A DNA stretch of 64,000 nucleotides from Octopus vulgaris (Eukaryota): contig OX597817.1 of assembly GCA_951406725.2 (NCBI GenBank), positions 48,484,001-48,548,000 of the forward strand, in the 5' to 3' direction. Shown here piece after piece: positions 1 through 64,000 of the stretch. Under the pieces are notes generated by a model. That model worked only from the letters and a program-made list of their open reading frames with translations. It did not search any database and had not been told where the DNA came from. Each line of letters starts with the position of its first letter. Positions within the stretch are counted from its first letter, which is position 1. Both the position numbers and the translations under genes were made by a program.

Positions 1-350
1 GACGAAACGTACGAATAAACAAACAATTAAAATATATACAATTAAATGAGAATGAGTGATTTACAAAAAATGAAACGGAGGATGCGGGTGACCCCACAAA
101 CCACATACTCACACTGAAGACTTTGCTTTCTCCTTTTTTATATTCTCGCTTAATTGAGTGAGTGAGTGAGTGAGTGAAGGTGTGTTCTCATGTATGTATT
201 TTTTTGCATGTATGTCTAAGTGGCATTCATTCTCACTCTGATACACACACAGACACACACGCACAAACACACACACAGACACACACGCACACATACGTAC
301 AAAGATATGTGTGTACATGTATTTATGTATGCACGTGTATATGAAAGATA

Positions 351-540
351 TATTTCTTTACTGCCCACAAAGGGCTAAACATAGAAGGGCCAAACAAGGA
401 CAGACAAAGGGATTAATTCGATTACATCGACACCAGTGCGAAACTGGTACCTTATTTATCGACCCCGAAAGGATGAAAGGCAAAGTCGATCACGGCGGAA
501 TTTGAACTCAGAACGTAACGACAGACGAAATACTGCTAAG
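351..540 (-). mobile_element. SINE family A, 5'-truncated
   Basis: Reverse complement of the family A consensus. Confidence 0.85.
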
Positions 541-764
541 ATAATGGTTGCAGGCTGGCCCTTTGAAATACAGGTACAACTGACTTTTGTCCGGATTCAT
601 TTGAATGAAGTTATTTTAATATTCAGGGCACTGGGTTTGTCATAAACTCGTTTATGTTTGCTTAGGGACAATAATTTTCTTACATTCATTCGTTTGACGA
701 AACGTTAAACGAATGACGTTTGATAACGTCATTTACATACATAAAAAATTAGTAAAGGAAGAGC

Positions 765-1385
765 CGCAGGCGTGGCTGTGAGGTAAGAAGCTTGCTTTAC
801 AACTACATGGCTCCGGGTTCAGTCCCACTGCGTGGCAACTTTTTTTCAGAATTTTTTTCTTTTTTTTTCAAAATATGCGGAAAAACACGGAGATTATGAT
901 TTTGAAACAAAAATTTTCCGAAACTTTTGTAGTTAGGGTTAGGGTTAGGATTTTAGGGTTACGGTTACAGTTAAGGAAAAAAGTGAAAAATGAAGAAATT
1001 GGGGGTGGGGTAGGGTTAGGGGAAGCGGGTAGCAAAAATTTTAAAATGCAATTTTCCGAAATCTCCATATCCGAAAACGGGGGTTTTAGCAAAAACGAAA
1101 AAAAAAAAAAAAAATTATAATTTGTGAGAAAATGGTGGTAGGGAGAAAGTCTTTCCATATATATGTATGTATGCTTGCGTGTCTGTGTTTCTACTCCCAC
1201 CATCGCTTGACAACCGATGTTAGTGCGTTTACGTCCTCGTAATTAATGGTACGGAAAAAGAGACGATAGAATAAGTACTAGGCATACAAAGAATATGTCC
1301 TGGGGTTGATTTGTTCGACTATAGGGTGGGGCTCCAGCATAGCCGCAGTCAAATGACTGAATCAAGTAAAAGAGTTATAGAGTAA
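765..1385 (+). mobile_element. SINE family B split by a TTAGGG-containing insert (~840-1145)
   Basis: Head at 765-838, tail at 1165-1385. Confidence 0.7.
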
Positions 1386-1675
1386 AGGACTAAAAATTCT
1401 ATATTAGAAAGATCAAACTTGAACATAGTTGTGCTTTTAATATGTTTTACGAGGAATTTTTTCCCTATCTACATTAGAGAGAAAGAAGAAAGAACGAAAG
1501 AAAGGAGAAAGAAAGAAAGAGAGGGAGGGGAGAGACAGTCAGGAGGGAGAGAGTGAGAGAGATACAGAGAGAGAATGGGAGAGGGGAATACACATGCAAT
1601 GTACTTGTGTTAATAAAGATATGGATGATTAAATGTCAACAGAAGACTATATACATACATACATATATATATGTA

Positions 1676-2097
1676 TACTCTTTTACTCTTTTACTTGTTT
1701 CAGTCATTTGACTGCGGCCATGCTGGAGCACCGCCTTTTAGTCGAGCAAATCGACCCCGGGACTTATTCTTTGTAAGCCCAGTACTTATTCTATCGGTCT
1801 CTTTTGCCGAACCGCTAAGTGACGGGGACGTAAACACACCAGCATCGGCTGTCAAGCAATGCTAGGGGGACAAACATAGACACACAAACACACACACACA
1901 CACATACATACATATACATATATGCGACAGGCTTCTTTCAGTTTCCGTCTACCAAATCCACTCACAAGGCATTGGTCGCCCGGGGCTATAGCAGAAGATG
2001 CCACGCAGTGGGACTGAACCCGGAACCATGTGGTTGGTTAGCAAGCTACTTACTACACAGCCACTCCTGCGCCTATTGTATATATATGTATGTATTT

Positions 2098-2131
<34 letters not shown>

Positions 2132-2184
2132 TTATATATATATATATGTATGTATGTATATATATATATATATATGTACGTATA

Positions 2185-2251
<67 letters not shown>

Positions 2252-2632
2252 GTATGTATATATATATGTAGGAGGATTGAGCATGCATATGTGTGTGCGC
2301 GAGTGTGTTTTTATATGCATATGTACATGTATGTGTGCATATATACATTAATTACCATATATGTATGTATGAGCATGTATATATTTCATATATATGAGAC
2401 CGAAGTGTACGTACGCCGCTATATATACTCTTTTTTCTTTTACTTGTTTCAGTCATTTGACTGCGGCCATGCTGGAGCACCGCCTTTAGTCGAGCAAATC
2501 GACCCCAGGACTTATTCTTTGTAAGCCTAGTACTTATTCAATCGGTATCTTTTTACGGGGACGTAAACTCACCAGCATCGCATATCAAGCGATGTTGGGG
2601 GGACCAACACAGACATACAAACACATACACAC

Positions 2633-2663
<31 letters not shown>

Positions 2664-2838
2664 CACTTATACACATATATACGACGAGCTTCTTTCAGTT
2701 TCCGTCTACCAAATCCACTCACAAGGCTTTGGTCGGCCTGAGGCTATAGTCGAAGACACTTGCCCAAGGTGTCACGATGTGGGACTGAACCCGGTACCAT
2801 GTGGTTGGTAAGCAAGCTACTTACCACACAGCCACTCC
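1676..2838 (-). mobile_element. Two SINE family B copies (1676-2074, 2430-2838)
   Basis: Reverse-complement family matches. Confidence 0.85.
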
Positions 2839-3013
2839 TATATAAAAAATACAAAATGGGGCAAGAACGCAAAACATCCAGACGATTAGGTAACACATCT
2901 GGATGTTTTGTAGTCCTTTTTTGTATCACCTAATTGTCTGGATGTTTTGCCTTTCTTGTCCCATTTTGTATTTTTTATATATATTTCACACACACACACA
3001 CACATTTATATAT

Positions 3014-3044
<31 letters not shown>

Positions 3045-3599
3045 GAGGCACAATGGCCCAGTGGTTAGGGCAGTGGACTCGCGGTCGTAGAATCGCTGTT
3101 TCGATTCCCCAGATCGGCCGTTGTGAGTGTTTATTGAGCGAAAACACCTAAAGCACCACGAATTTCCGGTAGGGGGTGGTGGGGGTGGGGAATCCTGCTG
3201 TACCCTTTCACCACAACTTTCTCTCACTCTGTTTTCCAGTTTCTGTTGTACCTGTATTTCAAAGAGGACCAACCTTGTCACAATCTGTGTCACGCTGAAT
3301 TCCCCACCCCGCGAGAACTAAGTTAAGGGTACACGTGTCTGTGGAGTGCTCAGCCACTTGCACGTTAATTTCACGAGCAGGCTGTTCCGTTGATCGGATC
3401 AACCGAAACCCTTGTCGTAATCGACGGAGAGTCACGATATATATATCAAACTTAGATATATTTCGACCAAAGATTGGTTCAGGTTAATCTTTGGTCTAAC
3501 CCTAACCCTAACCACCTGATAGGATTATCTAAATTCTTTTGAAGTCAAGTTTTGTGGTATCATGGTCCACTGAAAAAAGTCTTCCCACCATGCAAAATC

Positions 3600-3785
3600 C
3601 CCATGAACACATTGAATGAGCTATAGCCAGGTATAGGTGGCTAATCTGGTATTCCCTGAAGAAATTTGTCCAGATTCTGTTTAAAAGTGATGGGATCCTT
3701 TTCCCCTTAGATCTGTTTTGGGACAATGTTAAATGGGGCAGGGCCTGTTGAGGTAAAGAAATTGTGTTGCAGTGTATTTATGCAG
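3600..3785 (-). mobile_element. CR1-like LINE ORF2 C-terminal relic
   Basis: HNFFTSTGPAPFNIVPKQI*GEKDPITFKQNLDKFLQGIPD*PPIPGY. Confidence 0.7.
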
Positions 3786-3986
3786 TGTGTGTGTGTGTGT
3801 GTGTGTATGTATGTGTGCGTGTGTGTGCGTGTGTGTGTGCGTGTGCGTGTGTGTGTGTATAAAATTAAATAAAGAGGGTAGAAATTGATATTAATCAATT
3901 AAAACCAGTGGCTTAGCATATGTAAAAATCCGAAGATTAACAATTATATTACAAACAAAATTAAGAGGTCATTCCTCTCAATTTTG

Positions 3987-4069
<83 letters not shown>

Positions 4070-4358
4070 AGGAAGTGGAGCACATATGTATGTATTTATG
4101 ATATGAAATTATAAATATACGGGCATGTATGCGCAATGAATACATGCATACATAAATGCACGCCTATATGTAAACATACATAAAAAATCGCAATGTGATC
4201 ACTGGATATGCTAGATATAACAGCCAAATCCCTATTCTACAGTCTATCGTCTTAACACGGAATTGTGTTGTAGTGGCTAAAGTTTATATGAATATAAAAT
4301 TGGATGGGCATGGCTAGAACGACTATGATCATAGATTTTCATAATCAGGATTGAGCTA

Positions 4359-4490
<132 letters not shown>

Positions 4491-4972
4491 TATATATATC
4501 ATATAGAGGGCATTATTATACATAAATGCCACATGCTAGGAGGGACTCTAAAAGTTAAAACTACCAAAATAAATACTTATTTATTTTGGTAGTTTTGACT
4601 TTAAGTGTCCCTCCTAGCGTGTGGCATTTATGTATAGTAATGCCCTCTATATATTATAAATAAATATATTTAAGAGAAAAATTGGTGGAATTTTTTTCTC
4701 TTATGAGGTTTTTCACGCTAACTACTTGATAAATTCTTATAAAGATTTTATCCTATTTTAAAATTATATAAATATATATATAACATAAAGCGCATGTATC
4801 TACTATATCCATAAGGCTATGTGTATGTGTGTGCATCTGTGTGTGCGCCTGCATGTGTATATGGTATTTATAGTGAAAAGATTAATTGTGACTTCGAAGT
4901 TTTCGCTTAGTTACGTTAGTCAGACTATTCATAGGTATAGAGAGATCCTTTACGTATTTGACTGTTTTCCTA

Positions 4973-5039
<67 letters not shown>

Positions 5040-5455
5040 ATTTATGCATGTATACATATACGACTGTGTATGCATATATATATATATATATATATATATG
5101 AAGTTAATCCAAACAAAAAAACACAGCAACGCAGGACGTGGAACAATTAAAGTATTATTGACGCTCAGGAAAGAAGGGAAGGAGGGTTTAACGTTTCGAG
5201 CGGAGCTCTTCGTCGGAAACAAGAAGGAAAGATCCCAAGGAGGGAAGACAGAGGAGAAAATATTTGAGCTGGTGGTGCTTAAGAGATCACATGTTGAATA
5301 TATATATATATATATATTTATATGCGTATATGAATAACATATAGTAAATCCCGCCCCTCCCACCAAAACAAAAAACGAAGAACAAACACAAGAAAAAAAA
5401 CAACAACGCGAGGATGTGGTACATGCAAAATATTAGCAGACGCTCAGGGAAGGAA

Positions 5456-5507
<52 letters not shown>

Positions 5508-5852
5508 CTTACAATATATAAGCGTCACTTGAAGAAGAATATTCTAATTTTAAGGCAGTGTATGTGTATATATTTATATATATATACACATAACATTATA
5601 TTAAAAGCTATTACTACACATAAATGCCTTAAGCTGTAAGGGACTCCTAAAGTCAAAACTACTTTAATAAGTAGTTTTGACTTTGAGAGTCCCTTACAGC
5701 GTGAGGCATTTAAGTGTAGTAACAACCCTTAATATACTGAATGCATTTGTACTTAAAGAGAACAATTATATATCTTGTATAACTTTTACCCTCAAGTAGT
5801 TTTTCATGATGGCTACTTTATAATAAATTCTTATATAGATTTAATCCTTATA

Positions 5853-5918
<66 letters not shown>

Positions 5919-7073
5919 TAGACAGAAACTGAAAGAAGCCTGTCGTATATATATAAATATACATATATGTATGTGGGGGGTGTGTCTGTGTGTCATTGTT
6001 ATTGTGTTTGTCACCCCAATATCGCGATGCTGGTGCGTTTACGTCCTTGTAACTTAGCGGTTCGGCCTAAATAACCGATAGAATAAGTACTAGGCTTACA
6101 AAGAATAGGTCCTGGGGTTGCTTTGCTCGACTAAAGGCGGTGCTCCGACATGGCCGCAGTCAAATAAAACATATATATATATATATATATATATGGATGT
6201 ATGTATGTATGTACACGCACACACACAGTAATATTAATAATACACACAATAATATTAAATTATAATTACATACAGGTATAATTAAAAAATAACTTACCCG
6301 ACTGTGTTCTTTAAAAACCGTAAAAAACGTCGAACCACTGGTGTTGTCTTCTTTGCAAATTAATTGTCGATGTAGTTGATGTTGTTTCTGACGTTTAAAA
6401 ATCTTCTGAGATGAGGAGTAGCTGTGATGTCAAAGCTACAACCCGACCTGGTCGTTTGGTCGTCTGCTCAGAAAATAAAAAAAAATCCAAGCACGATAGT
6501 AAGCAACAAGTTCGTGTAAATCCCTTAGGGAGAAGTAAAAAGTCAAATTTTATAAGGAACGTCAATGAAATAATACAAGCGTGTAAGATCGGATGACGAG
6601 AAGAGATATTAGGAAAATTATACAGAAATTAAGTATAACGTGTGTCGAAAGAATTTAGAATAGTGTGAGTTGAGAAAGTTTAAATGAGGGCTTAGAGTCA
6701 GAATATCGGTCGGTTAGTGGTGGTTGGTGATGACAGATAAATAAGAGGGAGGTGCAAGGAGAAATATATAGTGACTGATACGAGTGAGAGAAACTGCTAT
6801 TGAAAGGACAAGACAGTGGAAATTGAAGCAGGCTTAGTGTGATATTTGTAACTTAACTAGGTCTCTGCTCTGCTTTGTAAGTTAATAAAATATAACTTAC
6901 AAACACATGCGTACATAAATGCATATATTGCATGCGTGCATACATACATATATATACAAAGATACATTCATACATATATACATACATACACACATACATA
7001 CATACAAAGATACATTCATACATATATACATACATACAAAGATACATTCATACATATATACATACATACAAAG

Positions 7074-7104
<31 letters not shown>

Positions 7105-7284
7105 TACATTCATACATACTTGCGTATATACATACACAAATATGTACAAATATATACTCTTTTACATACATACATACATACATACATACAAAGATACATA
7201 CATGTATATATATACCTTCATACATACATGCGTATATACATGCACAAATATATACACAAATATACATACATACTCTTTTGCTCT

Positions 7285-7316
<32 letters not shown>

Positions 7317-7358
7317 CATACATACATACATACAAACATACATACATACATACATACA

Positions 7359-7389
<31 letters not shown>

Positions 7390-7765
7390 GTATACATTCA
7401 TACATACATGCATATATACATGTATAAACAAATATACATACATACATACTCTTTTGCTCTTTTACTCTTTTACTCTTTTACTTGTTTTACTCGTTTGACT
7501 GCGGCCATGCTGGAGCACCGCCTTTTAGTCGAGCAAAGCGACCTCAGGACTTATTCTTTGTAAGCCTAGTACTTATTCTATCGGTGACTTAGGCCGAACC
7601 TCTAAGTTACGAGGACGTAAACGCACCAGCATCGCGATATTGGGGTGACAAACACAGACACACACCCACTTATATATTTATATATATACGACAGGCTTCT
7701 TTCAGTTTCCGTCTACCAAATCCATTCACAAGGCTTTGGTCGGCCCGAGGCTATAGTAGAAGATA

Positions 7766-8010
7766 CCGTTTGTCTGTCCTTGTTTGTCCCCTTTGTGTGT
7801 AGCCCCTTGTGGGTAGTAAAGAAATAGGTATTTCGTCTGCCGTTATGTTCTGAGTTCAAATTCCGCCGAGGTCGACTTTGCCTTTCATCCTTTTGGGGGT
7901 CGATAAATTAAGTACTAGTTACGCACTGGTGTCGATGTAATCGACATAATCCGTTTGTCTGTCCTTGTTTGTCGTCTCTATGTTTAGCCCCTTGTGGGTA
8001 GTAAAGAAAT
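7766..8010 (+). mobile_element. SINE family A tandem fragments
   Basis: A tail joined at ggtatttcg to a second body. Confidence 0.85.
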
Positions 8011-8642
8011 ATATAGTACCTAGAAGAATTATGAAGAGTGTTAAGAACCATGCATTTGTAAACAACATTAAACCTTCTGCAATGGGTTTGCAGAGAGCAT
8101 TCATTCCTAGATTTGAATTTGCAACTAAGTTTATCTGGTCCATAGGAGTTTGCTGTAGGTGGATTGTATACCGTGCTATGTTATCACTACTAGGTATAAC
8201 ATTGGTACCTATAATGTGTTGATTAATAAATGAGATCATGGATATTTTAGATTCCTGAGAAATATTAAAGGTAGTAGTATTCCGATGGTTTGTCCCTGAA
8301 GGTCCATTACAGTAGCTGGTGCTCGAGACATTGTTGCTAACCTTCCGAAGCGCCTCCCCCTATTGGAAGTTTTATTTGTTATATTTTTCGTTATTATTTT
8401 GAATGTTTACACGGACCTTTCTTTCGGACAAACCCTTTGTAATTTTCGTCCAGTGTTTTTGTCCTTACATGTTTCTTGATTTACGTTACCCCTTGTGGCC
8501 AATAAACCAGAATTAATTATTATTTGTATTATTATTATTATTATTTGATTTTTTATTACCCACAAAGGGCTATACACAGAATATTTTTATTATTGTTATC
8601 ATTATTTGATTTTTTATTACCCACAAAAGGCTATACACAGAA

Positions 8643-8687
<45 letters not shown>

Positions 8688-8689
<2 letters not shown>

Positions 8690-9473
8690 GTGAGAGAGCA
8701 GCGCATGCTATCAAAGTGACACTGGGGTACAAATATAGAAAGCCCAATAAACCCACCATGACTACCCGCCTGATAAGGGTACACCAGGCACATGCATCAT
8801 AACCATATGTGCGCTACATGGTGATCTCATATCAAGATAAACAGCACATGACCTTGCAGGTGGGGCCCAGTTAGAACTTTCTTCTGGTCGAGTAGCCCTT
8901 CCCGCTCAAAAGGTCCCTGAATAAGGGTTGTTTAAGGATGTTGAACGAAACACACATGTTTCCAGAGGTGAATTATTCAAACCCCAAAGAATCCCTCTCA
9001 ACACACGGCTATGATGCTCCCCCAACAACTACTGCTCATGATCAAAGATGCACATATCGTCAACCACTAAGGGACATGCTCAACTGGTTAAGGTCAAACA
9101 ACTGACAAGCAAATCTGTGGTATTGAGCAGAATATTTACTGTTGGCCATATTTTATACCGAGACAAAACAATGTATATGATGACACTTCCAATCAGTTAA
9201 GATCAGAAGCCATGAGAGCCACTGGCTGGTACTGCGTCAGGGCATGCGTGACCTTGCAGGTGAGGCTCAGTTAGAATTCTCTTCAGGTCGAGTAGCCCAT
9301 TCCGCTCAAAAGGTCCCTGAATAAGGGTTGTTTAAGGATGTTGAACGAAACATCCATGTTTCCAGAGGTGAATTATTCAAACCCCTCTCAACACACGGCT
9401 ATGATGCTCCCCCAACTACTTCTGCTCATGATCAAAGATGCACATATCGTCAGCCAGTAAGGGGCATGCTCAA
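8688..9473. repeat. Non-coding interspersed element abutting (TTA)n, with internal ~230-bp direct duplication
   Basis: 8849-9083 recurs at 9249-9473 with scattered substitutions. Confidence 0.65.
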
Positions 9474-10189
9474 TATAGTTCTCGTTAATGGTAGTATTAG
9501 GGTTATTGTTGTATTTTCTGCTACTGGGGTTAGTATTAGTATTACTATTACTCCTACTGTTATAATCAATATTCACGATTGTCAGATCATGGGTTCGATT
9601 CCAAGATCGGGCGGTGTGTTGCGTTCTTGAGCGAAACAATTTATTTCAATTGCTCCAGTCCACTCGACTGTAAATGTGTAACCCTGCGACGAACTAGCTA
9701 TCCGATCCGGGATAATGTTGACTTGTTCGCCTAGCCAGTGGGGTGGCATCGTTCGGAAGTTAAAACGATGGAAAACGCATTGTGACCAGCGATGTACAGC
9801 AACATCCGATAGTGTGGCCGATCGCGCGATCACATGATAAGAATATATAGGTTTAAATGGCAGAAACATTTATTAATTAATTTTAAAATGACATGAAATT
9901 TTCTCAAGGATGCGATCTGCATGAAATAGGAGTGAGACGAAGCTTCACTGATAAGGCCTTATAAGACCGAAACATATCCAGGCTGGTCAGTGTACTTTCC
10001 AGAAACCAGATTTACACCACACTGTATACCCATTTAAATTTTTAATCAGTTTGCATATCCGAATTATGGCCCTTGCTTTTGACATTAACAAATTTTTTTT
10101 TTTTTTCATTAGGGATGTTATTTTGCTTAATCAATTTTGGGAACTTACACCGTTTAGTAACCTAACCGCACCACTGAAGTACATATTCT

Positions 10190-10427
10190 TATTTCTTTAT
10201 TGCCCACAAAGGGCTAAACACAGAGGGGACAAACAAGGACAGACAAACGGTTTAAGTCGATTACATCAACCCCCCCCCAGTGCGTAACTGGTACTTAATG
10301 TATCGATCCCGAAAGGATGAAAGGCAAAGTCGATCACGGCGGAATTTGAACTCAGAACGTAGCGGCAGACGAAATACTGCTAAGCATTTCGCCCGGCATG
10401 CTAACGTTTCTGCCAGGTCGCCGCCTT
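10190..10427 (-). mobile_element. SINE family A
   Basis: Full-length match to the family. Confidence 0.85.
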
Positions 10428-11709
10428 ATATCAAATTGTTTGTTCCTTCTCGAGCCATACCTGACTCATAAGGGCCGGTTTCCCGGTTTCCTTGGCGTAT
10501 AGGTTCCCCACCTTGACGGGACGCCGGTCCGTCGCAGGTGAGCTGCAAGATGCAGGAGGAAAAAGTGAGAGAAAGTTGTGGCGAAAGAGTCAGCAGAAGT
10601 TCGCCATTACCTTCTGCCGGAGCCGCGTGGAGCTTAGGTGTTTCGCTCATAAACACACACATCGCCCGGTCTGAGATTCGAGCCCGCTGCTCTAACCACT
10701 ATGCCATGTGCCACCACTATATCAAATTGTAACATTTCAAAAAGAAATTATTCGCGAATTAAACCAAGGCAAAATAACTGAAAGTGCAACAAACATAGGT
10801 AGGTACTGTTATGTCATTTGTATTAGGTGTTATGCTGAGATTTATTAAAACCAATTAAATTTTTGCATATATAAAAAAAAGAGATGTTTTGCGTATTATT
10901 CCCACTAACAAACCAACATAGTTGATTAGGTAACCTTATAAGATATGAAATCTCTTCAGTTTCCTGAAAATTAAATTCTCGGAGTACTTATATAGAAACG
11001 GGACTCCCTACAGAAACCTCATAGGTTTCATCAAGCGATCAATAATAGCAGTTCAATAATTTCTAACCTGTCGTTGAATTAAAAAATCTTCGAATCTATG
11101 CAACCTCCCATACAATAAGGTACTAAAAATTAAGGAATCCATGCATTCGCCTATGAAAAATGTTTATGAAAATAAAATCTTGTGGAAGTTCTTGCAATGA
11201 ACTTGTGAAAGCACGGTGCATAAAAACTAGAAACATATATACTTGTATTCACCGTAATAAATGGTACCAAAAGACGCTATTATGTTATCTTGTTCACACA
11301 TCCCTTCTTCTTAAATGTTAAGTCTAAAAATTGATAAAAGATTCTTAGCTCTAGCAAATTATCGTTCCCCCATTAATATCTGATAAAAATTATTGAATAA
11401 TAACAACTTCAAAATAAGTTATAGCCGTATCACTAATATGAAGGGTTAATAACCAAAGAACTAAATAAGATCTGTCTAACTGCATATGCAAATATACACA
11501 ATTCATGCCCCCACCTTGACCAATCATTTAACTCAGTTTACGAGGTTGAAGACATCGTCACCAAACCAGACATAAACATAATACGTAAATATCATGTAGC
11601 ATAGTGAAGGTAGATTCACGAATTGATACTTCAACCTCATTTCCCAGGAAATATAAGAATGCTGAAAAATATTAAATTACATCTAGAATTTTAAAAAAAC
11701 ATGTTAATA

Positions 11710-12205
11710 TTGGGTTGTCCGGAAAGTTCGTGCCGATTTTTAAAGGAAAGAAAAAGGTCAATAAATACTTGCCGTTGCCCAAGCTTTACCAGGTGCTCAT
11801 GAACGACGGATTTTGATAGGTTGAGGCTTTCTGCCAATTCTCGGGTTGTGCAATGTGGGTTATTCTCAATTAATGACTTGATTTGGTCATCATCTGTAGC
11901 GGATGGTCTGCCCGATCGCTCTTTATCAATAAGGTTACAATCTCTAGCTCGGAACCTTGTGAACCACTTTCGTACAATTCTTTCAAGCATCTAGTGCCGA
12001 AAATGAACTTTCTTCTCTTCCATTTTAAAGTGTTACATAATTAACACAGGTTATAGGAACATAAACCTTCTTCCATGAAAAGATAGCTTAAACTGTGTTC
12101 TAAATGGAGGTGTAGTCAAATCCTATTTTATGGGCTCAAACATGTTCTAAAATAAGTCGAAAGGTAAGCTACTATAAATCGGCACGAACTTTCCAGACAA
12201 GCCAA
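11710..12205 (-). mobile_element. Internally deleted mariner element
   Basis: TIRs ttgggttgtccggaaagttcgtgccgattt / aaatcggcacgaactttccagacaagccaa with TA TSDs; HTH peptide RKWFTRFR...RSGRPS...TTRELAESL...HLVKLG. A solo TIR occurs again at 37181-37229. Confidence 0.9.
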
Positions 12206-12644
12206 TACATTTAATATAAAATGGGAGACCTTCGATATGTACATATTACATAGGAAATGGTACAAAAACTAGTAGGTTATGCACAACTGAAAAGAGCGTC
12301 ACACTCAATAACCTTAACAAATCCTCATACTATCTAAATATGAGATCTAAGTTCTTCATCAAATTTAGCCACTTTGATAATTATAGGGTGAAGACTACAC
12401 TTCCACTTCTTTGAAGTAATCAACACTTTGCTTTGGTGTTTCGCTCATAAACACACACATCGCCCGGTTTGAGATTCGAACCCGCGATTCCTCGACCGCG
12501 AGTCCGCTACTCTAACCACTAGGCCATGTGCTTCCACATGGATATACTATGGCGTGACCGGAGACATTTGTTAAGCCTACCAAAGATACTGTTAGACACT
12601 ACATACATACATACATACATACATACATAATACATACATACATT

Positions 12645-12849
12645 CGAGGGGGTGCTGAAAAGTTCCTGGCTTTGGGTAAAAGAAAATACAAGATCAGTTA
12701 ATTATCCAACATATTCCTCTCTCAGATTCACCCACTTATTGCAGCGGTCCTTCAGTTTTTCTAAGACCTCTAAAAGTACTCGGAAGGCTGGTCTTCCAAC
12801 CAGGCCTTTCGTGACACCCTTAAAGCCAGGAACCTTTTAGCATCCCTCG
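12645..12849 (+). mobile_element. Mariner-type MITE
   Basis: TIRs cgagggggtgctgaaaagttcctggcttt / aaagccaggaaccttttagcatccctcg|ta; a related end lies at 37300-37415. Confidence 0.75.
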
Positions 12850-13898
12850 TATATGTATGTATGTATTTATATTTATATAAGTACTTGTGTGCGAATGTGA
12901 GTGTGTACAAGTATAAAGGCACATGGATATATGTATACATGTGTGCAAGTGTACTTCTACATGTTTTCGTGTATCATTGTATTTAGTTGCATACTTGAGC
13001 ACATATGCATTCTTTTGTGCGAGCTTATATGTGTTACACCCTTTACATACTGTCACAGTATAAGCACAAAGGTGGCTCAATTTTAGCCTATATTTGGCAT
13101 GACGCGTGTGCCCTAAACTTAAATAAACAAAGTACGCTTAGAAAGAGTAAAATCTATTTATATCTCAGTCGTCAACCTTACATAGCTAGATAGGCAGCTA
13201 GGTAGATATGTATTTTTCTATTTACTATAATTTTTTTATTACCTATAAAGGCGATACATAGAAAATGACAACACAATCACGAATGATTTGACGATACAGA
13301 GCAATTGGGGTCAATTAAAAATTTTACATGATTATATAAATTATCGTATGACTAGATATGCACAAGTGACGTTTTTACAAATGGAGTGGGGGCGGGTTTT
13401 ATACGGATCCCACGAACCCCGCCTCACCACTGACCTCAGTTTTTTGGCTTATCTCGCATCCACGAGGGATCTTTTATACGCAACATTCTTCCATCTTTCA
13501 TCAAACACTTTCTTACTCAGGCATCTCCTCTCCAGCCCTATTTGTCTTTTTAGGCGTATTTTTCTATTTACTAATCGCATGCTTTTATGCATTATGCTTT
13601 CATAAGTTCATCGCAGGAAATTTCTCAAGATTTTATTTTTATAAAAATATTTCATAGGCGAATGCAAGTATGTGGTTTTAGGTTCGGTCCCACGGCATGG
13701 CACCTTAGGCAAGTGTCTTCTATAGCCTCGGGTCGATCAATGACTTGTGAATGAATTTGGTAGACAGAAATTGTGGAAAACCGTCTACATGGTTCTGGGT
13801 TCGGTCCCACTGTATTGGCACCTTCAGAAAATGCCTTTTTACTCTAGCCTCGGGCTGATCAAAGTCTTGTGAATGGATTTGGTAGATGGAAAGATATA

Positions 13899-14500
13899 CG
13901 AGGGGATGTTGAAAAGTTCCTTGCTTTAAAGGTATCACGATAGGCCTGGCTGGAGGCCCAACTTTTCGAGTTCTTTTACAGGGTTTAGAAAAACTGAAGG
14001 ATTGCTGAAATAAATGTGTGAATCTGAGAGTGGAATATTCTTTTACTCTTTTACTTGTTTCAGTCATTTTGACTGTGGCCATGCTGGAGCACCGCCTTTA
14101 GTCGAGCAAATCGACCACAGGACTTATTCTTTGCAAGCCTAGTACTTATTCTATCGATTCTTTTGCCGAAACGCTAAGTTACTGGGACGTAAACACACCA
14201 GCATCGGTTGTCAAGCGATGTTGGGGGGACAAACACACACACACAAACATATACACACACATACACACACACATATATACATATATACGACGGGTTCGTT
14301 CAGTTTCCGTCTACCAAATCCACTCACAAGGCTTTGATCGGCCCGAGGCTATAGTAGAAGACACTTGCCCAAGGTGTCACGCAGCGGGACTGAACCCGGA
14401 ACCATGTGGTTCGTAAGCAAGTTACTTTACCACACAGCCATTCCTACGCTGATCCTCCTTTATCTTTTACCCAAAGCCAGGAATTTTCAGCATCCCCTTG
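13899..14500 (-). mobile_element. Same mariner-type MITE, inverted, with a nested SINE-B (14040-14448)
   Basis: ta|cgaggggatgttgaaaagttcc ... aaagccaggaattttcagcatcccc; internal sequence is the reverse complement of 12645-12849. Confidence 0.7.
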
Positions 14501-14599
14501 CGTGTGCGTGAGTGTGTGTGTGTGTGTGTGCATGAGTGCGTGCGTGCGTGCGTGCGTGTATGTGTGTGTGTGTGTGTTGCTCGCCAAATATAACGGTAT

Positions 14600-14820
14600 A
14601 TATTTCTTTACTACCCACAAGGGGCTAAACACAGAGGGGACAAACAAGGACAGACAAAGGGATTAAGTCGACTACATCGACCCCAGTGCGTAACTGGTAC
14701 TTAATTTATCGACCCCGAAAGGATGAAAGGCAAAGTCGACCTCGGCGGAATTTGAACTCGGAACGTAACGACAGACGAATTTCGCCCGGCGTGCTAACGT
14801 TTCTACCAGCTCGCCGCCTT
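14600..14820 (-). mobile_element. SINE family A
   Basis: Family match; taacggtata duplicated on both flanks. Confidence 0.85.
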
Positions 14821-15454
14821 CAAATGTAACGGTATAATGTAACTGGTGGAATAAGGCAGTTTGAGATGTGGCATAGTGGAGATGTTGCATGTTAAAAGAA
14901 GAAGCTGCGTGTTGCATAGGAAAAAAAATTACAAGTTCAGAATTTACTTTTACTGACTCGTTATGCTGTTTACCACAACTACGATAAGTCGGAAGGAAAT
15001 ACAAATGTCAGTCATTTTGATTGACTATCACTGGCCATGGAGATTATAGTTTGCTATCTTTTTGCGCGAAAGGATGAAGGTATTGAGGCAGGGTTCGTGC
15101 GCAAGAAAACTGTTCGTCTGAGGATGGTGAAAAATAGATTACGGTGAAATTGCTTAAAGGCAACAGAAGTAAGACTGTCTAAATGTGAGCCCTTTTTTTA
15201 AACTTTTAACTCGAATTTATAGCTGCCATATTCCTGAAGTAAATCACAATGGAAGTGAATGGGTTTATCAAGACTCAACCCTGGCTGACCTAAAACAATC
15301 GCAAATCTGACAGGCTGAGTTACAAATTTCTAAACGCAAATTCCAAGAACAATGAAAACAAAGGTGAAGATCGAGGTTTCGATTCTTGGCTACGAATCCA
15401 GCATGTAACTGATATGTATGTGTGTGAGTGTGTGTGTGTGTGTGTTGTGTTGTG

Positions 15455-15495
<41 letters not shown>

Positions 15496-15544
15496 TGGAT
15501 TAAGGCTGCCATTGGCTTCATGTTAAGAAAAATGGGAAAATATC

Positions 15545-15776
15545 TTAATATCTTGACAATTTTTCAAGCCGATGACCTCGTGTGTACCGTTGGCGATTTT
15601 TTTTCCTCCGTCTTCCCTTCTCTGGATCTTTCCTTTTCCTATGTTTCCGACGAAGAGCTCCGCTCGAAACGTTAAACCCTCCTTCTTCCCTTCTTTCCTG
15701 AGCGTCCAATAATACTATATTTGTTCTACGTCCTCGCGTTGTTGTGTTTTCTCTTTGTGTTTTCTTGTTTGGATTA

Positions 15777-15780
<4 letters not shown>
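15545..15780 (+). mobile_element. Short PLE pLTR-like repeat with ultra-minimal hammerhead-like core (copy at 5100-5295 on -)
   Basis: gttt CCGACGA a gagc-tcc-gctc GAAACGTT aaac at 15643-15677; ends in (AT)n. Confidence 0.55.
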
Positions 15781-15841
<61 letters not shown>

Positions 15842-16124
15842 TAAATTAGAGATAAAACCGCTATTAGGCAACTCAAACAGTTTATTTTTAAATTTTATGT
15901 TTTATATATATATTATATATTATATTAATTATATTTATATTTTTTGTTATTTATGTATTGGTTTATGTCTATCACTGTTTGAGTTGCCTAATAGTGGTTT
16001 TATCTCTAATTTAATTTATATTTATACTGTGAAATTTGATTTAATCCTAAATCTAATTTTTCTCTGTAAGTTTGGAGCCATACTCCATATTATTATTATT
16101 ATGATTATTATTATTATTATGATG

Positions 16125-16193
<69 letters not shown>

Positions 16194-18155
16194 TCGCCCG
16201 CACGGTCGCATATATGTATGTGTATTTAATTACTATAAAATATATTTATCAGTATTAAATATAATCTATAATGACTAAATTATTATTGTTGTTATTATTA
16301 TCATCTTTAATTTCAATAAAATAGAAGATAATCCCTGTGTTGAATACAATGAAAATAAACTGGGACGAACTTGACCGTGAGCTAAATTGTTTCACGGCAA
16401 AGCATTTACGCCCCAATAATAACGTTTGCTGGACAAGCCGAGACTTGACGATTACAGGTTTATTCGCAAAAAGTATGCTCAGAGCACAGATAACCGTATG
16501 AGAACATAATTCTACACCTTGTAAGCCTAATAACAAAGATGACGTATCATGAAATTAACCAGATTCACAATGAGGCTGATCGTCTGCACCAAAGTGTCAT
16601 TCAGTTAGGCAACAGTCACGATAAATGTGTTTTACGAAATGGGGGAGCAAAGAATAGAAACAATTGAAATGTAATTCTTAAGGAATTATTTCAAGGAAAG
16701 ATCAAGATCTTTCCTTCTGCTTTACGGAACATATTTGACTGGTAATGATTGTTGATACTGGTTAATGATATCGAGAGAGTATATTCCCAATAATTTATTC
16801 AATGTCCTTTCAACTTTGCTAATAAACGTATATATAAGTAAATATGTATCTATGTATGTATATACAATTATTTTTATACATATATGAATAGGTGCATATA
16901 TAAATACACACACTTATATGCACGCACACACATACACAGACACACGCGCACATATATGACCTTTTAACAGCTGCTAAGAAGTAAACAACGGAAAAGGTAT
17001 AATGACGCCATAAAAGATTTGAAAAACAGCGAAAAGACTATTAATCGACGAATGGCTTTCAGTTGTGTGGTGGCTGGGGGGAAGCTAAATATATGTGCAA
17101 CGGTTGTATATAAATGGTAAGAAATTTGGGTGAGGCTGCATGACAAAAAGCTGAGAAAGGCTAAGTGTTGCATGGTTAAGCATTTCCGGAAGCATTGAAA
17201 GAAATTGTCGCCAGAGATAGTTGATAGTTATAGATTTTTTATTCAACTGTTATGAAATTTTTCAAAACTACGACGAGTTGGAAATAAATACTAGTCAATC
17301 TTGACAGAGAATCTCTTGTACTCGTAGAGACCTGCTACTAAGTTTTGTGGAAGGAGAAAACAAGAGAAAGAGAAAAGGAAGCAGGGACAGAGGTAGAAAG
17401 AGAGGGATAGAAAGAAAGTCAATGCTCTGAAAGTTACTGAGAAAAGATAACTGTTTTCTACAGGTAATTCGAATTTGTTACCTATATTCTACAGGTAATT
17501 CGAATTTTCTACAGGTAATTCTCATTTAGGTCAATAAGAATAGAATTGGATGAGTTATCTAAACTAAACTCAGTCTTAGCGCATTTGAATAGTTACACTA
17601 ATAAATTCTGAGTGCGGATTCCAAGAACAATCAACACAAGCACGAAAACCGAGGTTTCGATTCCTAATTGCAAATTTAGTATGCATCTGTTACAAGTATT
17701 TGGAGATAGGCAAGAGGGAAAATATAAATTGATCTTCCCAAAATTAGAATTGACAATTACAGGTTTATTCTCAAAAGTATGCTCAGTGTATACCATTTCT
17801 CTTTTCAAAGAAAATATTTCTCTCAGCGTTCACTATCTTTTCCCTCATTCAGGTCTAACGACCCTTCATGCTTTGTTTCCGTTCGGTTTCCCTGCATATC
17901 ACTACTGTCCTGTTTTCGTTTCTAACTTTGACTCTCCACAAATTCAACATTTTATTTTGTTATTTATGGGAGTAATTGTCTTCGAAGACATTGTTGTTGA
18001 TTGCTCGAAATGGGAAGTAGATAGATAGCCGACAACTGATGAAGAGTCATTCTTTGTATTCCTTGTCCAATTTTTCCTTTCGTTATTTGCATATTTAACT
18101 CATTTATTTTCGTATATCATGTTTACTGTTGGTGAGGTCCTGTACCCATATATGC

Positions 18156-18213
<58 letters not shown>

Positions 18214-18845
18214 CGGCATGGTTGCAGTCAGATGACTGAAACAAGTAAAAGAATAAAAGTAAAAGTAAAGGAATATATATATATAAGAGAGAGAGAGAGA
18301 GAGGAGGAGAGAGAGAGAAGGAGAGAGAAAGAGAGAAAAATTAATTGTAACAGAATATTTTGTTTTTGAGACACAGATTTAGAAAATCAAATCCGTTTTT
18401 CTCGAGGACGCATCCTTTCGGAGTATGTATGTATGTATGTATGTATGTATGTATGTATGTATGCATATATATATTTATATAATTAAGATTCGATTGAATT
18501 ATGCACTTAGAGGCACCAAGCCAGTTCCGTATTATATACCCCGCTGGTAATTTTGGTTATATCTTTTAAGTATTATTTCGTGATGTGTAAACTGATACCA
18601 TGAGTTTACTGTCAGATATACACATTAGGTTATTTTTGTATTATCTTAAATAGAATACCCGCATATCGATTAATCCCCCAAAATTGAATTAATATTGACT
18701 TTTATCAGATACTTTGTATATTTATAGATATATATATAAATATGCGATAAATAAGACCCCAAAGTACGATATGTAGATGCATAAAACGCTGAAGGGTTGT
18801 ACCTGATTGATTTGGAAATTTGTTTTCTCAAATTATATATATATA

Positions 18846-18899
<54 letters not shown>

Positions 18900-18900
<1 letters not shown>

Positions 18901-20520
18901 TAGCAGAGATACCCGGCGTTGCCCGGTTACATTCACTAGAAGAATTAGACTTTTCTGTTATATATATATATGGATACACACACACACACAGACACACACA
19001 TACACACACACACGCACACACAAATATATGTATATTAATATAAATACATGAAAGTACATGAAGTTTGTTAAAAAAAGGGGGATCATGTATATACCTCCTG
19101 GCTGTTGAGATTATAACACCTCGTTGTAAACAATGTTCCTTGTTTTTCCTTGTGGAGCATATACAAAAAGGTTTCTTTTGGTTCCTACTCTTGAGCAGCC
19201 AACATACAGTTGCCTATGCCAGAAGCAGGGCTCTTCCAAGAGAAGACCAGCTACAGAGAGGGTTTGACCCTGAGTTTTGTTAATGGACATGGCAATGCTG
19301 AGACGAAGGGGGAATTGCAGTCTTCTGAATGTAAATGGAATTTCTGCTCCTCGTGGAGTAAGAGGAAATCTTGGAATAAAGATGTCATCACCTTTTCCAC
19401 ATCCAGAAAGAATGATCGCCTCGATAACGTGTAATATCATTTTCTTTGTCACCAGTCGTGTTCCATTGCAAAGTCTTGGTGGTTCCAGATTGCGGAGTAG
19501 CATTACAGGAGTTCCAACTTTAAGTGGTAATATGTGTGGAGGTAGTTGAGGAGGGCTCCAGTGAATTGAGAAATTCAGGAGGATAGTTCACAACTTCATT
19601 TGTATCTGGAATTGTATCAACAGACTTGTAAGTGTGTATAGTGCCGAGAAAAGAATGCATTAGCTGTTGATTAATTTTTTAACAGCGATGTTTTTTGGAG
19701 CTAATATTGCTCTTTCACACAGACAATTGTGATTTTGGTAGTTTTGTGTGAAGGTGGGAAAGACTTTGTTTTTGAGTCATCTACAGAATTAACAACAGAG
19801 GAAAATGACCACACTTCCATTTGTCCTGCAGCATCGAGAGGCATCTTGCCTTCACCAAGTGTCAAAATGTTCTGTGCAAACTTTGTGGACATTTTGTCGC
19901 CGTGTAGCTGAGCTCTCATGTTAGTGGTGAGACTAAAGATGATGCCACAGTGTAGAGGACTTTAGGCATGCTTGAACTTCATCAGCTCTAGTGCCTTTCG
20001 GAATGACAGGAAGAGTTTGCCTGAAATAACCTGACAACAGAAGCGTTACACCTCCCATTGGAGCCTGACAGTCTCGGATGTCTTTCAGGGCTCTATCTAA
20101 TGCTTCCAAAGCTCCCTTGTGAGCCATAGTGCACTCATCCCAGACAATTACATGACACATTTTAAGTACTTGTCCCTGATCTGAGCTTTTATTGATGTTG
20201 CATGAAGGCATTTCGGATGCTGCTAAATTGAGAGGGAGTTTAAAAGTTGAGTGTGCTGTCCTGCCTCCGGGTAACAAAGTAGCAGCAATGCCAGAGGAGG
20301 CTACAGCTACTGCAATGTCCTGATGCTACCTAACTTCTGCAAGGAGAAGCTTTGTAATAAATGTTTTTCCTGTCCCTCCAGGAGCATCGAGGAAGAAGAT
20401 TCGTCCCTCGCGTTGGCGTACACTGTTAAGAATAGTTCTGTAGGCCTGCAGCTGGTCCGGAAGTAATTTAGGCTCATTTTCAACAATGTACTTTGAAAGC
20501 GCTTGTGTGTCGTAGGTTGT
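18900..20520 (-). mobile_element. 5'-truncated Helitron with intact 3' terminus
   Basis: Minus strand ends ccgggcaacgccgggtatctctgCTAG|t (subterminal GC-rich hairpin plus CTAG) downstream of the helicase. Confidence 0.85.
19111..20520 (-). pseudogene. Helitron Rep/Hel PIF1-like SF1 helicase domain, disrupted
   Basis: FLDAPGGTGKTF (Walker A), ASSGIAATLLPGGRTAHSTFKLP, IVWDECTM, GYFRQTLPV, MLLRNL..LCNGTRL, QFPLRLSIAMSINKTQGQTL, QLYVGCSRV; in-frame stops and frameshifts. Confidence 0.95.
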
Positions 20521-21825
20521 ATATATGTACAAAATCCACCGAGAAGGCTTTTGTTGGTCTGAAGCTACAGCAGAAGACACATGCCAAGTCACCACACAGT
20601 GGGACTGAACCCAGGACCATGTGTTTGGAACGTAGTTTGTTACCACACAGCCACACCTGCCCCTATGTATGTGTGTGTGTGTGTGCGTGTGTGCGTATGT
20701 GTATATGGGTAGATATATTATGCATGTATATATGTATATATATATATGTGTACATGTTACATGTACATCTATATATATACATCTACACATAAAATACAAA
20801 ATACAAAGTTATATCTTGATATCGCTAGTGATAACAATACTCAAAATATATAACATACTGGAATTGTAGGCCCGTCTCTTGCAATTTCGATCAATTGGAT
20901 CTTGTCCTCCCTCTTGTATAGAAGTGTACGGCTGCAGCGAAATTCATTTTTGGACTTTCTTCTATCGAAAGCATTTTAACAAAAATGCTTCCGTAAAGAC
21001 GGTGAAAATATTGTCAATTTTCCCAAACAGGGACACAATTCAATTTTTAAACAATAACGAAAGCCCCTACTCCGAAAGGGGAAGGGTTACGGTTTACAAT
21101 TATTTAACAAATGCAACACAACAACGTTTCCCTGACGAGGAACCAACAAACGTGATTACAATAGTCAAACAGTAATAATAATAACAACAAACCTTTTTAA
21201 TTTATCCCCATTTATGTGAAACCACTTATTCAAGTTCAAGTCATTGATGCAATTTTATACGAATTGCTAATACACACACACACACACACACATAATAAGG
21301 GTGAAAAATTGAATATTAATTTGATTAATATGAATTGAAAACCAGTGGTGTAGCATATAAGACCATAGCGGATCTTCCTCTCGCAAAAACGATGACCACT
21401 ATTAATGGCTCATCCCTGTTATATAATACTTTCACTTTAATAGTTTCACACTTGCAAAGAGAAAGTAGGAGAAAGTGTGGTGGTAATAGCAGGAGTAAAC
21501 CACTTGAAATGAGAGAGGCAAATCGTAAAATATTGAGTTTTCTCGAATTTTTGCTTAATTGGGAGTCAAATTGAAAAAGCTTTACATGCCATGACCCAAT
21601 CGAATCTACTTGGAAAAATCATAGGTAAATTCCAATTGAAGAAATTCTATATTGTAGAATTGTATTAAAAAGAAACATGGGAACAGGCAGAGAAAATCTG
21701 CCTTTTATCATAAGAGATATACCGGAGTAAACACATAAATGTGAAACAAGGTGGAAAAAAGAGTACTCAAATACCAGTGGTAGAGTAATATGCTTTATTT
21801 AAAGCAGCAGAAAATTCAACAAAAC

Positions 21826-21863
21826 CTGTTACTCTGAGTTTCACGTTGCCGTTCGTCGGAAAG
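21826..21863 (-). ncRNA. Minimal hammerhead-like motif in a PLE pLTR-like relic (21720-21900)
   Basis: Minus strand reads cttt CCGACGA acg-gcaa-cgt GAAA ctc-a-gag TA acag. GNRA loop II, near-palindromic stem III, one mismatch in stem I. Confidence 0.6.
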
Positions 21864-22711
21864 TTTTTGCTAGAATAGAACCGATATGTCAATTCTATCC
21901 AGACTAGTATAAACGCTACACCTTTAAAAATGGACTTGTTTGATTGGTCCTTTACAAATAACGGTCAATTTTCGAGCGATAAACAAAAATGAGCTCAATA
22001 TATATATATATATATATAACATTATAAAATTCGAGGAAAATAACCTCACATCGAATATTTGGTTAAAATACATATTGTCATTAATAAAGGAAATATAATT
22101 AATTCATGGAAATTGAAAACAAAATGTTAAAATGCATTAAAATATTACACAATAGTTCATATTCATATTAAACTATACATATATACATAAACATACACAG
22201 AGAGATGTGCGCAGACCACATACATATACAGACGTATAAATACAAAGCTAAAATATACACACAAATGCAGGTACACATATGTATACGCAATCTAGCTCGC
22301 ATGCAAAATCATTGTATCCATATAGACTATAAGCTAAATTCATGGATGGGAAAGGGGCGTTCTTATTTACAATATAAAGCTGAAGACATGAGAAAGGGAG
22401 GGGGACGTAAAGTTACAGGGCTCTATACAAGTAACGAATAGGAAGAGAAAAAACGAAAGAAAGGAAGAGAGAGAAAAAAGAAAAAAGGGAGAAGGGAAAA
22501 AGAAGGAAAGGAAAGAAGAAATATTTGTATACAAATTGTGTAAGCACAACTGACACATATATATAGAGAGACAAGTACGCAAACACACAAGTTAAAGTGG
22601 ATACATACATACACATACAATCGTGTATGTATGTGCTTAAGTACAAACATACGCTCACTTACACATATACAAAGACGTGTGCTTACAAATACATATTCAT
22701 GGCAATACACA

Positions 22712-23268
22712 TCTATATATATAAAACTGTAGTTGTGTGAGTGTCTGTCTCCTTCGATTTAGATTCCTAACTACTCCCACATTTTGCGGTGCAGTTTAAC
22801 CAAATTCGGGTATCTTATAGTCGTGATTCATATCGAGCCTGTCTGGGTATTAGCGCGCGTCTACGATGAGTCTACGATTTTAAAAATAATTTAACATAAT
22901 TTTTTATTCCATTTTAATGCATAATTTTTCGTGTGTCGATGGCGGCGGAGTTGGCGTCCACGCTCACACCTGTGTTGCTTCTCCCCCTTCTTCCCTCCCT
23001 CGTGAAGCTGTGGGGAAGGGAGTGTAAGGAAATCAACGTCGTAAAGCGTTGTCAAGGAGACCAGCGTTCTTTTAGAACAACGACTTCATGGCTTGAAGAC
23101 ACCAAAACAGAAAATGTCTACGATGAGTCAACGATTTAAAAAAAAATTACCATAATTATTTTTCCATTTTTAATGCATTTTTTTGCTATTTTTTGGCTAT
23201 AACTCTCTAAAAATGCTTATATAGTTATTTCCCTTACAAACCCGAGCAACGCCGGGCGATACTGCTAG
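22712..23268 (+). mobile_element. Complete non-autonomous Helitron
   Basis: a|TCtatatatataaa 5' end; 3' cccgagcaacgccgggcgatactgCTAG|t; A|T insertion site; internal ~60-bp duplication (22859 and 23116). Confidence 0.85.
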
Positions 23269-23642
23269 TATTTACATAAAAATGCCTAGGATCTGACAAC
23301 ATTGCTTTTTTAAAAAATGGTGAGTGTGTAATAATAAAAATTAGACGAAAGACATGTAAAATATAACACCCTATTTCGGATCATCAATAAGTTAAATACC
23401 GAAGTAAGCCTATACAATATAATAAAATGAAATAAACTAAGTCGAAGGTTTTTCCTAAGGAATATGTAGAAATATAAATAAACAAAATATATGCACGAGA
23501 CTTTGCTATACGGAATGAAATCTGCATAGCGTGAAACAAATCCATCGGTGCGATTACAGACTAGTCCAAGAATCAAAAATCAAAAATTCAAAAATACAAA
23601 AAGACAGAGCGGCACCATACAGACACGGGGCACACAAGAAAA

Positions 23643-24190
23643 TGTTTTAGCCCGAAGGCCGCGGCCATGCTGGGGCACCACCGCTGAATGAGCTACACTA
23701 GTTTGTGAATCCACCTCTGATACGTAGCACTTGATCAACAAGGGAGTTCGATGCTGCTGCCCGCATTCGTGTCTCCTGTCGTGAGGTAGGTTCATCTGGG
23801 ACTCCCAACAAGAAGAGATCCAGTTTAGTTTTAAAGAAACCCACATCCACACCATGTAAGTCTCTCAGGCATTTAGGGAGGATGTTAAAGAGCTGTGGTC
23901 ATCTGAAACCCAAGCTGTTGCAGTATCTGGACCTGTATTTTGATGGTGATGTTGGAATCCTTGGCACCACGCAGCGGCGCCCCGTTCTGCGGTTGGAGTA
24001 ACTTTGAATGCCAAAGTTTGGGACAAGACCCTCCAGGATTTTCCAGATGTATATCACTGCATATCTCTCCCGCCTCCGCTCCAGGGAGAAGAGGTTTAAT
24101 ACCTTCAGTCTTTCCCAGTAGCTGACATTTTGCATTGAGACGATTTTCTTTGTGTAGCTTCTCTGAATTGCTTCGAGTTCTGCTGTTTGT
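23643..24190 (-). mobile_element. CR1/L2-clade LINE 3' end (ORF2 C-terminus plus 3' tail)
   Basis: SYWERLKVLNLFSLERRRERYAVIYIWKILEGLVPN...FKTKLDLFLLGVPDEP; tail ggtgccccagcatggccgcggccttcgggctaaaaca. Confidence 0.85.
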
Positions 24191-24204
24191 TATAAATATA
24201 TATA

Positions 24205-24573
24205 TATATATGCATACATACATGCATGCATACATACACACACATACATACATACATACATACATACATAAATACATACATACATACAAAAATAAATACA
24301 TACATACATACATACATAAATACATGCATACATACATACAAAAATACATACATACATACATACAAAAATACATACATACATACAAAAATACATACATACA
24401 TACATAAATACATGCATACATACATACAAAAATACATACATACATACATACAAAAATACATACATACATACAAAAATACATACATACATACATAAATACA
24501 TGCATACATACATACAAAAATACATACATACATATATAGATACATACATACATAGATACACACACGTACATAC

Positions 24574-24604
<31 letters not shown>

Positions 24605-24640
24605 CATACATACATACATACATACATACATACATACACA
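24205..24640. repeat. Compound (TACA)n microsatellite with recurring variant blocks
   Basis: Alternating aaaaataca and taaatacatgca variants; a similar tract lies at 6910-7450. Confidence 0.9.
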
Positions 24641-24894
24641 AATGGTTACCCAATTACCTAGTTGTCTACATTCCAATGGAAGAACCCGTTTCTCTGCCTT
24701 ACAAAACAGGTTCTTTCCCTGTTACGTAAAATTTTAATTAGAAAAACAGATTACTTTCACAGATACATGCGTACGTATTTGTACATGCATACATACATAT
24801 ATACATATACGTATGTATACTTTCGGAAAATAATGTACGTATATATATATATATGCATACATACACACATTTATATATGTATATATATACATTT

Positions 24895-24964
<70 letters not shown>

Positions 24965-25097
24965 TCAATATCGGTGGCTTATATTTATTTGCTGCCGATA
25001 AATTTGGCGCGAGTGCGACGATTTGAAAATTTTAGGTCAGATATTGCCGAGGTAGCAAGAGGAATGCCTCGTGAAAAATATCTGTTCCGACTTGGCT

Positions 25098-25204
25098 ATT
25101 TCTTACTGATGAGTCTAAGGGCCTATGGTGGATTGGCTTGATTTAATTTAATCAGGTTAGTTTACCATTAAACGGTAGATGAAACGGTGCATCGTCTAAG
25201 AAAT
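25098..25204 (+). ncRNA. Type I hammerhead ribozyme, 491-bp unit 1
   Basis: Stem I atttctta/taagaaat; CTGATGA at 25106-25112; stem II gtcta/tagat with a long hairpin insert; GAAA; stem III ACGG-TGCA-TCGT; GUC cleavage triplet at 25194-25196. Confidence 0.9.
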
Positions 25205-25588
25205 TACAGGGTAAAAGTTTTTCAATTTTCTCCTGGTTTACGGAATTAATGTTATTTTGCGGTTAAAGCTTTTGGCTGTTATTTCTAGTGGGTGAATGGC
25301 CTATTATGGCCGTTCCTTGATTGTGATGTTGAACGTAAAAATGGTTTATGACTATTTAATTTTTTCCTACTAGGCCGCTGGTGGCAAAAGAATTCTACAA
25401 AATTTTTTTTGCCACCATATATTGATTAATTATGAATTTTCTGGTTAGTTCCGTAATGGAATCGGTGGCTTATATTTATTTGCTGCCGATAAATTTGGCG
25501 CGAGTGCGACGATTTGAAAATTTTAGGTCAGATATTGCCGAGGTAGCAAGAGGAATGCCTCGTGAAAAATATCTGTTCCGACTTGGCT

Positions 25589-25695
25589 ATTTCTTACTGA
25601 TGAGTCTAAGGGCCTATGGTGGATTGGCTTGATTTAATTTAATCAGGTTAGTTTACCATTAAACGGTAGATGAAACGGTGCATCGTCTAAGAAAT
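25589..25695 (+). ncRNA. Type I hammerhead ribozyme, 491-bp unit 2
   Basis: Same motif as 25098-25204. Confidence 0.9.
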
Positions 25696-26079
25696 TACAG
25701 GGTAAAAGTTTTTCAATTTTCTCCTGGTTTACGGAATTAATGTTATTTTGCGGTTAAAGCTTTTGGCTGTTATTTCTAGTGGGTGAATGGCCTATTATGG
25801 CCGTTCCTTGATTGTGATGTTGAACGTAAAAATGGTTTATGACTATTTAATTTTTTCCTACTAGGCCGCTGGTGGCAAAAGAATTCTACAAAATTTTTTT
25901 TGCCACCCTATATTGATTAATTATGAATTTTCTGGTTAGTTCCGTAATGGAATCGGTGGCTTATATTTATTTGCTGCCGATAAATTTGGCGCGAGTGCGA
26001 CGATTTGAAAATTTTAGGTCAGATATTGCCGAGGTAGCAAGAGGAATGCCTCGTGAAAAATATCTGTTCCGACTTGGCT

Positions 26080-26186
26080 ATTTCTTACTGATGAGTCTAA
26101 GGGCCTATGGTGGATTGGCTTGATTTAATTTAATCAGGTTAGTTTACCATTAAACGGTAGATGAAACGGTGCATCGTCTAAGAAAT
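26080..26186 (+). ncRNA. Type I hammerhead ribozyme, 491-bp unit 3
   Basis: Same motif as 25098-25204. Confidence 0.9.
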
Positions 26187-26569
26187 TACAGGGTAAAAGT
26201 TTTTCAATTTTCTCCTGGTTTACGGAATTAATGTTATTTTGCGGTTAAAGCTTTTGGCTGTTATTTCTAGTGGGTGAATGGCCTATTATGGCCGTTCCTT
26301 GATTGTGATGTTGAACGTAAAAATGGTTTATGACTATTTAATTTTTTCCTACTAGGCCGCTGGTGGCAAAAGAATTCTACAAAATTTTTTTGCCACCCTA
26401 TATTGATTAATTATGAATTTTCTGGTTAGTTCCGTAATGGAATCGGTGGCTTATATTTATTTGCTGCCGATAAATTTGGCGCGAGTGCGACGATTTGAAA
26501 ATTTTAGGTCAGATATTGCCGAGGTAGCAAGAGGAATGCCTCGTGAAAAATATCTGTTCCGACTTGGCT

Positions 26570-26676
26570 ATTTCTTACTGATGAGTCTAAGGGCCTATGG
26601 TGGATTGGCTTGATTTAATTTAATCAGGTTAGTTTACCATTAAACGGTAGATGAAACGGTGCATCGTCTAAGAAAT
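26570..26676 (+). ncRNA. Type I hammerhead ribozyme, 491-bp unit 4
   Basis: Same motif as 25098-25204. Confidence 0.9.
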
Positions 26677-26794
26677 TACAGGGTAAAAGTTTTTCAATTT
26701 TCTCCTGGTTTACGGAATTAATGTTATTTTGCGGTTAAAGCTTTTGGCTGTTATTTCTAGTGGGTGAATGGCCTATTATGGCCGTTCCTTGATT

Positions 26795-26834
<40 letters not shown>

Positions 26835-26978
26835 GAGGCGCAATGGCCCAGTGGTTAGGGTAGCGGACTCGCGGTCGTAGGATCGCGGTTTCGATTCCAC
26901 GTAAATTTCACGAGCAGGCTGTTCCGTTGATCGGATCAACCGGAACCCTCGTCGTCGTAACCGACGGAGTGCTTCCAT

Positions 26979-27064
<86 letters not shown>

Positions 27065-27065
<1 letters not shown>

Positions 27066-27244
27066 CTCTTTTACTCGTTTCAGTCATTTGACTGTGGCCA
27101 TGCTGGAGCTCCGCGTTTAGTCGAGCAAATCGACCCCAGGACTTATTCTTTGTAAGCCTAGTACTTATTCTATCGTTCTATTTTGCAGAACCGCTAAGTT
27201 ACGGGGACGAAAACACACCAGCATCGGTTGTCAAGCGATATTGG

Positions 27245-27324
<80 letters not shown>

Positions 27325-27485
27325 GACGGGCTTCTTTCAGTTTCCGTCTACCAAATCTACTCACAAGGCTTTGGTTGACCCGAGGCTATAGTAGAAGACA
27401 CTTGCCCAAGGTGCCACGCAGAGGGACTGAACCCGGAACCAGGTGGTTGGTAAGCAAGCTACTTACCACACAGCCACTCCTACGC

Positions 27486-27487
<2 letters not shown>
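27065..27487 (-). mobile_element. SINE family B
   Basis: Family match. Other copies at 5916-6165(+), 7455-7765(-), 20530-20665(-), 31612-31980(-), 36320-36685(-), 38130-38270(-) and 38760-38920(+). Confidence 0.85.
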
Positions 27488-27576
<89 letters not shown>

Positions 27577-28293
27577 CATAAGTGCTGATGCAATTCATTC
27601 GAATAAAATGTACTCCCAGGCGGTGCTCCAGCATGGCCACAGTCTAATGACTGAAACAAATGATAGAAGATACACATATATGTGTTCGTGTGTATGTGTG
27701 TGTGTGTGTGCGTGTATACGTGCAATCATTTGACTGCGGCCATGCTGGAGCACCATATGGAGTCTTTGCTAGTTAACTTGAATATTTTCAGGAACTGTGG
27801 TATTACACCGTTGACACAGGGTAGGTCGTTCTGAGAATATAAACTATTTTCTCTCTCTCTCTCTCTCTCCCTCTTTTTTTTCTAGTGGGGTAATATTTTT
27901 CATAGCCCGTTTTGTATACGACTTTACTTATAATTTGTTTTACTTTCTTATGTATAATTATTAGTTTTATTTATTTATTTATTTATTTATTCATTTATTT
28001 ATTCATTTATTCAATTTTTTTTTTTGCCTTCAGGCATTGAAAGACATACTGTGTGGCAAAAGAAACAAAACAAGCAGGCTGAGTAAGAAGGAACAGTCGA
28101 ATGCTATAGCATTTAACTAAGAGCTGGGTGATGTTTAAAAACAAAATCCAACAATAGAACACATTCCATCATGATGACAGCGAGTACAATAGTGTAGTTC
28201 TCCCGTTCCGTCAACCTTGGTTGGCCCTGTTTCTCTATTTCTCCCGCCGTCTCTCTTTCTAAGCCTCTTTCTTTCACCCCTCCGGTTCCCACA

Positions 28294-28375
<82 letters not shown>

Positions 28376-28404
28376 GTCTGTCTGTCTATCTATCTATCTT
28401 TCTT

Positions 28405-28484
<80 letters not shown>

Positions 28485-28682
28485 AACACACGGTTACACA
28501 CATGTAAATGCAAGCACCCACCATGTATGTGTGTGTGCGTGTGTACATATATTTTTGTCTTCGGCTTAAGAGTCTGACAGACGTCCGCGATACAAAGACC
28601 TTTGAGGATGCGAAACCATTGGTCACTCTATGATTGGACATAAACTTAATTACTTAATATATATGTGTGTGAGTGTATGTGA

Positions 28683-28716
<34 letters not shown>

Positions 28717-28899
28717 CAAAAATGGGACAAGAACCCAAAACATCCTGACAGTTAGGTGATAGAAAAAAGGGACAACAAAACATCCAGACAGACGATACAA
28801 AGAAAACAAGGTCGGGCCATTCGGAGTTTTCTTTCCTCAGTCGAGTTCCAGATTATCTTTGCAATTTCGGCTGGTTATACACGAGATTGCTCCAGTCTG

Positions 28900-30517
28900 G
28901 CTAACTACTGCAGGAAGGTCTAAAAGTGTAGTGCAACGAATTGTAGCTCGTTTTAAGTCATCAGGATCGACATATGCTAAACCCCAAACCGGTAGACCTC
29001 GTAAAACTTTACCAAAACAGGATCGTATTATGGTTAGAATGTTACTGAAGGAGAGGTTTAAGAATGCTGCTGAGATATCCCGCGAGTTTGGCTCCACTTC
29101 CGATATCAACGTATCGCGTAAAACAATTTCTCGCAGGTTACGAGGTCCTGGGTTGCTTGCTCGGGCACCGACAAAGAAACATCTGATCTCCAAGAAGAAT
29201 CAAAGAACCTGTCTTCGTTTTGCTCACGAACATGTCGTTTTGGACAGAATAACAAGGGTCGCAGGTTCATTTTAGCGATGAATCGAAGTTTAATGTGATT
29301 GGTTCCGACGGCGAGATGTACGTCCGACGAAGTGGCGAAAGGTTATCTTGTGCACGGGAGAAGCACACAGTGAAATATGAAGGAAGCAGTGTATTGGTAT
29401 GGGGAGCTAGCAGAATCGTTAGCACGCCGGATGAAATGCTTAGCGGTATTTCGCCTGCCACTACGTCCTGAGTTCGAATTCCGCCGAGGTCGACTTTGCC
29501 TTTCATCCTTTCGGGGTCGATTAAATAAGTACCAGTTACGCACTGGGGTCGATATAATCGACTTGATCCCCATGTCCGTCCTTGTTGGTCCTCTCTGTGT
29601 TTAGCCTCTTGTGGGTAGTAAAGAAATGGGTATTTCGCCTGCCGTTACGTTCTGAGTTCAAATTCCGCCGAGGTCGTCTTTGCCTTTCATCCTTTCGGGG
29701 TCGATAAATTAAGTACCAGTTACGCACTGGGGTCGATATAATCGACTTAATCCGTTTGTCTGTCCTTGTTTGTCTCCTCAGTGTTTAGCCCCTTGTGGGT
29801 AGTAAAGAAATAGGTATGGGGAGTGACCTCTGCTGCTGATCCTGGTCCATTTATTCGTCCAGAAGGGACTGTCAATGCTGAAATCTACGAACAGATTCTT
29901 CGACAGCATGTCCTTCCACATCTCTGATCCTCGTCAATTCAGCCTCTTATCTTCGTACAGGACAACGCTCTCTGACACACTGCGAAGAGAGTCAAAGATT
30001 GTTTTGAGAGATGAAGGGGTTGATCTCATGGACTGGTCACCTCAAATTTCCGATCTCAACCCTCTAGAAAACGTTTGGAAGATTATTGGATGGGACGCGA
30101 AGGAGAAATCCAAATAACCAAGATGAACTCTGGGAATTATTGAAAAACGAATGGAAAATTAATCCATCATTTTGCAAGAAATTAATTCAGTCTTTTGGTG
30201 TCAAGGAGTTCATTGATATTAAAGCGATGTTCACAAAAATTTAATAGTTAGGGTTTCTTTTTTGTTTTTGCTCCATTTTTTTCATTGTTTTTCTAAGTTA
30301 CCCTTAACTTTTGGCTGTTGCAGTTTGGAAGATTATTTGTTTATTTCCTCATAACTTACGAAATATTTATTCCTTTTATTTGAAATTTTCACGAAAGATA
30401 GATATTAGATATATCTAAATATGTGTAAAATATCTAGTCCCAACGTATTGTTAATCTTCCATAATAAATATTTCAATACACTTGTTCTTACTGACCCTTA
30501 TATTACGGCTGCTACTG
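28900..30517 (+). mobile_element. Tc1-like DD34E transposon relic, interrupted by a SINE dimer
   Basis: GRPRKT, VSRKTISRRL, HFSDESKFN, VLVWG|VWG, QDNA, WSPQISDLNPLENVW; right end ...ctactg|ta; frameshifts and stops. Confidence 0.9.
29404..29812 (+). mobile_element. SINE family A dimer inserted in Tc1
   Basis: TSD ggtatggggag at 29396-29406 and 29813-29823. Confidence 0.9.
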
Positions 30518-30530
30518 TACGGTATGGAAA

Positions 30531-30910
30531 GTGGAGGCGCAATGACCCAGTGGTTAGGGCAGCGGACTCGCGGTCATAGGATCGCTGTTTCGATTCCCAG
30601 ACCGAGCGTTGTGAGTGTTTATTGAGCGAAAACACCTAAAGCTCCACGAGGCTCCCCAGGAGATGGTGGCGAACCCTGCTGTACTCTTTCACCACAACTT
30701 TCTCTCACTCTTACTTCCTGTTTCTGTTGTGCCTGTAATACAAAGGGGCTAGCCTTGTCACACTTTGTGTCACGCTGAATCTTCCCGAAAACTATGTTAA
30801 GGGTACACGTGTCTATGGAGTGCTCAGCCACATGCACGTTAATTTCGCGAGCAGGCTATTCCGTTGATTGGATCAACTGGAGCCCTCGTCGTAAGCGACG
30901 GAGTGCCAAC
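30531..30910 (+). mobile_element. SINE family C (tRNA-derived), full length
   Basis: ggaggcgcaatg.cccagtggttaggg (A box), gtttcgattccc (B box), tail gttccgttgat.ggatcaactgga.ccctcgtcgt. Copies at 3042-3435, 26831-26975 (deleted), 33890-34165(-), 35485-35665(-) and 58378-58740. Confidence 0.9.
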
Positions 30911-31014
30911 AGTATGGAAAACAAAACTCGGGAGGTGATTGAGTGGTATTGTTTTGCATTTATAATAAAATAAATATATACAAATTATAAAAATGATAAA
31001 AAAGATATACAGTA

Positions 31015-31098
31015 CAGTACTGTTTCTACTTCGCGGATTTTCACCTATCGCGGGAGGCTTTGGAATGTAACGGCCGCGATAGTAGCGGGATTACTGTA
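31015..31098 (+). mobile_element. Pogo/Tigger-like right-end fragment
   Basis: ggaatgtaacggccgcgatagtagcgggattactg|ta. Confidence 0.45.
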
Positions 31099-31103
31099 TT
31101 CTA

Positions 31104-31334
31104 AGGCGGCGAGCTGGCAGAATCGTTAGCATGCCGGGCGAGATGCTTAGCGGTATTTCGTCTGCCACTACGTTCTGAGTTCAAATTCCGCCGAGGTCAA
31201 CTTTGCCTTTCATCCTTTCGGGGTTGATTAAATAAGTACCAGTTACGCACTGGGGTCGATGTAATCGACTTAATCCGTTTGTCTGTCCTTGTTTGTCCCC
31301 TCTGTGTTTAGCCCCTTGTGGGTAGTAGAGAAAT
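31104..31334 (+). mobile_element. SINE family A
   Basis: Full length; tgtattcta duplicated on both flanks. Confidence 0.85.
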
Positions 31335-32244
31335 GTGTATTCTACAATTACAATAAAATCTGTGCTACTATTATGAAACACATGCATAAAATTTATTCTG
31401 TTTTTTTATTATTTATTCAGATCAAAACGAAATCGCCTGAGAGAAATTTTATTGTCTATAAGAATCAAAGGTAAAATTGAATACAAGCGATAATTGTTTG
31501 TGACTAACCTGACCCCATTTCACACGGGTAGCAGCAGCAACAGCTCCAGGTTTAACATCTAAGTATGTCAATGCTAAAAATATTTAGTAATCTTTTCTTT
31601 TTCTTCCTTTCATCTTTTACTTGAGTCAGTCATTAAACAACGGCCATGCTGGGGCACCACCTTGAAGAAATTTTAGTTGAATGAATCGATCCCCAAGTTT
31701 TATATTTAAAGCCTAGTACTTATTCCATCGGCTCTTTTGCCGTACTTCTAAGTTACGGGGACGTAAACACACCAACACCGGTTTCAAACGGTGATGGGGA
31801 AACGAACACAAAGACACACACACACACACACACACACGATGGGCTTCTTTCAGTTTCTGCCTACCAAATATACTCGCAAGGCTTTGCTTGGCCCTATGCC
31901 ATAGTAGAAGTCCAACGTGCCACACAGTGGGACTGAACACAGAACCATGTGATCTACCACACAGCCTTAACTGCACCCATAGCAATATTTAAAAGATTAA
32001 ATTATTTTCGCAAGGAAGAAAATAAGATTGCTATGTTCCAATCTGTGCGTAAATTTAAAAACCATGTTTTTTAAACATTTTTTAAATGATCAACTGGTAA
32101 ACAACTGGTGAACAACTAGTGAACAATCAACCATGAACAAGAACGACTTTCTCTTCGGGAAATCGTTAGCTTTAATCTTTTACTTGTTTCAGTCGTTGGA
32201 CTGTGGTCATACTAGAACACTGCCTTGAGGAATTATTATTTTAT

Positions 32245-32765
<521 letters not shown>

Positions 32766-32987
32766 GAGCCGAACGAATCGTCCCCAGTATTTATTTTCTT
32801 TTTAAGCCTGTTACTTATCCTATCGGTTACTTTTGCTTACGGGGACGTAAGCACACCAACACCGGCTGTCAAGTGGTGGTGGTGGTGGTGCAAATACGAA
32901 CGAAAAGACATGCACACGCACACATACACACTTCATAATAATAATAATAATAATAATAATAGTAATAGTAGTAGTAGTAGTAGTAGT

Positions 32988-33057
<70 letters not shown>

Positions 33058-33379
33058 ATGAAGATTATTGCGAAGTAGCATCAGCATTACCTTTAATTCA
33101 TTCTTATATATAAACACAGCCTCCAAACATGTTTCTACTGCTTCGATTACTAACCGTTGCAATTGCAACCTTACTATAATACCAGTGCAGTTTCTTTCAA
33201 GGTCTTCACTTTAATATTCTTTGAGATTTAACTGGTTAAAGTTCTATGCTGATTTTCTTTGCGTTCTCTGATCTGGAGTTCTACGTTAATTTAGATGCGA
33301 ACTATTTTCAATTCAAGTATTTATTGAAGAATCAATCGTTTATTCCTCATAGTCAGTTACTTCAAAAAAATTTTCTTTA

Positions 33380-33800
33380 CTTAAATGTTTATAACTCATT
33401 TTTATTGAGCAAGGATGAATTTTCTCATATGCAGGCATCTCAAAGCTTTTTCTTGTCTAAAATTGATATTACCTCAGATGTGAAAATTTGGTAAAATCTT
33501 TCTATACATTTATTAGGTTATGGTCTGTAAGGTTTTGCAGTACTAAATAATCCCCAGTTGATAGTGTAGGCTTTGTTTCTGTTTTTAATAAGCTAGATTA
33601 ACCTACTTAGACTTGTTTAGATTTCTTTTTTTTCTTTATATTTTAATCTGTAAATGAATTTAAGTGATTAGCCAGTCTTTTCTTTTGGAAATATGTGCAG
33701 TCGCACCGATGTAAAAGTATTCATTTCTCTCAGATGTAACTTTACATCTGTATATTACATTTTTAGTTTTGCAGTTATTATTAACATAACAGGTTGAGAC
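33380..33800 (-). pseudogene. Degenerate Penelope-like GIY-YIG endonuclease fragment
   Basis: CKTKNVIYRCKVTSERNEYFYIGAT, then after frameshifts LKNRNKAYTINWGLFSTAKPYRP*PNKC; contains stops and frameshifts. Confidence 0.75.
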
Positions 33801-33815
33801 CAATTGCAGAAATAA

Positions 33816-33882
<67 letters not shown>

Positions 33883-34970
33883 TATATCGTCGTGGCACTT
33901 CGTCGAAGGTTCCAGTTGATCCGATCAACGGAAGAGCCTTCTCGTAAAATTAACGTAGTTCTCGGGGAGATTCAGCGAGACACAGAGTGTGACAAGGCTG
34001 GCCCTTTGAAATACAGGTACAACAGAAACAGGAAGAAAGAGTGAGAGAAAGTTGGGGCGAAAGAGTACAGCTGAGTCTGCCTCCACCCCCTGCTGGAACT
34101 CGTGGAACTTTAGGTGTTTTCACCCCAATAAACACTCGCAACGCTCGGTCTGGGAATCGAAACCGTGCGTAAATTTAAAAACCATGTTTTTTTTAACATT
34201 TTTTAAATGATCAACTGGTAAACAACTGGTGAACAACCAGTGAACAATCAACCATGAACAAGAACGACTTTCTCTTCGGGAAATCGTTAGCTTTAATATT
34301 TTACTTGTTTCAGTCGTTGGACTGTGGTCATGCTAGAACACTGCCTTGAGGAATTATTATTTTATAGACGCAGGAGTGGTTGTGTCGGAAGTAGCTTGCT
34401 TACCAACCACATAGTTCCGGATTCAGTCCCACAGCATGGCACCTTGGACAAGTGTCTTCAACTATAGCCTCGGGCCGACCAAAGCCTTGTGAGTGGATTT
34501 GGTTGACAGAAACTGAAAGAAGCCCGTCGTATATATGTATATGTATATATATATGTGTGTGTGTGTGTTCGTGTGTCTGTTTGTCACCCCAACATTGCTT
34601 GACAACCGATGCTGGTGTGTTTATGTCCCCGTCACTTAGCGGTTCGGCAAAAGAGACCGATAGAATAAGTACCAGGCTTCCTAAGAATAAGTTCTGGGGT
34701 CGCTTTGCTCGAGTAAAGGCGGTGCTCCTGCATGGCCGCAGTCAAATGACTGAAAGAAGTAAAAGAGTAAAAGAGTTAGAGAGCCGAACGAATCGTCCCC
34801 AGTATTTATTTTCTTTTTAAGCCTGTTACTTATCCTATCGGTTACTTTTGCTTACGGGACGTAAGCACACCCACACCGGCTGTCAAGTGGTGGTGGTGGT
34901 GGGACAAATACGAACGAAAAGACATGCACCCGCACACATACACACTTCATAATAATAATAATAATAATAA

Positions 34971-35026
<56 letters not shown>

Positions 35027-35664
35027 ATGAAGATTATTGCGAAGTAGCATCAGCATTAACTTTAATTCATTCTTATATATAAACAGCCTCCAAACACATG
35101 TTTCTACTGCTTCGATTACTAACCGTTGCAATTGCAACCTTACTATAATACCAGTGCAGTTTCTTTCAAGGTCTTCACTTTAATATCCTTTGAGATTTAA
35201 CTGGTTAAAGTTCTATGCTGATTTTCTTTGCGTTCTCTGATCTGGAGTTCTACGTTAATTTAGATGCGAACTATTTTCAATTCAAGTATTTATTGAAGAA
35301 TCAATCGTTTATTCCTCATAGTCAGTTACTTCAAAAAAATTTTCTTTACTTAAATGTTTATAACTCATTTTTATCGAGCAAGGATGAATTTTCTCATATG
35401 CAGGCATCTCAAAGCTTGTTCTTGTCTAAAATTGATATTACCTCAGATGTGAAAATTTGGTAAAATCTTTCTATATAAATGTATAGAAAGAGTGAGAGAA
35501 AGTTGGGGCGAAAGAGTACAGCAGAGTCTGCCTCCATCCCCTGCTGGAACTCGTGGAACTTTAGGTGTTTTTACCCCAATAAACACTCGCAACGCTGGGT
35601 ATCGAAACCGTGATCCTACGACCGCGAGTCCTCTGCTCTAATCACTGGGCCATTGTGCATCTAC

Positions 35665-35743
<79 letters not shown>

Positions 35744-35756
35744 GGTCCTAGATAGA

Positions 35757-35832
<76 letters not shown>

Positions 35833-36101
35833 CAACCCCTATATATAGTTGGAATTTACAAAAGAAAAAACCCCAAAAAGACGAAGACGGGTGTGTAAAC
35901 AAACAGCTGTATTAGTTTAACGCTCGGGAAGTGAGAAAGTCTTTTACGTTTCGAACCTACGCTCTTCCACAGAAAGGAACACAGAAATAAACAGGGTAAG
36001 AAAATAGAATACTAGAAAATGGTTTAGTGGCTAGCGATCAATCATGGCGAATGATTGATGTATATATATATATATACAAAATTTTCTTATTTGTATATAT
36101 A

Positions 36102-36211
<110 letters not shown>

Positions 36212-36714
36212 AAAGGAGGGAGGGTGGGAGGGAGGGATGGAGGGAGACAGACACACAGACAGACAGATAGGCGGACGGACAGATAGATAGATAGAGAGGG
36301 AGAGAGAGAGATATCTTGTTGTTAGACTGCGGCCATGCTGGGGCACCGGCTTGAGAAATTTTAGTCGAATGAACCAACCCTAGTACTTCTTTTCCTTTTT
36401 AAGTCTGGTATTTGTTTTATTGGTGTCTTTTGCCGAAACGCCAAGTTACGGAAGCATAACATAAACACACCAACAGAATTTGTGAAGCGATAGATGGGAG
36501 TCCAACACAGTCACACAGACACACACAAGACGAATTCCTTTCAGTTTTCGTTCACCAAATCCCTTCACAAGGCGTTGGTTGGCCCGAGGATATAGTGGAA
36601 GACATTTACCCTAGATACCACGCAGTAGGACTGAACCCATAATCACGCGGTAGGAAAGCAAGTTTCTTACTACACAACATTGCCTTATAAACATGCAGAA
36701 CCATTTACTATTCT

Positions 36715-36941
36715 TATTTCTTTACTGACAACAAAGGGCTACACACAGAAAGGACAAACAAGGACAGACAAACGGACTAAGTCGATTATATTGACCCCAG
36801 TGCGTAAATGGTACTTATTTAATCGACCCTGAAAGGATGAAAGGCAAAGTCGTCCTCGGCAGAATTTGAACTCAGAACGTAGCGGCAGACGAAATACCGC
36901 TAAGCATTTCGCCCGGCGTGCTAACGTCTCTGCCAGGTCGC
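36715..36941 (-). mobile_element. SINE family A with ~20-bp TSD
   Basis: tgcagaacca(t/c)ttactattct at 36694 and 36942. Confidence 0.9.
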
Positions 36942-38319
36942 TGCAGAACCACTTACTATTCTGGTGCTTTTGATTTATGCAACTTCCTATATAAGTTTAA
37001 ACATTCCTTAACAACTTCTTTGTAGCATTAGTTACAAAATCTCCCTTTTGTGCAATTTTTTTTCCTTCTGTTCCCGCAAACTTTAATACGAGTATTTTCA
37101 AGGCTAAAATTCATAATCGTTATTGAATATTACAGAAAGTAACCCTTTATTTCGTGTCACTATGCACTAACGCGGAAATATTGGGTTGTCCGGAAAGTTC
37201 GTGCCGATTTATAGTAGCTTACCTTTCGAATTACCCTCCCAAGCACCTCAGTTCTGGGAAGAGGGTATTTTCAAGTCAAAGGAAAGATGGAGACGCATTG
37301 TGCAACAAAATGGTTCATATTTGGTTGAGAGGGGAATATGTTAAATAAAATCATAATTAGCTGATCCTCTTATATTCTTTTTACCCAAAGCCAGAAACCT
37401 TTCAGCACCCCCTCGTATATATAGTCTGTACATTGTTCTTCTATAAAGCAATGAAGCTAAACGATATCACAGGACTAAATATATTACCATGAAGTTGTGT
37501 GTCCTACTGGTTATCATGTTACACTCACGATTGTTAGATTGTGGCTATGATTTCCAGACCAGGTGGTATGTTATTTTTCTAGAGCAAAACACTTCATTTC
37601 ACGTTGCTTCAGTCCGTCTAGATGAAAATTAGTAAACCAACGACAGACTGGCGTCCGTTCAAGGTTAATGCTGTGATGTCAGTCACTTATAAGACATGAA
37701 AACTGGGTAACTGACCTGAGGAGTTTTATGCCTCATTCAGAACAATACAGATATATTATCGCCTTTCTTTGATATCTCTATGTGCAAACAATCATGTCTC
37801 ACAAGGTTAGTATTCGTCTTATAGATTGAATCGGTGTCTTTGCTTATCACACGCATTTGGTTCATTATTGTTTCTGTTCATAATAAATCTTTAGGGATTA
37901 ATAGGTTATATACGGGATGTTCATGGGGGGGGGGGGGAGTGTTCGTGTCTGGAATTAGCTGAGTATTGTCATTGATTAGTTATTCCTTTCCGTTCATGAA
38001 ATAAATCTAAGTCCAAAGAGATGAAGCATATCATACCTTATAATCTTTCTTCAACATTAGTCGTCATTGTGACTATTCCTCTTCCTCAGAGGATGGTGGT
38101 CTTCATTCTAGTCTATACTGGTACAACAGACGTTTACCAAATCCCTTCACAAGGCTTTGGTTGGCCCGAGGCTATAGTAGCAGTCATTTACCCAAGGTGC
38201 CACGCAGTAGGACTGAACCCAGAATCACGTGGTTGGAAAGCAAGTTTCTTACTACACAACATTGCCTTATAAACATGCAGAACCACTTACTATTCTGGTG
38301 CTTTGTTGGTGTGTTAGAA

Positions 38320-38650
38320 GGTGACCGACGAATCCAATTCAGGCTTTGAAGGAAGGATCTTCTGCAAGTTGGACAAGTTGTTCCTTGGGGAAGATCTGGT
38401 CTGGGTTGGAATTGCTTCTCATTCCTCCTTCCTAATTTTTCTTCACATTTGTGTCTCGAATGTAGTTGTTCCTTCACAGATGATGAATCTCCAGAGGTTT
38501 CTGTCATTTGTATTTTCTTCCCAATTGTTGAAATCGATATTAAATTTTTTTATGTTCGCCCCCAGCAGATCCCTGTGTCTCTTCTTTTGTCCAGCTTTCT
38601 TCCTTTTTTTTTCTTCCTTTTTCCGTCTTTCAGATAAACAGATATTTTGC
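38320..38650 (-). mobile_element. RTE-clade LINE C-terminal relic
   Basis: GQKKRHRDLLGANIKKFNIDFNNWEENTNDRNLWRFII, followed by a CPTCRR zinc-finger-like motif. Confidence 0.75.
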
Positions 38651-38922
38651 ATCAAGTAATTAATGATTTATTATTTGCATTATATCGTATACATCACAGA
38701 AGGATAAAATATACATATGGAGAGAGTGCCCTGGTCACGTCAGGCCAGTTAATTGCCTTACAGGCGCAAGACTGGTTACACGATAAGAAGTTTACCCCTC
38801 AACCATATGGTTTCAGGTTTAGTCCCTATGCATGGAATCATGGGAAAGTGTCTTCTATTATAGCTTCGGGCCAAAGTTTTATGAGTAGATTTGGTAGACG
38901 GAAACAGAAAGAATTCCATCAT

Positions 38923-38954
<32 letters not shown>

Positions 38955-39019
38955 ACACACACACACACACATACATACATACATACATACATACATACAT
39001 ACATACATACATACATACA

Positions 39020-39055
<36 letters not shown>

Positions 39056-39246
39056 TATATATAGAGAGAGAGAGATATATATGGGTGTGTGTGATTGTGT
39101 ATAGAAGAATAGATTAATAAAAGGAATTCCAACCTTGTCTGATTTTCACGTTTTATTTACAATCTTATAATGATATATTATAAGATAATATATTATAATT
39201 GAATAAAATAAAATGAAATAGTAGAATGTTAAATGATCATTCTGAT

Positions 39247-39291
39247 TGAACTAGTACTTTCATGCATTGAATTCTGCAATCTTCGGGTTCA
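39247..39291 (-). ncRNA. Minimal type I hammerhead-like motif (U4C variant)
   Basis: Minus strand reads tgaac CCGAAGA t-tgca-gaattcaa-tgca-t GAAA GTAC TA gttca; stem III is the palindrome AGTACT. Confidence 0.65.
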
Positions 39292-39320
39292 TGTAGTAGT
39301 GGTGACAGTCATGCTTGACA

Positions 39321-39379
<59 letters not shown>

Positions 39380-39396
39380 TTTTATTTTATAGAAGG

Positions 39397-39447
39397 AGCT
39401 TCTACAGGACTAGAACTGTTTCATTCAAAAGAAATCATCAGGAAGCT
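39397..39447 (-). ncRNA. Inverted copy of the 46929-46979 hammerhead
   Basis: Reverse complement of 46929-46979. Confidence 0.8.
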
Positions 39448-39683
39448 AGGTGACAAGAATAGTTTTGGCATTTATACATTTAGGCAGGTTTAAAGGGGTG
39501 GTGGTGGGGGACTTTTTGGGGGTAGGCATGGCGCAAACTATCATTCTTAGGGGAATCAGTGATAAAGTAGATAAAAGAATAAATAGAATAATAGAGTTTA
39601 GGTAAATAAGGAGACTCTCACTTATACATATATATATATACATATACACACACACATACATATACACACACACATACATATAT

Positions 39684-39734
<51 letters not shown>

Positions 39735-39841
39735 TACATACACACATACATCCATATACACATGTACATATGCCCCCATTTACATACATCTACGTACACA
39801 CCTATACCCATACTCATACATACACACATATATCTACACAC

Positions 39842-40174
39842 ATCGGAATGACGTCAAACAGCTTTAAGACTCGTTGGTACGCCCACGCACATTCGTTCCG
39901 GCGACCTGACAAATCTAACCAAACTACTCTCGCCGCCCACATCTGGTACCTTAAAAGGAACTCCATCCCCTTCAAGATCAAGTGGAGACTACTACAGAGG
40001 GCGCGTTCGTACACAGGAGGCCATACCTGCTGTGACCTTTGCATTTCTGAGAGCCTGGAGATCTTGTTCGCCAAAGGCCCTCTCCTCAACAAGATCTCGG
40101 AACACTCCCCAAATTGTATGCACAAAATTTATGCAAACTACAAAAACTACAGACCCACCCGGCAACCCGATTGA
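39842..40174 (+). pseudogene. Penelope-like element GIY-YIG endonuclease, C-terminal fragment
   Basis: IGMTSNSFKTRWYAHAHSF...TTLAAHIWYLKRNSIPFKIKWRLL...CDLCISESLEI...LLNKISE...CMH matches the PLE endonuclease tail as I recall it (YIG, FKxR, TxLSxHIW, CxLC, LNK, CxH). Confidence 0.85.
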
Positions 40175-40239
40175 CGACACCCCACCTCCACCGTTCCCTC
40201 AGCACCCCCAATTACCTTCTCTCCTAAGACTATTCACAT

Positions 40240-40376
40240 ATTGTATGTGTACACATGTATATATGTATAGATATGTATGGGTGGAGGTATGAATATACGT
40301 ATGTATGTGTGTGCGTGTATTTACATGCGTGTATATATATGTGTATGTATATATGTGTGTATGTACATGTATGTGG

Positions 40377-40426
<50 letters not shown>

Positions 40427-40845
40427 ATATATATATATGTGTGCATATGTGTATATGTGTATATGTGTATATGTGTATATATGTATATATATATATATAT
40501 GTACGCTTGTGTGTTTATGTATATGTAGGTATGTAGATTTATGTGTATGTGTATGTATTTAGGTATATATATATACATATGTGTAAATAGGTATACATGT
40601 GTGTGTTTATATGTATGTATCCGTCTGTATGATGGGTAATTTCACGTATATATATTTATTATTTATTATTTGAGTATGCATGTATGTATATATGTATATG
40701 TTTGTATGCATGTGTGTATTTATGTATATATAGATGCGCGTGTGTGCGTGTATGTGTATGCATATGTATATACATATGTATACATTTATGTATGCGTATG
40801 TGTGTTGGTGTATATATGTGTATATATGTGTATTTGTGTGCGTTC

Positions 40846-40899
<54 letters not shown>

Positions 40900-41012
40900 A
40901 TATATATATGTGTGTGTGTGTATATGCCTGTATACCTCTGTGTAGATGTATGTATATGGGTGTGCGTACGGATGTATATGTATGTGTATGTAGATGTGTG
41001 TGTATGTATATG

Positions 41013-41063
<51 letters not shown>

Positions 41064-41810
41064 GTGTGTATATATGTGTATGTGTATATGTATGTATATA
41101 TGTATGGGTATATATGTGTATATGTATGTATGTGTATGTGTGTATATGTATGGACTTGTTGAGTTTCTTTTTTCATATATGTAGATAGATGTGTGTGCGT
41201 GTATGTGCGTAGATATGCATATGTGTATTAGTATGCGCATGTGTTTATATATGTGTATGTATATGTAGGTATATGCGTACGTGTATGTGTGTATATATAT
41301 ATATATATGTATATATATGTATATATATGTATATGTATATATATGTGTATATGTATATTTGTGTATATATATGGACTAGTCTTCTTTGTGTGTGTAGATG
41401 TATGTGTATGCGTGTAGATATGAATTTGTAGGTACGTGTACGTATGTGTATATACGTGCATGTATGTATATGTATGTGTGTAGGTAGATATATGTAGGTA
41501 TGCTTTTATGTACACGTGTATGCGTGCATGTGTGCAAATATGTACTTACAGGCGTATGGATGCGTATATATGCGTATGTATGCTTATATGCACAAATGTC
41601 TGTATATAGGCATATGCGTCTATACATGCGGGCAGAGGTTCATGTGTGTTTATGTGTACGGAAGTACATTTATATATGTGGTTTTGTGTGTACATAGTTA
41701 TATGTGAAATTCGGTACACTTATGTATGTATGAATATAACACGTGCGTCTGTGTATGTGTATGAGTGTGCGTGTGAGTGTGTATGCGTGTGTGAGTGTTT
41801 GTGTTCGTAT
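40240..41810. repeat. 1.6-kb degenerate TA/TG alternating purine-pyrimidine tract
   Basis: Directly visible; lies immediately 3' of the GIY-YIG fragment. Confidence 0.9.
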
Positions 41811-42041
41811 CAGTGGGAAGGAAGATAGAAAGGAAGGGAGAGGGGCAATAAATGGATTCTTTAGGCCAGCTAGGCTAGATCCCTTGGGAGAACCCTACTT
41901 CAGTGCCGGCCTGGTTGGTGGAGGTCAAAATAAAAACAAAAATAAAAGTAAAAATGAATATAAAAATAAAATGAAAAAAAGGGAAGAAATGTGTGTGAAT
42001 GTGTGTGCATGTATATGCATATGTATGTGTATGTATATATG

Positions 42042-42119
<78 letters not shown>

Positions 42120-42130
42120 TGTGTGTATGA

Positions 42131-42162
<32 letters not shown>

Positions 42163-42687
42163 TTGTAAAAAATGAAGTTCGAAAATGCTGCTGTATTATA
42201 CAATTTTTAATTTTTATATATACATTATAACATGTTTCAGTTCCTGAAATGAACTTTATCAAAAAAAGTTATATATAAAAAAAGACAGCTCATGCCGTCA
42301 AACACAAGAAATTCATTTATAATACACAACGGAGTCAGACATCTTAGAGTTCATGTATAGTTGATATATAGTTCATGTATAGTTGATATATAGTTTGAAG
42401 TATATGTTCAAAGTGTTCGATGCAGTGGCCCACGGTGGCGATACGTATTCAATACAAAAAACAGATCAAAGTGGTGGAAAGCGGTCAATACAGAAGATTG
42501 ATGTTTCCGAAAGAGCGAGGAATTCATTTTTACCTTAAGCAAATGTGATGACCCATGGTGGATGTTCGCTGGGTGGTTCTAATGAGTTTTTGTGAAGTGC
42601 TCGGTTTTATAATGCCTGTTAGGTGGTCAATCCAGTGTAGCGTGACGTCATCAACGTTTTGACCAATCGTTTCGTTAGGTGGCTTTA

Positions 42688-42900
42688 GTCAAGTAGAACG
42701 GGACGTCATCATTATTTTGACCAATCGCTGCATTATAACTGCCTCTTGTTTGTTTCCTGTTTTGACCAGTCGCTTCGTTAGTCAAGTAGAACGGGACGTC
42801 ATCATTATTTTGACCAATCGCTGCATTATAACTGCCTCTTGTTTGTTTCCTGTTTTGACCAGTCGCTTCGTTAATCAAGCAGAACGGGACGTCATGCAGA
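42688..42900 (+). repeat. 93-bp minisatellite (~2.3 units) rich in GACGTCA and CCAAT
   Basis: Units start at 42688, 42781 and 42874. Confidence 0.85.
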
Positions 42901-43247
42901 TTCTGCCCAATCACGACTTATAGCTACATTAGATCTGCCCCCTGTCTGTACTTGTTAGGCGACTATTCAAGCAGAAAAGGACGTCATCAATATTCTGACT
43001 AATGACTGTCCCCTGTTTGTATCCTGTCCATTCTAGCTGAGCTAGACGTCATATATATATATATAGATATGTGAGCGTGTGTATATGGGGGTGTATATCC
43101 TCTTTTATATTTGTTTTTATATTTATTTATTTTTATATATATGTGTGTAGATATATGTGTGTATGTATGAGTATGGGTATGGGTGTGTACGTAGATGTAT
43201 GTAAATGGGGGCATATGTACATGTGTATATGGATGTATGTGTATGTA

Positions 43248-43300
<53 letters not shown>

Positions 43301-43522
43301 GTGTATGTATATATATATATATGTGTGTGTGTGTATGTATGTGTGTGTGTATATGTATATATATATATACCAATTAAGGACTGAACACGAAAAGTGGACA
43401 GTCAACATGCTAGATATAGACGTCAAATCGTCATTCTCCACAAAAGATTATGTTCTCAGATCAAACTCAACACAAAACCATAGCAATAAACAAGTGAAAA
43501 ATATACGAAATAAAATAATTAC

Positions 43523-43587
43523 CCATGTACTAACTTAGTTTCAGCTGTTATTTTCCGCAAGGAAAACTGCAGCCATCATCAGCATGG
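43523..43587 (-). ncRNA. Type I hammerhead ribozyme (copies also at 44028-44092, 44533-44597 and 45038-45102)
   Basis: Reverse complement of the 45403-45467 motif. Confidence 0.85.
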
Positions 43588-45402
43588 TCCGTTATAAATG
43601 TAATTTGCTGGACTAAATGCAAACACGATACCGAAATATCGCGTGCATGGAGTTCAGCCTATTACATTTGAATATATCTTTCAAATGCCTTTACTTTGGC
43701 GCGTTGAGACCCGAGAAAACTAGCCTGCAGCTAATAATTAGCAGCAGTTAATTTATCGGTTAGAGAACATTTATTTATATAAAATTAATTAAGGGTAGAA
43801 ATTGATATTTATCAATTAAGACCAGTGGTCTAGCATATTAAAAAAGAATCCGAAGATTAAAATATTTATATATACCAATTAAGGACTGAACACGAAAAGT
43901 GGACAGTCAACATGCTAGATATAGACGTCAAATCGTCATTCTCCACAAAAGATTATGTTCTCAGATCAAACTCAACACAAAACCATAGCAATAAACAAGT
44001 GAAAAATATACGAAATAAAATAATTACCCATGTACTAACTTAGTTTCAGCTGTTATTTTCCGCAAGGAAAACTGCAGCCATCATCAGCATGGTCCGTTAT
44101 AAATGTAATTTGCTGGACTAAATGCAAACACGATACCGAAATATCGCGTGCATGGAGTTCAGCCTATTACATTTGAATATATCTTTCAAATGCCTTTACT
44201 TTGGCGCGTTGAGACCCGAGAAAACTAGCCTGCAGCTAATAATTAGCAGCAGTTAATTTATCGGTTAGAGAACATTTATTTATATAAAATTAATTAAGGG
44301 TAGAAAGTGATATTTATCAATTAAGACCAGTGGTCTAGCATATTAAAAAAGAATCCGAAGATTAAAATATTTATATATACCAATTAAGGACTGAACACGA
44401 AAAGTGGACAGTCAACATGCTAGATATAGACGTCAAATCGTCATTCTCCACAAAAGATTATGTTCTCAGATCAAACTCAACACAAAACCATAGCAATAAA
44501 CAAGTGAAAAATATACGAAATAAAATAATTACCCATGTACTAACTTAGTTTCAGCTGTTATTTTCCGCAAGGAAAACTGCAGCCATCATCAGCATGGTCC
44601 GTTATAAATGTAATTTGCTGGACTAAATGCAAACACGATACCGAAATATCGCGTGCATGGAGTTCAGCCTATTACATTTGAATATATCTTTCAAATGCCT
44701 TTACTTTGGCGCGTTGAGACCCGAGAAAACTAGCCTGCAGCTAATAATTAGCAGCAGTTAATTTATCGGTTAGAGAACATTTATTTATATAAAATTAATT
44801 AAGGGTAGAAATTGATATTTATCAATTAAGACCAGTGGTCTAGCATATTAAAAAAGAATCCGAAGATTAAAATATTTATATATACCAATTAAGGACTGAA
44901 CACGAAAAGTGGACAGTCAACATGCTAGATATAGACGTCAAATCGTCATTCTCCACAAAAGATTATGTTCTCAGATCAAACTCAACACAAAACCATAGCA
45001 ATAAACAAGTGAAAAATATACGAAATAAAATAATTACCCATGTACTAACTTAGTTTCAGCTGTTATTTTCCGCAAGGAAAACTGCAGCCATCATCAGCAT
45101 GGTCCGTTATAAATGTAATTTGCTGGACTAAATGCAAACACGATACCGAAATATCGCGTGCATGGAGTTCAGCCTATTACATTTGAATATATCTTTCAAA
45201 TGCCTTTACTTTGGCGCGTTGAGACCTGCAGCTAATAATTAGCAGCAGTTAATTATTAGCTGCAGGCTAGTTTTCTCGGGTCTCAACGCGCCAAAGTAAA
45301 GGCATTTGAAAGATATATTCAAATGTAATAGGCTGAACTCCATGCACGCGATATTTCGGTATCGTGTTTGCATTTAGTCCAGCAAATTACATTTATAACG
45401 GA

Positions 45403-45467
45403 CCATGCTGATGATGGCTGCAGTTTTCCTTGCGGAAAATAACAGCTGAAACTAAGTTAGTACATGG
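45403..45467 (+). ncRNA. Type I hammerhead ribozyme (copies also at 45908-45972 and 46412-46476)
   Basis: Stem I ccatg/catgg; CTGATGA plus an extra T; stem II ggctg/cagct enclosing ttttcc-ttgc-ggaaaa; GAAA; stem III ACTA-AGT-TAGT; GUA triplet at 45460-45462. Confidence 0.85.
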
Positions 45468-46928
45468 GTAATTATTTTATTTCGTATATTTTTCACTTGT
45501 TTATTGCTATGGTTTTGTGTTGAGTTTGATCTGAGAACATAATCTTTTGTGGAGAATGACGATTTGACGTCTATATCTAGCATGTTGACTGTCCACTTTT
45601 CGTGTTCAGTCCTTAATTGGTATATATAAATATTTTAATCTTCGGATTCTTTTTTAATATGCTAGACCACTGGTCTTAATTGATAAATATCAATTTCTAC
45701 CCTTAATTAATTTTATATAAATAAATTTTCTGTAACCGATAAATTAACTGCTGCTAATTATTAGCTGCAGGCTAGTTTTCTCGGGTCTCAACGCGCCAAA
45801 GTAAAGGCATTTGAAAGATATATTCAAATGTAATAGGCTGAACTCCATGCACGCGATATTTCGGTATCGTGTTTGCATTTAGTCCAGCAAATTACATTTA
45901 TAACGGACCATGCTGATGATGGCTGCAGTTTTCCTTGCGGAAAATAACAGCTGAAACTAAGTTAGTACATGGGTAATTATTTTATTTCGTATATTTTTCA
46001 CTTGTTTATTGCTATGGTTTTGTGTTGAGTTTGATCTGAGAACATAATCTTTTGTGGAGAATGACGATTTGACGTCTATATCTAGCATGTTGACTGTCCA
46101 CTTTTCGTGTTCAGTCCTTAATTGGTATATATAAATATTTTAATCTTCGGATTCTTTTTAATATGCTAGACCACTGGTCTTAATTGATAAATATCAATTT
46201 CTACCCTTAATTAATTTTATATAAATAAATTTTCTGTAACCGATAAATTAACTGCTGCTAATTATTAGCTGCAGGCTAGTTTTCTCGGGTCTCAACGCGC
46301 CAAAGTAAAGGCATTTGAAAGATATATTCAAATGTAATAGGCTGAACTCCATGCACGCGATATTTCGGTATCGTGTTTGCATTTAGTCCAGCAAATTACA
46401 TTTATAACGGACCATGCTGATGATGGCTGCAGTTTTCCTTGCGGAAAATAACAGCTGAAACTAAGTTAGTACATGGGTAATTATTTTATTTCGTATATTT
46501 TTCACTTGTTTATTGCTATGGTTTTGTGTTGAGTTTGATCTGAGAACATAATCTTTTGTGGAGAATGACGATTTGACGTCTATATCTAGCATGTTGACTG
46601 TCCACTTTTCGTGTTCAGTCCTTAATTGGTATATATAAATATTTTAATCTTCGGATTCTTTTTTAATATGCTAGACCACTGGTCTTAATTGATAAATATC
46701 AATTTCTACCCTTAATTAATTTTATATAAATTTTGTATATATATATATGTATAAGTGAGAGTCTCCTTATTTACCTAAACTCTATTATTCAATTTATTCT
46801 TTTATCTACTTTATCACTGATTCCCCTAAGAATGATAGTTTGCGCCATGCCTACCCCCAAAAAGTCCCCCACCACCACCCCTTTAAACCTGCCTAAATGT
46901 ATAAATGCCAAAACTATTCTTGTCACCT

Positions 46929-46979
46929 AGCTTCCTGATGATTTCTTTTGAATGAAACAGTTCTAGTCCTGTAGAAGCT
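46929..46979 (+). ncRNA. Minimal type I hammerhead in a Penelope-like pseudo-LTR
   Basis: agcttc CTGATGA t-ttc-tttt-gaa-t GAAA cag-ttctagtc-ctg TA gaagct: 6-bp stem I, GUA triplet. Confidence 0.8.
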
Positions 46980-47061
46980 CCTTCTATAAAATAAATTAAT
47001 TTACTCTGCTATGTATTGAGTACCTTATTTACTGTGGTTAACACCGACTCAACCCGGGACC

Positions 47062-47228
<167 letters not shown>

Positions 47229-47233
47229 GTCTG

Positions 47234-47296
<63 letters not shown>

Positions 47297-47739
47297 GTTT
47301 ATTCGGATACCTGATGTTGAATTTTAAATCTTCTGACCTAGACGCTGCAGGTTATAGCCTGTTGTACAGCAGTTACAAGGCCACAAAATATATTAGAATA
47401 ACCGCATGGAATGTTAATACGATTGAAATGACATTATAAAAGCACGTGTAAGATTTATAAGCGTAACAAGGTAAGCTTGGATATTTACGCAATTCATCAA
47501 ACGATGTTTATAAGAAAAAAAGACGTCTACTGAAAGACAAGTGATTTCAGAGTCGACAGTGACCGATTTCAGGAAGTTATGGTAACGAGGAATGTGTGCC
47601 CTTTCTGTGTGTCATTTCTGTAACCCGCAAAGAGCAAACATTCCATTATTATAAGATTTACATTTCCTAAACGTTTATTAAACCAAATGGTAAAACAACC
47701 ATCGTTATGACTGATATTTAATTCTGGATAAGATATTAT

Positions 47740-47917
47740 AGGCGCAGGAGTGACTGTGTGGTAAGTAGCTTGTTTACCAACCACATGGTTCGGGGTTCAG
47801 TCCCACTGCGTAGCATCTTGGGCAAGTGTCTTCTATCATAGCCTCGGGCCGACCAAAGCCTTGTGAGTGGATTTGGTAGACGGAAACTGAAAGAATCCCG
47901 TCGTGTATTTATATGAA

Positions 47918-47965
<48 letters not shown>

Positions 47966-48185
47966 TGTGTCTGTGTTTGTCCCCCTCCCACAACATCGCT
48001 TGACAACCGATGCTGGTGTGTTTACTCCCCGTCACTTAGCGGTTCGGCAAGAGAACCGATAAGTACTAGGCTTACAAAGAATAAGTCCTGGGATCGATTT
48101 GCTCGACTAAAGGCGGTGCTCCAGCATGGCCGCAGTCAAATGACTGAAACAAATAAAAGAATAAAACGACTAAAAGAATAAAAGA
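47740..48185 (+). mobile_element. SINE family B (tRNA head, CORE-like ttgggcaagtg, internal TA/TG microsatellite, LINE-like tail)
   Basis: ggcgcaggagtg.ctgtgtggtaag (A box), gggttcagtccc (B box), tail ggcggtgctccagcatggccgcagtcaaatgactgaaac followed by an A-rich repeat. Confidence 0.9.
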
Positions 48186-48599
48186 ATATGATGTCGCAGG
48201 CATAGCTGTGTGGTTTAGGGGTTCGCTTTGAAACCACGTTCTTTTGAGTTCAGTCCCACTTCGCGGCACCTTGGGCAAGTGTCTTCTATTATAGCCTGGG
48301 GCCGACCAATACATTGTGAGTGAATTCGATTGACGGAAACTGCGTGGAAGCCCGTCCTGTGTGTGTTCATGTGTCGTTGTCTTTGCATTTGTCCTCCAGC
48401 ACCAGTAGGTAACCAGTGCTGGTTGTTCACATCCCCGTAACTTAGCGATTCGGCGAAAACAACCGATATAATAATTACTGGGCTGAAAATAAGATTTATT
48501 CGACCAAACACTCCAGGGCAGTAGCCCAGCATAGTCGCAGTCCAGTGACTGTGAGCAAGTAAACGATGAAGGCTAAAGATACGATTTTTATTTTTTATG

Positions 48600-48903
48600 C
48601 GCCCTTTTCAAGCCTAGCCAGGCTCATGGGCCCGGTTTCCCGGTTTATGTGGCGTATGTGTTCCCTCCAGCTGGACGGGACGCTAGTCCATCGCAGAGTT
48701 ACTAAAAAAAACAGGAAGAGAGAGTGAGAGAAAGTTGGGGTGAAAGAATACAACAGAGGCCGCCACCACCCCCTGCTGGAGCCTCATGGAACTTGTAGGT
48801 GTTTTCGCTCAATAAACACACACATCGCTCGGTCTGGGAATCGAAACCGCGATCCTCCGACCGCGAGTCCGCTGCCCTAACCACTGGGCCATTACGCCTC
48901 CAC
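48600..48903 (-). mobile_element. SINE family C variant with a different 3' half (also 10440-10718 with TSD atatcaaattgt; head only at 12435-12540)
   Basis: Family C head and body joined to ctgcgatggactagcgtcccgtccag...ccgggaaaccgggcccatgagcc. Confidence 0.8.
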
Positions 48904-49406
48904 TAAAGATACGAACAACACCAAATTCCTGACGAATGAATTAAAGAAAAAGCGACGAAGAAGAGATACTTATTTCCCCACCCGATTTTCATCAACATGA
49001 AAATATAATTTTATAGTGATGTTCGAGAAGGATTTTTTTATGGGCGTAGATGAGAGGAGGGGACACTGTCTGTGACTTGTGCAGATATTTGAGATTAATA
49101 CAACTGATGTTTAATTTGAACAACTGCAAATCAACACCACTGTGGAAAACGTTTGTTGAAAAGAGCCAACGAACGGGCCTTCCCCTTGCAGCTGCTTGAG
49201 TTGCAGCATTTGCCACTAAATCTCCTTAAAAAATTATGCACCGTTATCAATAGGCACAGGCGTAGCTGTGTGTGATAAGAAGCTTGATTCTCAAGTACAT
49301 GGTTCCGGGTTCAGTTCTATTGCGTGACACCTTGGTCTTCTACTATAGCCTCGGCTCGACCAATGCCTTGTGAGTGGATTTGTTGAAGGAAATTCAAAGA
49401 AGCTCG

Positions 49407-49437
<31 letters not shown>

Positions 49438-49533
49438 TCTTTGAGTCACAGGAGAAGGCACTACTTGAAACCCTTGGTGATTTGTTATTGTATGCTTTCA
49501 AGTAAAGAATAAACGGTAATTAAGAACTATCTA

Positions 49534-49632
<99 letters not shown>

Positions 49633-49687
49633 TAATAAAAATAACAACAAAATAACAACAGCAACAATAATAATAATTTATACTAAA

Positions 49688-50580
49688 GGCATAAGGCCTG
49701 AAATTTTTTGGAGGGGACCAGATTACATCGACCGCAGTGTTTCAGTGGTACTTAATTTATCGACCCTGAAAGAATGAAAGGCAAAGTCGATATCAGAGGA
49801 ATTTGAACTGAGAACGTAAAGCCGGAAAAAAAAACCGTTAAGAATTTCGTCCGTCTTTACGTTCTAATTCAAATTCCGCCATGGTCATTTTGCCTTTCAT
49901 CCTTTCAGGGTCGATTAAGTAAGTACCAGTTGGGGTCGATGTAACTGATTAACACCTTCCTCCAAAATTTCTGGCCTTGTGCCAGTGGTAGACTGGAGGT
50001 GAGCTGGCAGAATCGTTAGCGCGCCGGACGAAGTGCTTAGCGGTATTTCGCCCGTCGAGGCGGCGAGCTGGCAGAAACGTTAGCACACCGGGCGAAATGC
50101 CTAGCGGTATTTCGTCTGCCGTTACGTTCTGAGTTCAAATTCCGCCGAGGTCGACTTTGCCTTTCATCCTTTCGGGGTCGATTAAATAAGTACCATTTAC
50201 GCACTGGGGTCGATAAAATCGACTTAATCCGTCTGTCTGAACCTGTTTGTCCTCTCTGAGTTTAGCCCCTTGTGGGTAGTAAAGAAATGGGTATTTCGCC
50301 CGTCGCTACGTTCTCAGTTCAGATTCCACCAAAGTCTACTTTACCTTTCATCCTTTCGGGGTCGATACTATAAGTACCAGTAGAACACTTGGGTCGATGT
50401 AATCGACTCATCCCCTCCCCCAAAATTGTTGCCCTTGTAGCAATATTTTAAACCATTATTATCATTATTAAGGCGGTGAACTGGCAGAATTGTTATCGTG
50501 CCGGAGAAAATGCTTTGCAGGTTTACATCCAACTTTACGTTCTGAACTGAAATGTCAACGAGGTCGACTTTGCCCATTTT
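49688..50580. mobile_element. Cluster of SINE family A copies, including a head-to-head inverted pair
   Basis: 49688-49850 (-) followed by 49845-49990 (+), then further + copies at 49997, 50057, 50290 and 50470. Confidence 0.85.
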
Positions 50581-51025
50581 CCTTTTATCGTTGTTGCTGT
50601 TATTATTATTGTCGTTATTGATATCAGGTTGGCACTGTATTATTAGGTAGATCCTTCTGCTCCTGAAGTCATTATATTTTGCGAACGTTGACCTATGTTA
50701 GTAAACTACGTCAATTCCGCTTTGTTCTGGGATGTGGGCGGAATTGATTTATTGCTTGTGATGCTATTTTATTTGTTCTTCCGTTGTATGGAGCTATGCT
50801 TTGCATCCTTTTTTCTCTTGCAGTACACTTATATCTTTTTCGAAATTCAGCGGTACACCTGAACTAAAAATATAACTAAAAATATAGGGAAAAAAATTAT
50901 ATTCAGGTTACACTGCGGTACACCTAACATCATTGAACACGAACAAATTGCTGTTAAGCATTTTGCCCGTGTTGGTTACATAAGAGTGTGTTCTGTTGCT
51001 TCATTTGTTTTGTTCTTACTGAGTA

Positions 51026-51295
51026 CGAGGTCTGATTAATAAGTATCCGGACTACTGCCATAGTAACGAAGCTAAAGCACGCAGCAGAGTGAAGTCGCAT
51101 GGCACTAAGTTTTAACGCTCTAGTTCGCTTCCGCTGTTTACAGCGGTGCTTGGAAGGAATGTGTATAACGTGTGATCATCGCATTGACAATGACAGAGAA
51201 AGTTGTCATGGCGATACTTGAAACCTTTGGTGATTTGTTATTGCATGCTTTCAAGTAAAGAATAACCGGTAATTAAGAACTATCCGTGAGTCTTC

Positions 51296-51330
<35 letters not shown>

Positions 51331-51335
51331 TGATG

Positions 51336-51392
<57 letters not shown>

Positions 51393-51416
51393 TTAATAAT
51401 AATGATAATAATAATG

Positions 51417-51496
<80 letters not shown>

Positions 51497-52213
51497 AAGA
51501 ATTTCTACTGATGGCACAAGGCCTGATATTCTCAGTGAGAGGCCTACGCAAAGTTGCAGAAAGTGTATGGAGAGGAGTGTATGAGATATACACAAGTGTA
51601 TGAGGGGTTCAGAGGTTTCCAATATGATAAAAAAAAAAAAGATATGTCGATATTGACAAACGCTCTGGGAGACAAGCTTCCAGCAGAACTGAGAAGGACA
51701 TCGCAGATATGCTTGCAGGTGTGAGGGGAAATCGTCGAATCAACATCCGTAAGTTGTCAGGGGATTTGCAGATTAGTTACGATTCAGTTCAGTTCATTAT
51801 CACTGAAGACTTGGGTATGAGACACGTGTCTGCCAAGTTTGTGCCAAAACTGCTTTCAGCTGACCAAAAGGACACTCGGGTTTCCGTTGCACAAAGATCT
51901 CCTTGACTGTGTCGAGAACGATGGAAACTATTTGAAATGTTTGTGTAGGCCTCTGGGCAAGTATCGCCAGGTTTTTGGCAAAATTTTATGCAGATTCTCT
52001 GCTCAACTTTCTCTGTCATAGTCAATGCGACGATCACACGCTACACACCTTTCTTCCAAGCACTGCTGTAAACAGTGGAAGTGAGCTAGAATGTTAAAAC
52101 TTAGTACACATATACAACAGAGTTCAAGGTCAATCTGTGCCAAGCAGCTTCACTCAGCGTGCCTTAGCTTCGTTACTATAGCAACAGTCCGGATACTTAT
52201 TGATAAAACCACG
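51026..52213. mobile_element. Mariner derivative with two inverted left ends and a transposase N-terminal fragment
   Basis: 51026-51205 is the inverted repeat of ~52003-52213, with TA at both ends. Peptides MTEKVEQRICIKFC, EAYAKLQKVYGEEC, RSGR, IITEDLGMRHVSAKFVPKLL. Confidence 0.8.
51206..51470 (+). mobile_element. Non-LTR retroelement 3' tail followed by (TAA)n (copy at 49460-49630)
   Basis: tacttgaaacc.ttggtgatttgttattg.atgctttcaagtaaagaataa.cggtaattaagaactatc precedes a trinucleotide tract in both copies. Confidence 0.55.
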
Positions 52214-52417
52214 TATGTGCAATGTTTGTACTGCTGTTTTTTATTGGTTGCTTATCGTATTAGAGCATGTGTTGTTTGCAGAGAATGTTCTGCTTGAATT
52301 GTGTGATTGAATTGATAGAGATTTATGTGGAATGTGGGCCATACATAGTAGAGTTATTTTGGGGAACTGTGTGTAACGTTGAGAGCTCGTAATGGCTTCT
52401 ATATTTTTGTTCATACT

Positions 52418-52650
52418 AAGGCGGCGAGCTAGCAGAATCGTTAGCACGCCGGGCGAAATGCTTAGCCGTATTTCGTCTGCCGTTACGTTCTGAGTTCAAA
52501 TTCTGCCGAGGTCGACTTTGCCTTTCATTCTTTCGGGGTCGATAAAATAAGTACCAGTTACGCACTGGGGTCGATATAATCGACTTAATCCGTTTGTCTG
52601 TCCTTGTTGGTCCTCTCTGTGTTTAGCCCCTTGTGGGTAGTAAAGAAATA
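52418..52650 (+). mobile_element. SINE family A
   Basis: Full-length family match. Confidence 0.85.
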
Positions 52651-53325
52651 GGTATATTTTCATATTATTTATTGTCCATTTCCACGTCGAGGTGTAAATA
52701 TATTGTCTGGTGGATATTATTGTTGACTCGGCCATATCTGCGTCTATACTCGGACTTGGTAAGGACTGAGCAAGTAGGAGATTAGCTCGACAGTTTCATT
52801 GTACCGGTTACATTATACACTATCTGCAATAGTTGCATCCTCCTTCATTATATATTTTTGTAACTGTTTTTGTGCAGCTAGTGTCAGACATTCAAATTTT
52901 GGCTTACTTCCTCTCTGTCGGGTTTTAGATTCAATTTAAATTAAAATAATGGGTCATAGACTGCTGTATGTATATAGGTAATAGGTAATTCACACCAACA
53001 TATACAATGTATACAGTAATATTTCCCCCTCTTTTTATGACAAATAAATTGTAATTTTACGTCTAAATAATATAATTTACTTCGTAATGTGAGTGTATTA
53101 CCCGTCATTTAACCCTAAAACAGCTAGCAACAAATACATATATTATTTCTATTAGTGCACCAAAACGAGATAAAAACTTTTTGAAAGTGAAGCAAAATAG
53201 AACCAAGCTATGTACAAATATACATGCAATATTTTAATTTTTCTCTCTCAAGAAAGAAGCGGAGCTTGCATGCGGGTACACACATTTTCGGACAAAGAAT
53301 TCAAATGAGTTAAGATCCGTAAATA

Positions 53326-53757
53326 AGGCGGCGAGCTGGCAGAAACGTTAGCACGCCGGGTAAAATGCGTAGCCGTATTTCGTCTGTTTGCTGCGTTCTG
53401 AGTTCAAATTCCGCCGAGGTCGACTTTGTCTTTCATCCTTTCGGGGACGATTAAATAATTACCAGTTACGCACTGGGGTCAATATAATAAACTTAATACG
53501 TTTGTCTGTCCTTGTTTGTCCCTTCTATGTGTAGCCCCTTGTGGGTAGTAAAGAAATAAGAAACGTTAGCACGCCGGACGAAATGCTTAGCAGTATTTCG
53601 TCTGTCTTTATGTTCTGAGTTCAAGTTCCGCCGAGGCTGACTTTGCCTTTCATCCTTTCGGGGTCGATAAATTAAGTATCAGTTGCGTACTGGGTCGATT
53701 TAATCGACTGGTCCCCTCCCACAAAATTTCGGGCCTTGTGCCTAGAGTAGAAAAGAA
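53326..53757 (+). mobile_element. SINE family A dimer with two different 3' tails
   Basis: First copy ends ...gtgggtagtaaagaaata; second ends ...ggccttgtgcctagagtagaaaag. Confidence 0.85.
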
Positions 53758-54289
53758 TATTTGTTTATTTCAAGTTAATTATAGTTATTTATGTATATCT
53801 CTATAAATATATTTAATACAGGCATGGCATGGTAAAAAATTTCCTTCTCAAACACATGGTTTCGGGTTCAGCCCCACTTCGTGGTACTTTGGGCATGTAT
53901 CTTCTAGACAGCCTCGGACAGACGATAGCTTTGTGATTGGATTTGGTAGACGGAAACTGAAAGAAGAAACTCGTTGTATATGTGCACTCGCGCGTGTTTG
54001 TTCCGCGTCCCTCCACTTGACAACCAGTGTTTGTTTGTTTACGTACTCGTAACTTAGCGGGACGGTCATTCAGCCAGAATATGTGCCTACTACTGTCTCC
54101 TTACAATAAGCCTGTCTCTTTCTTTAACGGCATGTCAGTTTTGGAAAATTCTTCAATCGCGAGATTATCTCTCCTTCTCGTGTGCAGCTGGTCTTAATTG
54201 CCATTTAGTTATTATGAGGCATCCTTTAGAGGCGGAGATAAATGTAACTAATCATGAGCTTATGTTGCATGTTACCTTATATACCTGTA

Positions 54290-54720
54290 TTCATGTAAGT
54301 TATTCAACTACATGCTGGAAGCCACCTTGATAGATTTCTCTAAGATTATTAAAAGTATTGGGCCTACTTCGATAAATTGTCGCAGCACTCAACGGAGGAT
54401 GTAGAGCTCTGAGATAAAACAGTAATGACAGCTGAGATATGGTTGACGGTAAATGGTTGAATGAGTTTTAAGAATTTTATGAGTTTTAAGTCACGCTACT
54501 CACCGATCTCTTGACAAAAATCTACTGCAGCTGGCAACAGAATTGGTGAATCTCAAATTCTGTGATCCAATAACACTAGAGGAGTAGGATGCTATAAAGA
54601 AGGACGCCATTGATAATTTCCAGCCCATAAATCTGATGATTATCGATTTTTTAGATTTTAGTAAAGGTGTTGTTAAGCGACTGGTGCTGGTTATCGATTG
54701 TGTAATCAGGAAAACCTTGA
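54290..54720 (-). mobile_element. Possible highly decayed L2/Daphne-like LINE C-terminus
   Basis: Fragments LTTPLLKSKK and IEVGPILLIILEKSIKVASS loosely resemble the HTxPLFK and GPxLWNxLPxxIK motifs. Confidence 0.35.
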
Positions 54721-55089
54721 TTCGAGTGATTCGGACTTATTTATGACAGTCTCCTCTTCATGTGATAAAATGTAAAGTGTATGGGTAACAAACCCGTTTT
54801 AGGCAGAGCTCTGATTAATTTCGATTACTCAGTAACTTTTGATACGGTTGGCAATCATTACATGGTGGTAGGTTGGCAGAATCGATAGAGCATCGGAAAA
54901 ATGCCTTGTGGTATTTCTTCTGGCTTTTTAGGTCCTGAGTTCAAATCTCACTGAGATCAATTTTTGTCTTTCATCGTCCGAGGTCGATAAAGTAAAGTAC
55001 CAATCATGTAATGGGGCCGATATATATGTGACTAACCCTCTCCCCATTAAATTGTAGACCTCATGCCAAAATATGAAACCATTATTATT

Positions 55090-55470
55090 ATTTCAGTGCA
55101 GATGGGTAGGACATGTTCGAATGAAAGATGACCTCTACCGAATATTTTTTCGTATGGCCAAGAAGTAGAGGAACACTGCGGTAAAGAAAGACTCGTCCAT
55201 AAATATAAGGACAAGTTGAAACAATCATTAAAGTCTCTACAGCTTGATTTGACATTTTGGGAAAGCCATTGTTTAGATCGATCTGCATAGCGTAAAATGT
55301 ACCACGATGCTTCAAAACGATTTGAATTGAAGAAATCGATCAATAAATTCATATCCTGCAATCAACAAACACATTTGCCCATTCTCAGGGAAATTCAAAA
55401 CCATCAGCGTTCCCATTGCGACTTCATAGCAAAATCCACACCCGGACTCAACGCATTCATCGCAAACAGA
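55090..55470 (+). mobile_element. RTE-clade LINE C-terminal relic
   Basis: RWVGHVRM, KYKDKLKQSLKSLQLDLTFWESHCLDRSA*RK, CDFIAKSTPGL. Confidence 0.7.
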
Positions 55471-55617
55471 GATAAAACTTTTTTTATTCTTTTATTTTAA
55501 AGTTGTTTTTTTCTTCTCTTTGTCTCACACATTTTCTTAAATTTTTTTCTCACTTTTCCCCCTTAAATCTTTTCCTTCAAACACTCATTCGTCGGAAATC
55601 GACAGGAGTGACCATTA

Positions 55618-55678
<61 letters not shown>

Positions 55679-55704
55679 CATTATTATCATTATTATCATT
55701 ATTA

Positions 55705-55763
<59 letters not shown>

Positions 55764-55765
<2 letters not shown>

Positions 55766-55969
55766 GGCGGCGAGCTGGCAGAGTCGTTAGCACGCCGGAC
55801 GAAATGCCGTTAAGCATTTCTTTACGTTATGAATTCAAATTCTACCGAGGTCGACTTTGCCTTTCATCCTTTCGGGGACGATAAATTAAGTACCAGTTAC
55901 GCACTGAGGTCGAGGTAATCGACTGGTCCCTTCCTCCAAATTTCAGGCCTTGTGCCTATAGTAGAAAAA

Positions 55970-55970
<1 letters not shown>
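55764..55970 (+). mobile_element. SINE family A (alternative tail) embedded in (ATT)n
   Basis: Family match flanked by long (TTA)n. Further copies at 54865-55075, 59964-60175 and 61155-61355 (-). Confidence 0.8.
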
Positions 55971-56038
<68 letters not shown>

Positions 56039-57217
56039 GTGTGTGTGCGTGTAGCATTGGATTTGTTTCCTTTCTACACCACTTGACAACCGATGCTGGT
56101 TTATTTACATCCGCGTAACTTAGCAGTTTGGCAAAAGGTATCCGATAGAAAAAGTACCAAACTTTAAAACATGCCCTGGAGTGGATTTGTTGAACAAAGC
56201 CCTTCAAATATATGCCGTAGCATGGTCGTAGCCCTATGACTGTAACAAGTAAAAGATAGAATAAATTAAGATTATCAAATCTGTAGAACATCAAATCTAT
56301 ATTTGGGTTTCTCTTTTGCAAAACATGCATATCCATTCTCAATTCTTCGACCATAACTTCTCAAAATACTCCTTAAAATCTCCCCATTTGAAAACATAGC
56401 TTGTCTTAGAATTCCTCTACCATTCTATAATCCCCACCTCCGACTAACACGTCTTCCTATACTTACCACTGCGTCCCGTTTTTCGAGCCGCACCCCTGTT
56501 ATTTTATAGTTACATTTTGCTTTTTCATACACTTCGTGCAAGTTTTCACATTCAAATTAAAATATTTTGTGTAGTCTTTTGAATGTCTTCGCATTTTCTT
56601 AACGTTTCTTTAGAACCTGCCAGTTTAAGCATCAAAGTATTGAGTTTCATTTCGAAATCTTTCGAAATCTACATCCTTTGCGCAACGTCTGTTAAAATAT
56701 TTTTATTCTCGTGAGAAAGAGTTATGATTTCACTGATATATTCTATCGTATTTATTTCATTTATTACACTTCAGCCATGCTGGAGCACCACTTTGCAAGG
56801 TTAGTCGAACAAATTGAACCCCTTATTTTAAGTTTTTTACTTACTCTATTGGTCTGTTTTGCCGGAGCGCTAAGTTACGGGGACAGAAATGAACCGATAC
56901 CAGTTGTCAGGTAGTAGGTATGGGAAATGCGAGCACACACACACACACACACAAACAAACACACACACGCACACATACACACACATACAAACAAACACAC
57001 ACACACATACGAAACCATTGATAGCGTTGGTAATCTACACACAGACACATATACACACACACATATACAAATAAATATGGCTGTGTGGTAAGAAGCTTGC
57101 CTACGAACCACATGGTCCCGGGTTCAGTCCCACTGCGTGGCACTTTGGGCAAGTGTCTTCGTCTATAGTGGATTTGGTACACAGAAACTGAAAAGCAGCC
57201 TGTCGTATATATGTATA

Positions 57218-57253
<36 letters not shown>

Positions 57254-57703
57254 AGTGTTTGTGTGTCTGTGTACGTCTCCTCAACATCGCTTGACAACCG
57301 ATGCTAGTATGTTTACGTCCCTGTAACTTAGCGGTTCGGCAAAAGAGACTGATAGAATAAATAATAGGCTTAGAAAGAATAAATACTGGGGTCGACTTGC
57401 TCGACTAAAGGCGGTGCTCCAGCATGGCCGCAGTCAAAAGACTGAAACAAGTAAAGAATAAAAGATATATATGTTCATTCATCTAAAATGGGAGTAATTG
57501 CCAATATTTTTAAGTGGGTCTCTTGAAGTTTGTGAAAATTCTTTCCATACCAAACCATTGGTAGCGTTGTTAATCCACAAAAATATATTTATCCAGCAAA
57601 TGCTATGTTGATCCCTCATTCTCACTCTCTCTCTCTCTCTCAATATTTATATATTGAAATTTTTTGAAAATATTTTACCATATATATATAAATAAATAAA
57701 TAA

Positions 57704-57750
<47 letters not shown>

Positions 57751-57809
57751 TATATATATATAAATAAATATATATATATATAAATAAATAAATATATATA
57801 TATATATAT

Positions 57810-58235
57810 AGGCGCAGGAGTGGCTGTGTGGTAAGTAGCTTGTTTACCAACCACATGGTTCCGGGTTCAGTCCCACTGCGTGGCACTTTGGGCAGGTGTC
57901 TTCTACTATAGCCTCGGGCCGACCAAAGCCTCGTGAGTGGATTTGGTAGACGGAAACTGAAAGAAGCCTGTCGTATATATGTATATATATATATATTAAG
58001 TGTGTGTGTGTGTGTGTGAGTTTATGTGTGTGTTTGTCCCTCTAGCATTGCTTGACAACCGATGCTGGTGTGTTTATGTCCCCGTTACTTAGCAGTTCGG
58101 CAAAAGAGACCGATAGAATAAGTACTGGGCTTACAAAAGAATAAGTCCCGGGGTCGATTTGCTCGACTAAAGGCGGTGCTCCAGCATGGCCGCAGTCAAA
58201 TGACTGAAACAAGTAAAAGAGTAAAGAGTAAGAGT
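57810..58235 (+). mobile_element. SINE family B
   Basis: Family match. Others at 48195-48570, 49254-49410, 53820-54060, 57075-57465, 60585-61040(-), 61628-61800 and 62760-62975. Confidence 0.85.
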
Positions 58236-58266
58236 ATATATAAAAAACAAATAAATAAATAAATAA

Positions 58267-58371
<105 letters not shown>

Positions 58372-58739
58372 TATAATGTGGAGGCTCAATGGCCCAATTG
58401 TTAGGGCAGCGTGGTCGTAGGATCGCGGTTTCGACCCCCAGACCGGGTGTTGTGAGTGTTTATTGAGCGAAAATACCTAAAGCTCCACGAGGCCCCGGCA
58501 AGGGGTGGTGGTGAAACCTGCTGTATTTTTCCCCACAACTTTCTCTCACTCCTTCTGTTTCTGTTGTACCTGTATTTAAAAGGGCCAGCCTTGTCACACT
58601 CTGAATATCCCCAAGAACTACGATAAGGGTACACATGTCTGTGGAGTGCTCAGTCACTAGCAGTTTAATTTCCCGAGCAGGCTTTTCAGTTGATGGGATC
58701 AACTGGAACCCTCGTCGTCGCAACCGACGGAGTGTCACG

Positions 58740-58789
<50 letters not shown>

Positions 58790-58794
<5 letters not shown>

Positions 58795-58985
58795 GGGGAG
58801 GGTTCACGAAAAAACAAAAGACGAAGACAGGTGGTGTATAAAACAAACAAATGTATTAGTATAACGCTCGGGAAATTGAAAAAGTCTTTTACGTTTCGAG
58901 CCTACGCTCTTCTACAGAAAGATACACAGAAAAACACAAAGAGAGAAACAAGGAGAGAAAAAATGCGTGTAGTGGCTACAGATCT
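58790..58985 (-). mobile_element. Short PLE pLTR-like repeat with ultra-minimal hammerhead-like core (copy at 35845-36050)
   Basis: Minus strand reads cttt CTGTAGA a gagc-gtag-gctc GAAACGTA aaag at 58886-58921. Confidence 0.55.
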
Positions 58986-59293
58986 GTATGTATGTGTATA
59001 TATATATATACTCAGACATACCTACATTCATACATGCCTACACACATACAAACAATCAGCTACTAAATGCATTGACAATTGACAAAGCTTTTGTCGGTCC
59101 TGTGCAATTATAACGAGATGTACATAGGGTGCCACGGGATGGGACTGAACCCGAAACAGCACAACCATGCCTGTAGCAATTCTAAAACCTTTAACTTTCC
59201 AGATAACCTTTAATTTTTGCCTCCGAGATATTCCGTTTTAGTTCTTTCTCATAAGTTTAGTTAAAAGTGAGAAATATTGTTTTTGATGTTTAA

Positions 59294-59502
59294 CCGTTTA
59301 GCATTCAGATTACTCTGTCAAATGTAATGCTTCTTTATTCACATTGTTTTGAATTAATCATGCATTATTTTGTGGCTTCAAGATCTCAGTAATGTTATTG
59401 TTTATTTTTATAATGACATTGTAAGTGGCTGAATCTTGTTAGTTTTCACATAAAATAGCTGGAATATTTGAGCCAGATATCGCTGGTTTAACCACTGAAG
59501 GG
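59294..59502. mobile_element. Probable TTAA-targeting (piggyBac-like) MITE
   Basis: ttaa|ccgtttagca ... cactgaaggg|ttaa; imperfect TIRs. Confidence 0.5.
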
Positions 59503-59557
59503 TTAAAGATAGAGCTACGGTTATTATTGCTATCGTGATTATAAATTACAGTATATA

Positions 59558-59790
59558 AGGCGGCGAGCTGGCAGAAACGTTAGCGCGCCGGGCGAAATGC
59601 TTAGTGATATTTTGTCTGCCGTTACGTTTCTGAATTCAAATTCCGCCGAGGTCGACTTTGCCTTTCATCCTCTCGGGGTCAATAAATAAAGTACCAGTTA
59701 CGCACTGGGGTCGATATAATCGACTTAATCTGTTTGTCTGTCTTTGTTTGTCCCCTCTATGTTTAGCCCCTTATGGGCAATAAAGAAATA
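59558..59790 (+). mobile_element. SINE family A (tRNA-derived), full length with 20-bp TSD
   Basis: Head ggcggcgagctggcagaaacgttagc (A box), B box g(a)attcaaattcc, central gcctttcatcct..ggggtc..taaa..agtacc; TSD tataaattacagtatataag at 59540-59559 and 59791-59810. Confidence 0.9.
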
Positions 59791-60179
59791 TATAAATTAC
59801 AGTATATAAGCAGTTATTCTACGTTTATCGACAGTGAAATTAACTTATGATCTCAGTTTCGAAATGTTCCCGTTTATTTTTACAGGGTTACATTTTTCCT
59901 TTTGTTGGTAATAAATCAATTCGTTTTTTGTGCCTATCTTCATCTGCAGTCACGAATGTTGGGTTAGCATGCCAGGCGAAATGCGTAGCCGTATTTCGTC
60001 TGCCGCTACGTTCTGAGTTCAAATTCCGCCGAGATCGACTTTACCTTTCATTCTTTCGGGATCGATTAAAAAAGTACCAGTTACGCACTGGGGTCGATGT
60101 ATTCGAATTAATCCGTTTGTCTGTCCTTGTTTGTCCCCTCTATGTTTAGCCCCTTGTGGGCAATAAAGAAATAAGAATA

Positions 60180-60540
60180 CAATCGTCAATATAAGCAGCC
60201 GAAATAGGATTCTTCCGAATGTTTCTTGGAGTAACGTTACTCTACAGGGTATGTAACTCGGAGATCAGGGGTTTTCTATATGTTGAGCCGCTACTTCTCT
60301 GCAATGAGAGGTCACAACTCCGGTACTACGGCCATGTAATTAATTGTCACAGGAAAGAATCTCGAGACAAATTCTCCATGCCGAATCAGCCAGCAGGAAA
60401 CCTAGTGAGTAGACCAAGAATGAGATGACTGGATGATGTCCATAGTCTCAGTTGGAAATCCAGCCGGAAAATCTAATGACGGTTGCTGCTGAATCGTATG
60501 GAGGAGGTACCTGAGGACTGTAACCCATGACCCTCTAGGA
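60180..60540 (+). mobile_element. RTE-like LINE relic (partial duplicate at 63270-63438)
   Basis: AAEIGFFR..LGVTLLYRVCNSEIR...VEPLLL..ERSQLRYYGHV. Confidence 0.75.
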
Positions 60541-60790
60541 ATAGTGGGCAGAAAAAAACAGGACAAGGGACACTAATAAGTCTCTTTTACGCTTTTACTT
60601 GTTTCAGTCATTTGACTGCGGCCATGCTGGAGCACTGCCTTTAGTCGAGCAAATCGACCCCAGGACTTATTCTTTGTAAGCCTAGTACTTATTCTATCGG
60701 TTTCTTATGCCGAACCGCTACGTTACAGCGACGTAAAGACACCACCATCGGTTGTCAAGCGATATTGGGGGACAAACACAGACATATACA

Positions 60791-60843
<53 letters not shown>

Positions 60844-61810
60844 GTATATCATATATATTATATATATATACATATATACGACAAGCTTCTTTCAGTTTCT
60901 GTCTATCAAATCCGCTCACAAGGCTTTGGTCGGCCCGAGGCTACAGTAGAAGATACTTGGCCAAGGTGCCACGCAGTGGGACTGAACCCGGAACCAAGTG
61001 GCTAGTAAGCAAGCTACTTACCACACAGCCACTCCTGCGCAACCTTTAAAACTGTTCTGAAAATGGCGATATGACATTATTTCAGCTATGAGAATAGGTG
61101 AGAAAAAAAATTCAATTTAGATGTTTTCTGATGTTATTTGCATATTATGTTTTTTCTACTACCCGAAATTTTGGCGGAGGAGTGGGAGAAGTCGATTAAA
61201 TCGACCCCAGTACGCAACAGGTAATTAATTTATCGACCCGAAAGGATGAAAGGCAATGTTGACCTCGACGGAATCTGAACTCAGAACGTAAAGACAGACG
61301 AAATGCCGCTAAGCATTTTGCCTGGCGTTCCGACATTCTTGCCACCTCACCGCCTTATTTTATTTGTAGTAATATTATTTAGCAGGGTTTAAATTTTCTA
61401 TTTTCAGATAGCTTGAAGATATAGCTCTGTTGTGTTGCTTCCATTTTGCAGTCTGAGGCTCATCAGGTACACCCATAGATAAAGTTGTGTCTCACTAAAG
61501 ATCTTGCGTACCGACTGCCATGTTGTTATATGGCCGTCTAAATAGTATCAATAGGTGGGGATTAGAAATAGTGAACCACTTAGACACACAATATAACTGA
61601 ACCTTATGCATCAAGAAAACCTCGGATAGGCGCAGGACTGGCTGTGTGGTAAGTAGCTTGCTTACCAACCACATAGTTCCGGGTTCAGTCCCACTGCGTG
61701 GCACCTTGGGCATGTGCCTTCTAATATAGCCTCGGGCAGACCAAAGCCTTGTGAGTGGATTTGGTAGACGGAAATGGAAAGAAGCCTGTCGTATATATGT
61801 ATGTATGTAT

Positions 61811-62709
61811 TTCCGTTTTGCATATGTGAATTACAGGGTTTGTCGTGCCCGGAGTCCCACTTTGATAGAAATAAGCATTCTTGACTGCTATTTCTATTTT
61901 TTCGGTATGCGGTCAAGCAACCTGTTGCTTGTCCCTTTTTCTTATATACAATATATATACTGAACTTTACAGAAGTTCCTGCCGGTAATCGGCTATATTT
62001 ACATACCGAATTCTACCAGTAAATAATTGTGGTTTTTTTAAAAACCTTTATAGAAATTATTTACTCTTATTATTATATTACTAATTGGATTTTTCACTCC
62101 CTTACGACAACCAAATGGTTCCTACTCATATGGAACTATTTTTGTAGTGCGCATGGCAAAATTTTGGAGGGAAGATTTACGAATTCAAACGTCTATGTAG
62201 GTTTAGCCTTTGCTCACTTTCTTCAAATATTTTGATGTCGCATGGTCAGAAGGTTTGAGGTACGTAGCATTTGATAAATCTATGATAAATCTATTTCAAT
62301 GGAAAGCTGTGCTGAAGAAGGATGTGAAATATATATGCAATGTATATGAAATATATATCAAAAATATATATGAAATATATATTCAATATGTTTATAATCC
62401 AGAAACATGATGTTCACAGATAACCACCAGCCTTCGTTTTCGTTATCTATCCCTTCCGTTTTGCATATGTGAATTACAGGGTTTGTCGTGCCCGGAGTCC
62501 CACTTTGATAGAAATAAGCATTCTTGACTGCTATTTCTATTTTTTCGGTATGCGGTCAAGCAACCTGTTGCTTGTCCCTTTTTCTTATATACAATATATA
62601 TACTGAACTTTACAGAAGTTCCTGCCGGTAATCGGCTATATTTACATACCGAATTCTACCAGTAAATAATTGTGGTTTTTTTAAAAACCTTTATAGAAAT
62701 TATTTACTC

Positions 62710-62719
<10 letters not shown>
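61811..62719 (+). repeat. Direct duplication of ~266 bp (61811-62076 vs 62454-62719)
   Basis: Near-identical copies 643 bp apart. Confidence 0.9.
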
Positions 62720-62779
<60 letters not shown>

Positions 62780-63444
62780 TTATGTGTCTGTGTTTGTCCC
62801 CTCAACATCACTTGACAACCGATGCTGGTGTGTTTACGTCCCCCTAACTTAGCGGTTCGGCAAAAGAGACCGATAGAATAAGTACTAGGCTTAGAAAGAA
62901 TAACTCCTGAGGTCGATTTGCTCGACTAAAGGCGGTGCTCCAGCATGGCCGCAGTCAAATGACTGAAACAAGTAAGAGAGAGAGAGAGAGAGAGAGAGAG
63001 TAACACTGAAAGATCATAAACTGAATTTTCGGATTGCCCCACACTAATCTGCCCCTCGAAATCGGACATTGGGAGGATAAGTAAGAGAATAATAAATAGG
63101 GTAATGCCAAAATTAAGATATAAAAGCACTTTAGCGCTGTGGTCAGACACATAGCACGTAATCGGGTGATTTTACCAACTAAAAATAAATAAACATGGTA
63201 AATCCGTTGTCTGTCCATGTTTGTCCCCTCTATGTTTAGCCCCTTGTGTGTAATAAAGAAATAAGAATACGATCGTCAATACAAGCAGCCGAAATAGGAT
63301 TCTTCCGAAGGATTCTTGGAGTAACGTTACTCTACAGGGTATGTAACTCGGAGATCAGGGGTTTTCCCTATGTTGAGCCGCTACTTCTCTGCAATGAGAG
63401 GTCACAGCTCCGGTACTATGACCATGTGACTAATTGTCGAGGAA

Positions 63445-64000
63445 TATTACACCAACATTAAACCTATTCTCTTAAATAATGCATTAATCTATGCTAAGAA
63501 TAATTCAGATCTTTCTAGATACGAAATCAACGTAATACTAGCAGCGCGTGGAACCTTGGTAGATTTTAATGGTAAACTGTGGAACCGGTCTGATACAGAA
63601 AACGCGTTTGATATAGCTATGGAATCCTCGAATTCCGCAGTAACCAGAGTAACCAGACGAAGTTACAGAAGAACCAACAATAGGATAGAGAAAAAACAGT
63701 AATGGAAAACACAGCATCATTAAACACATGGCACCACAAAATTCCAACGCCACTCCAAACACCCAAACAAACCTTATAGGGAATACAAAAAGCATGATGT
63801 CCTATGGTACAACCCGATCTGGAGCTCGAACAGCTTATCCAGGATCTCGAAACAGTTTTTCGCAGCACTCAATCGTTGCTTTCCTAAAAACGGCACGTTC
63901 AGTAAACTATTCAATCGGCACACGGTAAAACTGTCATATGCAAATTCATCAAATATGGAGCATCACATTCATAGGATTAATAATAGAAAACTAAGACAGC
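63445..64000 (+). pseudogene. Internally deleted Penelope-like reverse transcriptase/linker fragment
   Basis: YTNIKPILLNNALIYAKNNSDLSRYEINVILAARGTLVDFNGKLW and FPKNGTFSKLFNRHTVKLSYANSSNMEHHIHRINNRKL resemble PLE RT and the KIFNRNTVKxSYSCMPN linker. Confidence 0.7.

Follow-up and report, generated by a model that had tools for sequence, protein, structure and literature searches.

The question raised by this locus is how an array of self-cleaving repeats came to lie in a microsatellite of Octopus vulgaris. Within a stretch of 64,000 nucleotides (the window), an earlier note had recognized a non-coding tandem array with one hammerhead ribozyme per unit, inserted in (AT)n, and had interpreted it as the multimeric cDNA of a circular RNA, that is, as a retrozyme. 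Here, we ask what kind of element this is, how its copies are inserted, which template they were copied from, and which enzyme may move them.

The window carries a tandem array of hammerhead units

TRF placed a tandem array at 24970-26799 (+), 1,830 nt long, with a period of 491, 3.7 copies and 99% matches. The monomers measure 491, 491 and 490 nt, and the units differ by one substitution in the first and one T-run deletion in the third. The motif positions (CTGATGA at 25106, 25597, 26088 and 26578; GAAAC...GTC at 25181, 25672, 26163 and 26653) together with TRF confirmed that four near-identical type I hammerheads are present at 491/491/490-nt spacing, and the intact CUGAUGA/GAAA/GUC core and the 8-bp stem I were found in the sequence as described. 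A generic type I hammerhead scan on both strands of the whole window gave four matches, all of them in this array; the scan is too strict for a second family with 505-nt units, in which the core is followed by an additional U. As claimed before, the array is non-coding and sits between AT runs on both sides: the unit has no ORF, the longest ATG frame on the 491-nt circle being 66 aa. Its GC content is about 0.37-0.39, and units occur solely head to tail, without an LTR arrangement. The + strand of the predicted 491-nt circle folds more stably than 40 shuffles (z = -4.7), and the minus strand gave z = -2.8.

The extent originally assigned to the array (24957-26799) stands for 24970-26799 but not for 24957-24971. 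The latter is a minus-strand, inverted copy of unit positions 223-237, counted from the base after the predicted cut; it lies outside the tandem and shares a 2-nt overlap with the plus-strand arm. All features are collected in Table 1. Upstream of the array, the window also contains a broken reading frame at about 23780-24190 (-), which we take to resemble the C-terminal end of a LINE ORF2.

Table 1 Features of the retrozyme insertions and their flanks in the window
Feature	Position	Strand	Basis or remark
Left TA-rich/(AT)n target run	24840-24956	.	TRF TA array 24840-24959 and sequence
Inverted stub arm, unit 223-237, terminating at the long (+237) end	24957-24971	-	Reverse complement of the +237 end found at 33 outer ends elsewhere
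Main arm: unit 265-491, three full monomers, then 1-131 (short end)	24970-26799	+	TRF, sequence, locus parse
Type I hammerhead 1, predicted cut after 25196 (GUC)	25098-25204	+	
Predicted monomer, cut to cut, 491 nt	25197-25687	+	Sequence; circular fold
106-nt tail between the fixed ends, unit 132-237 (first full unit); terminal 14-bp hairpin and CCCTATATTG form the long-end module	25328-25433	+	
Type I hammerhead 2, predicted cut after 25687	25589-25695	+	
Type I hammerhead 3, predicted cut after 26178	26080-26186	+	
Type I hammerhead 4, predicted cut after 26668	26570-26676	+	
Short-end module at the array end: TGGCTGTTATTTCTA, hairpin, CCTTGATTG, then (AT)n junction; outline common to other families	26742-26799	+	
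Right (AT)n target run	26800-26831	.	TRF
Family B insertion, 505-nt unit, GUA site, seven hammerheads; arms 43357-45254 (-) and 45237-46731 (+)	43357-46731	.	

The array is one insertion of a young dispersed family

In a BLAST search of the genome (2.8 Gb in 227 contigs), the 491-nt unit matched many contigs at 97-100% identity. An exact 24-mer of the window-subfamily core occurred 422 times and its reversed control not once, so that the array is not a product of chance. A 26-mer spanning the GUC cut was found 956 times, and a 20-mer with another base at the cut 1,693 times, this base being A in all of the 100 occurrences listed. Since the two sets are disjoint, the family comprises at least 2,649 units in GUC and non-GUC forms. 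The array is a genuine tandem and one insertion of this young dispersed family, and the retrozyme architecture proposed earlier finds its counterpart in tandem hammerhead units and dispersed copies in these numbers. For the analyses below we parsed 66 loci with 113 arms, chosen as the top BLAST matches plus, on three contigs, the first occurrences of the exact core; this sample leans towards young copies.

The hammerhead appears built to act as a dimer

The Rfam model Hammerhead_1 (RF00163) was matched end to end (positions 1-45) at 22 bits (E = 0.031; three matches listed), whereas at the gathering threshold, 34 bits for this model, Rfam gave zero matches in the window. The Rfam scan that the earlier note had called for thus succeeded in recovering the full model and fell short in score, because stem II carries a 68-nt, mostly paired extension; this lowers library membership and leaves the fold unaffected. 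Weak Rfam miRNA matches elsewhere in the window are generic hairpins. Stem II opens with a G.U pair instead of the usual G10.1-C11.1, and this atypical pair may lower activity.

As a monomer, stem III can form 4 bp (A-U, C-G, G-C and G.U) around a UGCA loop. The 12-nt stem III segment is entirely self-complementary, with a predicted energy of -17.5 kcal/mol for the dimer versus -0.2 kcal/mol for the hairpin, and the best monomer fold pairs off the core and lies 3.9 kcal/mol below the hammerhead fold. Thus, on sequence evidence, both the predicted cut positions (Table 1) and the dimer-competent stem III with its palindromic loop hold.

A sister subfamily, 90% identical to that of the window, carries hammerhead changes at N7, at N17 (GUC to GUA), in stem II (G.U to A-U and A-U to G-C) and at further positions of the stem II loop and extension. 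Its loop 3 has changed from UGCA to UAUA, with UACA as intermediate, keeping the palindrome, and its 12-nt stem III segment is self-complementary as well (dimer -13.6 kcal/mol, hairpin -0.2 kcal/mol). The sister changes therefore appear confined to tolerated or compensated positions, the compensatory ones stemming from essentially one subfamily split. Preferential conservation of the core, which the earlier note had expected, did not emerge by count: 0 of 64 lineage-fixed changes fell into the 13 core positions versus 1.7 expected, a difference that is not significant, with two of the 13 positions biased by the unit delimiter. We dropped this count as evidence.

Copies end at two fixed points and begin at random

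Three loci interrupted by a gap or by the limit of the retrieved sequence were set aside. Of the 102 outer ends counted, 98 fell on two points, about +131 and +237 after the cut. The short end accounts for 45 (positions 128-141, 33 exactly at 131) and the long end for 53 (232-241, 33 exactly at 237); four ends lie elsewhere. The inner (5') ends of the 113 arms, in contrast, are spread evenly along the unit (chi-square p = 0.50). The circularly permuted start points anticipated earlier are hence real for the inner ends and do not extend to the outer ones. (AT)n runs adjoin 94 of 106 outer ends, and most flanks consist of (AT)n, in which a target-site duplication (more than 4 bp in retrozymes, when present) cannot be read.

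Divergent arms with one short and one long end make up 35 loci; a single arm is found in 24 and one odd end in four. The window copy is counted among the 24 (its stub is too short for BLAST), and it carries both fixed ends, the 15-nt inverted stub ending at +237 and the main arm at +131. Arms average 981 nt (median 801 nt) and reach up to 18 units. In 37 simple two-arm loci the reaches of the two arms are uncorrelated (rho -0.11); the arms are therefore not fold-back copies, and we ruled out this origin of the second arm. Short and long ends are placed left or right 18 to 17 times in these loci, two being short-short. The longest locus (L055, G000:C10:17474300-17484290) is a single 8,977-nt arm of 18 units with variants recurring in a subset of units at period 3, possibly by local duplication or from a mixed template.

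Two fixed outer ends, random inner ends and AT targets are the footprint of Penelope-like elements (PLEs), and the combination of random inner with two fixed outer ends therefore points to a Penelope-like enzyme specifically. Two fixed 3' ends, a single-sided tail, an inverted 5'-truncated copy and an AT-rich target, as known from PLE insertions, were all found.

Variants and junctions favor a monomer circle as template

Among 155 full units in 59 loci, divergence was 0.36% within loci (344 pairs) and 0.28% between opposite arms (70 pairs), compared to 2.9% between loci. A total of 24 substitution haplotypes occurred in 33 multi-unit loci; the non-GUC subfamily is sparsely represented (5 loci with full units), and the haplotype statistics mainly describe the GUC subfamily. 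In 50 loci with at least three copies of a position, homopolymer and arm-edge positions left out, 73 variants were fixed in all copies, 105 occurred in a single copy and 11 in a subset. Nine variants were fixed in one locus and fixed in no other sampled locus, and six of them span both arms. In three two-arm loci a variant occupies the same register in both arms and is absent from some units. Such same-register and period-3 variants indicate that, at least occasionally, a multimer template, conversion between arms or local duplication is at work. The cut site is read through seamlessly, with 235 intact junctions and three arms with a shortfall. Unit homogeneity and locus-private variants favor a single monomer template, and the simplest reading is one covalently closed monomer copied repeatedly from both start sites. 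That the array is the multimeric cDNA of a circle is thus backed by variant sharing within loci, which falls short of proof. We rejected the 491-to-1 joint as evidence for a circle or for transcription: of 23 sequencing runs, 20 contain part of the unit and none is recorded as RNA, and contigs of four of these runs (their kind is a guess) cover the unit and show the joint, which tandem DNA has too.

Taken together, we consider it probable that the array is a non-autonomous non-LTR retrozyme that was moved by a PLE and copied from a monomer circle. An uncleaved linear multimer transcript could instead be the template of a PLE passenger, its hammerhead being dispensable for insertion and serving RNA end formation, stability or the like. 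In the only purified PLE, which mainly used unprocessed RNA as substrate, insertion was normal with hammerhead mutants (Frangieh et al. 2024, PMC11167929), and seamless junctions and the absent stop at the cut site fit this template equally. The same-register variants in both arms of three loci also speak for it, and a homogeneous parent array would yield homogeneous daughters. Yet random 5' truncation would shorten such arrays in each round, and arms of 5-18 units are still 97-100% identical to the window unit. The ratio of 73 fixed to 11 subset variants, like the 24 haplotypes in 33 loci, would require repeated passage through one unit and re-expansion, and the hammerhead has been retained with compensatory changes. 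We regard a linear multimer template as unlikely.

If reverse transcriptase (RT) copied cleaved linear monomers instead and, on reaching a 5' end, jumped to a 3' end, be it that of the same molecule or of another, no covalent circle would be needed. This would agree with an excess of sampled arms starting at 490-2 (5 of 113 versus 0.9 expected, p = 0.002; one locus has both arms at +1), and the mixed variants in the 18-mer could reflect a template pool. However, one of the five arms was an alignment artefact on inspection, and AT-joined starts at +1 showed no genome-wide excess (3 versus 4 and 2 at control sites, small numbers), and we dropped this cut-site footprint. Template jumping usually leaves added or lost bases at junctions, as seen in work on R2, whereas the 235 junctions here are intact without either; we judge jumping to be improbable. 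The period-3 variants of the 18-unit locus would also suit a single insertion of a short PLE-derived unit at each locus, followed by minisatellite expansion of the DNA on site, and local amplification is the route favored by Li et al. 2026 (bioRxiv 10.64898/2026.07.22.740005). Both divergent arms are, however, often multi-unit with common private variants, outer ends lie exactly on the two start sites, arm lengths resemble random truncation (mean 981 nt, median 801 nt), and subset variants are rare (11 of 189), which makes such an expansion very improbable.

Unrelated repeat families share the end module

The window contains a second insertion (Table 1), whose family (family B) has no significant similarity to the 491-nt family (family A) and was missed by TRF because its period exceeds 500. 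Family B arms end about 163-171 and 254-264 after the cut, the same two ends recur at many loci, and the genome holds at least 224 matches (from 38 scored of 1,516 candidates). At the right flank of one locus (L042), only a short AT run separates the end of a family B arm from the short end of a family A arm, a stacked insertion into one microsatellite.

Each fixed end consists of a hairpin and then a CCTT-like motif. CCTT(A/G)ATT(A/G) stands directly before the junction at the family A short end and at both family B ends, while the family A long end has a looser version; the motif is usually located 3' of the hairpin. The CCTT pattern followed by (AT)8 occurred 2,466 times on the forward strand versus 162 times for a control (on the reverse strand, repeated matches inflate the counts). 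The 22 distinct loci obtained with this pattern comprise two of family A, seven of family B and 13 other elements, several of which have TG(A/G)CTG(C/T)TATTTCTA upstream in common. Complete hammerheads were detected by scan in L198 and L204 and by eye in L206, and none of the 13 elements gave a PLE protein match. L198, L204, L206, L200 and L193 represent further families of about 430-590 nt with the end module, L198 with a clean GUC hammerhead and a palindromic stem III. A partial tandem at about 61810-62725 (+) in the window, with 643-nt spacing, carries this short-end module too; it is similar to L200 and L198, and no clear hammerhead was recognized in it.

Candidate PLE enzymes are encoded in the genome

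A GIY-YIG search of the genome yielded at least 148 matches, 16 of them in 781-codon frames. The 781-aa protein scored 28.9 bits for RVT_1, just under the cut-off, and 28 bits, over the cut-off, for a C-terminal GIY-YIG domain; no solved structure matched it. A CX2-5CxxC motif precedes its nuclease domain; this motif is characteristic of the Neptune/Nematis type (Craig et al. 2021, PMC8557442), and by it the element would be a PLE of that type. Its copies lie in (AT)n, with two ends about 40 nt apart and sometimes with inverted arms. In this young intact PLE (L173-L186), upstream frames as long as 479 codons overlap the 781-codon RT and GIY-YIG frame, and the scan found no hammerhead in its pLTR. 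A 3' fragment of this PLE (pLTR, 93-bp repeats) lies in the window at 42148-43052 (-), inside an AT run that is separated from family B by about 300 nt. tblastn with the 781-aa protein gave no match in the whole window, and the retrozyme unit lacks the RT and GIY-YIG ORF of an autonomous PLE.

A second PLE family (L188, L227, L230, L239, L240 and L146) has ends about 30 nt apart. Its minimal hammerhead, with a palindromic GUAC and in many cases the core CCGAAGA, is located about 137 nt ahead of the short end. A third clade has a 665-aa frame (L243). One more GIY-YIG match (L160) resembles an exon of a cellular SLX1-type nuclease, not a transposon. The 76 GIY-YIG loci compared, a small fraction of the first-look candidates (6,136 and 5,551), included no autonomous PLE with a matching 3' end. 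The 781-aa family, the minimal-hammerhead family, smaller families and the L243 clade share neither the end signature nor similarity with families A and B, and we rejected them as partner.

Discussion

Animal non-LTR retrozymes, as described by Cervera & de la Pena 2020 (PMC7229834) and by Li, Clavereau & Pollet 2026 (bioRxiv 10.64898/2026.07.22.740005), are non-coding tandem repeats without LTR arrangement, with one type I hammerhead per unit and a GC content below 50%, dispersed over many loci, with a structured predicted circle and PLEs in the same genome. Every testable feature of that class recurs in the octopus family, and the retrozyme call is sequence-based. At 491 nt the unit is longer than the 150-450 nt of PMC7229834 and within the 51-972 bp of the 2026 preprint; it differs from the published elements in the 68-nt extension of stem II and the G.U pair that opens it. 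The class is not new: retrozymes have been published for molluscs (mussel, PMC7229834), and 235 Rfam hammerhead-1 loci were reported for the giant squid (PMC6962438). In agreement with the earlier note, a cephalopod family was not found in the literature searched, although the supplements of both key papers could hold one; nothing relevant was found in PMC10886601 and PMC5680766. Twin fixed ends, inverted arms and (AT)n targeting were likewise not found described for retrozymes in this literature, in which subscription journals are thinly covered. The useful part of our findings is the insertion footprint.

This footprint has its closest parallel in endonuclease-bearing PLEs (PMC8557442; PMC11167929), with which it has in common 5'-truncated tandem copies, an inverted 5'-truncated copy, a single-sided tail, microsatellite or AT-rich targets and two internal RT start sites. 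Experiments with a purified PLE protein showed cleavage of both strands in AT-rich DNA and reverse transcription from two sites inside the RNA, the interval between them being the tail (PMC11167929). In contrast to these PLEs, the octopus unit has no ORF and no sequence similarity to the pLTRs examined, and its tail is 106 nt long (family B has about 90 nt and the L198 family about 100 nt), which exceeds the 30-40 nt found in the papers and in the autonomous PLEs of this genome. Non-autonomous Chlamys PLEs such as MRC1 (PMC8557442) resemble it as non-coding passengers with multicopy head-to-tail insertions; they generally match an autonomous family at the 3' end, whereas no such match was found here.

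The hammerhead resembles metazoan hammerheads that act as dimers (Cervera & de la Pena 2014, PMC4209133; axolotl HHR_Amex1/2, PMC7229834) in its weak helix III and palindromic loop, and in a tandem context, in which a double hammerhead can form while the circular monomer would stay silent. Compared with these ribozymes, the octopus one has a longer helix III (up to 4 bp in the monomer and a 12-bp duplex in the dimer); its stem I of 8 bp and its stem II also exceed the canonical 6 and 4 bp. The self-complementary stem III and the core-paired monomer predicted here would fit the published idea of a ribozyme that cuts in the multimer and is quiet in the circle (PMC4209133). Of nine Xenopus retrozyme dimers, one cleaved in vitro (bioRxiv 10.64898/2026.07.22.740005).

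PLE-driven rolling reverse transcription of a circle was hypothesized in the retrozyme papers (PMC7229834), and our preferred reading, a PLE-moved retrozyme copied from a monomer circle, would proceed as follows. The + strand of a tandem locus would be transcribed, and adjacent hammerheads would cut at GUC, as their structure suggests most likely as a double hammerhead formed via the self-complementary stem III. The 491-nt monomer would then be ligated to a circle, as proposed in PMC7229834, and this circle would be stable because a lone monomer prefers the core-paired fold by about 4 kcal/mol. A putative PLE protein with RT and GIY-YIG domains would cut both strands of an (AT)n run, and reverse transcription would start on each DNA end, at +131 and +237, 106 nt apart. 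Each RT would roll around the same monomer, as the variant sharing suggests, and stop at a random point, whereupon the two cDNAs would be joined head to head or one would be lost. The window copy, with its single arm of 1,830 nt and its 15-nt stub, would have arisen in this way. The retrozyme is a selfish element, and no host function is implied.

More tentatively, and as something close to an even call, the arrays may be direct genomic records of two-ended rolling-circle reverse transcription. A Penelope-like enzyme acting as a dimer would use either end of a cut (AT)n run for priming, and the start sites would be two hairpin-CCTT modules that lie about 100 nt from each other on a single, covalently closed hammerhead RNA. 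At least five families of 430-640-nt units, unrelated in the rest of their sequence, would then form a radiation that shares the end module and depends on a PLE lineage with an unusually long tail, yet to be found.

The way in which animal retrozymes move is still hypothetical: PMC7229834 proposed that PLEs copy the circles, the 2026 preprint leans towards local amplification, and the purified PLE needed no hammerhead. The octopus family offers exact predicted RT starts (+131 and +237), an (AT)n target and a candidate dimer-dependent ribozyme with natural compensatory variants. Its thousands of near-identical units carry variants that can serve to barcode the template, and the genome itself encodes intact candidate enzymes. 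With this family, the choice between circular and linear template and the origin of the tandem and inverted structures of PLEs become directly testable.

What the first reader, a model, noticed from the sequence alone, without database searches (positions are those of the whole stretch)
24971..25460. The 491-nt unit folds strand-specifically, with G·U-rich helices and an unusually extended stem II
Seen: the stem II insert tggtggattggcttgatt / aatcaggttagtttacca forms 18 contiguous pairs, 6 of them G·U. Other helices: tcggtggc/gctgccga, cagatatt/aatatctg enclosing cgaggta/tgcctcg, aatggcc/ggccgtt, ggtggcaaaagaatt/aatttttttgccacc, and long-range ttacggaattaa/ttagttccgtaa. G·U pairs work only on the + (HHR) strand and become A·C on the other. 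Inferred: selection on RNA structure, as in a viroid-like branched circle, rather than a DNA cruciform.
Basis: partly seen in the sequence, partly recalled or inferred. Interest (0 to 1): 0.75.

Follow-up and report, generated by a model that had tools for sequence, protein, structure and literature searches.

The report
Hammerhead retrozyme with Penelope-type insertion ends
This 491-base tandem repeat carries a complete hammerhead ribozyme motif and sits at thousands of copies in TA microsatellites as two outward-facing arms with two fixed ends, so it is likely a small circular RNA that a Penelope-like retrotransposon enzyme copies round and round into the genome.

Summary
The helices are real: the stem II insert is 18 pairs (12 Watson-Crick, 6 G·U), and the + strand circle folds at -142 kcal/mol (z -4.9) against -85 (z -2.4). 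But 41 of the 57 kcal gap is base composition. The excess beyond it appears only in this subfamily (1 of 6 copies tested), covariation is thin, and there is none in the 18-bp helix. RNA-level selection is still supported: the hammerhead core varies only at N7 and the cleavage base, the loop III palindrome is kept (UGCA/UAUA), and inherited helix variants keep pairing more often than private ones (21:11 vs 31:60). The element is a non-LTR retrozyme, at least 2,540 ribozyme copies in a 2.8-Gb animal genome. Insertions lie in (TA)n as divergent arms ending at unit positions 358 and 464. All 84 of 155 loci with both ends typed have one of each, the Penelope 'tail' signature (here 106 nt). Arms run through the cleavage site up to 19 times, and both arms share locus-unique variants. 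Most likely a Penelope-like dimer primes twice on one ribozyme-made circle. Cleavage, the circle and the partner enzyme are not shown.

The parts
24957..26799 (+). Whole insertion: short inverted arm plus 3.73 direct copies of the 491-nt unit (copies start 24970, 25461, 25952, 26442; copies 1-3 differ at 1-2 positions)
24957..24971 (-). 15-nt inverted arm (reverse complement of unit 450-464), ending at the fixed '464' terminus
   Evidence: same terminus at other loci
24840..24956 (.). (TA)n target microsatellite, left
26800..26831 (.). (AT)n target microsatellite, right; the direct arm ends at 26799 = fixed '358' terminus
25098..25204 (+). Type I hammerhead, copy 1: stem I 25098-25105/25197-25204; core CUGAUGA 25106-25112; stem II base 25113-25117/25176-25180 (10.1-11.1 is G·U here, A-U in other subfamilies); GAAA 25181-25184; weak stem III with self-complementary CGGUGCAUCG 25185-25194; GUC, predicted cleavage after 25196 (repeated at 25687, 26178, 26668)
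   Evidence: (Rfam RF00163 model 1-45/45, 22 bits, below the 34-bit gathering score)
25126..25167 (+). Stem II extension: 18-19 bp hairpin with 6 G·U, set off from the stem II base by an 8x8-nt internal loop
25295..25327 (+). Hairpin aatggcc/ggccgtt followed by the '358' terminus (25327 in copy 1): inferred reverse-transcription start site 1
25380..25433 (+). Hairpin ggtggc/gccacc followed by the '464' terminus (25433 in copy 1): inferred start site 2; 25328-25433 is the 106-nt 'tail'
25238..25456 (+). Long-range helix 25238-25249/25445-25456, predicted to close the domain that holds both fixed termini
   Evidence: mean pair probability 0.93
24971..25084 (+). 5' hairpins (24971-24998; 25038-25084 enclosing 25048-25071): predicted in this subfamily, partly broken in others

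Best explanation
The unit is a hammerhead-bearing tandem retroelement of the non-LTR retrozyme kind, inserted in (TA)n as two divergent arms with two fixed ends, and it is likely copied from a self-cleaved, ligated RNA circle by a Penelope-like (PLE) reverse transcriptase. Shown from sequence: the ribozyme motif, thousands of dispersed young copies in several subfamilies, the (TA)n target, the strict 358/464 pairing of ends, multi-unit arms, and one haplotype across both arms. Inferred: (1) multimeric transcripts cleave at GUC/GUA, probably as double hammerheads through the palindromic loop III; (2) the 491-nt monomer is ligated to a compact circle; (3) a PLE GIY-YIG/RT dimer nicks both strands of a TA tract about 10-15 nt apart and primes reverse transcription at two internal sites 106 nt apart on the same circle; (4) each RT rolls round the circle a variable number of times, and the two cDNA 5' ends join by microhomology. 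The G·U-rich helices would reflect selection for a self-paired circle with a free ribozyme, not for each particular helix.
For: Ribozyme on + only; HHR-constrained circular fold costs 3.9 kcal/mol; loop III 10-mer self-duplex -14.1 vs hairpin -0.2 kcal/mol. Palindrome kept as UAUA in another subfamily. Exact stem III motif counts 956 + 769 + 815 (backwards controls 0). Of 155 loci, 84 have both ends typed and all are 358+464; none has the same end twice; 63 have one end typed, 8 none. Target duplications of 10-15 nt where the target is not pure TA (L002, L022, L032, L036, L055, L163). 98 of 214 arms cross the cleavage junction twice or more, up to 19 times; 396 of 398 crossings have no indel. 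40 locus-unique variants are fixed on both arms in 28 arrays; arms differ 0.23% vs 0.8-1.9% between arrays of one subfamily. PLEs prime at two internal RNA sites that define the tail, cut AT-rich DNA on both strands and are predicted dimers (PMC11167929). A young intact Neptune-type PLE (811-aa ORF) in this genome makes the same two-ended (TA)n insertions with a ~39-nt tail.
Against: No cleavage, circle or transcript was observed; the runs laid are contigs whose RNA status is a guess. The Neptune PLE found shares no sequence with the unit, and its tail is 39 nt, not 106, so the partner is unidentified. 10.1-11.1 is G·U/A-U instead of the conserved G-C (PMC4209133), and 8 of 9 predicted Xenopus retrozymes did not cleave in vitro (bioRxiv 10.64898/2026.07.22.740005). 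'Locus-unique' means unique among 118 sampled arrays, so an unsampled source array could carry the variant. One of five two-armed Neptune loci shown (L205) has the long end twice, and family 2 has the same end twice in 2 of 25. At least four loci join an arm of this unit to an arm of another element (L051, L146, L173, L162), which a single-circle model does not predict. Covariation is thin.
Confidence: 0.72

Rival explanations
1. Non-autonomous PLE derivative copied from long linear multimeric transcripts; the ribozyme only trims transcripts, and no circle is the template.
For: In vitro, PAc used uncleaved RNA and ribozyme mutants did not affect insertion (PMC11167929). Ends and targets fit equally well. 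Hetero-armed loci suggest two RNAs can be used. A short element in this genome has both arms starting at one fixed 5' point (query position 75-77 in 12 of 15 matches), as a linear template would give.
Against: Array-wide variants fixed on all copies of both arms need a one-monomer bottleneck. Arms reach 19 crossings, with 5' ends spread over the whole unit. Linear copying can only shorten arrays.
Confidence: 0.17
2. Endogenised viroid-like replicon that also copies RNA-to-RNA, with genomic arrays as by-products.
For: Branched circle of viroid size. Array-wide unique variants are richer in A>G plus T>C (30 of 70) than private ones (41 of 290). Subfamilies differ 3-11% while each is young.
Against: No ribozyme core on the minus strand. 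Early RT errors in source copies plus later DNA decay explain the spectrum. Every typed insertion has PLE anatomy.
Confidence: 0.07
3. Satellite or minisatellite DNA spread by unequal crossover or DNA circles; helices are DNA cruciforms or chance in a G/T-skewed sequence.
For: WC-only folding is above chance on both strands. Most of the strand gap is composition. An 18-bp helix arises in 9 of 300 shuffles.
Against: One-strand ribozyme with variation confined to its free positions. Fixed paired termini, inverted arms and target duplications. Dispersal over at least 20 contigs.
Confidence: 0.04

Closest known systems
Metazoan non-LTR retrozymes (Cervera and de la Peña 2020, PMC7229834; Li, Clavereau and Pollet 2026, bioRxiv 10.64898/2026.07.22.740005)
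   Same: Tandem repeats with one type I hammerhead per unit, low GC (37%), no ORF/LTR/PBS/PPT, self-paired predicted circle with accessible ribozyme, weak palindromic helix III, target duplication longer than 4 bp, co-occurrence with PLEs.
   Different: 491 nt is above the 170-400 nt of the 2020 paper but within the 51-972 bp of the 2026 preprint. Stem II carries a ~58-nt extension instead of a short loop 2, and 10.1-11.1 is G·U/A-U. The parts of those papers I read do not describe fixed paired termini, inverted arms or a microsatellite target; the 2020 supplement could not be read.
Penelope-like elements (Neptune, Naiad, Poseidon) and their 'tail' (Craig et al. 2021, 10.1101/2021.04.23.441226; Frangieh et al. 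2024, PMC11167929)
   Same: Partial tandems, inverted 5'-truncated copy, tail on one end only, two internal start sites, (TA)n bias; non-autonomous multi-copy head-to-tail Chlamys elements are noted in Craig et al.
   Different: No RT/EN ORF; tail 106 nt against the usual 30-40; full hammerhead with helix III, not the minimal pLTR variant; no sequence match to the one PLE family examined.
[quoted passage not shown]
   Same: Size, branched predicted circle, hammerhead, possible dimeric cleavage.
   Different: Ribozyme in one polarity only and type I; the element exists as thousands of chromosomal DNA copies; no evidence of RNA-RNA replication.

Membership tests
Type I hammerhead ribozyme | Core CUGANGA, GAAA and NUH around three helices, closed by helix I | tested here: met
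   fixed core positions unchanged across 7 subfamily clusters
Type I hammerhead ribozyme | Reaches the Rfam RF00163 gathering score | tested here: not met
   22 bits vs 34, E 0.031, full model matched with a long insert in stem II
Type I hammerhead ribozyme | Canonical G10.1-C11.1 pair and loop1-loop2 contact | tested here: not met
   G·U or A-U. A 4-bp GGCU/GGCC contact between stem I and the stem II internal loop is visible but was not tested
Type I hammerhead ribozyme | Self-cleavage at the NUH site | not testable with these tools
   needs in vitro transcription; genomic 5' ends give no clear signal
Non-LTR retrozyme | Tandem units each with a type I hammerhead, at least two in a row | tested here: met
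   four ribozymes at 490-491-nt spacing; many such arrays
Non-LTR retrozyme | Non-coding, no LTR/PBS/PPT, dispersed, with target duplication over 4 bp | tested here: met
   arms abut (TA)n directly; duplications of 10-15 nt; no long ORF from the unit appears in the ORF scan (170 aa or more); PBS/PPT not searched separately
Non-LTR retrozyme | Expressed as linear and circular monomer RNA | tested here: inconclusive
   unit present in contigs of four runs guessed to be RNA; contigs cannot separate circle from tandem or RNA from DNA
Non-autonomous PLE-mobilised element | Two fixed 3' termini (tail) on opposite ends, inverted 5'-truncated arm, AT-rich target | tested here: met
   84 of 84 doubly typed loci among 155
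Non-autonomous PLE-mobilised element | Sequence shared with the pLTR of an autonomous PLE | tested here: inconclusive
   none with the one Neptune-type family examined; only 136 of 23,330 candidates were scored
Viroid (Avsunviroidae-like) | Ribozymes in both polarities, no DNA phase | tested here: not met
   no minus-strand core; thousands of DNA copies

The most novel reading that the evidence does not exclude
These arrays are a genomic record of bidirectional rolling-circle target-primed reverse transcription. One PLE dimer grips a single ribozyme-made circle at two hairpin modules 106 nt apart and copies it from both DNA nicks. The circle carries a non-canonical hammerhead whose loop 2 is replaced by an internal loop plus an 18-bp G·U-rich arm. 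At least three small-RNA families in this genome use the same route.
Probability: 0.45. Interest if true: 0.72.

Novelty: new variant of a known kind. Interest (0 to 1): 0.55.

Why it matters
How animal retrozymes get back into the genome has been proposed (circle template, PLE helper) but argued from co-occurrence and phylogeny. Here the insertions carry the PLE two-site signature, plus signs of copying from one monomer, in a young high-copy family. The two start sites are mapped to the base, and an intact PLE protein lies in the same genome. The published in vitro PLE priming assay can therefore test the model directly with a 491-nt circle. The extended-stem-II hammerhead falls below the Rfam threshold, so such families are easy to miss. 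The folding claim on its own is ordinary for retrozymes.

Tried and rejected
ADAR editing as the source of the G·U pairs: no A>G over T>C bias in pooled classes. It was 14:5 in locus-unique both-arm variants (p=0.004) but 8:10 once states seen in other subfamilies were removed. A retest named in advance gave 1:0 in 17 new arrays (14 of 31 dropped for under 96.5% identity) and no array-wide variant in 30 family-2 loci. Not supported.

cDNA 5' ends stopping at the cleavage site: 6 of 214 within 226-230 (expected 2.2), 0 of 54 in new loci. Genome-wide near-fold-back junctions number 31 beside the site vs about 32 in a control window and cluster on short palindromes; in GUA subfamilies the site is itself a TATA palindrome. 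Rejected, though L002 has both arms starting exactly at 228.

General strand-specific folding of the family: not seen in five other subfamily copies.

Rfam gathering scan of the window: nothing. No RNA holder listed among runs. Partner PLE by sequence similarity: none; no hammerhead found by pattern in five Neptune loci. ARAGORN 23000-30500: none. Earlier scan notes: none. Literature searches for octopus or cephalopod hammerheads/retrozymes and for extended stem II listed no description of this family.

One array was entered twice (L104/L108); one search repeats the terminus and pair tests without it, with the same pair counts.

Full report
OBSERVATION. The window holds 3.73 copies of a 491-nt unit at 24970-26799 between (TA)n tracts. 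The stem II insert is 12 Watson-Crick plus 6 G·U pairs; the 15-bp ggtggc helix is as written only in copy 3. Folded as a circle, the + strand gives -142.0 kcal/mol (z -4.9, 0 of 60 shuffles) and the - strand -84.7 (z -2.4). Without G·U both strands score alike (z -2.8, -3.3). Because the unit is G>C and U>A skewed, shuffles alone give a 41.5±5.3 kcal gap. The window unit's 57.3 is beyond that (z -3.0, 0 of 40), but copies from five other subfamilies are not (z +0.6 to -0.9). A helix of 18 bp or more appears in 9 of 300 shuffles. The ribozyme domain alone is strand-specific (z -4.5 vs -1.3).

THE RIBOZYME. Each unit has a type I hammerhead on the + strand only: stem I of 8 bp, CUGAUGA, a 5-bp stem II base, an 8x8 internal loop and the long hairpin, GAAA, a weak stem III, and GUC at 25194-25196. 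Rfam RF00163 matches end to end at 22 bits, below its cut-off of 34, with the insert in stem II. Forcing the active fold in the circle costs 3.9 kcal/mol. The stem III 10-mer is self-complementary (duplex -14.1 vs hairpin -0.2), the arrangement that lets tandem hammerheads cleave as dimers (PMC4209133, passages). Pair 10.1-11.1 is G·U here and A-U elsewhere, not the conserved G-C, so activity is not assured. A separate family in this genome also has a long stem II (L212, L213, L216), so the extension is not unique.

THE FAMILY. The genome is 2.8 Gb in 227 contigs. Size, about 30 large contigs and microsatellite density suggest an octopus; that is my recollection, not a tool result. Exact 23-nt ribozyme motifs number 956, 769 and 815 for three variants. 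The repeat is also listed in runs of four other coded organisms, and contigs of those four runs were laid on it. I fetched 155 distinct loci; 68 full-length representatives fall into 8 clusters 3-11% apart.

SELECTION ON RNA. Across clusters the core varies only at N7 (all four bases) and the cleavage base C/A. Loop III changes UGCA to UAUA, keeping the palindrome. On an alignment of 31 of the 68 representatives, 96.7% of cells pair and 4 of 87 pairs show double changes (2 of 500 shuffles; relatedness is not controlled). Three are in ribozyme stems I and II, and none is in the 18-bp helix, where pair 160-195 is unpaired in 23 of 31. Several 5' hairpin pairs are broken in whole subfamilies. A cleaner test compares variants private to one copy (mostly post-insertion) with variants fixed across an array (carried by the template). 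In helix columns, array-wide variants keep:break pairing 21:11, private ones 31:60 (p=0.003). Removing states found in other subfamilies gives 12:10 (p=0.09); WC>G·U versus WC>A·C is 13:5 vs 24:25 (p=0.11) (118 arrays in clusters of 5 or more). Selection on RNA pairing is real but modest.

INSERTION ANATOMY. This is the main result. Insertions are typically an inverted arm plus a direct arm, joined at their 5' ends, each ending against (AT)n at unit position 358 or 464. Of 155 loci, 84 have both ends typed and every one is 358 with 464; 63 have one typed end and 8 none. The window is such a case: a 15-nt inverted arm ending at 464 (24957-24971) and a direct arm ending at 358 (26799). Imperfect targets show 10-15-nt duplications. 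This is the PLE pattern: inverted truncated copy, tail on one end, (TA)n bias (Craig et al., passages). In vitro the tail is the distance between two internal RT start sites used by a protein that cuts both strands of AT-rich DNA and is predicted to be a dimer (PMC11167929, main text). The tail here is 106 nt, and each terminus follows a GC-rich hairpin and a UUGAUU motif.

TEMPLATE. The termini are not the cleavage site. 98 of 214 arms cross that site twice or more, up to 19 times, and 396 of 398 crossings are clean. Forty variants unique to one sampled locus are fixed on both arms in 28 arrays, and arms differ far less than arrays do (0.23% vs 0.8-1.9%). With the strict alternation of ends, this points to one monomer circle read from two sites. 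Caveats: uniqueness is within my sample. At least four loci join an arm of this unit to an arm of a different element; these may be two-RNA events or deletions between neighbouring insertions. 5' ends do not pile up at the cleavage site.

PARTNER. A young PLE (811-aa ORF; CxxxxCxxC motif and C-terminal GIY-YIG, the Neptune/Nematis layout; Pfam GIY-YIG E 0.01, below its cut-off) makes the same two-ended (TA)n insertions with a ~39-nt tail. It shares no sequence with the unit; only 136 of 23,330 candidates were scored, so the true helper is open. A second, 360-nt hammerhead-like repeat (760 candidates) shows the same anatomy with a ~46-nt tail, opposite ends in 21 of 25 two-armed loci.

EXPRESSION. 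No listed holder is on record as RNA. Four runs guessed to be RNA contain contigs covering nearly all of the unit (28-30 of 30 bins). This shows neither transcription nor circles.

COMPARISON. It meets the sequence definition of a non-LTR retrozyme (PMC7229834, results and discussion read; supplement unreadable, and it may include cephalopod examples; bioRxiv 10.64898/2026.07.22.740005, abstract to discussion read, supplements closed; PMC7761336, passages). Those texts propose circle templating and a PLE helper from co-occurrence and phylogeny. I found no description of this family or of paired fixed termini in retrozymes in searches, which cover only the held open library.

VERDICT. Observation partly confirmed; interpretation partly supported. 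A new variant of a known kind, whose insertion anatomy makes the retrozyme mobilisation model directly testable. Interest 0.55.

Noticed in passing
L051:1358-1892 (G000:C1:70528557-70529091) and loci: Second tandem family, 360 nt, with a hammerhead-like motif (U4 replaced by C, palindromic loop III) followed by a stretch complementary to its own core. It shows the same two-armed (TA)n insertions with a ~46-nt tail. In L051 one of its arms is joined directly to an arm of the 491-nt unit.
   Followed up: partly
L146:1806-1890, L173:2148-2345, L240, L244: Third short element with two-armed (TA)n insertions whose arms mostly start at one fixed 5' point, as from a short linear RNA; it forms hybrid insertions with the 491-nt unit.
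   Followed up: partly
L217, L208, L100:2-859: Very young Neptune-type PLE with an intact 811-aa ORF, near-identical copies, ~39-nt tail and (TA)n target; no hammerhead found by pattern in the loci scanned.
   Followed up: partly
L212, L213, L216 (about 1501-1608): Another hammerhead family (108-nt Rfam hits above cut-off) with a long stem II insert, unrelated in sequence.
   Followed up: no
window 25055-25064 and 25085-25096 (unit 86-95 and 116-127): Most variable part of the unit; the two segments are partly complementary and change together in some subfamilies, suggesting an alternative helix that competes with the 5' hairpins.
   Followed up: no
window 25094-25097 and 25120-25123: Possible 4-bp contact (GGCU with GGCC) between the stem I internal loop and the stem II internal loop, standing in for the loop1-loop2 interaction.
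   Followed up: no
window 26832-26980: tRNA-like SINE head directly after the right (AT)n tract (judged by eye; ARAGORN calls no tRNA).
   Followed up: no
L034 (G000:C10:17474891-17483867): Single arm of about 9 kb, 19 crossings of the cleavage site, the longest array seen.
   Followed up: partly

Follow-up and report, generated by a model that had tools for sequence, protein, structure and literature searches.

The locus analysed here lies in a 64,000-nucleotide stretch of Octopus vulgaris DNA (GenBank assembly GCA_951406725.2, contig OX597817.1), hereafter the window, and consists of a tandem repeat arranged in two opposed arms around a head-to-head junction. The repeat unit is 505 nt long (504 nt in a single right-arm unit), with a GC content of 33%. 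A strict scan of both strands returned exactly seven type I hammerhead motifs for the whole window, all within this array and all with GUA as the cleavage triplet, in agreement with the first-pass annotation, which had described seven outward-pointing ribozymes, four on the minus strand in the left arm and three on the plus strand in the right. The features are as follows, with the H17 position given for each motif:

43356..43369: left TA run of the target, in which up to 8 of the 14 bases are possibly unit-derived
43362..45241, minus strand: left arm, about 3.7 tandem 505-nt units, 3' end at family site A
43523..43587, minus strand: type I hammerhead motif, H17 43528, the sole motif outside the fold-back stem
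44028..44092, minus strand: type I hammerhead motif, H17 44033
44533..44597, minus strand: type I hammerhead motif, H17 44538
45038..45102, minus strand: type I hammerhead motif, H17 45043
45225..45266: head-to-head junction, 17-bp perfect stem with an 8-nt loop
45250..46731, plus strand: right arm, about 2.96 units, 3' end at family site B
45403..45467, plus strand: type I hammerhead motif, H17 45462
45908..45972, plus strand: type I hammerhead motif, H17 45967
46412..46476, plus strand: type I hammerhead motif, H17 46471
46630..46731, plus strand: A-to-B 'tail', a terminal extension of the right arm only
46732..46748: right flank, 4 extra bases followed by a 13-nt TA run

The repeat has the features of a retrozyme: it is tandem and non-coding, has a GC content below 50%, one hammerhead per unit and at least two consecutive units, and is dispersed in multiple copies. 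The frames of at least 100 aa that touch the array all start in the flanking microsatellite. In published animal non-LTR retrozymes, too, each unit carries a single type I hammerhead, and the tandem repeats are dispersed, non-coding and low in GC (Cervera and de la Pena, 2020, PMC7229834; Li, Clavereau and Pollet, 2026, 10.64898/2026.07.22.740005), which supports the earlier assignment to a retrozyme-type array. According to the same sources, animal retrozymes co-occur with Penelope-like elements (PLEs) and most families reach about seven units; the 505-nt unit compares with about 170-400 nt in PMC7229834 and with 51-972 in 10.64898/2026.07.22.740005. A plant LTR retrozyme, with type III hammerheads in LTRs, PBS/PPT and a 4-bp TSD, was ruled out by the type I motif, the tandem units and the TA target. 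Additionally, the unit folds much better than its shuffles (z = -7.6, 0/100), and it is unrelated to the 491-nt unit of the window, as already claimed from the sequence alone, the best match between the two being non-significant (E 1.1).

Particularly, the motif at 45403..45467 contains the CUGANGA/GAAA/NUH core with stems I-III in type I order, a 5-bp stem I, an extra U after A9, an extended stem II and an interrupted-palindrome stem III. The core is unchanged in 152/156 copies of the 505-nt family, and an Rfam scan at gathering thresholds gave no match. In the predicted fold of the circular monomer, stem I (p 0.49-0.84) and stem II (p 0.89-0.99) are formed and stem III is absent (p ~0.02); the interrupted palindrome of stem III is predicted to pair between two copies, in an intermolecular duplex of -8.6 kcal/mol. 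Given the lack of stem III in the predicted monomer fold, cleavage at GUA would depend on dimer formation or tertiary contacts. In this regard, stem III resembles the weak, dimer-dependent helix III of amphibian retrozymes (PMC7229834), and 8/9 predicted Xenopus retrozymes gave no cleavage in vitro (10.64898/2026.07.22.740005). When compared to an older relative family, 65-82% identical to the 505-nt family, stems I and III show three pairs changed on both sides and 97.8% of cells paired, in a small sample of five sequences that represent essentially two lineages; stem II was omitted from this count because it is poorly aligned. Judged from sequence, the motif is a predicted self-cleaving type I hammerhead whose stems I and III appear to be kept by compensatory change. 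Of the four hairpins previously named on the ribozyme strand, the predicted fold of the circular monomer contains two, aatc-TTCG-gatt (pair probability 0.45-0.66) and acgcgatat/gtatcgtgt (0.48-1.0); the other two, gcatttgaa/ttcaaatgt and ggctgaa/tttagtc, have probability 0 there in the named register.

The two arms are complementary at 1461/1466 aligned bases (43773-45239 against 45252-46731), and the left arm extends about 410 nt past the mirrored region, its outer boundary falling within the TA run at 43356-43369. The palindrome is imperfect, as it shows a 14-nt deletion near the centre, two arm-specific positions and unlike outer ends. The deletion affects the left arm at 45224/45225, beside a TAATT microhomology that is carried by the junction and derives from a self-complementary stretch of the unit. 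At unit positions 265 and 270, all units of one arm differ from those of the other, with two private bases in both full right-arm units.

The insertion occupies a TA run in the 3' UTR of a Hydra-like two-armed element located at about 39381-47068. The other arm of this host element (39590-39730, minus strand) provides the empty site, with a single 13-nt TA run, and the comparison of filled and empty sites is compatible with a TA duplication of 6-13 bp plus the 4 extra bases on the right side. The host PLE retains a GIY-YIG C-terminal fragment (39845-40171), a microsatellite-rich 3' UTR and its own hammerhead core (46935-46973, plus strand), and has 17214 first-look candidates in the genome; in the Hydra-like copies retrieved, RT and endonuclease lie in separate frames. 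Elsewhere in the window, broken frames at 19111-20799 and 28859-29275 resemble what we take to be a PIF1-type (Helitron-like) helicase and a Tc1-like transposase.

A near-perfect central hairpin could also be created artificially, by a read or an assembly folding back a head-to-tail array. Public contigs do not span the array, and no contig of four public runs bridges the junction, which is no proof of absence. The flanks, however, are not mirrored and correspond to the collinear halves of the empty site, the arms stop at two different sites, both typical of the family, and carry fixed base differences, and 25 other loci share the layout with different junctions. Unmirrored collinear flanks, different ends and fixed arm differences argue against a fold-back artefact, which we regard as highly improbable, and the palindrome is very likely real DNA.

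Our genome search scored the best 38 loci among 1513 first-look candidates, 37 of them retrieved from outside the window, a sample biased toward long, young copies. These best 38 of 1513 are dispersed over many chromosomes and share 97-100% identity. The two-armed layout is found in 26 of the 38, with the 3' ends pointing outward in all, and the remaining 12 are single-armed, seven ending at site A and five at site B; one locus counted as single-armed, L058, carries an 8-nt inverted A arm and is thus a 27th two-ended locus. Every arm stops at either site A, about 160 nt past the cleavage site (about unit nt 159-166), or site B, about 255 nt past it (about 252-260), site B lying about 93 nt beyond site A; one A end falls about 15 nt short. 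Each site consists of a short TA tract preceded by the CCTTAATT motif, and 61/64 ends lie within a run of at least (TA)6, exceeding what the unit supplies. The A end of L039 sits in (ATC)n.

The two ends are strictly paired: all 26 two-armed loci combine one A and one B end (13 A/B and 13 B/A), with zero A/A or B/B (p = 1.5e-8, assuming independent, equally likely ends). The longer arm ends at A in 12/26 of these loci and at B in 14/26. In contrast to these fixed 3' ends, the 5' ends are scattered, and an enrichment at the cleavage site was rejected for the 505-nt family (3/52 within 15 nt of it vs 3.1 expected). At most arm junctions, the unit positions brought together lie far apart, and the arms either overlap by 0-17 nt or are separated by insertions of up to 26 nt; the 29-nt overlap of the window locus counts in its 14-nt deletion. 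At L057 and L037, site-B ends carry short duplications of the last 10-40 nt past site B, suggesting aborted and repeated initiation. Pairing of sites A and B into one RNA helix mimicking the TA target was discarded, given a summed pair probability of 0.0006 and a tail alignment with pairs changed on both sides in 0/22 cases. The older relative family is represented in the window by a miniature two-armed relic (3858-3987) with the same two end sites and about 80% identity in the A-B tail; it has 1384 first-look candidates in the genome.

Opposite arms also share their haplotype. At six polymorphic sites in 25 two-armed loci we found 0/128 mismatches between arms, whereas shuffled arms gave a mean of 31% and a minimum of 16% over 2000 shuffles. 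Arm-fixed variants recur in the opposite arm in 34/35 cases, locus-private ones in 4/5, and rare variants occur in every covered unit of the two opposing arms at L037 (9 units), L050, L052, L061 and L062. Variant calls leave aside arms shorter than 150 nt and the outermost 20-40 nt of each arm and keep sites 265 and 270 separate, and the cross-arm sharing tests were run without L054. By contrast, unit-specific variants are common to both arms in 0/41 cases at equal rank and in 1/63 at any rank. A shared arm haplotype together with unshared within-arm variants fits a single monomer being amplified, as would happen on a circle, with mutations arising later. Furthermore, one A and one B end together with one haplotype per locus fit both target strands being primed on one RNA, the template probably being a monomer circle. 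A single haplotype is also expected from a homogeneous linear multimer or from fold-back copying.

Thirteen variants are common to part of an arm's units and not to all of them, which indicates that arms expand as DNA too; multi-unit length is therefore no proof of rolling-circle synthesis. A strict dimer-circle template was rejected, since a period-2 variant of L064 is absent from the 3'-most unit, a pattern that DNA duplication fits better. The window locus breaks the haplotype sharing (unit 265/270 in 3/3 vs 0/2 units), and the arms of L047 differ at one site. The private bases of the right arm in the window could reflect either a second template or mutation followed by duplication. In this regard, arm differences of this kind and the occurrence of DNA-level unit duplication would be in keeping with two independent insertions, or with a satellite inversion through DNA recombination, at one microsatellite; nevertheless, the arms have no TA between them, the A+B pairing is strict and the arms of a locus carry the same haplotype family-wide, so that we consider such an origin extremely improbable.

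The 505-nt family bears the footprint of a PLE, namely fixed 3' ends, 5' truncation, an inverted copy, a one-sided tail and a microsatellite target. An inverted, 5'-truncated, head-to-head copy and a tail at one end are known from endonuclease-bearing PLEs (Craig et al., 2021, PMC8557442; Arkhipova et al., 2013, PMC3846280), as are (TA)n targeting in Hydra and Naiad, microhomology junctions and hammerheads upstream of the 3' ends; the restriction of the tail to just one inverted end has already been described there. Unlike those PLEs, the 505-nt family has no ORF, builds multi-unit arms from a small unit and carries a tail of about 93 nt vs 30-40 nt. PMC8557442 describes as undefined how PLEs come to insert in inverted form with a tail on one side. 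For Poseidon PAc of the green anole, both target strands are cut and extended in vitro by a predicted dimer, and two internal start sites downstream of the hammerhead define the tail at an AT-rich target (Frangieh et al., 2024, PMC11167929). The 505-nt family is similar to PAc in having two tail-defining sites downstream of the hammerhead and an AT-rich target. As described in that work, however, the two PAc start sites lie side by side, share no homology with the target and show no strand difference, whereas in the 505-nt family both sites carry UA tracts that match the target, and the two arms of a locus always use different sites.

We consider it probable that the locus is a single young insertion of an animal non-LTR retrozyme, both arms likely stemming from one event mediated in trans by a PLE RT/GIY-YIG protein at a TA microsatellite. 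In such an event, arrays transcribed from within would self-cleave, probably as dimeric hammerheads, and the monomers would circularise. A PLE protein, probably a dimer, would cut both (TA)n strands, so that one DNA 3' end could prime at site A and the other at site B, aided by the short UA tracts. Each cDNA would then extend variably, round the circle or along a multimer, and the growing ends would be joined via microhomology to give the palindrome, with later gain of units in the arms through DNA-level duplication. In its most specific form, which we put forward tentatively as a possibility that does not reach even chances, the event would be a double rolling-circle reaction, in which an asymmetric PLE dimer acts on one monomeric ribozyme circle, the two (TA)n strands starting at two fixed sites about 93 nt apart and both polymerases circling it before their ends are joined.

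The main rival to dual priming is fold-back self-priming, as proposed for the head-to-head repeats of Penelope (PMC3846280), in which a PLE-primed cDNA or an antisense template would fold at an internal palindrome and the second arm would be trimmed or joined at the other UA site. The 17-bp stem and 8-nt loop of the window junction are those of a fold-back, and self-priming predicts a common haplotype, as observed. It gives no reason, however, for a strict one-A-one-B rule in which the longer arm may be of either type, most junctions join distant unit positions, and the window arms differ at two fixed sites. Self-priming thus seems unlikely to us, and dual priming by a PLE protein remains our preferred reading.

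In line with this notion, the same layout is present in other families of this genome, the counts being limited to loci with both ends in view. For the 491-nt family of the window, sampled as 17 distinct loci among 30 retrieved, one A and one B end are found in 9/9 two-armed loci, with ends 106 nt apart. The rule also holds in 3/3 two-armed loci of a Neptune-like RT/GIY-YIG family (27 loci examined, ends 40 nt apart) and in 5/5 of a Hydra-like family (18 loci examined, ends 73 nt apart); both clade names come from motifs compared with those in PMC8557442, not from a tree. The 491-nt array of the window (24960-26799) is two-ended, as its main arm ends at its site A and follows an inverted fragment of 10 nt that stops at its site B, and the stem II domain of its hammerhead spans about 65 nt. 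At one locus of that family (L177:1497/1498), both arms, of 1.3 and 3.5 units, start exactly at the predicted cleavage site, as if both polymerases had run off a self-cleaved 5' end, in what is a single case.

As for the PLE that would drive this mobilisation, neither the unit nor a tail profile gave a significant nucleotide match (blastn and nhmmer, best E 0.15) against 70 PLE-containing loci, a set drawn from some PLE families (Neptune-like, Hydra-like and other GIY-YIG) with no Naiad included. The A-B spacing is also unlike that of the PLE candidates (about 93 nt vs 40 in the Neptune-like and 73 in the Hydra-like family). In Xenopus, 24/57 retrozyme families match known TEs, nearly all of them PLEs (10.64898/2026.07.22.740005), whereas no homology of the 505-nt unit to a PLE pLTR was detected among these 70 loci. 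A PLE ORF of this genome, used as a tblastn query, gave no match in the window and 62 loci of the family or its relative, and the repeat is thus not itself an autonomous PLE with an RT + GIY-YIG ORF. The genome does hold an upstream ORF and an intact 781-codon RT/GIY-YIG frame in the Neptune-like family. This family carries a hammerhead-like core in which U3-A8 replaces C3-G8, with a palindromic stem III and no convincing stem I assignable, and a 3' UTR fragment at 42131-43052 of the window (minus strand) is 97.6% identical to a young Neptune-like PLE (L113-L132).

The first-pass annotation had further proposed that read-through transcripts could either release 505-nt monomers or form a dsRNA hairpin, making this a potentially self-silencing locus. 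From either side, the antisense arm would be transcribed first. The hairpin is borne out by the predicted fold, with 1423 (plus) and 1453 (minus) long-range pairs over about 1.45 kb. In that fold 0/3 sense ribozymes form on the plus transcript and 1/4 on the minus transcript, the latter being the outermost one with H17 at 43528; six of the seven ribozymes are thus predicted to be blocked, and release of monomers from read-through is not expected, because a single cut frees none. A selected self-silencing or regulatory device, whose long dsRNA would feed small-RNA or editing pathways and restrain the family, draws on this nearly perfect duplex predicted for either strand and on the abundance of two-armed loci, some of which may be transcribed through. 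The layout of these 26/38 loci (best 38 of 1513) is nevertheless the published insertion structure of PLEs, it is common to four unrelated families and explained by insertion, and the window insertion is very young, given about 1 singleton change per kb across the family, and lies in the UTR of another retroelement. The singleton spectrum, drawn up without the degraded L054 and L043, shows no A>G excess on the ribozyme strand as a trace of inherited A-to-I editing (8 vs 14 T>C, p = 0.67). A selected device is therefore very unlikely in our view, the locus is not special in this respect, and its dsRNA-forming potential is most likely a by-product of insertion.

Together, our findings define a new family of a known kind, the animal non-LTR retrozymes, of which the window locus itself is an ordinary copy. 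Retrozymes, their proposed dependence on PLEs and the inverted-plus-tail footprint are already published. A term look-up in the main texts of PMC7229834 and 10.64898/2026.07.22.740005 gave no mention of inverted arms or fixed ends in retrozymes, and our literature search, which covered open articles outside supplements and subscription papers, returned neither retrozyme inverted arms with fixed ends nor a strict one-A-one-B rule. The link between animal retrozymes and PLEs has so far been based on co-occurrence and pLTR similarity; the A+B rule, the single-haplotype arms and the variants fixed across units provide a footprint that ties a retrozyme to PLE chemistry, and the family offers a small, defined RNA for reconstitution. 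If the double rolling-circle model is true, it would explain, in a concrete and testable way, how the so far unexplained inverted-plus-tail structure of PLEs arises, and would be direct genomic evidence for circular RNA as the retrozyme intermediate. Families of this kind may also leave the genome dotted with many near-perfect inverted repeats of kilobase length, which would form dsRNA if transcribed through.

Follow-up and report, generated by a model that had tools for sequence, protein, structure and literature searches.

A covarying predicted RNA domain between two preferred insertion ends of hammerhead repeats in Octopus vulgaris, a candidate cis element for Penelope-like reverse transcription

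How animal retrozymes return into DNA is an open question, and Penelope-like elements (PLEs) are the suspected helpers. LINE/SINE pairs share a 3' stem-loop that is bound by the LINE reverse transcriptase (RT). For the non-LTR retrozymes of Metazoa, units of 150-450 bp have been described (Cervera and de la Pena, 2020, PMC7229834), and a 2026 preprint gives retrozyme units of 51-972 bp (Li, Clavereau and Pollet, bioRxiv 10.64898/2026.07.22.740005). Both sources and a 2020 review (PMC7761336) proposed PLEs as the mobiliser, while that review sees no conserved motif in metazoan retrozymes that would point to the mobiliser. According to the preprint, retrozymes resemble the terminal repeats (pLTRs) of their partners, and eight of nine Xenopus elements showed no cleavage. 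For a rotifer, PMC3846280 reports no cross-mobilisation between PLE types.

For the anole Poseidon element PAc, Frangieh et al. (2024, PMC11167929) describe reverse transcription in vitro that starts at two internal sites bracketing the tail, and a protein, predicted to be a dimer, that cuts both strands of AT-rich DNA. The insertions described here resemble those of PAc, Pen2a_Av (PMC3846280) and Neptune/Naiad (PMC8557442) in having an inverted 5'-truncated arm, a target that is AT-rich or (TA)n, and a one-sided tail that lies between two fixed ends and contains a stem-loop (the initiation stem-loop of PAc being AC-rich). They differ in the length of the tail (~90-110 nt, versus 30-40 in these systems) and in its location within a non-coding parasite, where the signal would be a proposed multi-helix domain kept across diverged families, versus ORF sequence in EN-bearing PLEs. 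In contrast to the metazoan retrozymes of PMC7761336, several groups here have a covarying domain in common, by which two insertion ends are fixed. Both retrozymes and PLE tails are already known; the present domain is a covarying cis domain of a known element class and is linked to a known insertion signature. The titles and abstracts searched, a scope that left most subscription papers outside, described no conserved non-ribozyme domain at retrozyme ends.

The window analysed in this study is a stretch of 64,000 nucleotides of Octopus vulgaris contig OX597817.1. An earlier note on it had reported a module, CTAVVCCRCTGGT followed by a variable hairpin and ACCCT, and both sequence and coordinates were confirmed. 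The window contains 12 matches of CTAVVCCRCTGGT with at most one mismatch, 11 of them exact, against 0.41 expected (0 of 100 shuffles reached 12); the exact copies are distributed among a 505-bp array (six), a 491-bp array (three) and two relics. Throughout the genome (2.8 Gb), the pattern CTAVVCCRCTGGT-N15-45-ACCCT matched 10,264 times (5,146 + 5,118), compared with 9 (5 + 4) for the reversed control pattern. The 505-family module at 45662-45703 (+), which has five further copies in the window, is internal to its array, and the three 491-family copies are located at 25370 (reading ACCAT), 25861 and 26352. Those of the relics are found on the minus strand at 3875-3916 and 21298-21353.

The description of conserved flanks around a variable hairpin held with respect to abundance over the control, but the letters of the flanks are not invariant. 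A GAT..ATC group, named for the letters that replace GGT..ACC at the base of the hairpin, had 2,520 genome matches versus 0 for its control, and an AGT..ACT family presents a third form of this base. With the linker left free, 7,554 matches versus 440 control matches were found, and among 75 distinct loci of this pattern in the first 29 Mb of contig C1, 60 had exactly RCCRCT; the 14 loci lacking the exact linker that were inspected comprised 12 members with one or two changes and two chance matches. A covariance model recovered all 11 window copies as well as more divergent ones at 4609-4764 and 61896-62721. Further domain variants with a AACTACTT or CACTACTT linker were noticed at L191:3425 (-) and L127:739 (+), and the domain superfamily extends beyond every pattern used here. 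A metagenome scan gave seven matches, none significant under the covariance model, which we took as chance. A sequence near-identical to the 505 unit (window 45760-46255) is present in runs of four coded organism labels, and thus the 505 family is not confined to one label.

By their anatomy, the repeats that carry the module fit non-LTR retrozymes. Like the metazoan non-LTR retrozymes described before, they are tandem units, AT-rich and without coding capacity, each with a single type I hammerhead motif, and are dispersed as monomers to multimers; their unit lengths (473-643 bp) exceed the range of PMC7229834 and fall within that of the 2026 preprint. No ORF of at least 120 aa was present in the arrays, and the insertions end in head-to-head arms in (TA)n instead of LTR-type ends. 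The hammerhead core and its three stems were read from the sequence pattern in seven copies of the 505 unit (for example at 45403..45467, +, with the predicted cut between 45462 and 45463) and in four of the 491 unit, whereas Rfam hammerhead models gave no match to either unit. The proposed association of module and hammerhead was borne out in a sample of 100 hits, namely the first 100 genome matches listed, all fetched, which span the first 29 Mb of contig C1. In 28 of them, a strict core was located 221-274 nt upstream of the module, many others being truncated before that point, and the hammerhead-to-module spacing is 232-288 nt in 9 of 10 unit types. In public contigs, unit-to-unit joints fit tandem DNA as well as circles, and none of the listed runs with 505-unit sequence was recorded as RNA.

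The families had been called otherwise unrelated. This applies to 505 versus 491, which have collinear layouts and, outside the domain, no significant similarity (z = 2.1; profile test negative); identity within groups is 55-90%. Both relics, however, belong to the 505 group, so that the four examples first cited represent two groups.

The motif itself is the conserved 3' part of a larger predicted RNA domain of ~140 nt in these non-coding hammerhead repeats. The proposed signal is therefore larger than the motif, the predicted domain starting ~90 nt upstream of it. According to fold prediction, the order is the 5' strand of a helix P1, hairpins P2 and P3, the 3' strand of P1 with CTAG, an unpaired CCRCU linker, hairpin P4, CT and an AU-rich run. 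CTAG would pair with a strand 75-105 nt upstream, and P1 would thereby close a junction holding P2 and P3. In the 505 family (plus strand), the P1 strands are predicted at 45576..45586 and 45656..45666 (the latter containing CTAG), P2 followed by CCT at 45587..45613, P3 with a UUCG loop at 45637..45648, the conserved CCACT linker, predicted to be unpaired, at 45667..45671, and the variable P4, closed by GGT/ACC and followed by CT, at 45672..45703. Two AT-rich stretches, 45614..45634 behind P2 and 45704..45725 behind P4, hold what we call the short and the long 3' junction, respectively. In the 491 array, the domain occupies 25775-25909 and recurs in the neighbouring units. GC content of the domain is 0.28-0.35, and Rfam gave no match at gathering score, its weak matches being far under the cut-offs.

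P1 was supported in copies that had not been selected for it. At least 7 bp were found in 44 of 72 distinct CTAG copies (9/72 in a control window) and in 4 of 7 CTAA copies (0/7), and P1 was missing in 10 of 10 CTAC copies. Among GAT-group loci, where CTGG often stands in place of CTAG, 18 of 30 had P1, compared with 1 of 30 in the control. In a MAFFT alignment of 17 representatives, both partners differ between copies in five of nine P1 pairs, and none of 500 shuffles reached the covariation score; since these rows (17 of 18 clusters) were picked for having P1, the percentage paired in this alignment is biased. RNAalifold found P1 unaided and preferred an RCC/GGT mini-hairpin over the P4 base, the GGT/ACC pairs being invariant within this alignment. 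The double changes to GAT..ATC and AGT..ACT favour the P4 base over the mini-hairpin.

The same letters could be read as a signal for the host machinery. TAGRCCRCTGGT is similar to the consensus of a tRNA-type A box, as for RNA polymerase III transcription; no B box follows, though, and T runs occur inside P4. Alternatively, CTAG could be a spliceosomal 3' splice site with branch point, pyrimidine tract and YAG: upstream of the motif, the sequence TGACTAA-pyrimidines-CTAG is found in several families, and introns occur in PLE terminal repeats (PMC8557442). On the other hand, CTAG pairs in P1 and covaries to CTAA or CTGG, changes by which the AG is removed or moved, and the double changes of the domain likewise count against a splice acceptor. 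No joint or loose end fell at CTAG among the contig rows listed for both families, a point of small weight given that the RNA status of these runs was guessed. Neither signal is reflected in an Rfam match at gathering level, and we consider both highly improbable.

The insertion ends fall mainly at two fixed points. Insertions are arranged head-to-head, with two arms meeting at variable 5' ends and with the outer 3' ends in microsatellite. In 64 of the 100 sampled hits, a microsatellite starts at most 40 nt past ACCCT, in 61 of these 64 at 5-26 nt, with a median of 11; these 64 include eight CTAC-type copies that are linked to a Helitron and hence not independent. The remaining 36 hits comprise 19 inside tandem arrays, 10 that continue through most of another unit and seven that end otherwise; three hits reach the next microsatellite elsewhere (+114, +124 and +244). 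We then typed 100 microsatellite-abutting ends on family references that extend from 330 nt upstream of the module to 40 nt downstream of it: 61 were long (just past ACCCT), 36 short (25-47 nt before CTAG, directly past P2; 28 nt in the 505 family) and three other. Hence the module does lie near insertion ends, as had been suggested, but a second fixed end precedes CTAG.

Both ends could be typed in 30 two-armed insertions, and in every one of them a long end is paired with an upstream end (short in 29 cases, at -63 in one); none of the 30 was long/long. Because sampling needed a module, short/short insertions without one could have been missed, while long/long insertions could not. This one-of-each pattern places the module between two likely starts of reverse transcription. 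Long and short ends alike sit ~8-15 nt past a hairpin and CC(C)T, a spacing that is kept across groups of differing sequence. In addition, public contigs from several studies have loose ends into (TA)n at 45633 (4 of 4 runs) and 45718-45723 for the 505 family, and likewise at 25818-25819 and 25924 for the 491 family, the RNA status of the runs being guessed in both cases. The head-to-head arm with a one-sided tail, seen in 30/30 two-armed insertions and in the window's 491 array, is the signature of EN+ PLEs, in agreement with the probably Penelope-like RT/endonuclease proposed before.

The 505 insertion of the window (43357..46735, both strands) lies in a (TA)6 target and consists of an inverted minus arm with its short end at ~43357 and a plus arm whose long end is at 46735. 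This (TA)6 starts 23 nt past the last ACCCT, and not ~28 nt as first estimated, which is atypical compared with the median of 11 nt. A paralogous empty site, with the two flanks joined across (TA)6, was identified at 39380..39843 (-). At this one locus, (TA)6 is single in the empty site and present on both sides of the filled one, which fits staggered cuts ~12 bp apart (a ~12-bp duplication), although microhomology blurs the length. The 491 insertion (24961..26799, both strands) has a 12-nt inverted stub that represents the long end (24961-24972, derived from just 3' of ACCCT, as had been described) and a 3.7-unit array running to the short end; its right end at 26799 precedes a module rather than following one. 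A small two-armed relic at 3858..3990 (-), the long end of which runs into (CA)n, belongs to the 505 group, sharing 83% identity with the 505 unit across 101 nt, and has the UUCG hairpin upstream that was noted before. The tiny two-armed relic at 21292..21428 (-) is a 505-group piece of the CTAC variant without a P1 partner. It is a passenger in a Helitron: the downstream flank is common to five other loci, and PIF1 helicase frames follow.

Two further elements had been overlooked, including a two-armed element of the GAT..ATC variant at 4495..4764 (domain at 4609-4764, +; inverted short arm on the minus strand) and a repeat of ~643-bp units of the AGT..ACT variant at 61810..62721 (+), with domains at 61896-62076 and 62539-62721 and a hammerhead motif at 62307-62419. 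The Helitron (window 19111-21450, -) and its copies at L003, L009, L181, L234 and L236 carry the tiny retrozyme insertion near the 5' end and have amplified it along, and related copies (L027-L029, L233 and L235) have the same head and different downstream sequence. At 26835-26980, a tRNA-like head joined to a short 3' part is inserted in (TA)n directly after the 491 array. The 505 array itself resides in a 5'-truncated family-B PLE (39380-46995), recognisable by an endonuclease fragment (39851-40171), an inverted terminal copy and a minimal hammerhead (46928-46979). The microsatellite-rich 3' UTR of this PLE hosts a family-A relic (~42160-43050, -) besides the array, and PLE 3' UTRs serve as landing sites for other (TA)n-targeting elements.

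With a probability of roughly 0.6, the domain is a cis element bound by a trans-acting Penelope-like RT-endonuclease that thereby starts reverse transcription of the retrozymes. We infer such recognition from the position of the domain and its covariation. The unit would be transcribed, cut by its hammerhead and probably circularised; a PLE protein would then bind the fold, probably contacting the unpaired RCYRCY(U) linker and the base of P4, and nick both strands of a (TA)n run. From each nick, cDNA may be primed on an AU-rich stretch that follows a hairpin and CC(C)U at a distance of 8-15 nt, one start lying behind P2 (short end) and the other behind P4 (long end). Joining of the two cDNAs at variable ends would give one short-ended and one long-ended arm, and the module would constitute the ~90-110-nt one-sided tail between the two starts. 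This scheme was modelled on PAc, for which two internal starts, double-strand cutting and a predicted dimer are described (PMC11167929); transcription, circularisation, binding, priming and the dimer are steps that we infer. Two points speak for caution. The short-end cDNA would start upstream of the motif, so that the motif is not copied. Moreover, the stretches at both junctions are rich in AU, and where the ends fall may thus be due in part to microhomology with (TA)n.

In another explanation, the domain is kept for the RNA's own life (folding, ligation, stability or binding of host proteins) and AU-rich single strands simply anneal most easily to nicked (TA)n. Whole units do fold much better than their shuffled versions (z = -7.0 and -5.8), TA-like letters of the element overlap with both junctions, and the domain is missing from the ends of the nine PLE families examined below. 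However, 97 of 100 ends fall in two windows, which means that insertions hardly ever end at the other TATA/ATAT stretches of the surveyed part, and passive annealing is not expected to give the strict rule of one long and one short end or a CC(C)T-to-junction spacing kept across differing groups. We regard this explanation as rather unlikely.

Protein, Pfam and DNA searches yielded nine PLE families (A-I), represented by the best-scoring copies per query; Poseidon and Naiad were not among the queries, and a partner may thus have been missed. Neither the pattern nor the covariance model detected the module at the own ends of these nine families, with D-G known from 1-4 truncated loci each and F and G scanned only ~1.3 kb past the stop. 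In families A, B, H and I, the elements themselves end in (TA)n at a short and a long end, and their tails measure ~36-70 nt. Applied to 100 PLE loci, the covariance model gave 19 matches; those at 11 loci were neighbouring insertions, and three were weak (E >= 0.44). The enrichment at hammerheads and insertion ends on which the earlier note had staked its proposal holds, and the expected presence in terminal repeats of autonomous PLEs was not seen in the nine families. No pLTR matching the retrozymes was found in them either, in contrast to Xenopus as reported in the preprint. The partner-pLTR likeness reported elsewhere and the reported lack of cross-mobilisation in a rotifer count against a PLE acting in trans when nine families lack the domain.

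Several candidate links between the module and PLEs were rejected. In family B, 16 of 40 loci contain a truncated module variant ~300 nt past the stop, which is nested there as a two-armed insertion at ~3 kb from the end of B itself; the older B copy of the window is without it; instead of a terminal signal, it is a nested passenger in the middle of the 3' UTR. A B subfamily with this retrozyme fragment (L139, L140, L141 and L146) has spread it further. Family A was suggested by an endonuclease fragment upstream of the module in L018, but family-A ends have no module. An apparent pLTR-ORF-pLTR arrangement at L245, with two modules 6.2 kb apart, proved to be a segmental duplication; inside it, an intronless 221-codon frame (L245:4770-5432), dCMP deaminase-like by eye, is a possible retrocopy. 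At L227:3490-5300, a retrozyme arm is joined head-to-head to a family-H fragment with no microsatellite between them, and this hybrid, found in 1 of 20 family-H loci, was not taken as evidence.

The module could also have been inherited from the terminal repeat of a PLE family, ancestral or not sampled here, that is the dedicated partner, and persist as its remnant. The collinear unit layouts and the similar hammerhead-to-module spacing across groups agree with this, as does a PLE survey made of best-scoring copies per query without Poseidon or Naiad. However, an RT or endonuclease frame of its own was attached to the module in 0 of 100 hits and 0 of 30 GAT-group loci, and descent alone leaves the paired changes and the unchanged linker unexplained when similarity between groups is no longer detectable in the remainder of the unit. 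Such an origin appears quite unlikely to us; it is compatible with recognition by a trans-acting PLE enzyme and differs on origin only.

With regard to recognition in trans, a further, more tentative idea is that the domain might be a two-handed docking scaffold evolved by the retrozymes, whose two hairpin-CCU-AU-rich units, alike in structure, would seat the halves of a dimeric PLE RT and allow one circle to be copied from both starts at once. Mimicking a shape and not the sequence of a partner, such a scaffold could give many retrozyme families access to a single PLE enzyme or to several that are unrelated. If this is true, no mobilisation signal of animal retrozymes would have been defined before it, and it would also constitute a portable tag for insertion by PLEs. 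As in LINE/SINE pairs, a conserved 3' structure in a non-autonomous element would recruit the RT of another element; unlike these pairs, the retrozymes lack a poly(A) or other simple tail at the 3' end, have head-to-head arms and two likely internal starts, and share no visible structure with the partner. The domain provides a motif pointing to the helper, with start points at base level and natural paired variants that define mutants. Since the genome contains intact young PLE ORFs (781, ~1,200 and 717 codons) and an in vitro assay exists (PMC11167929), the link is directly testable and may explain the inverted arms and tails of PLEs.

Some features of these PLE families were recorded in addition. 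At L146:5662-7934 and in many near-identical family-B copies, the endonuclease part occupies a separate 225-codon frame, which follows a C run one base shorter than in L140; this is either a spreading defective subfamily or recoding. In family A (L061-L080), a second frame of up to 479 codons lies upstream of, and overlaps, the 781-codon RT-endonuclease frame, and the 36-nt tail contains a palindromic hairpin. Family I (L285-L308) is very young: its 717-codon ORF and 69-nt tail occur in copies with at least 124 matches at 99-100% identity, including tandems and inverted pairs.
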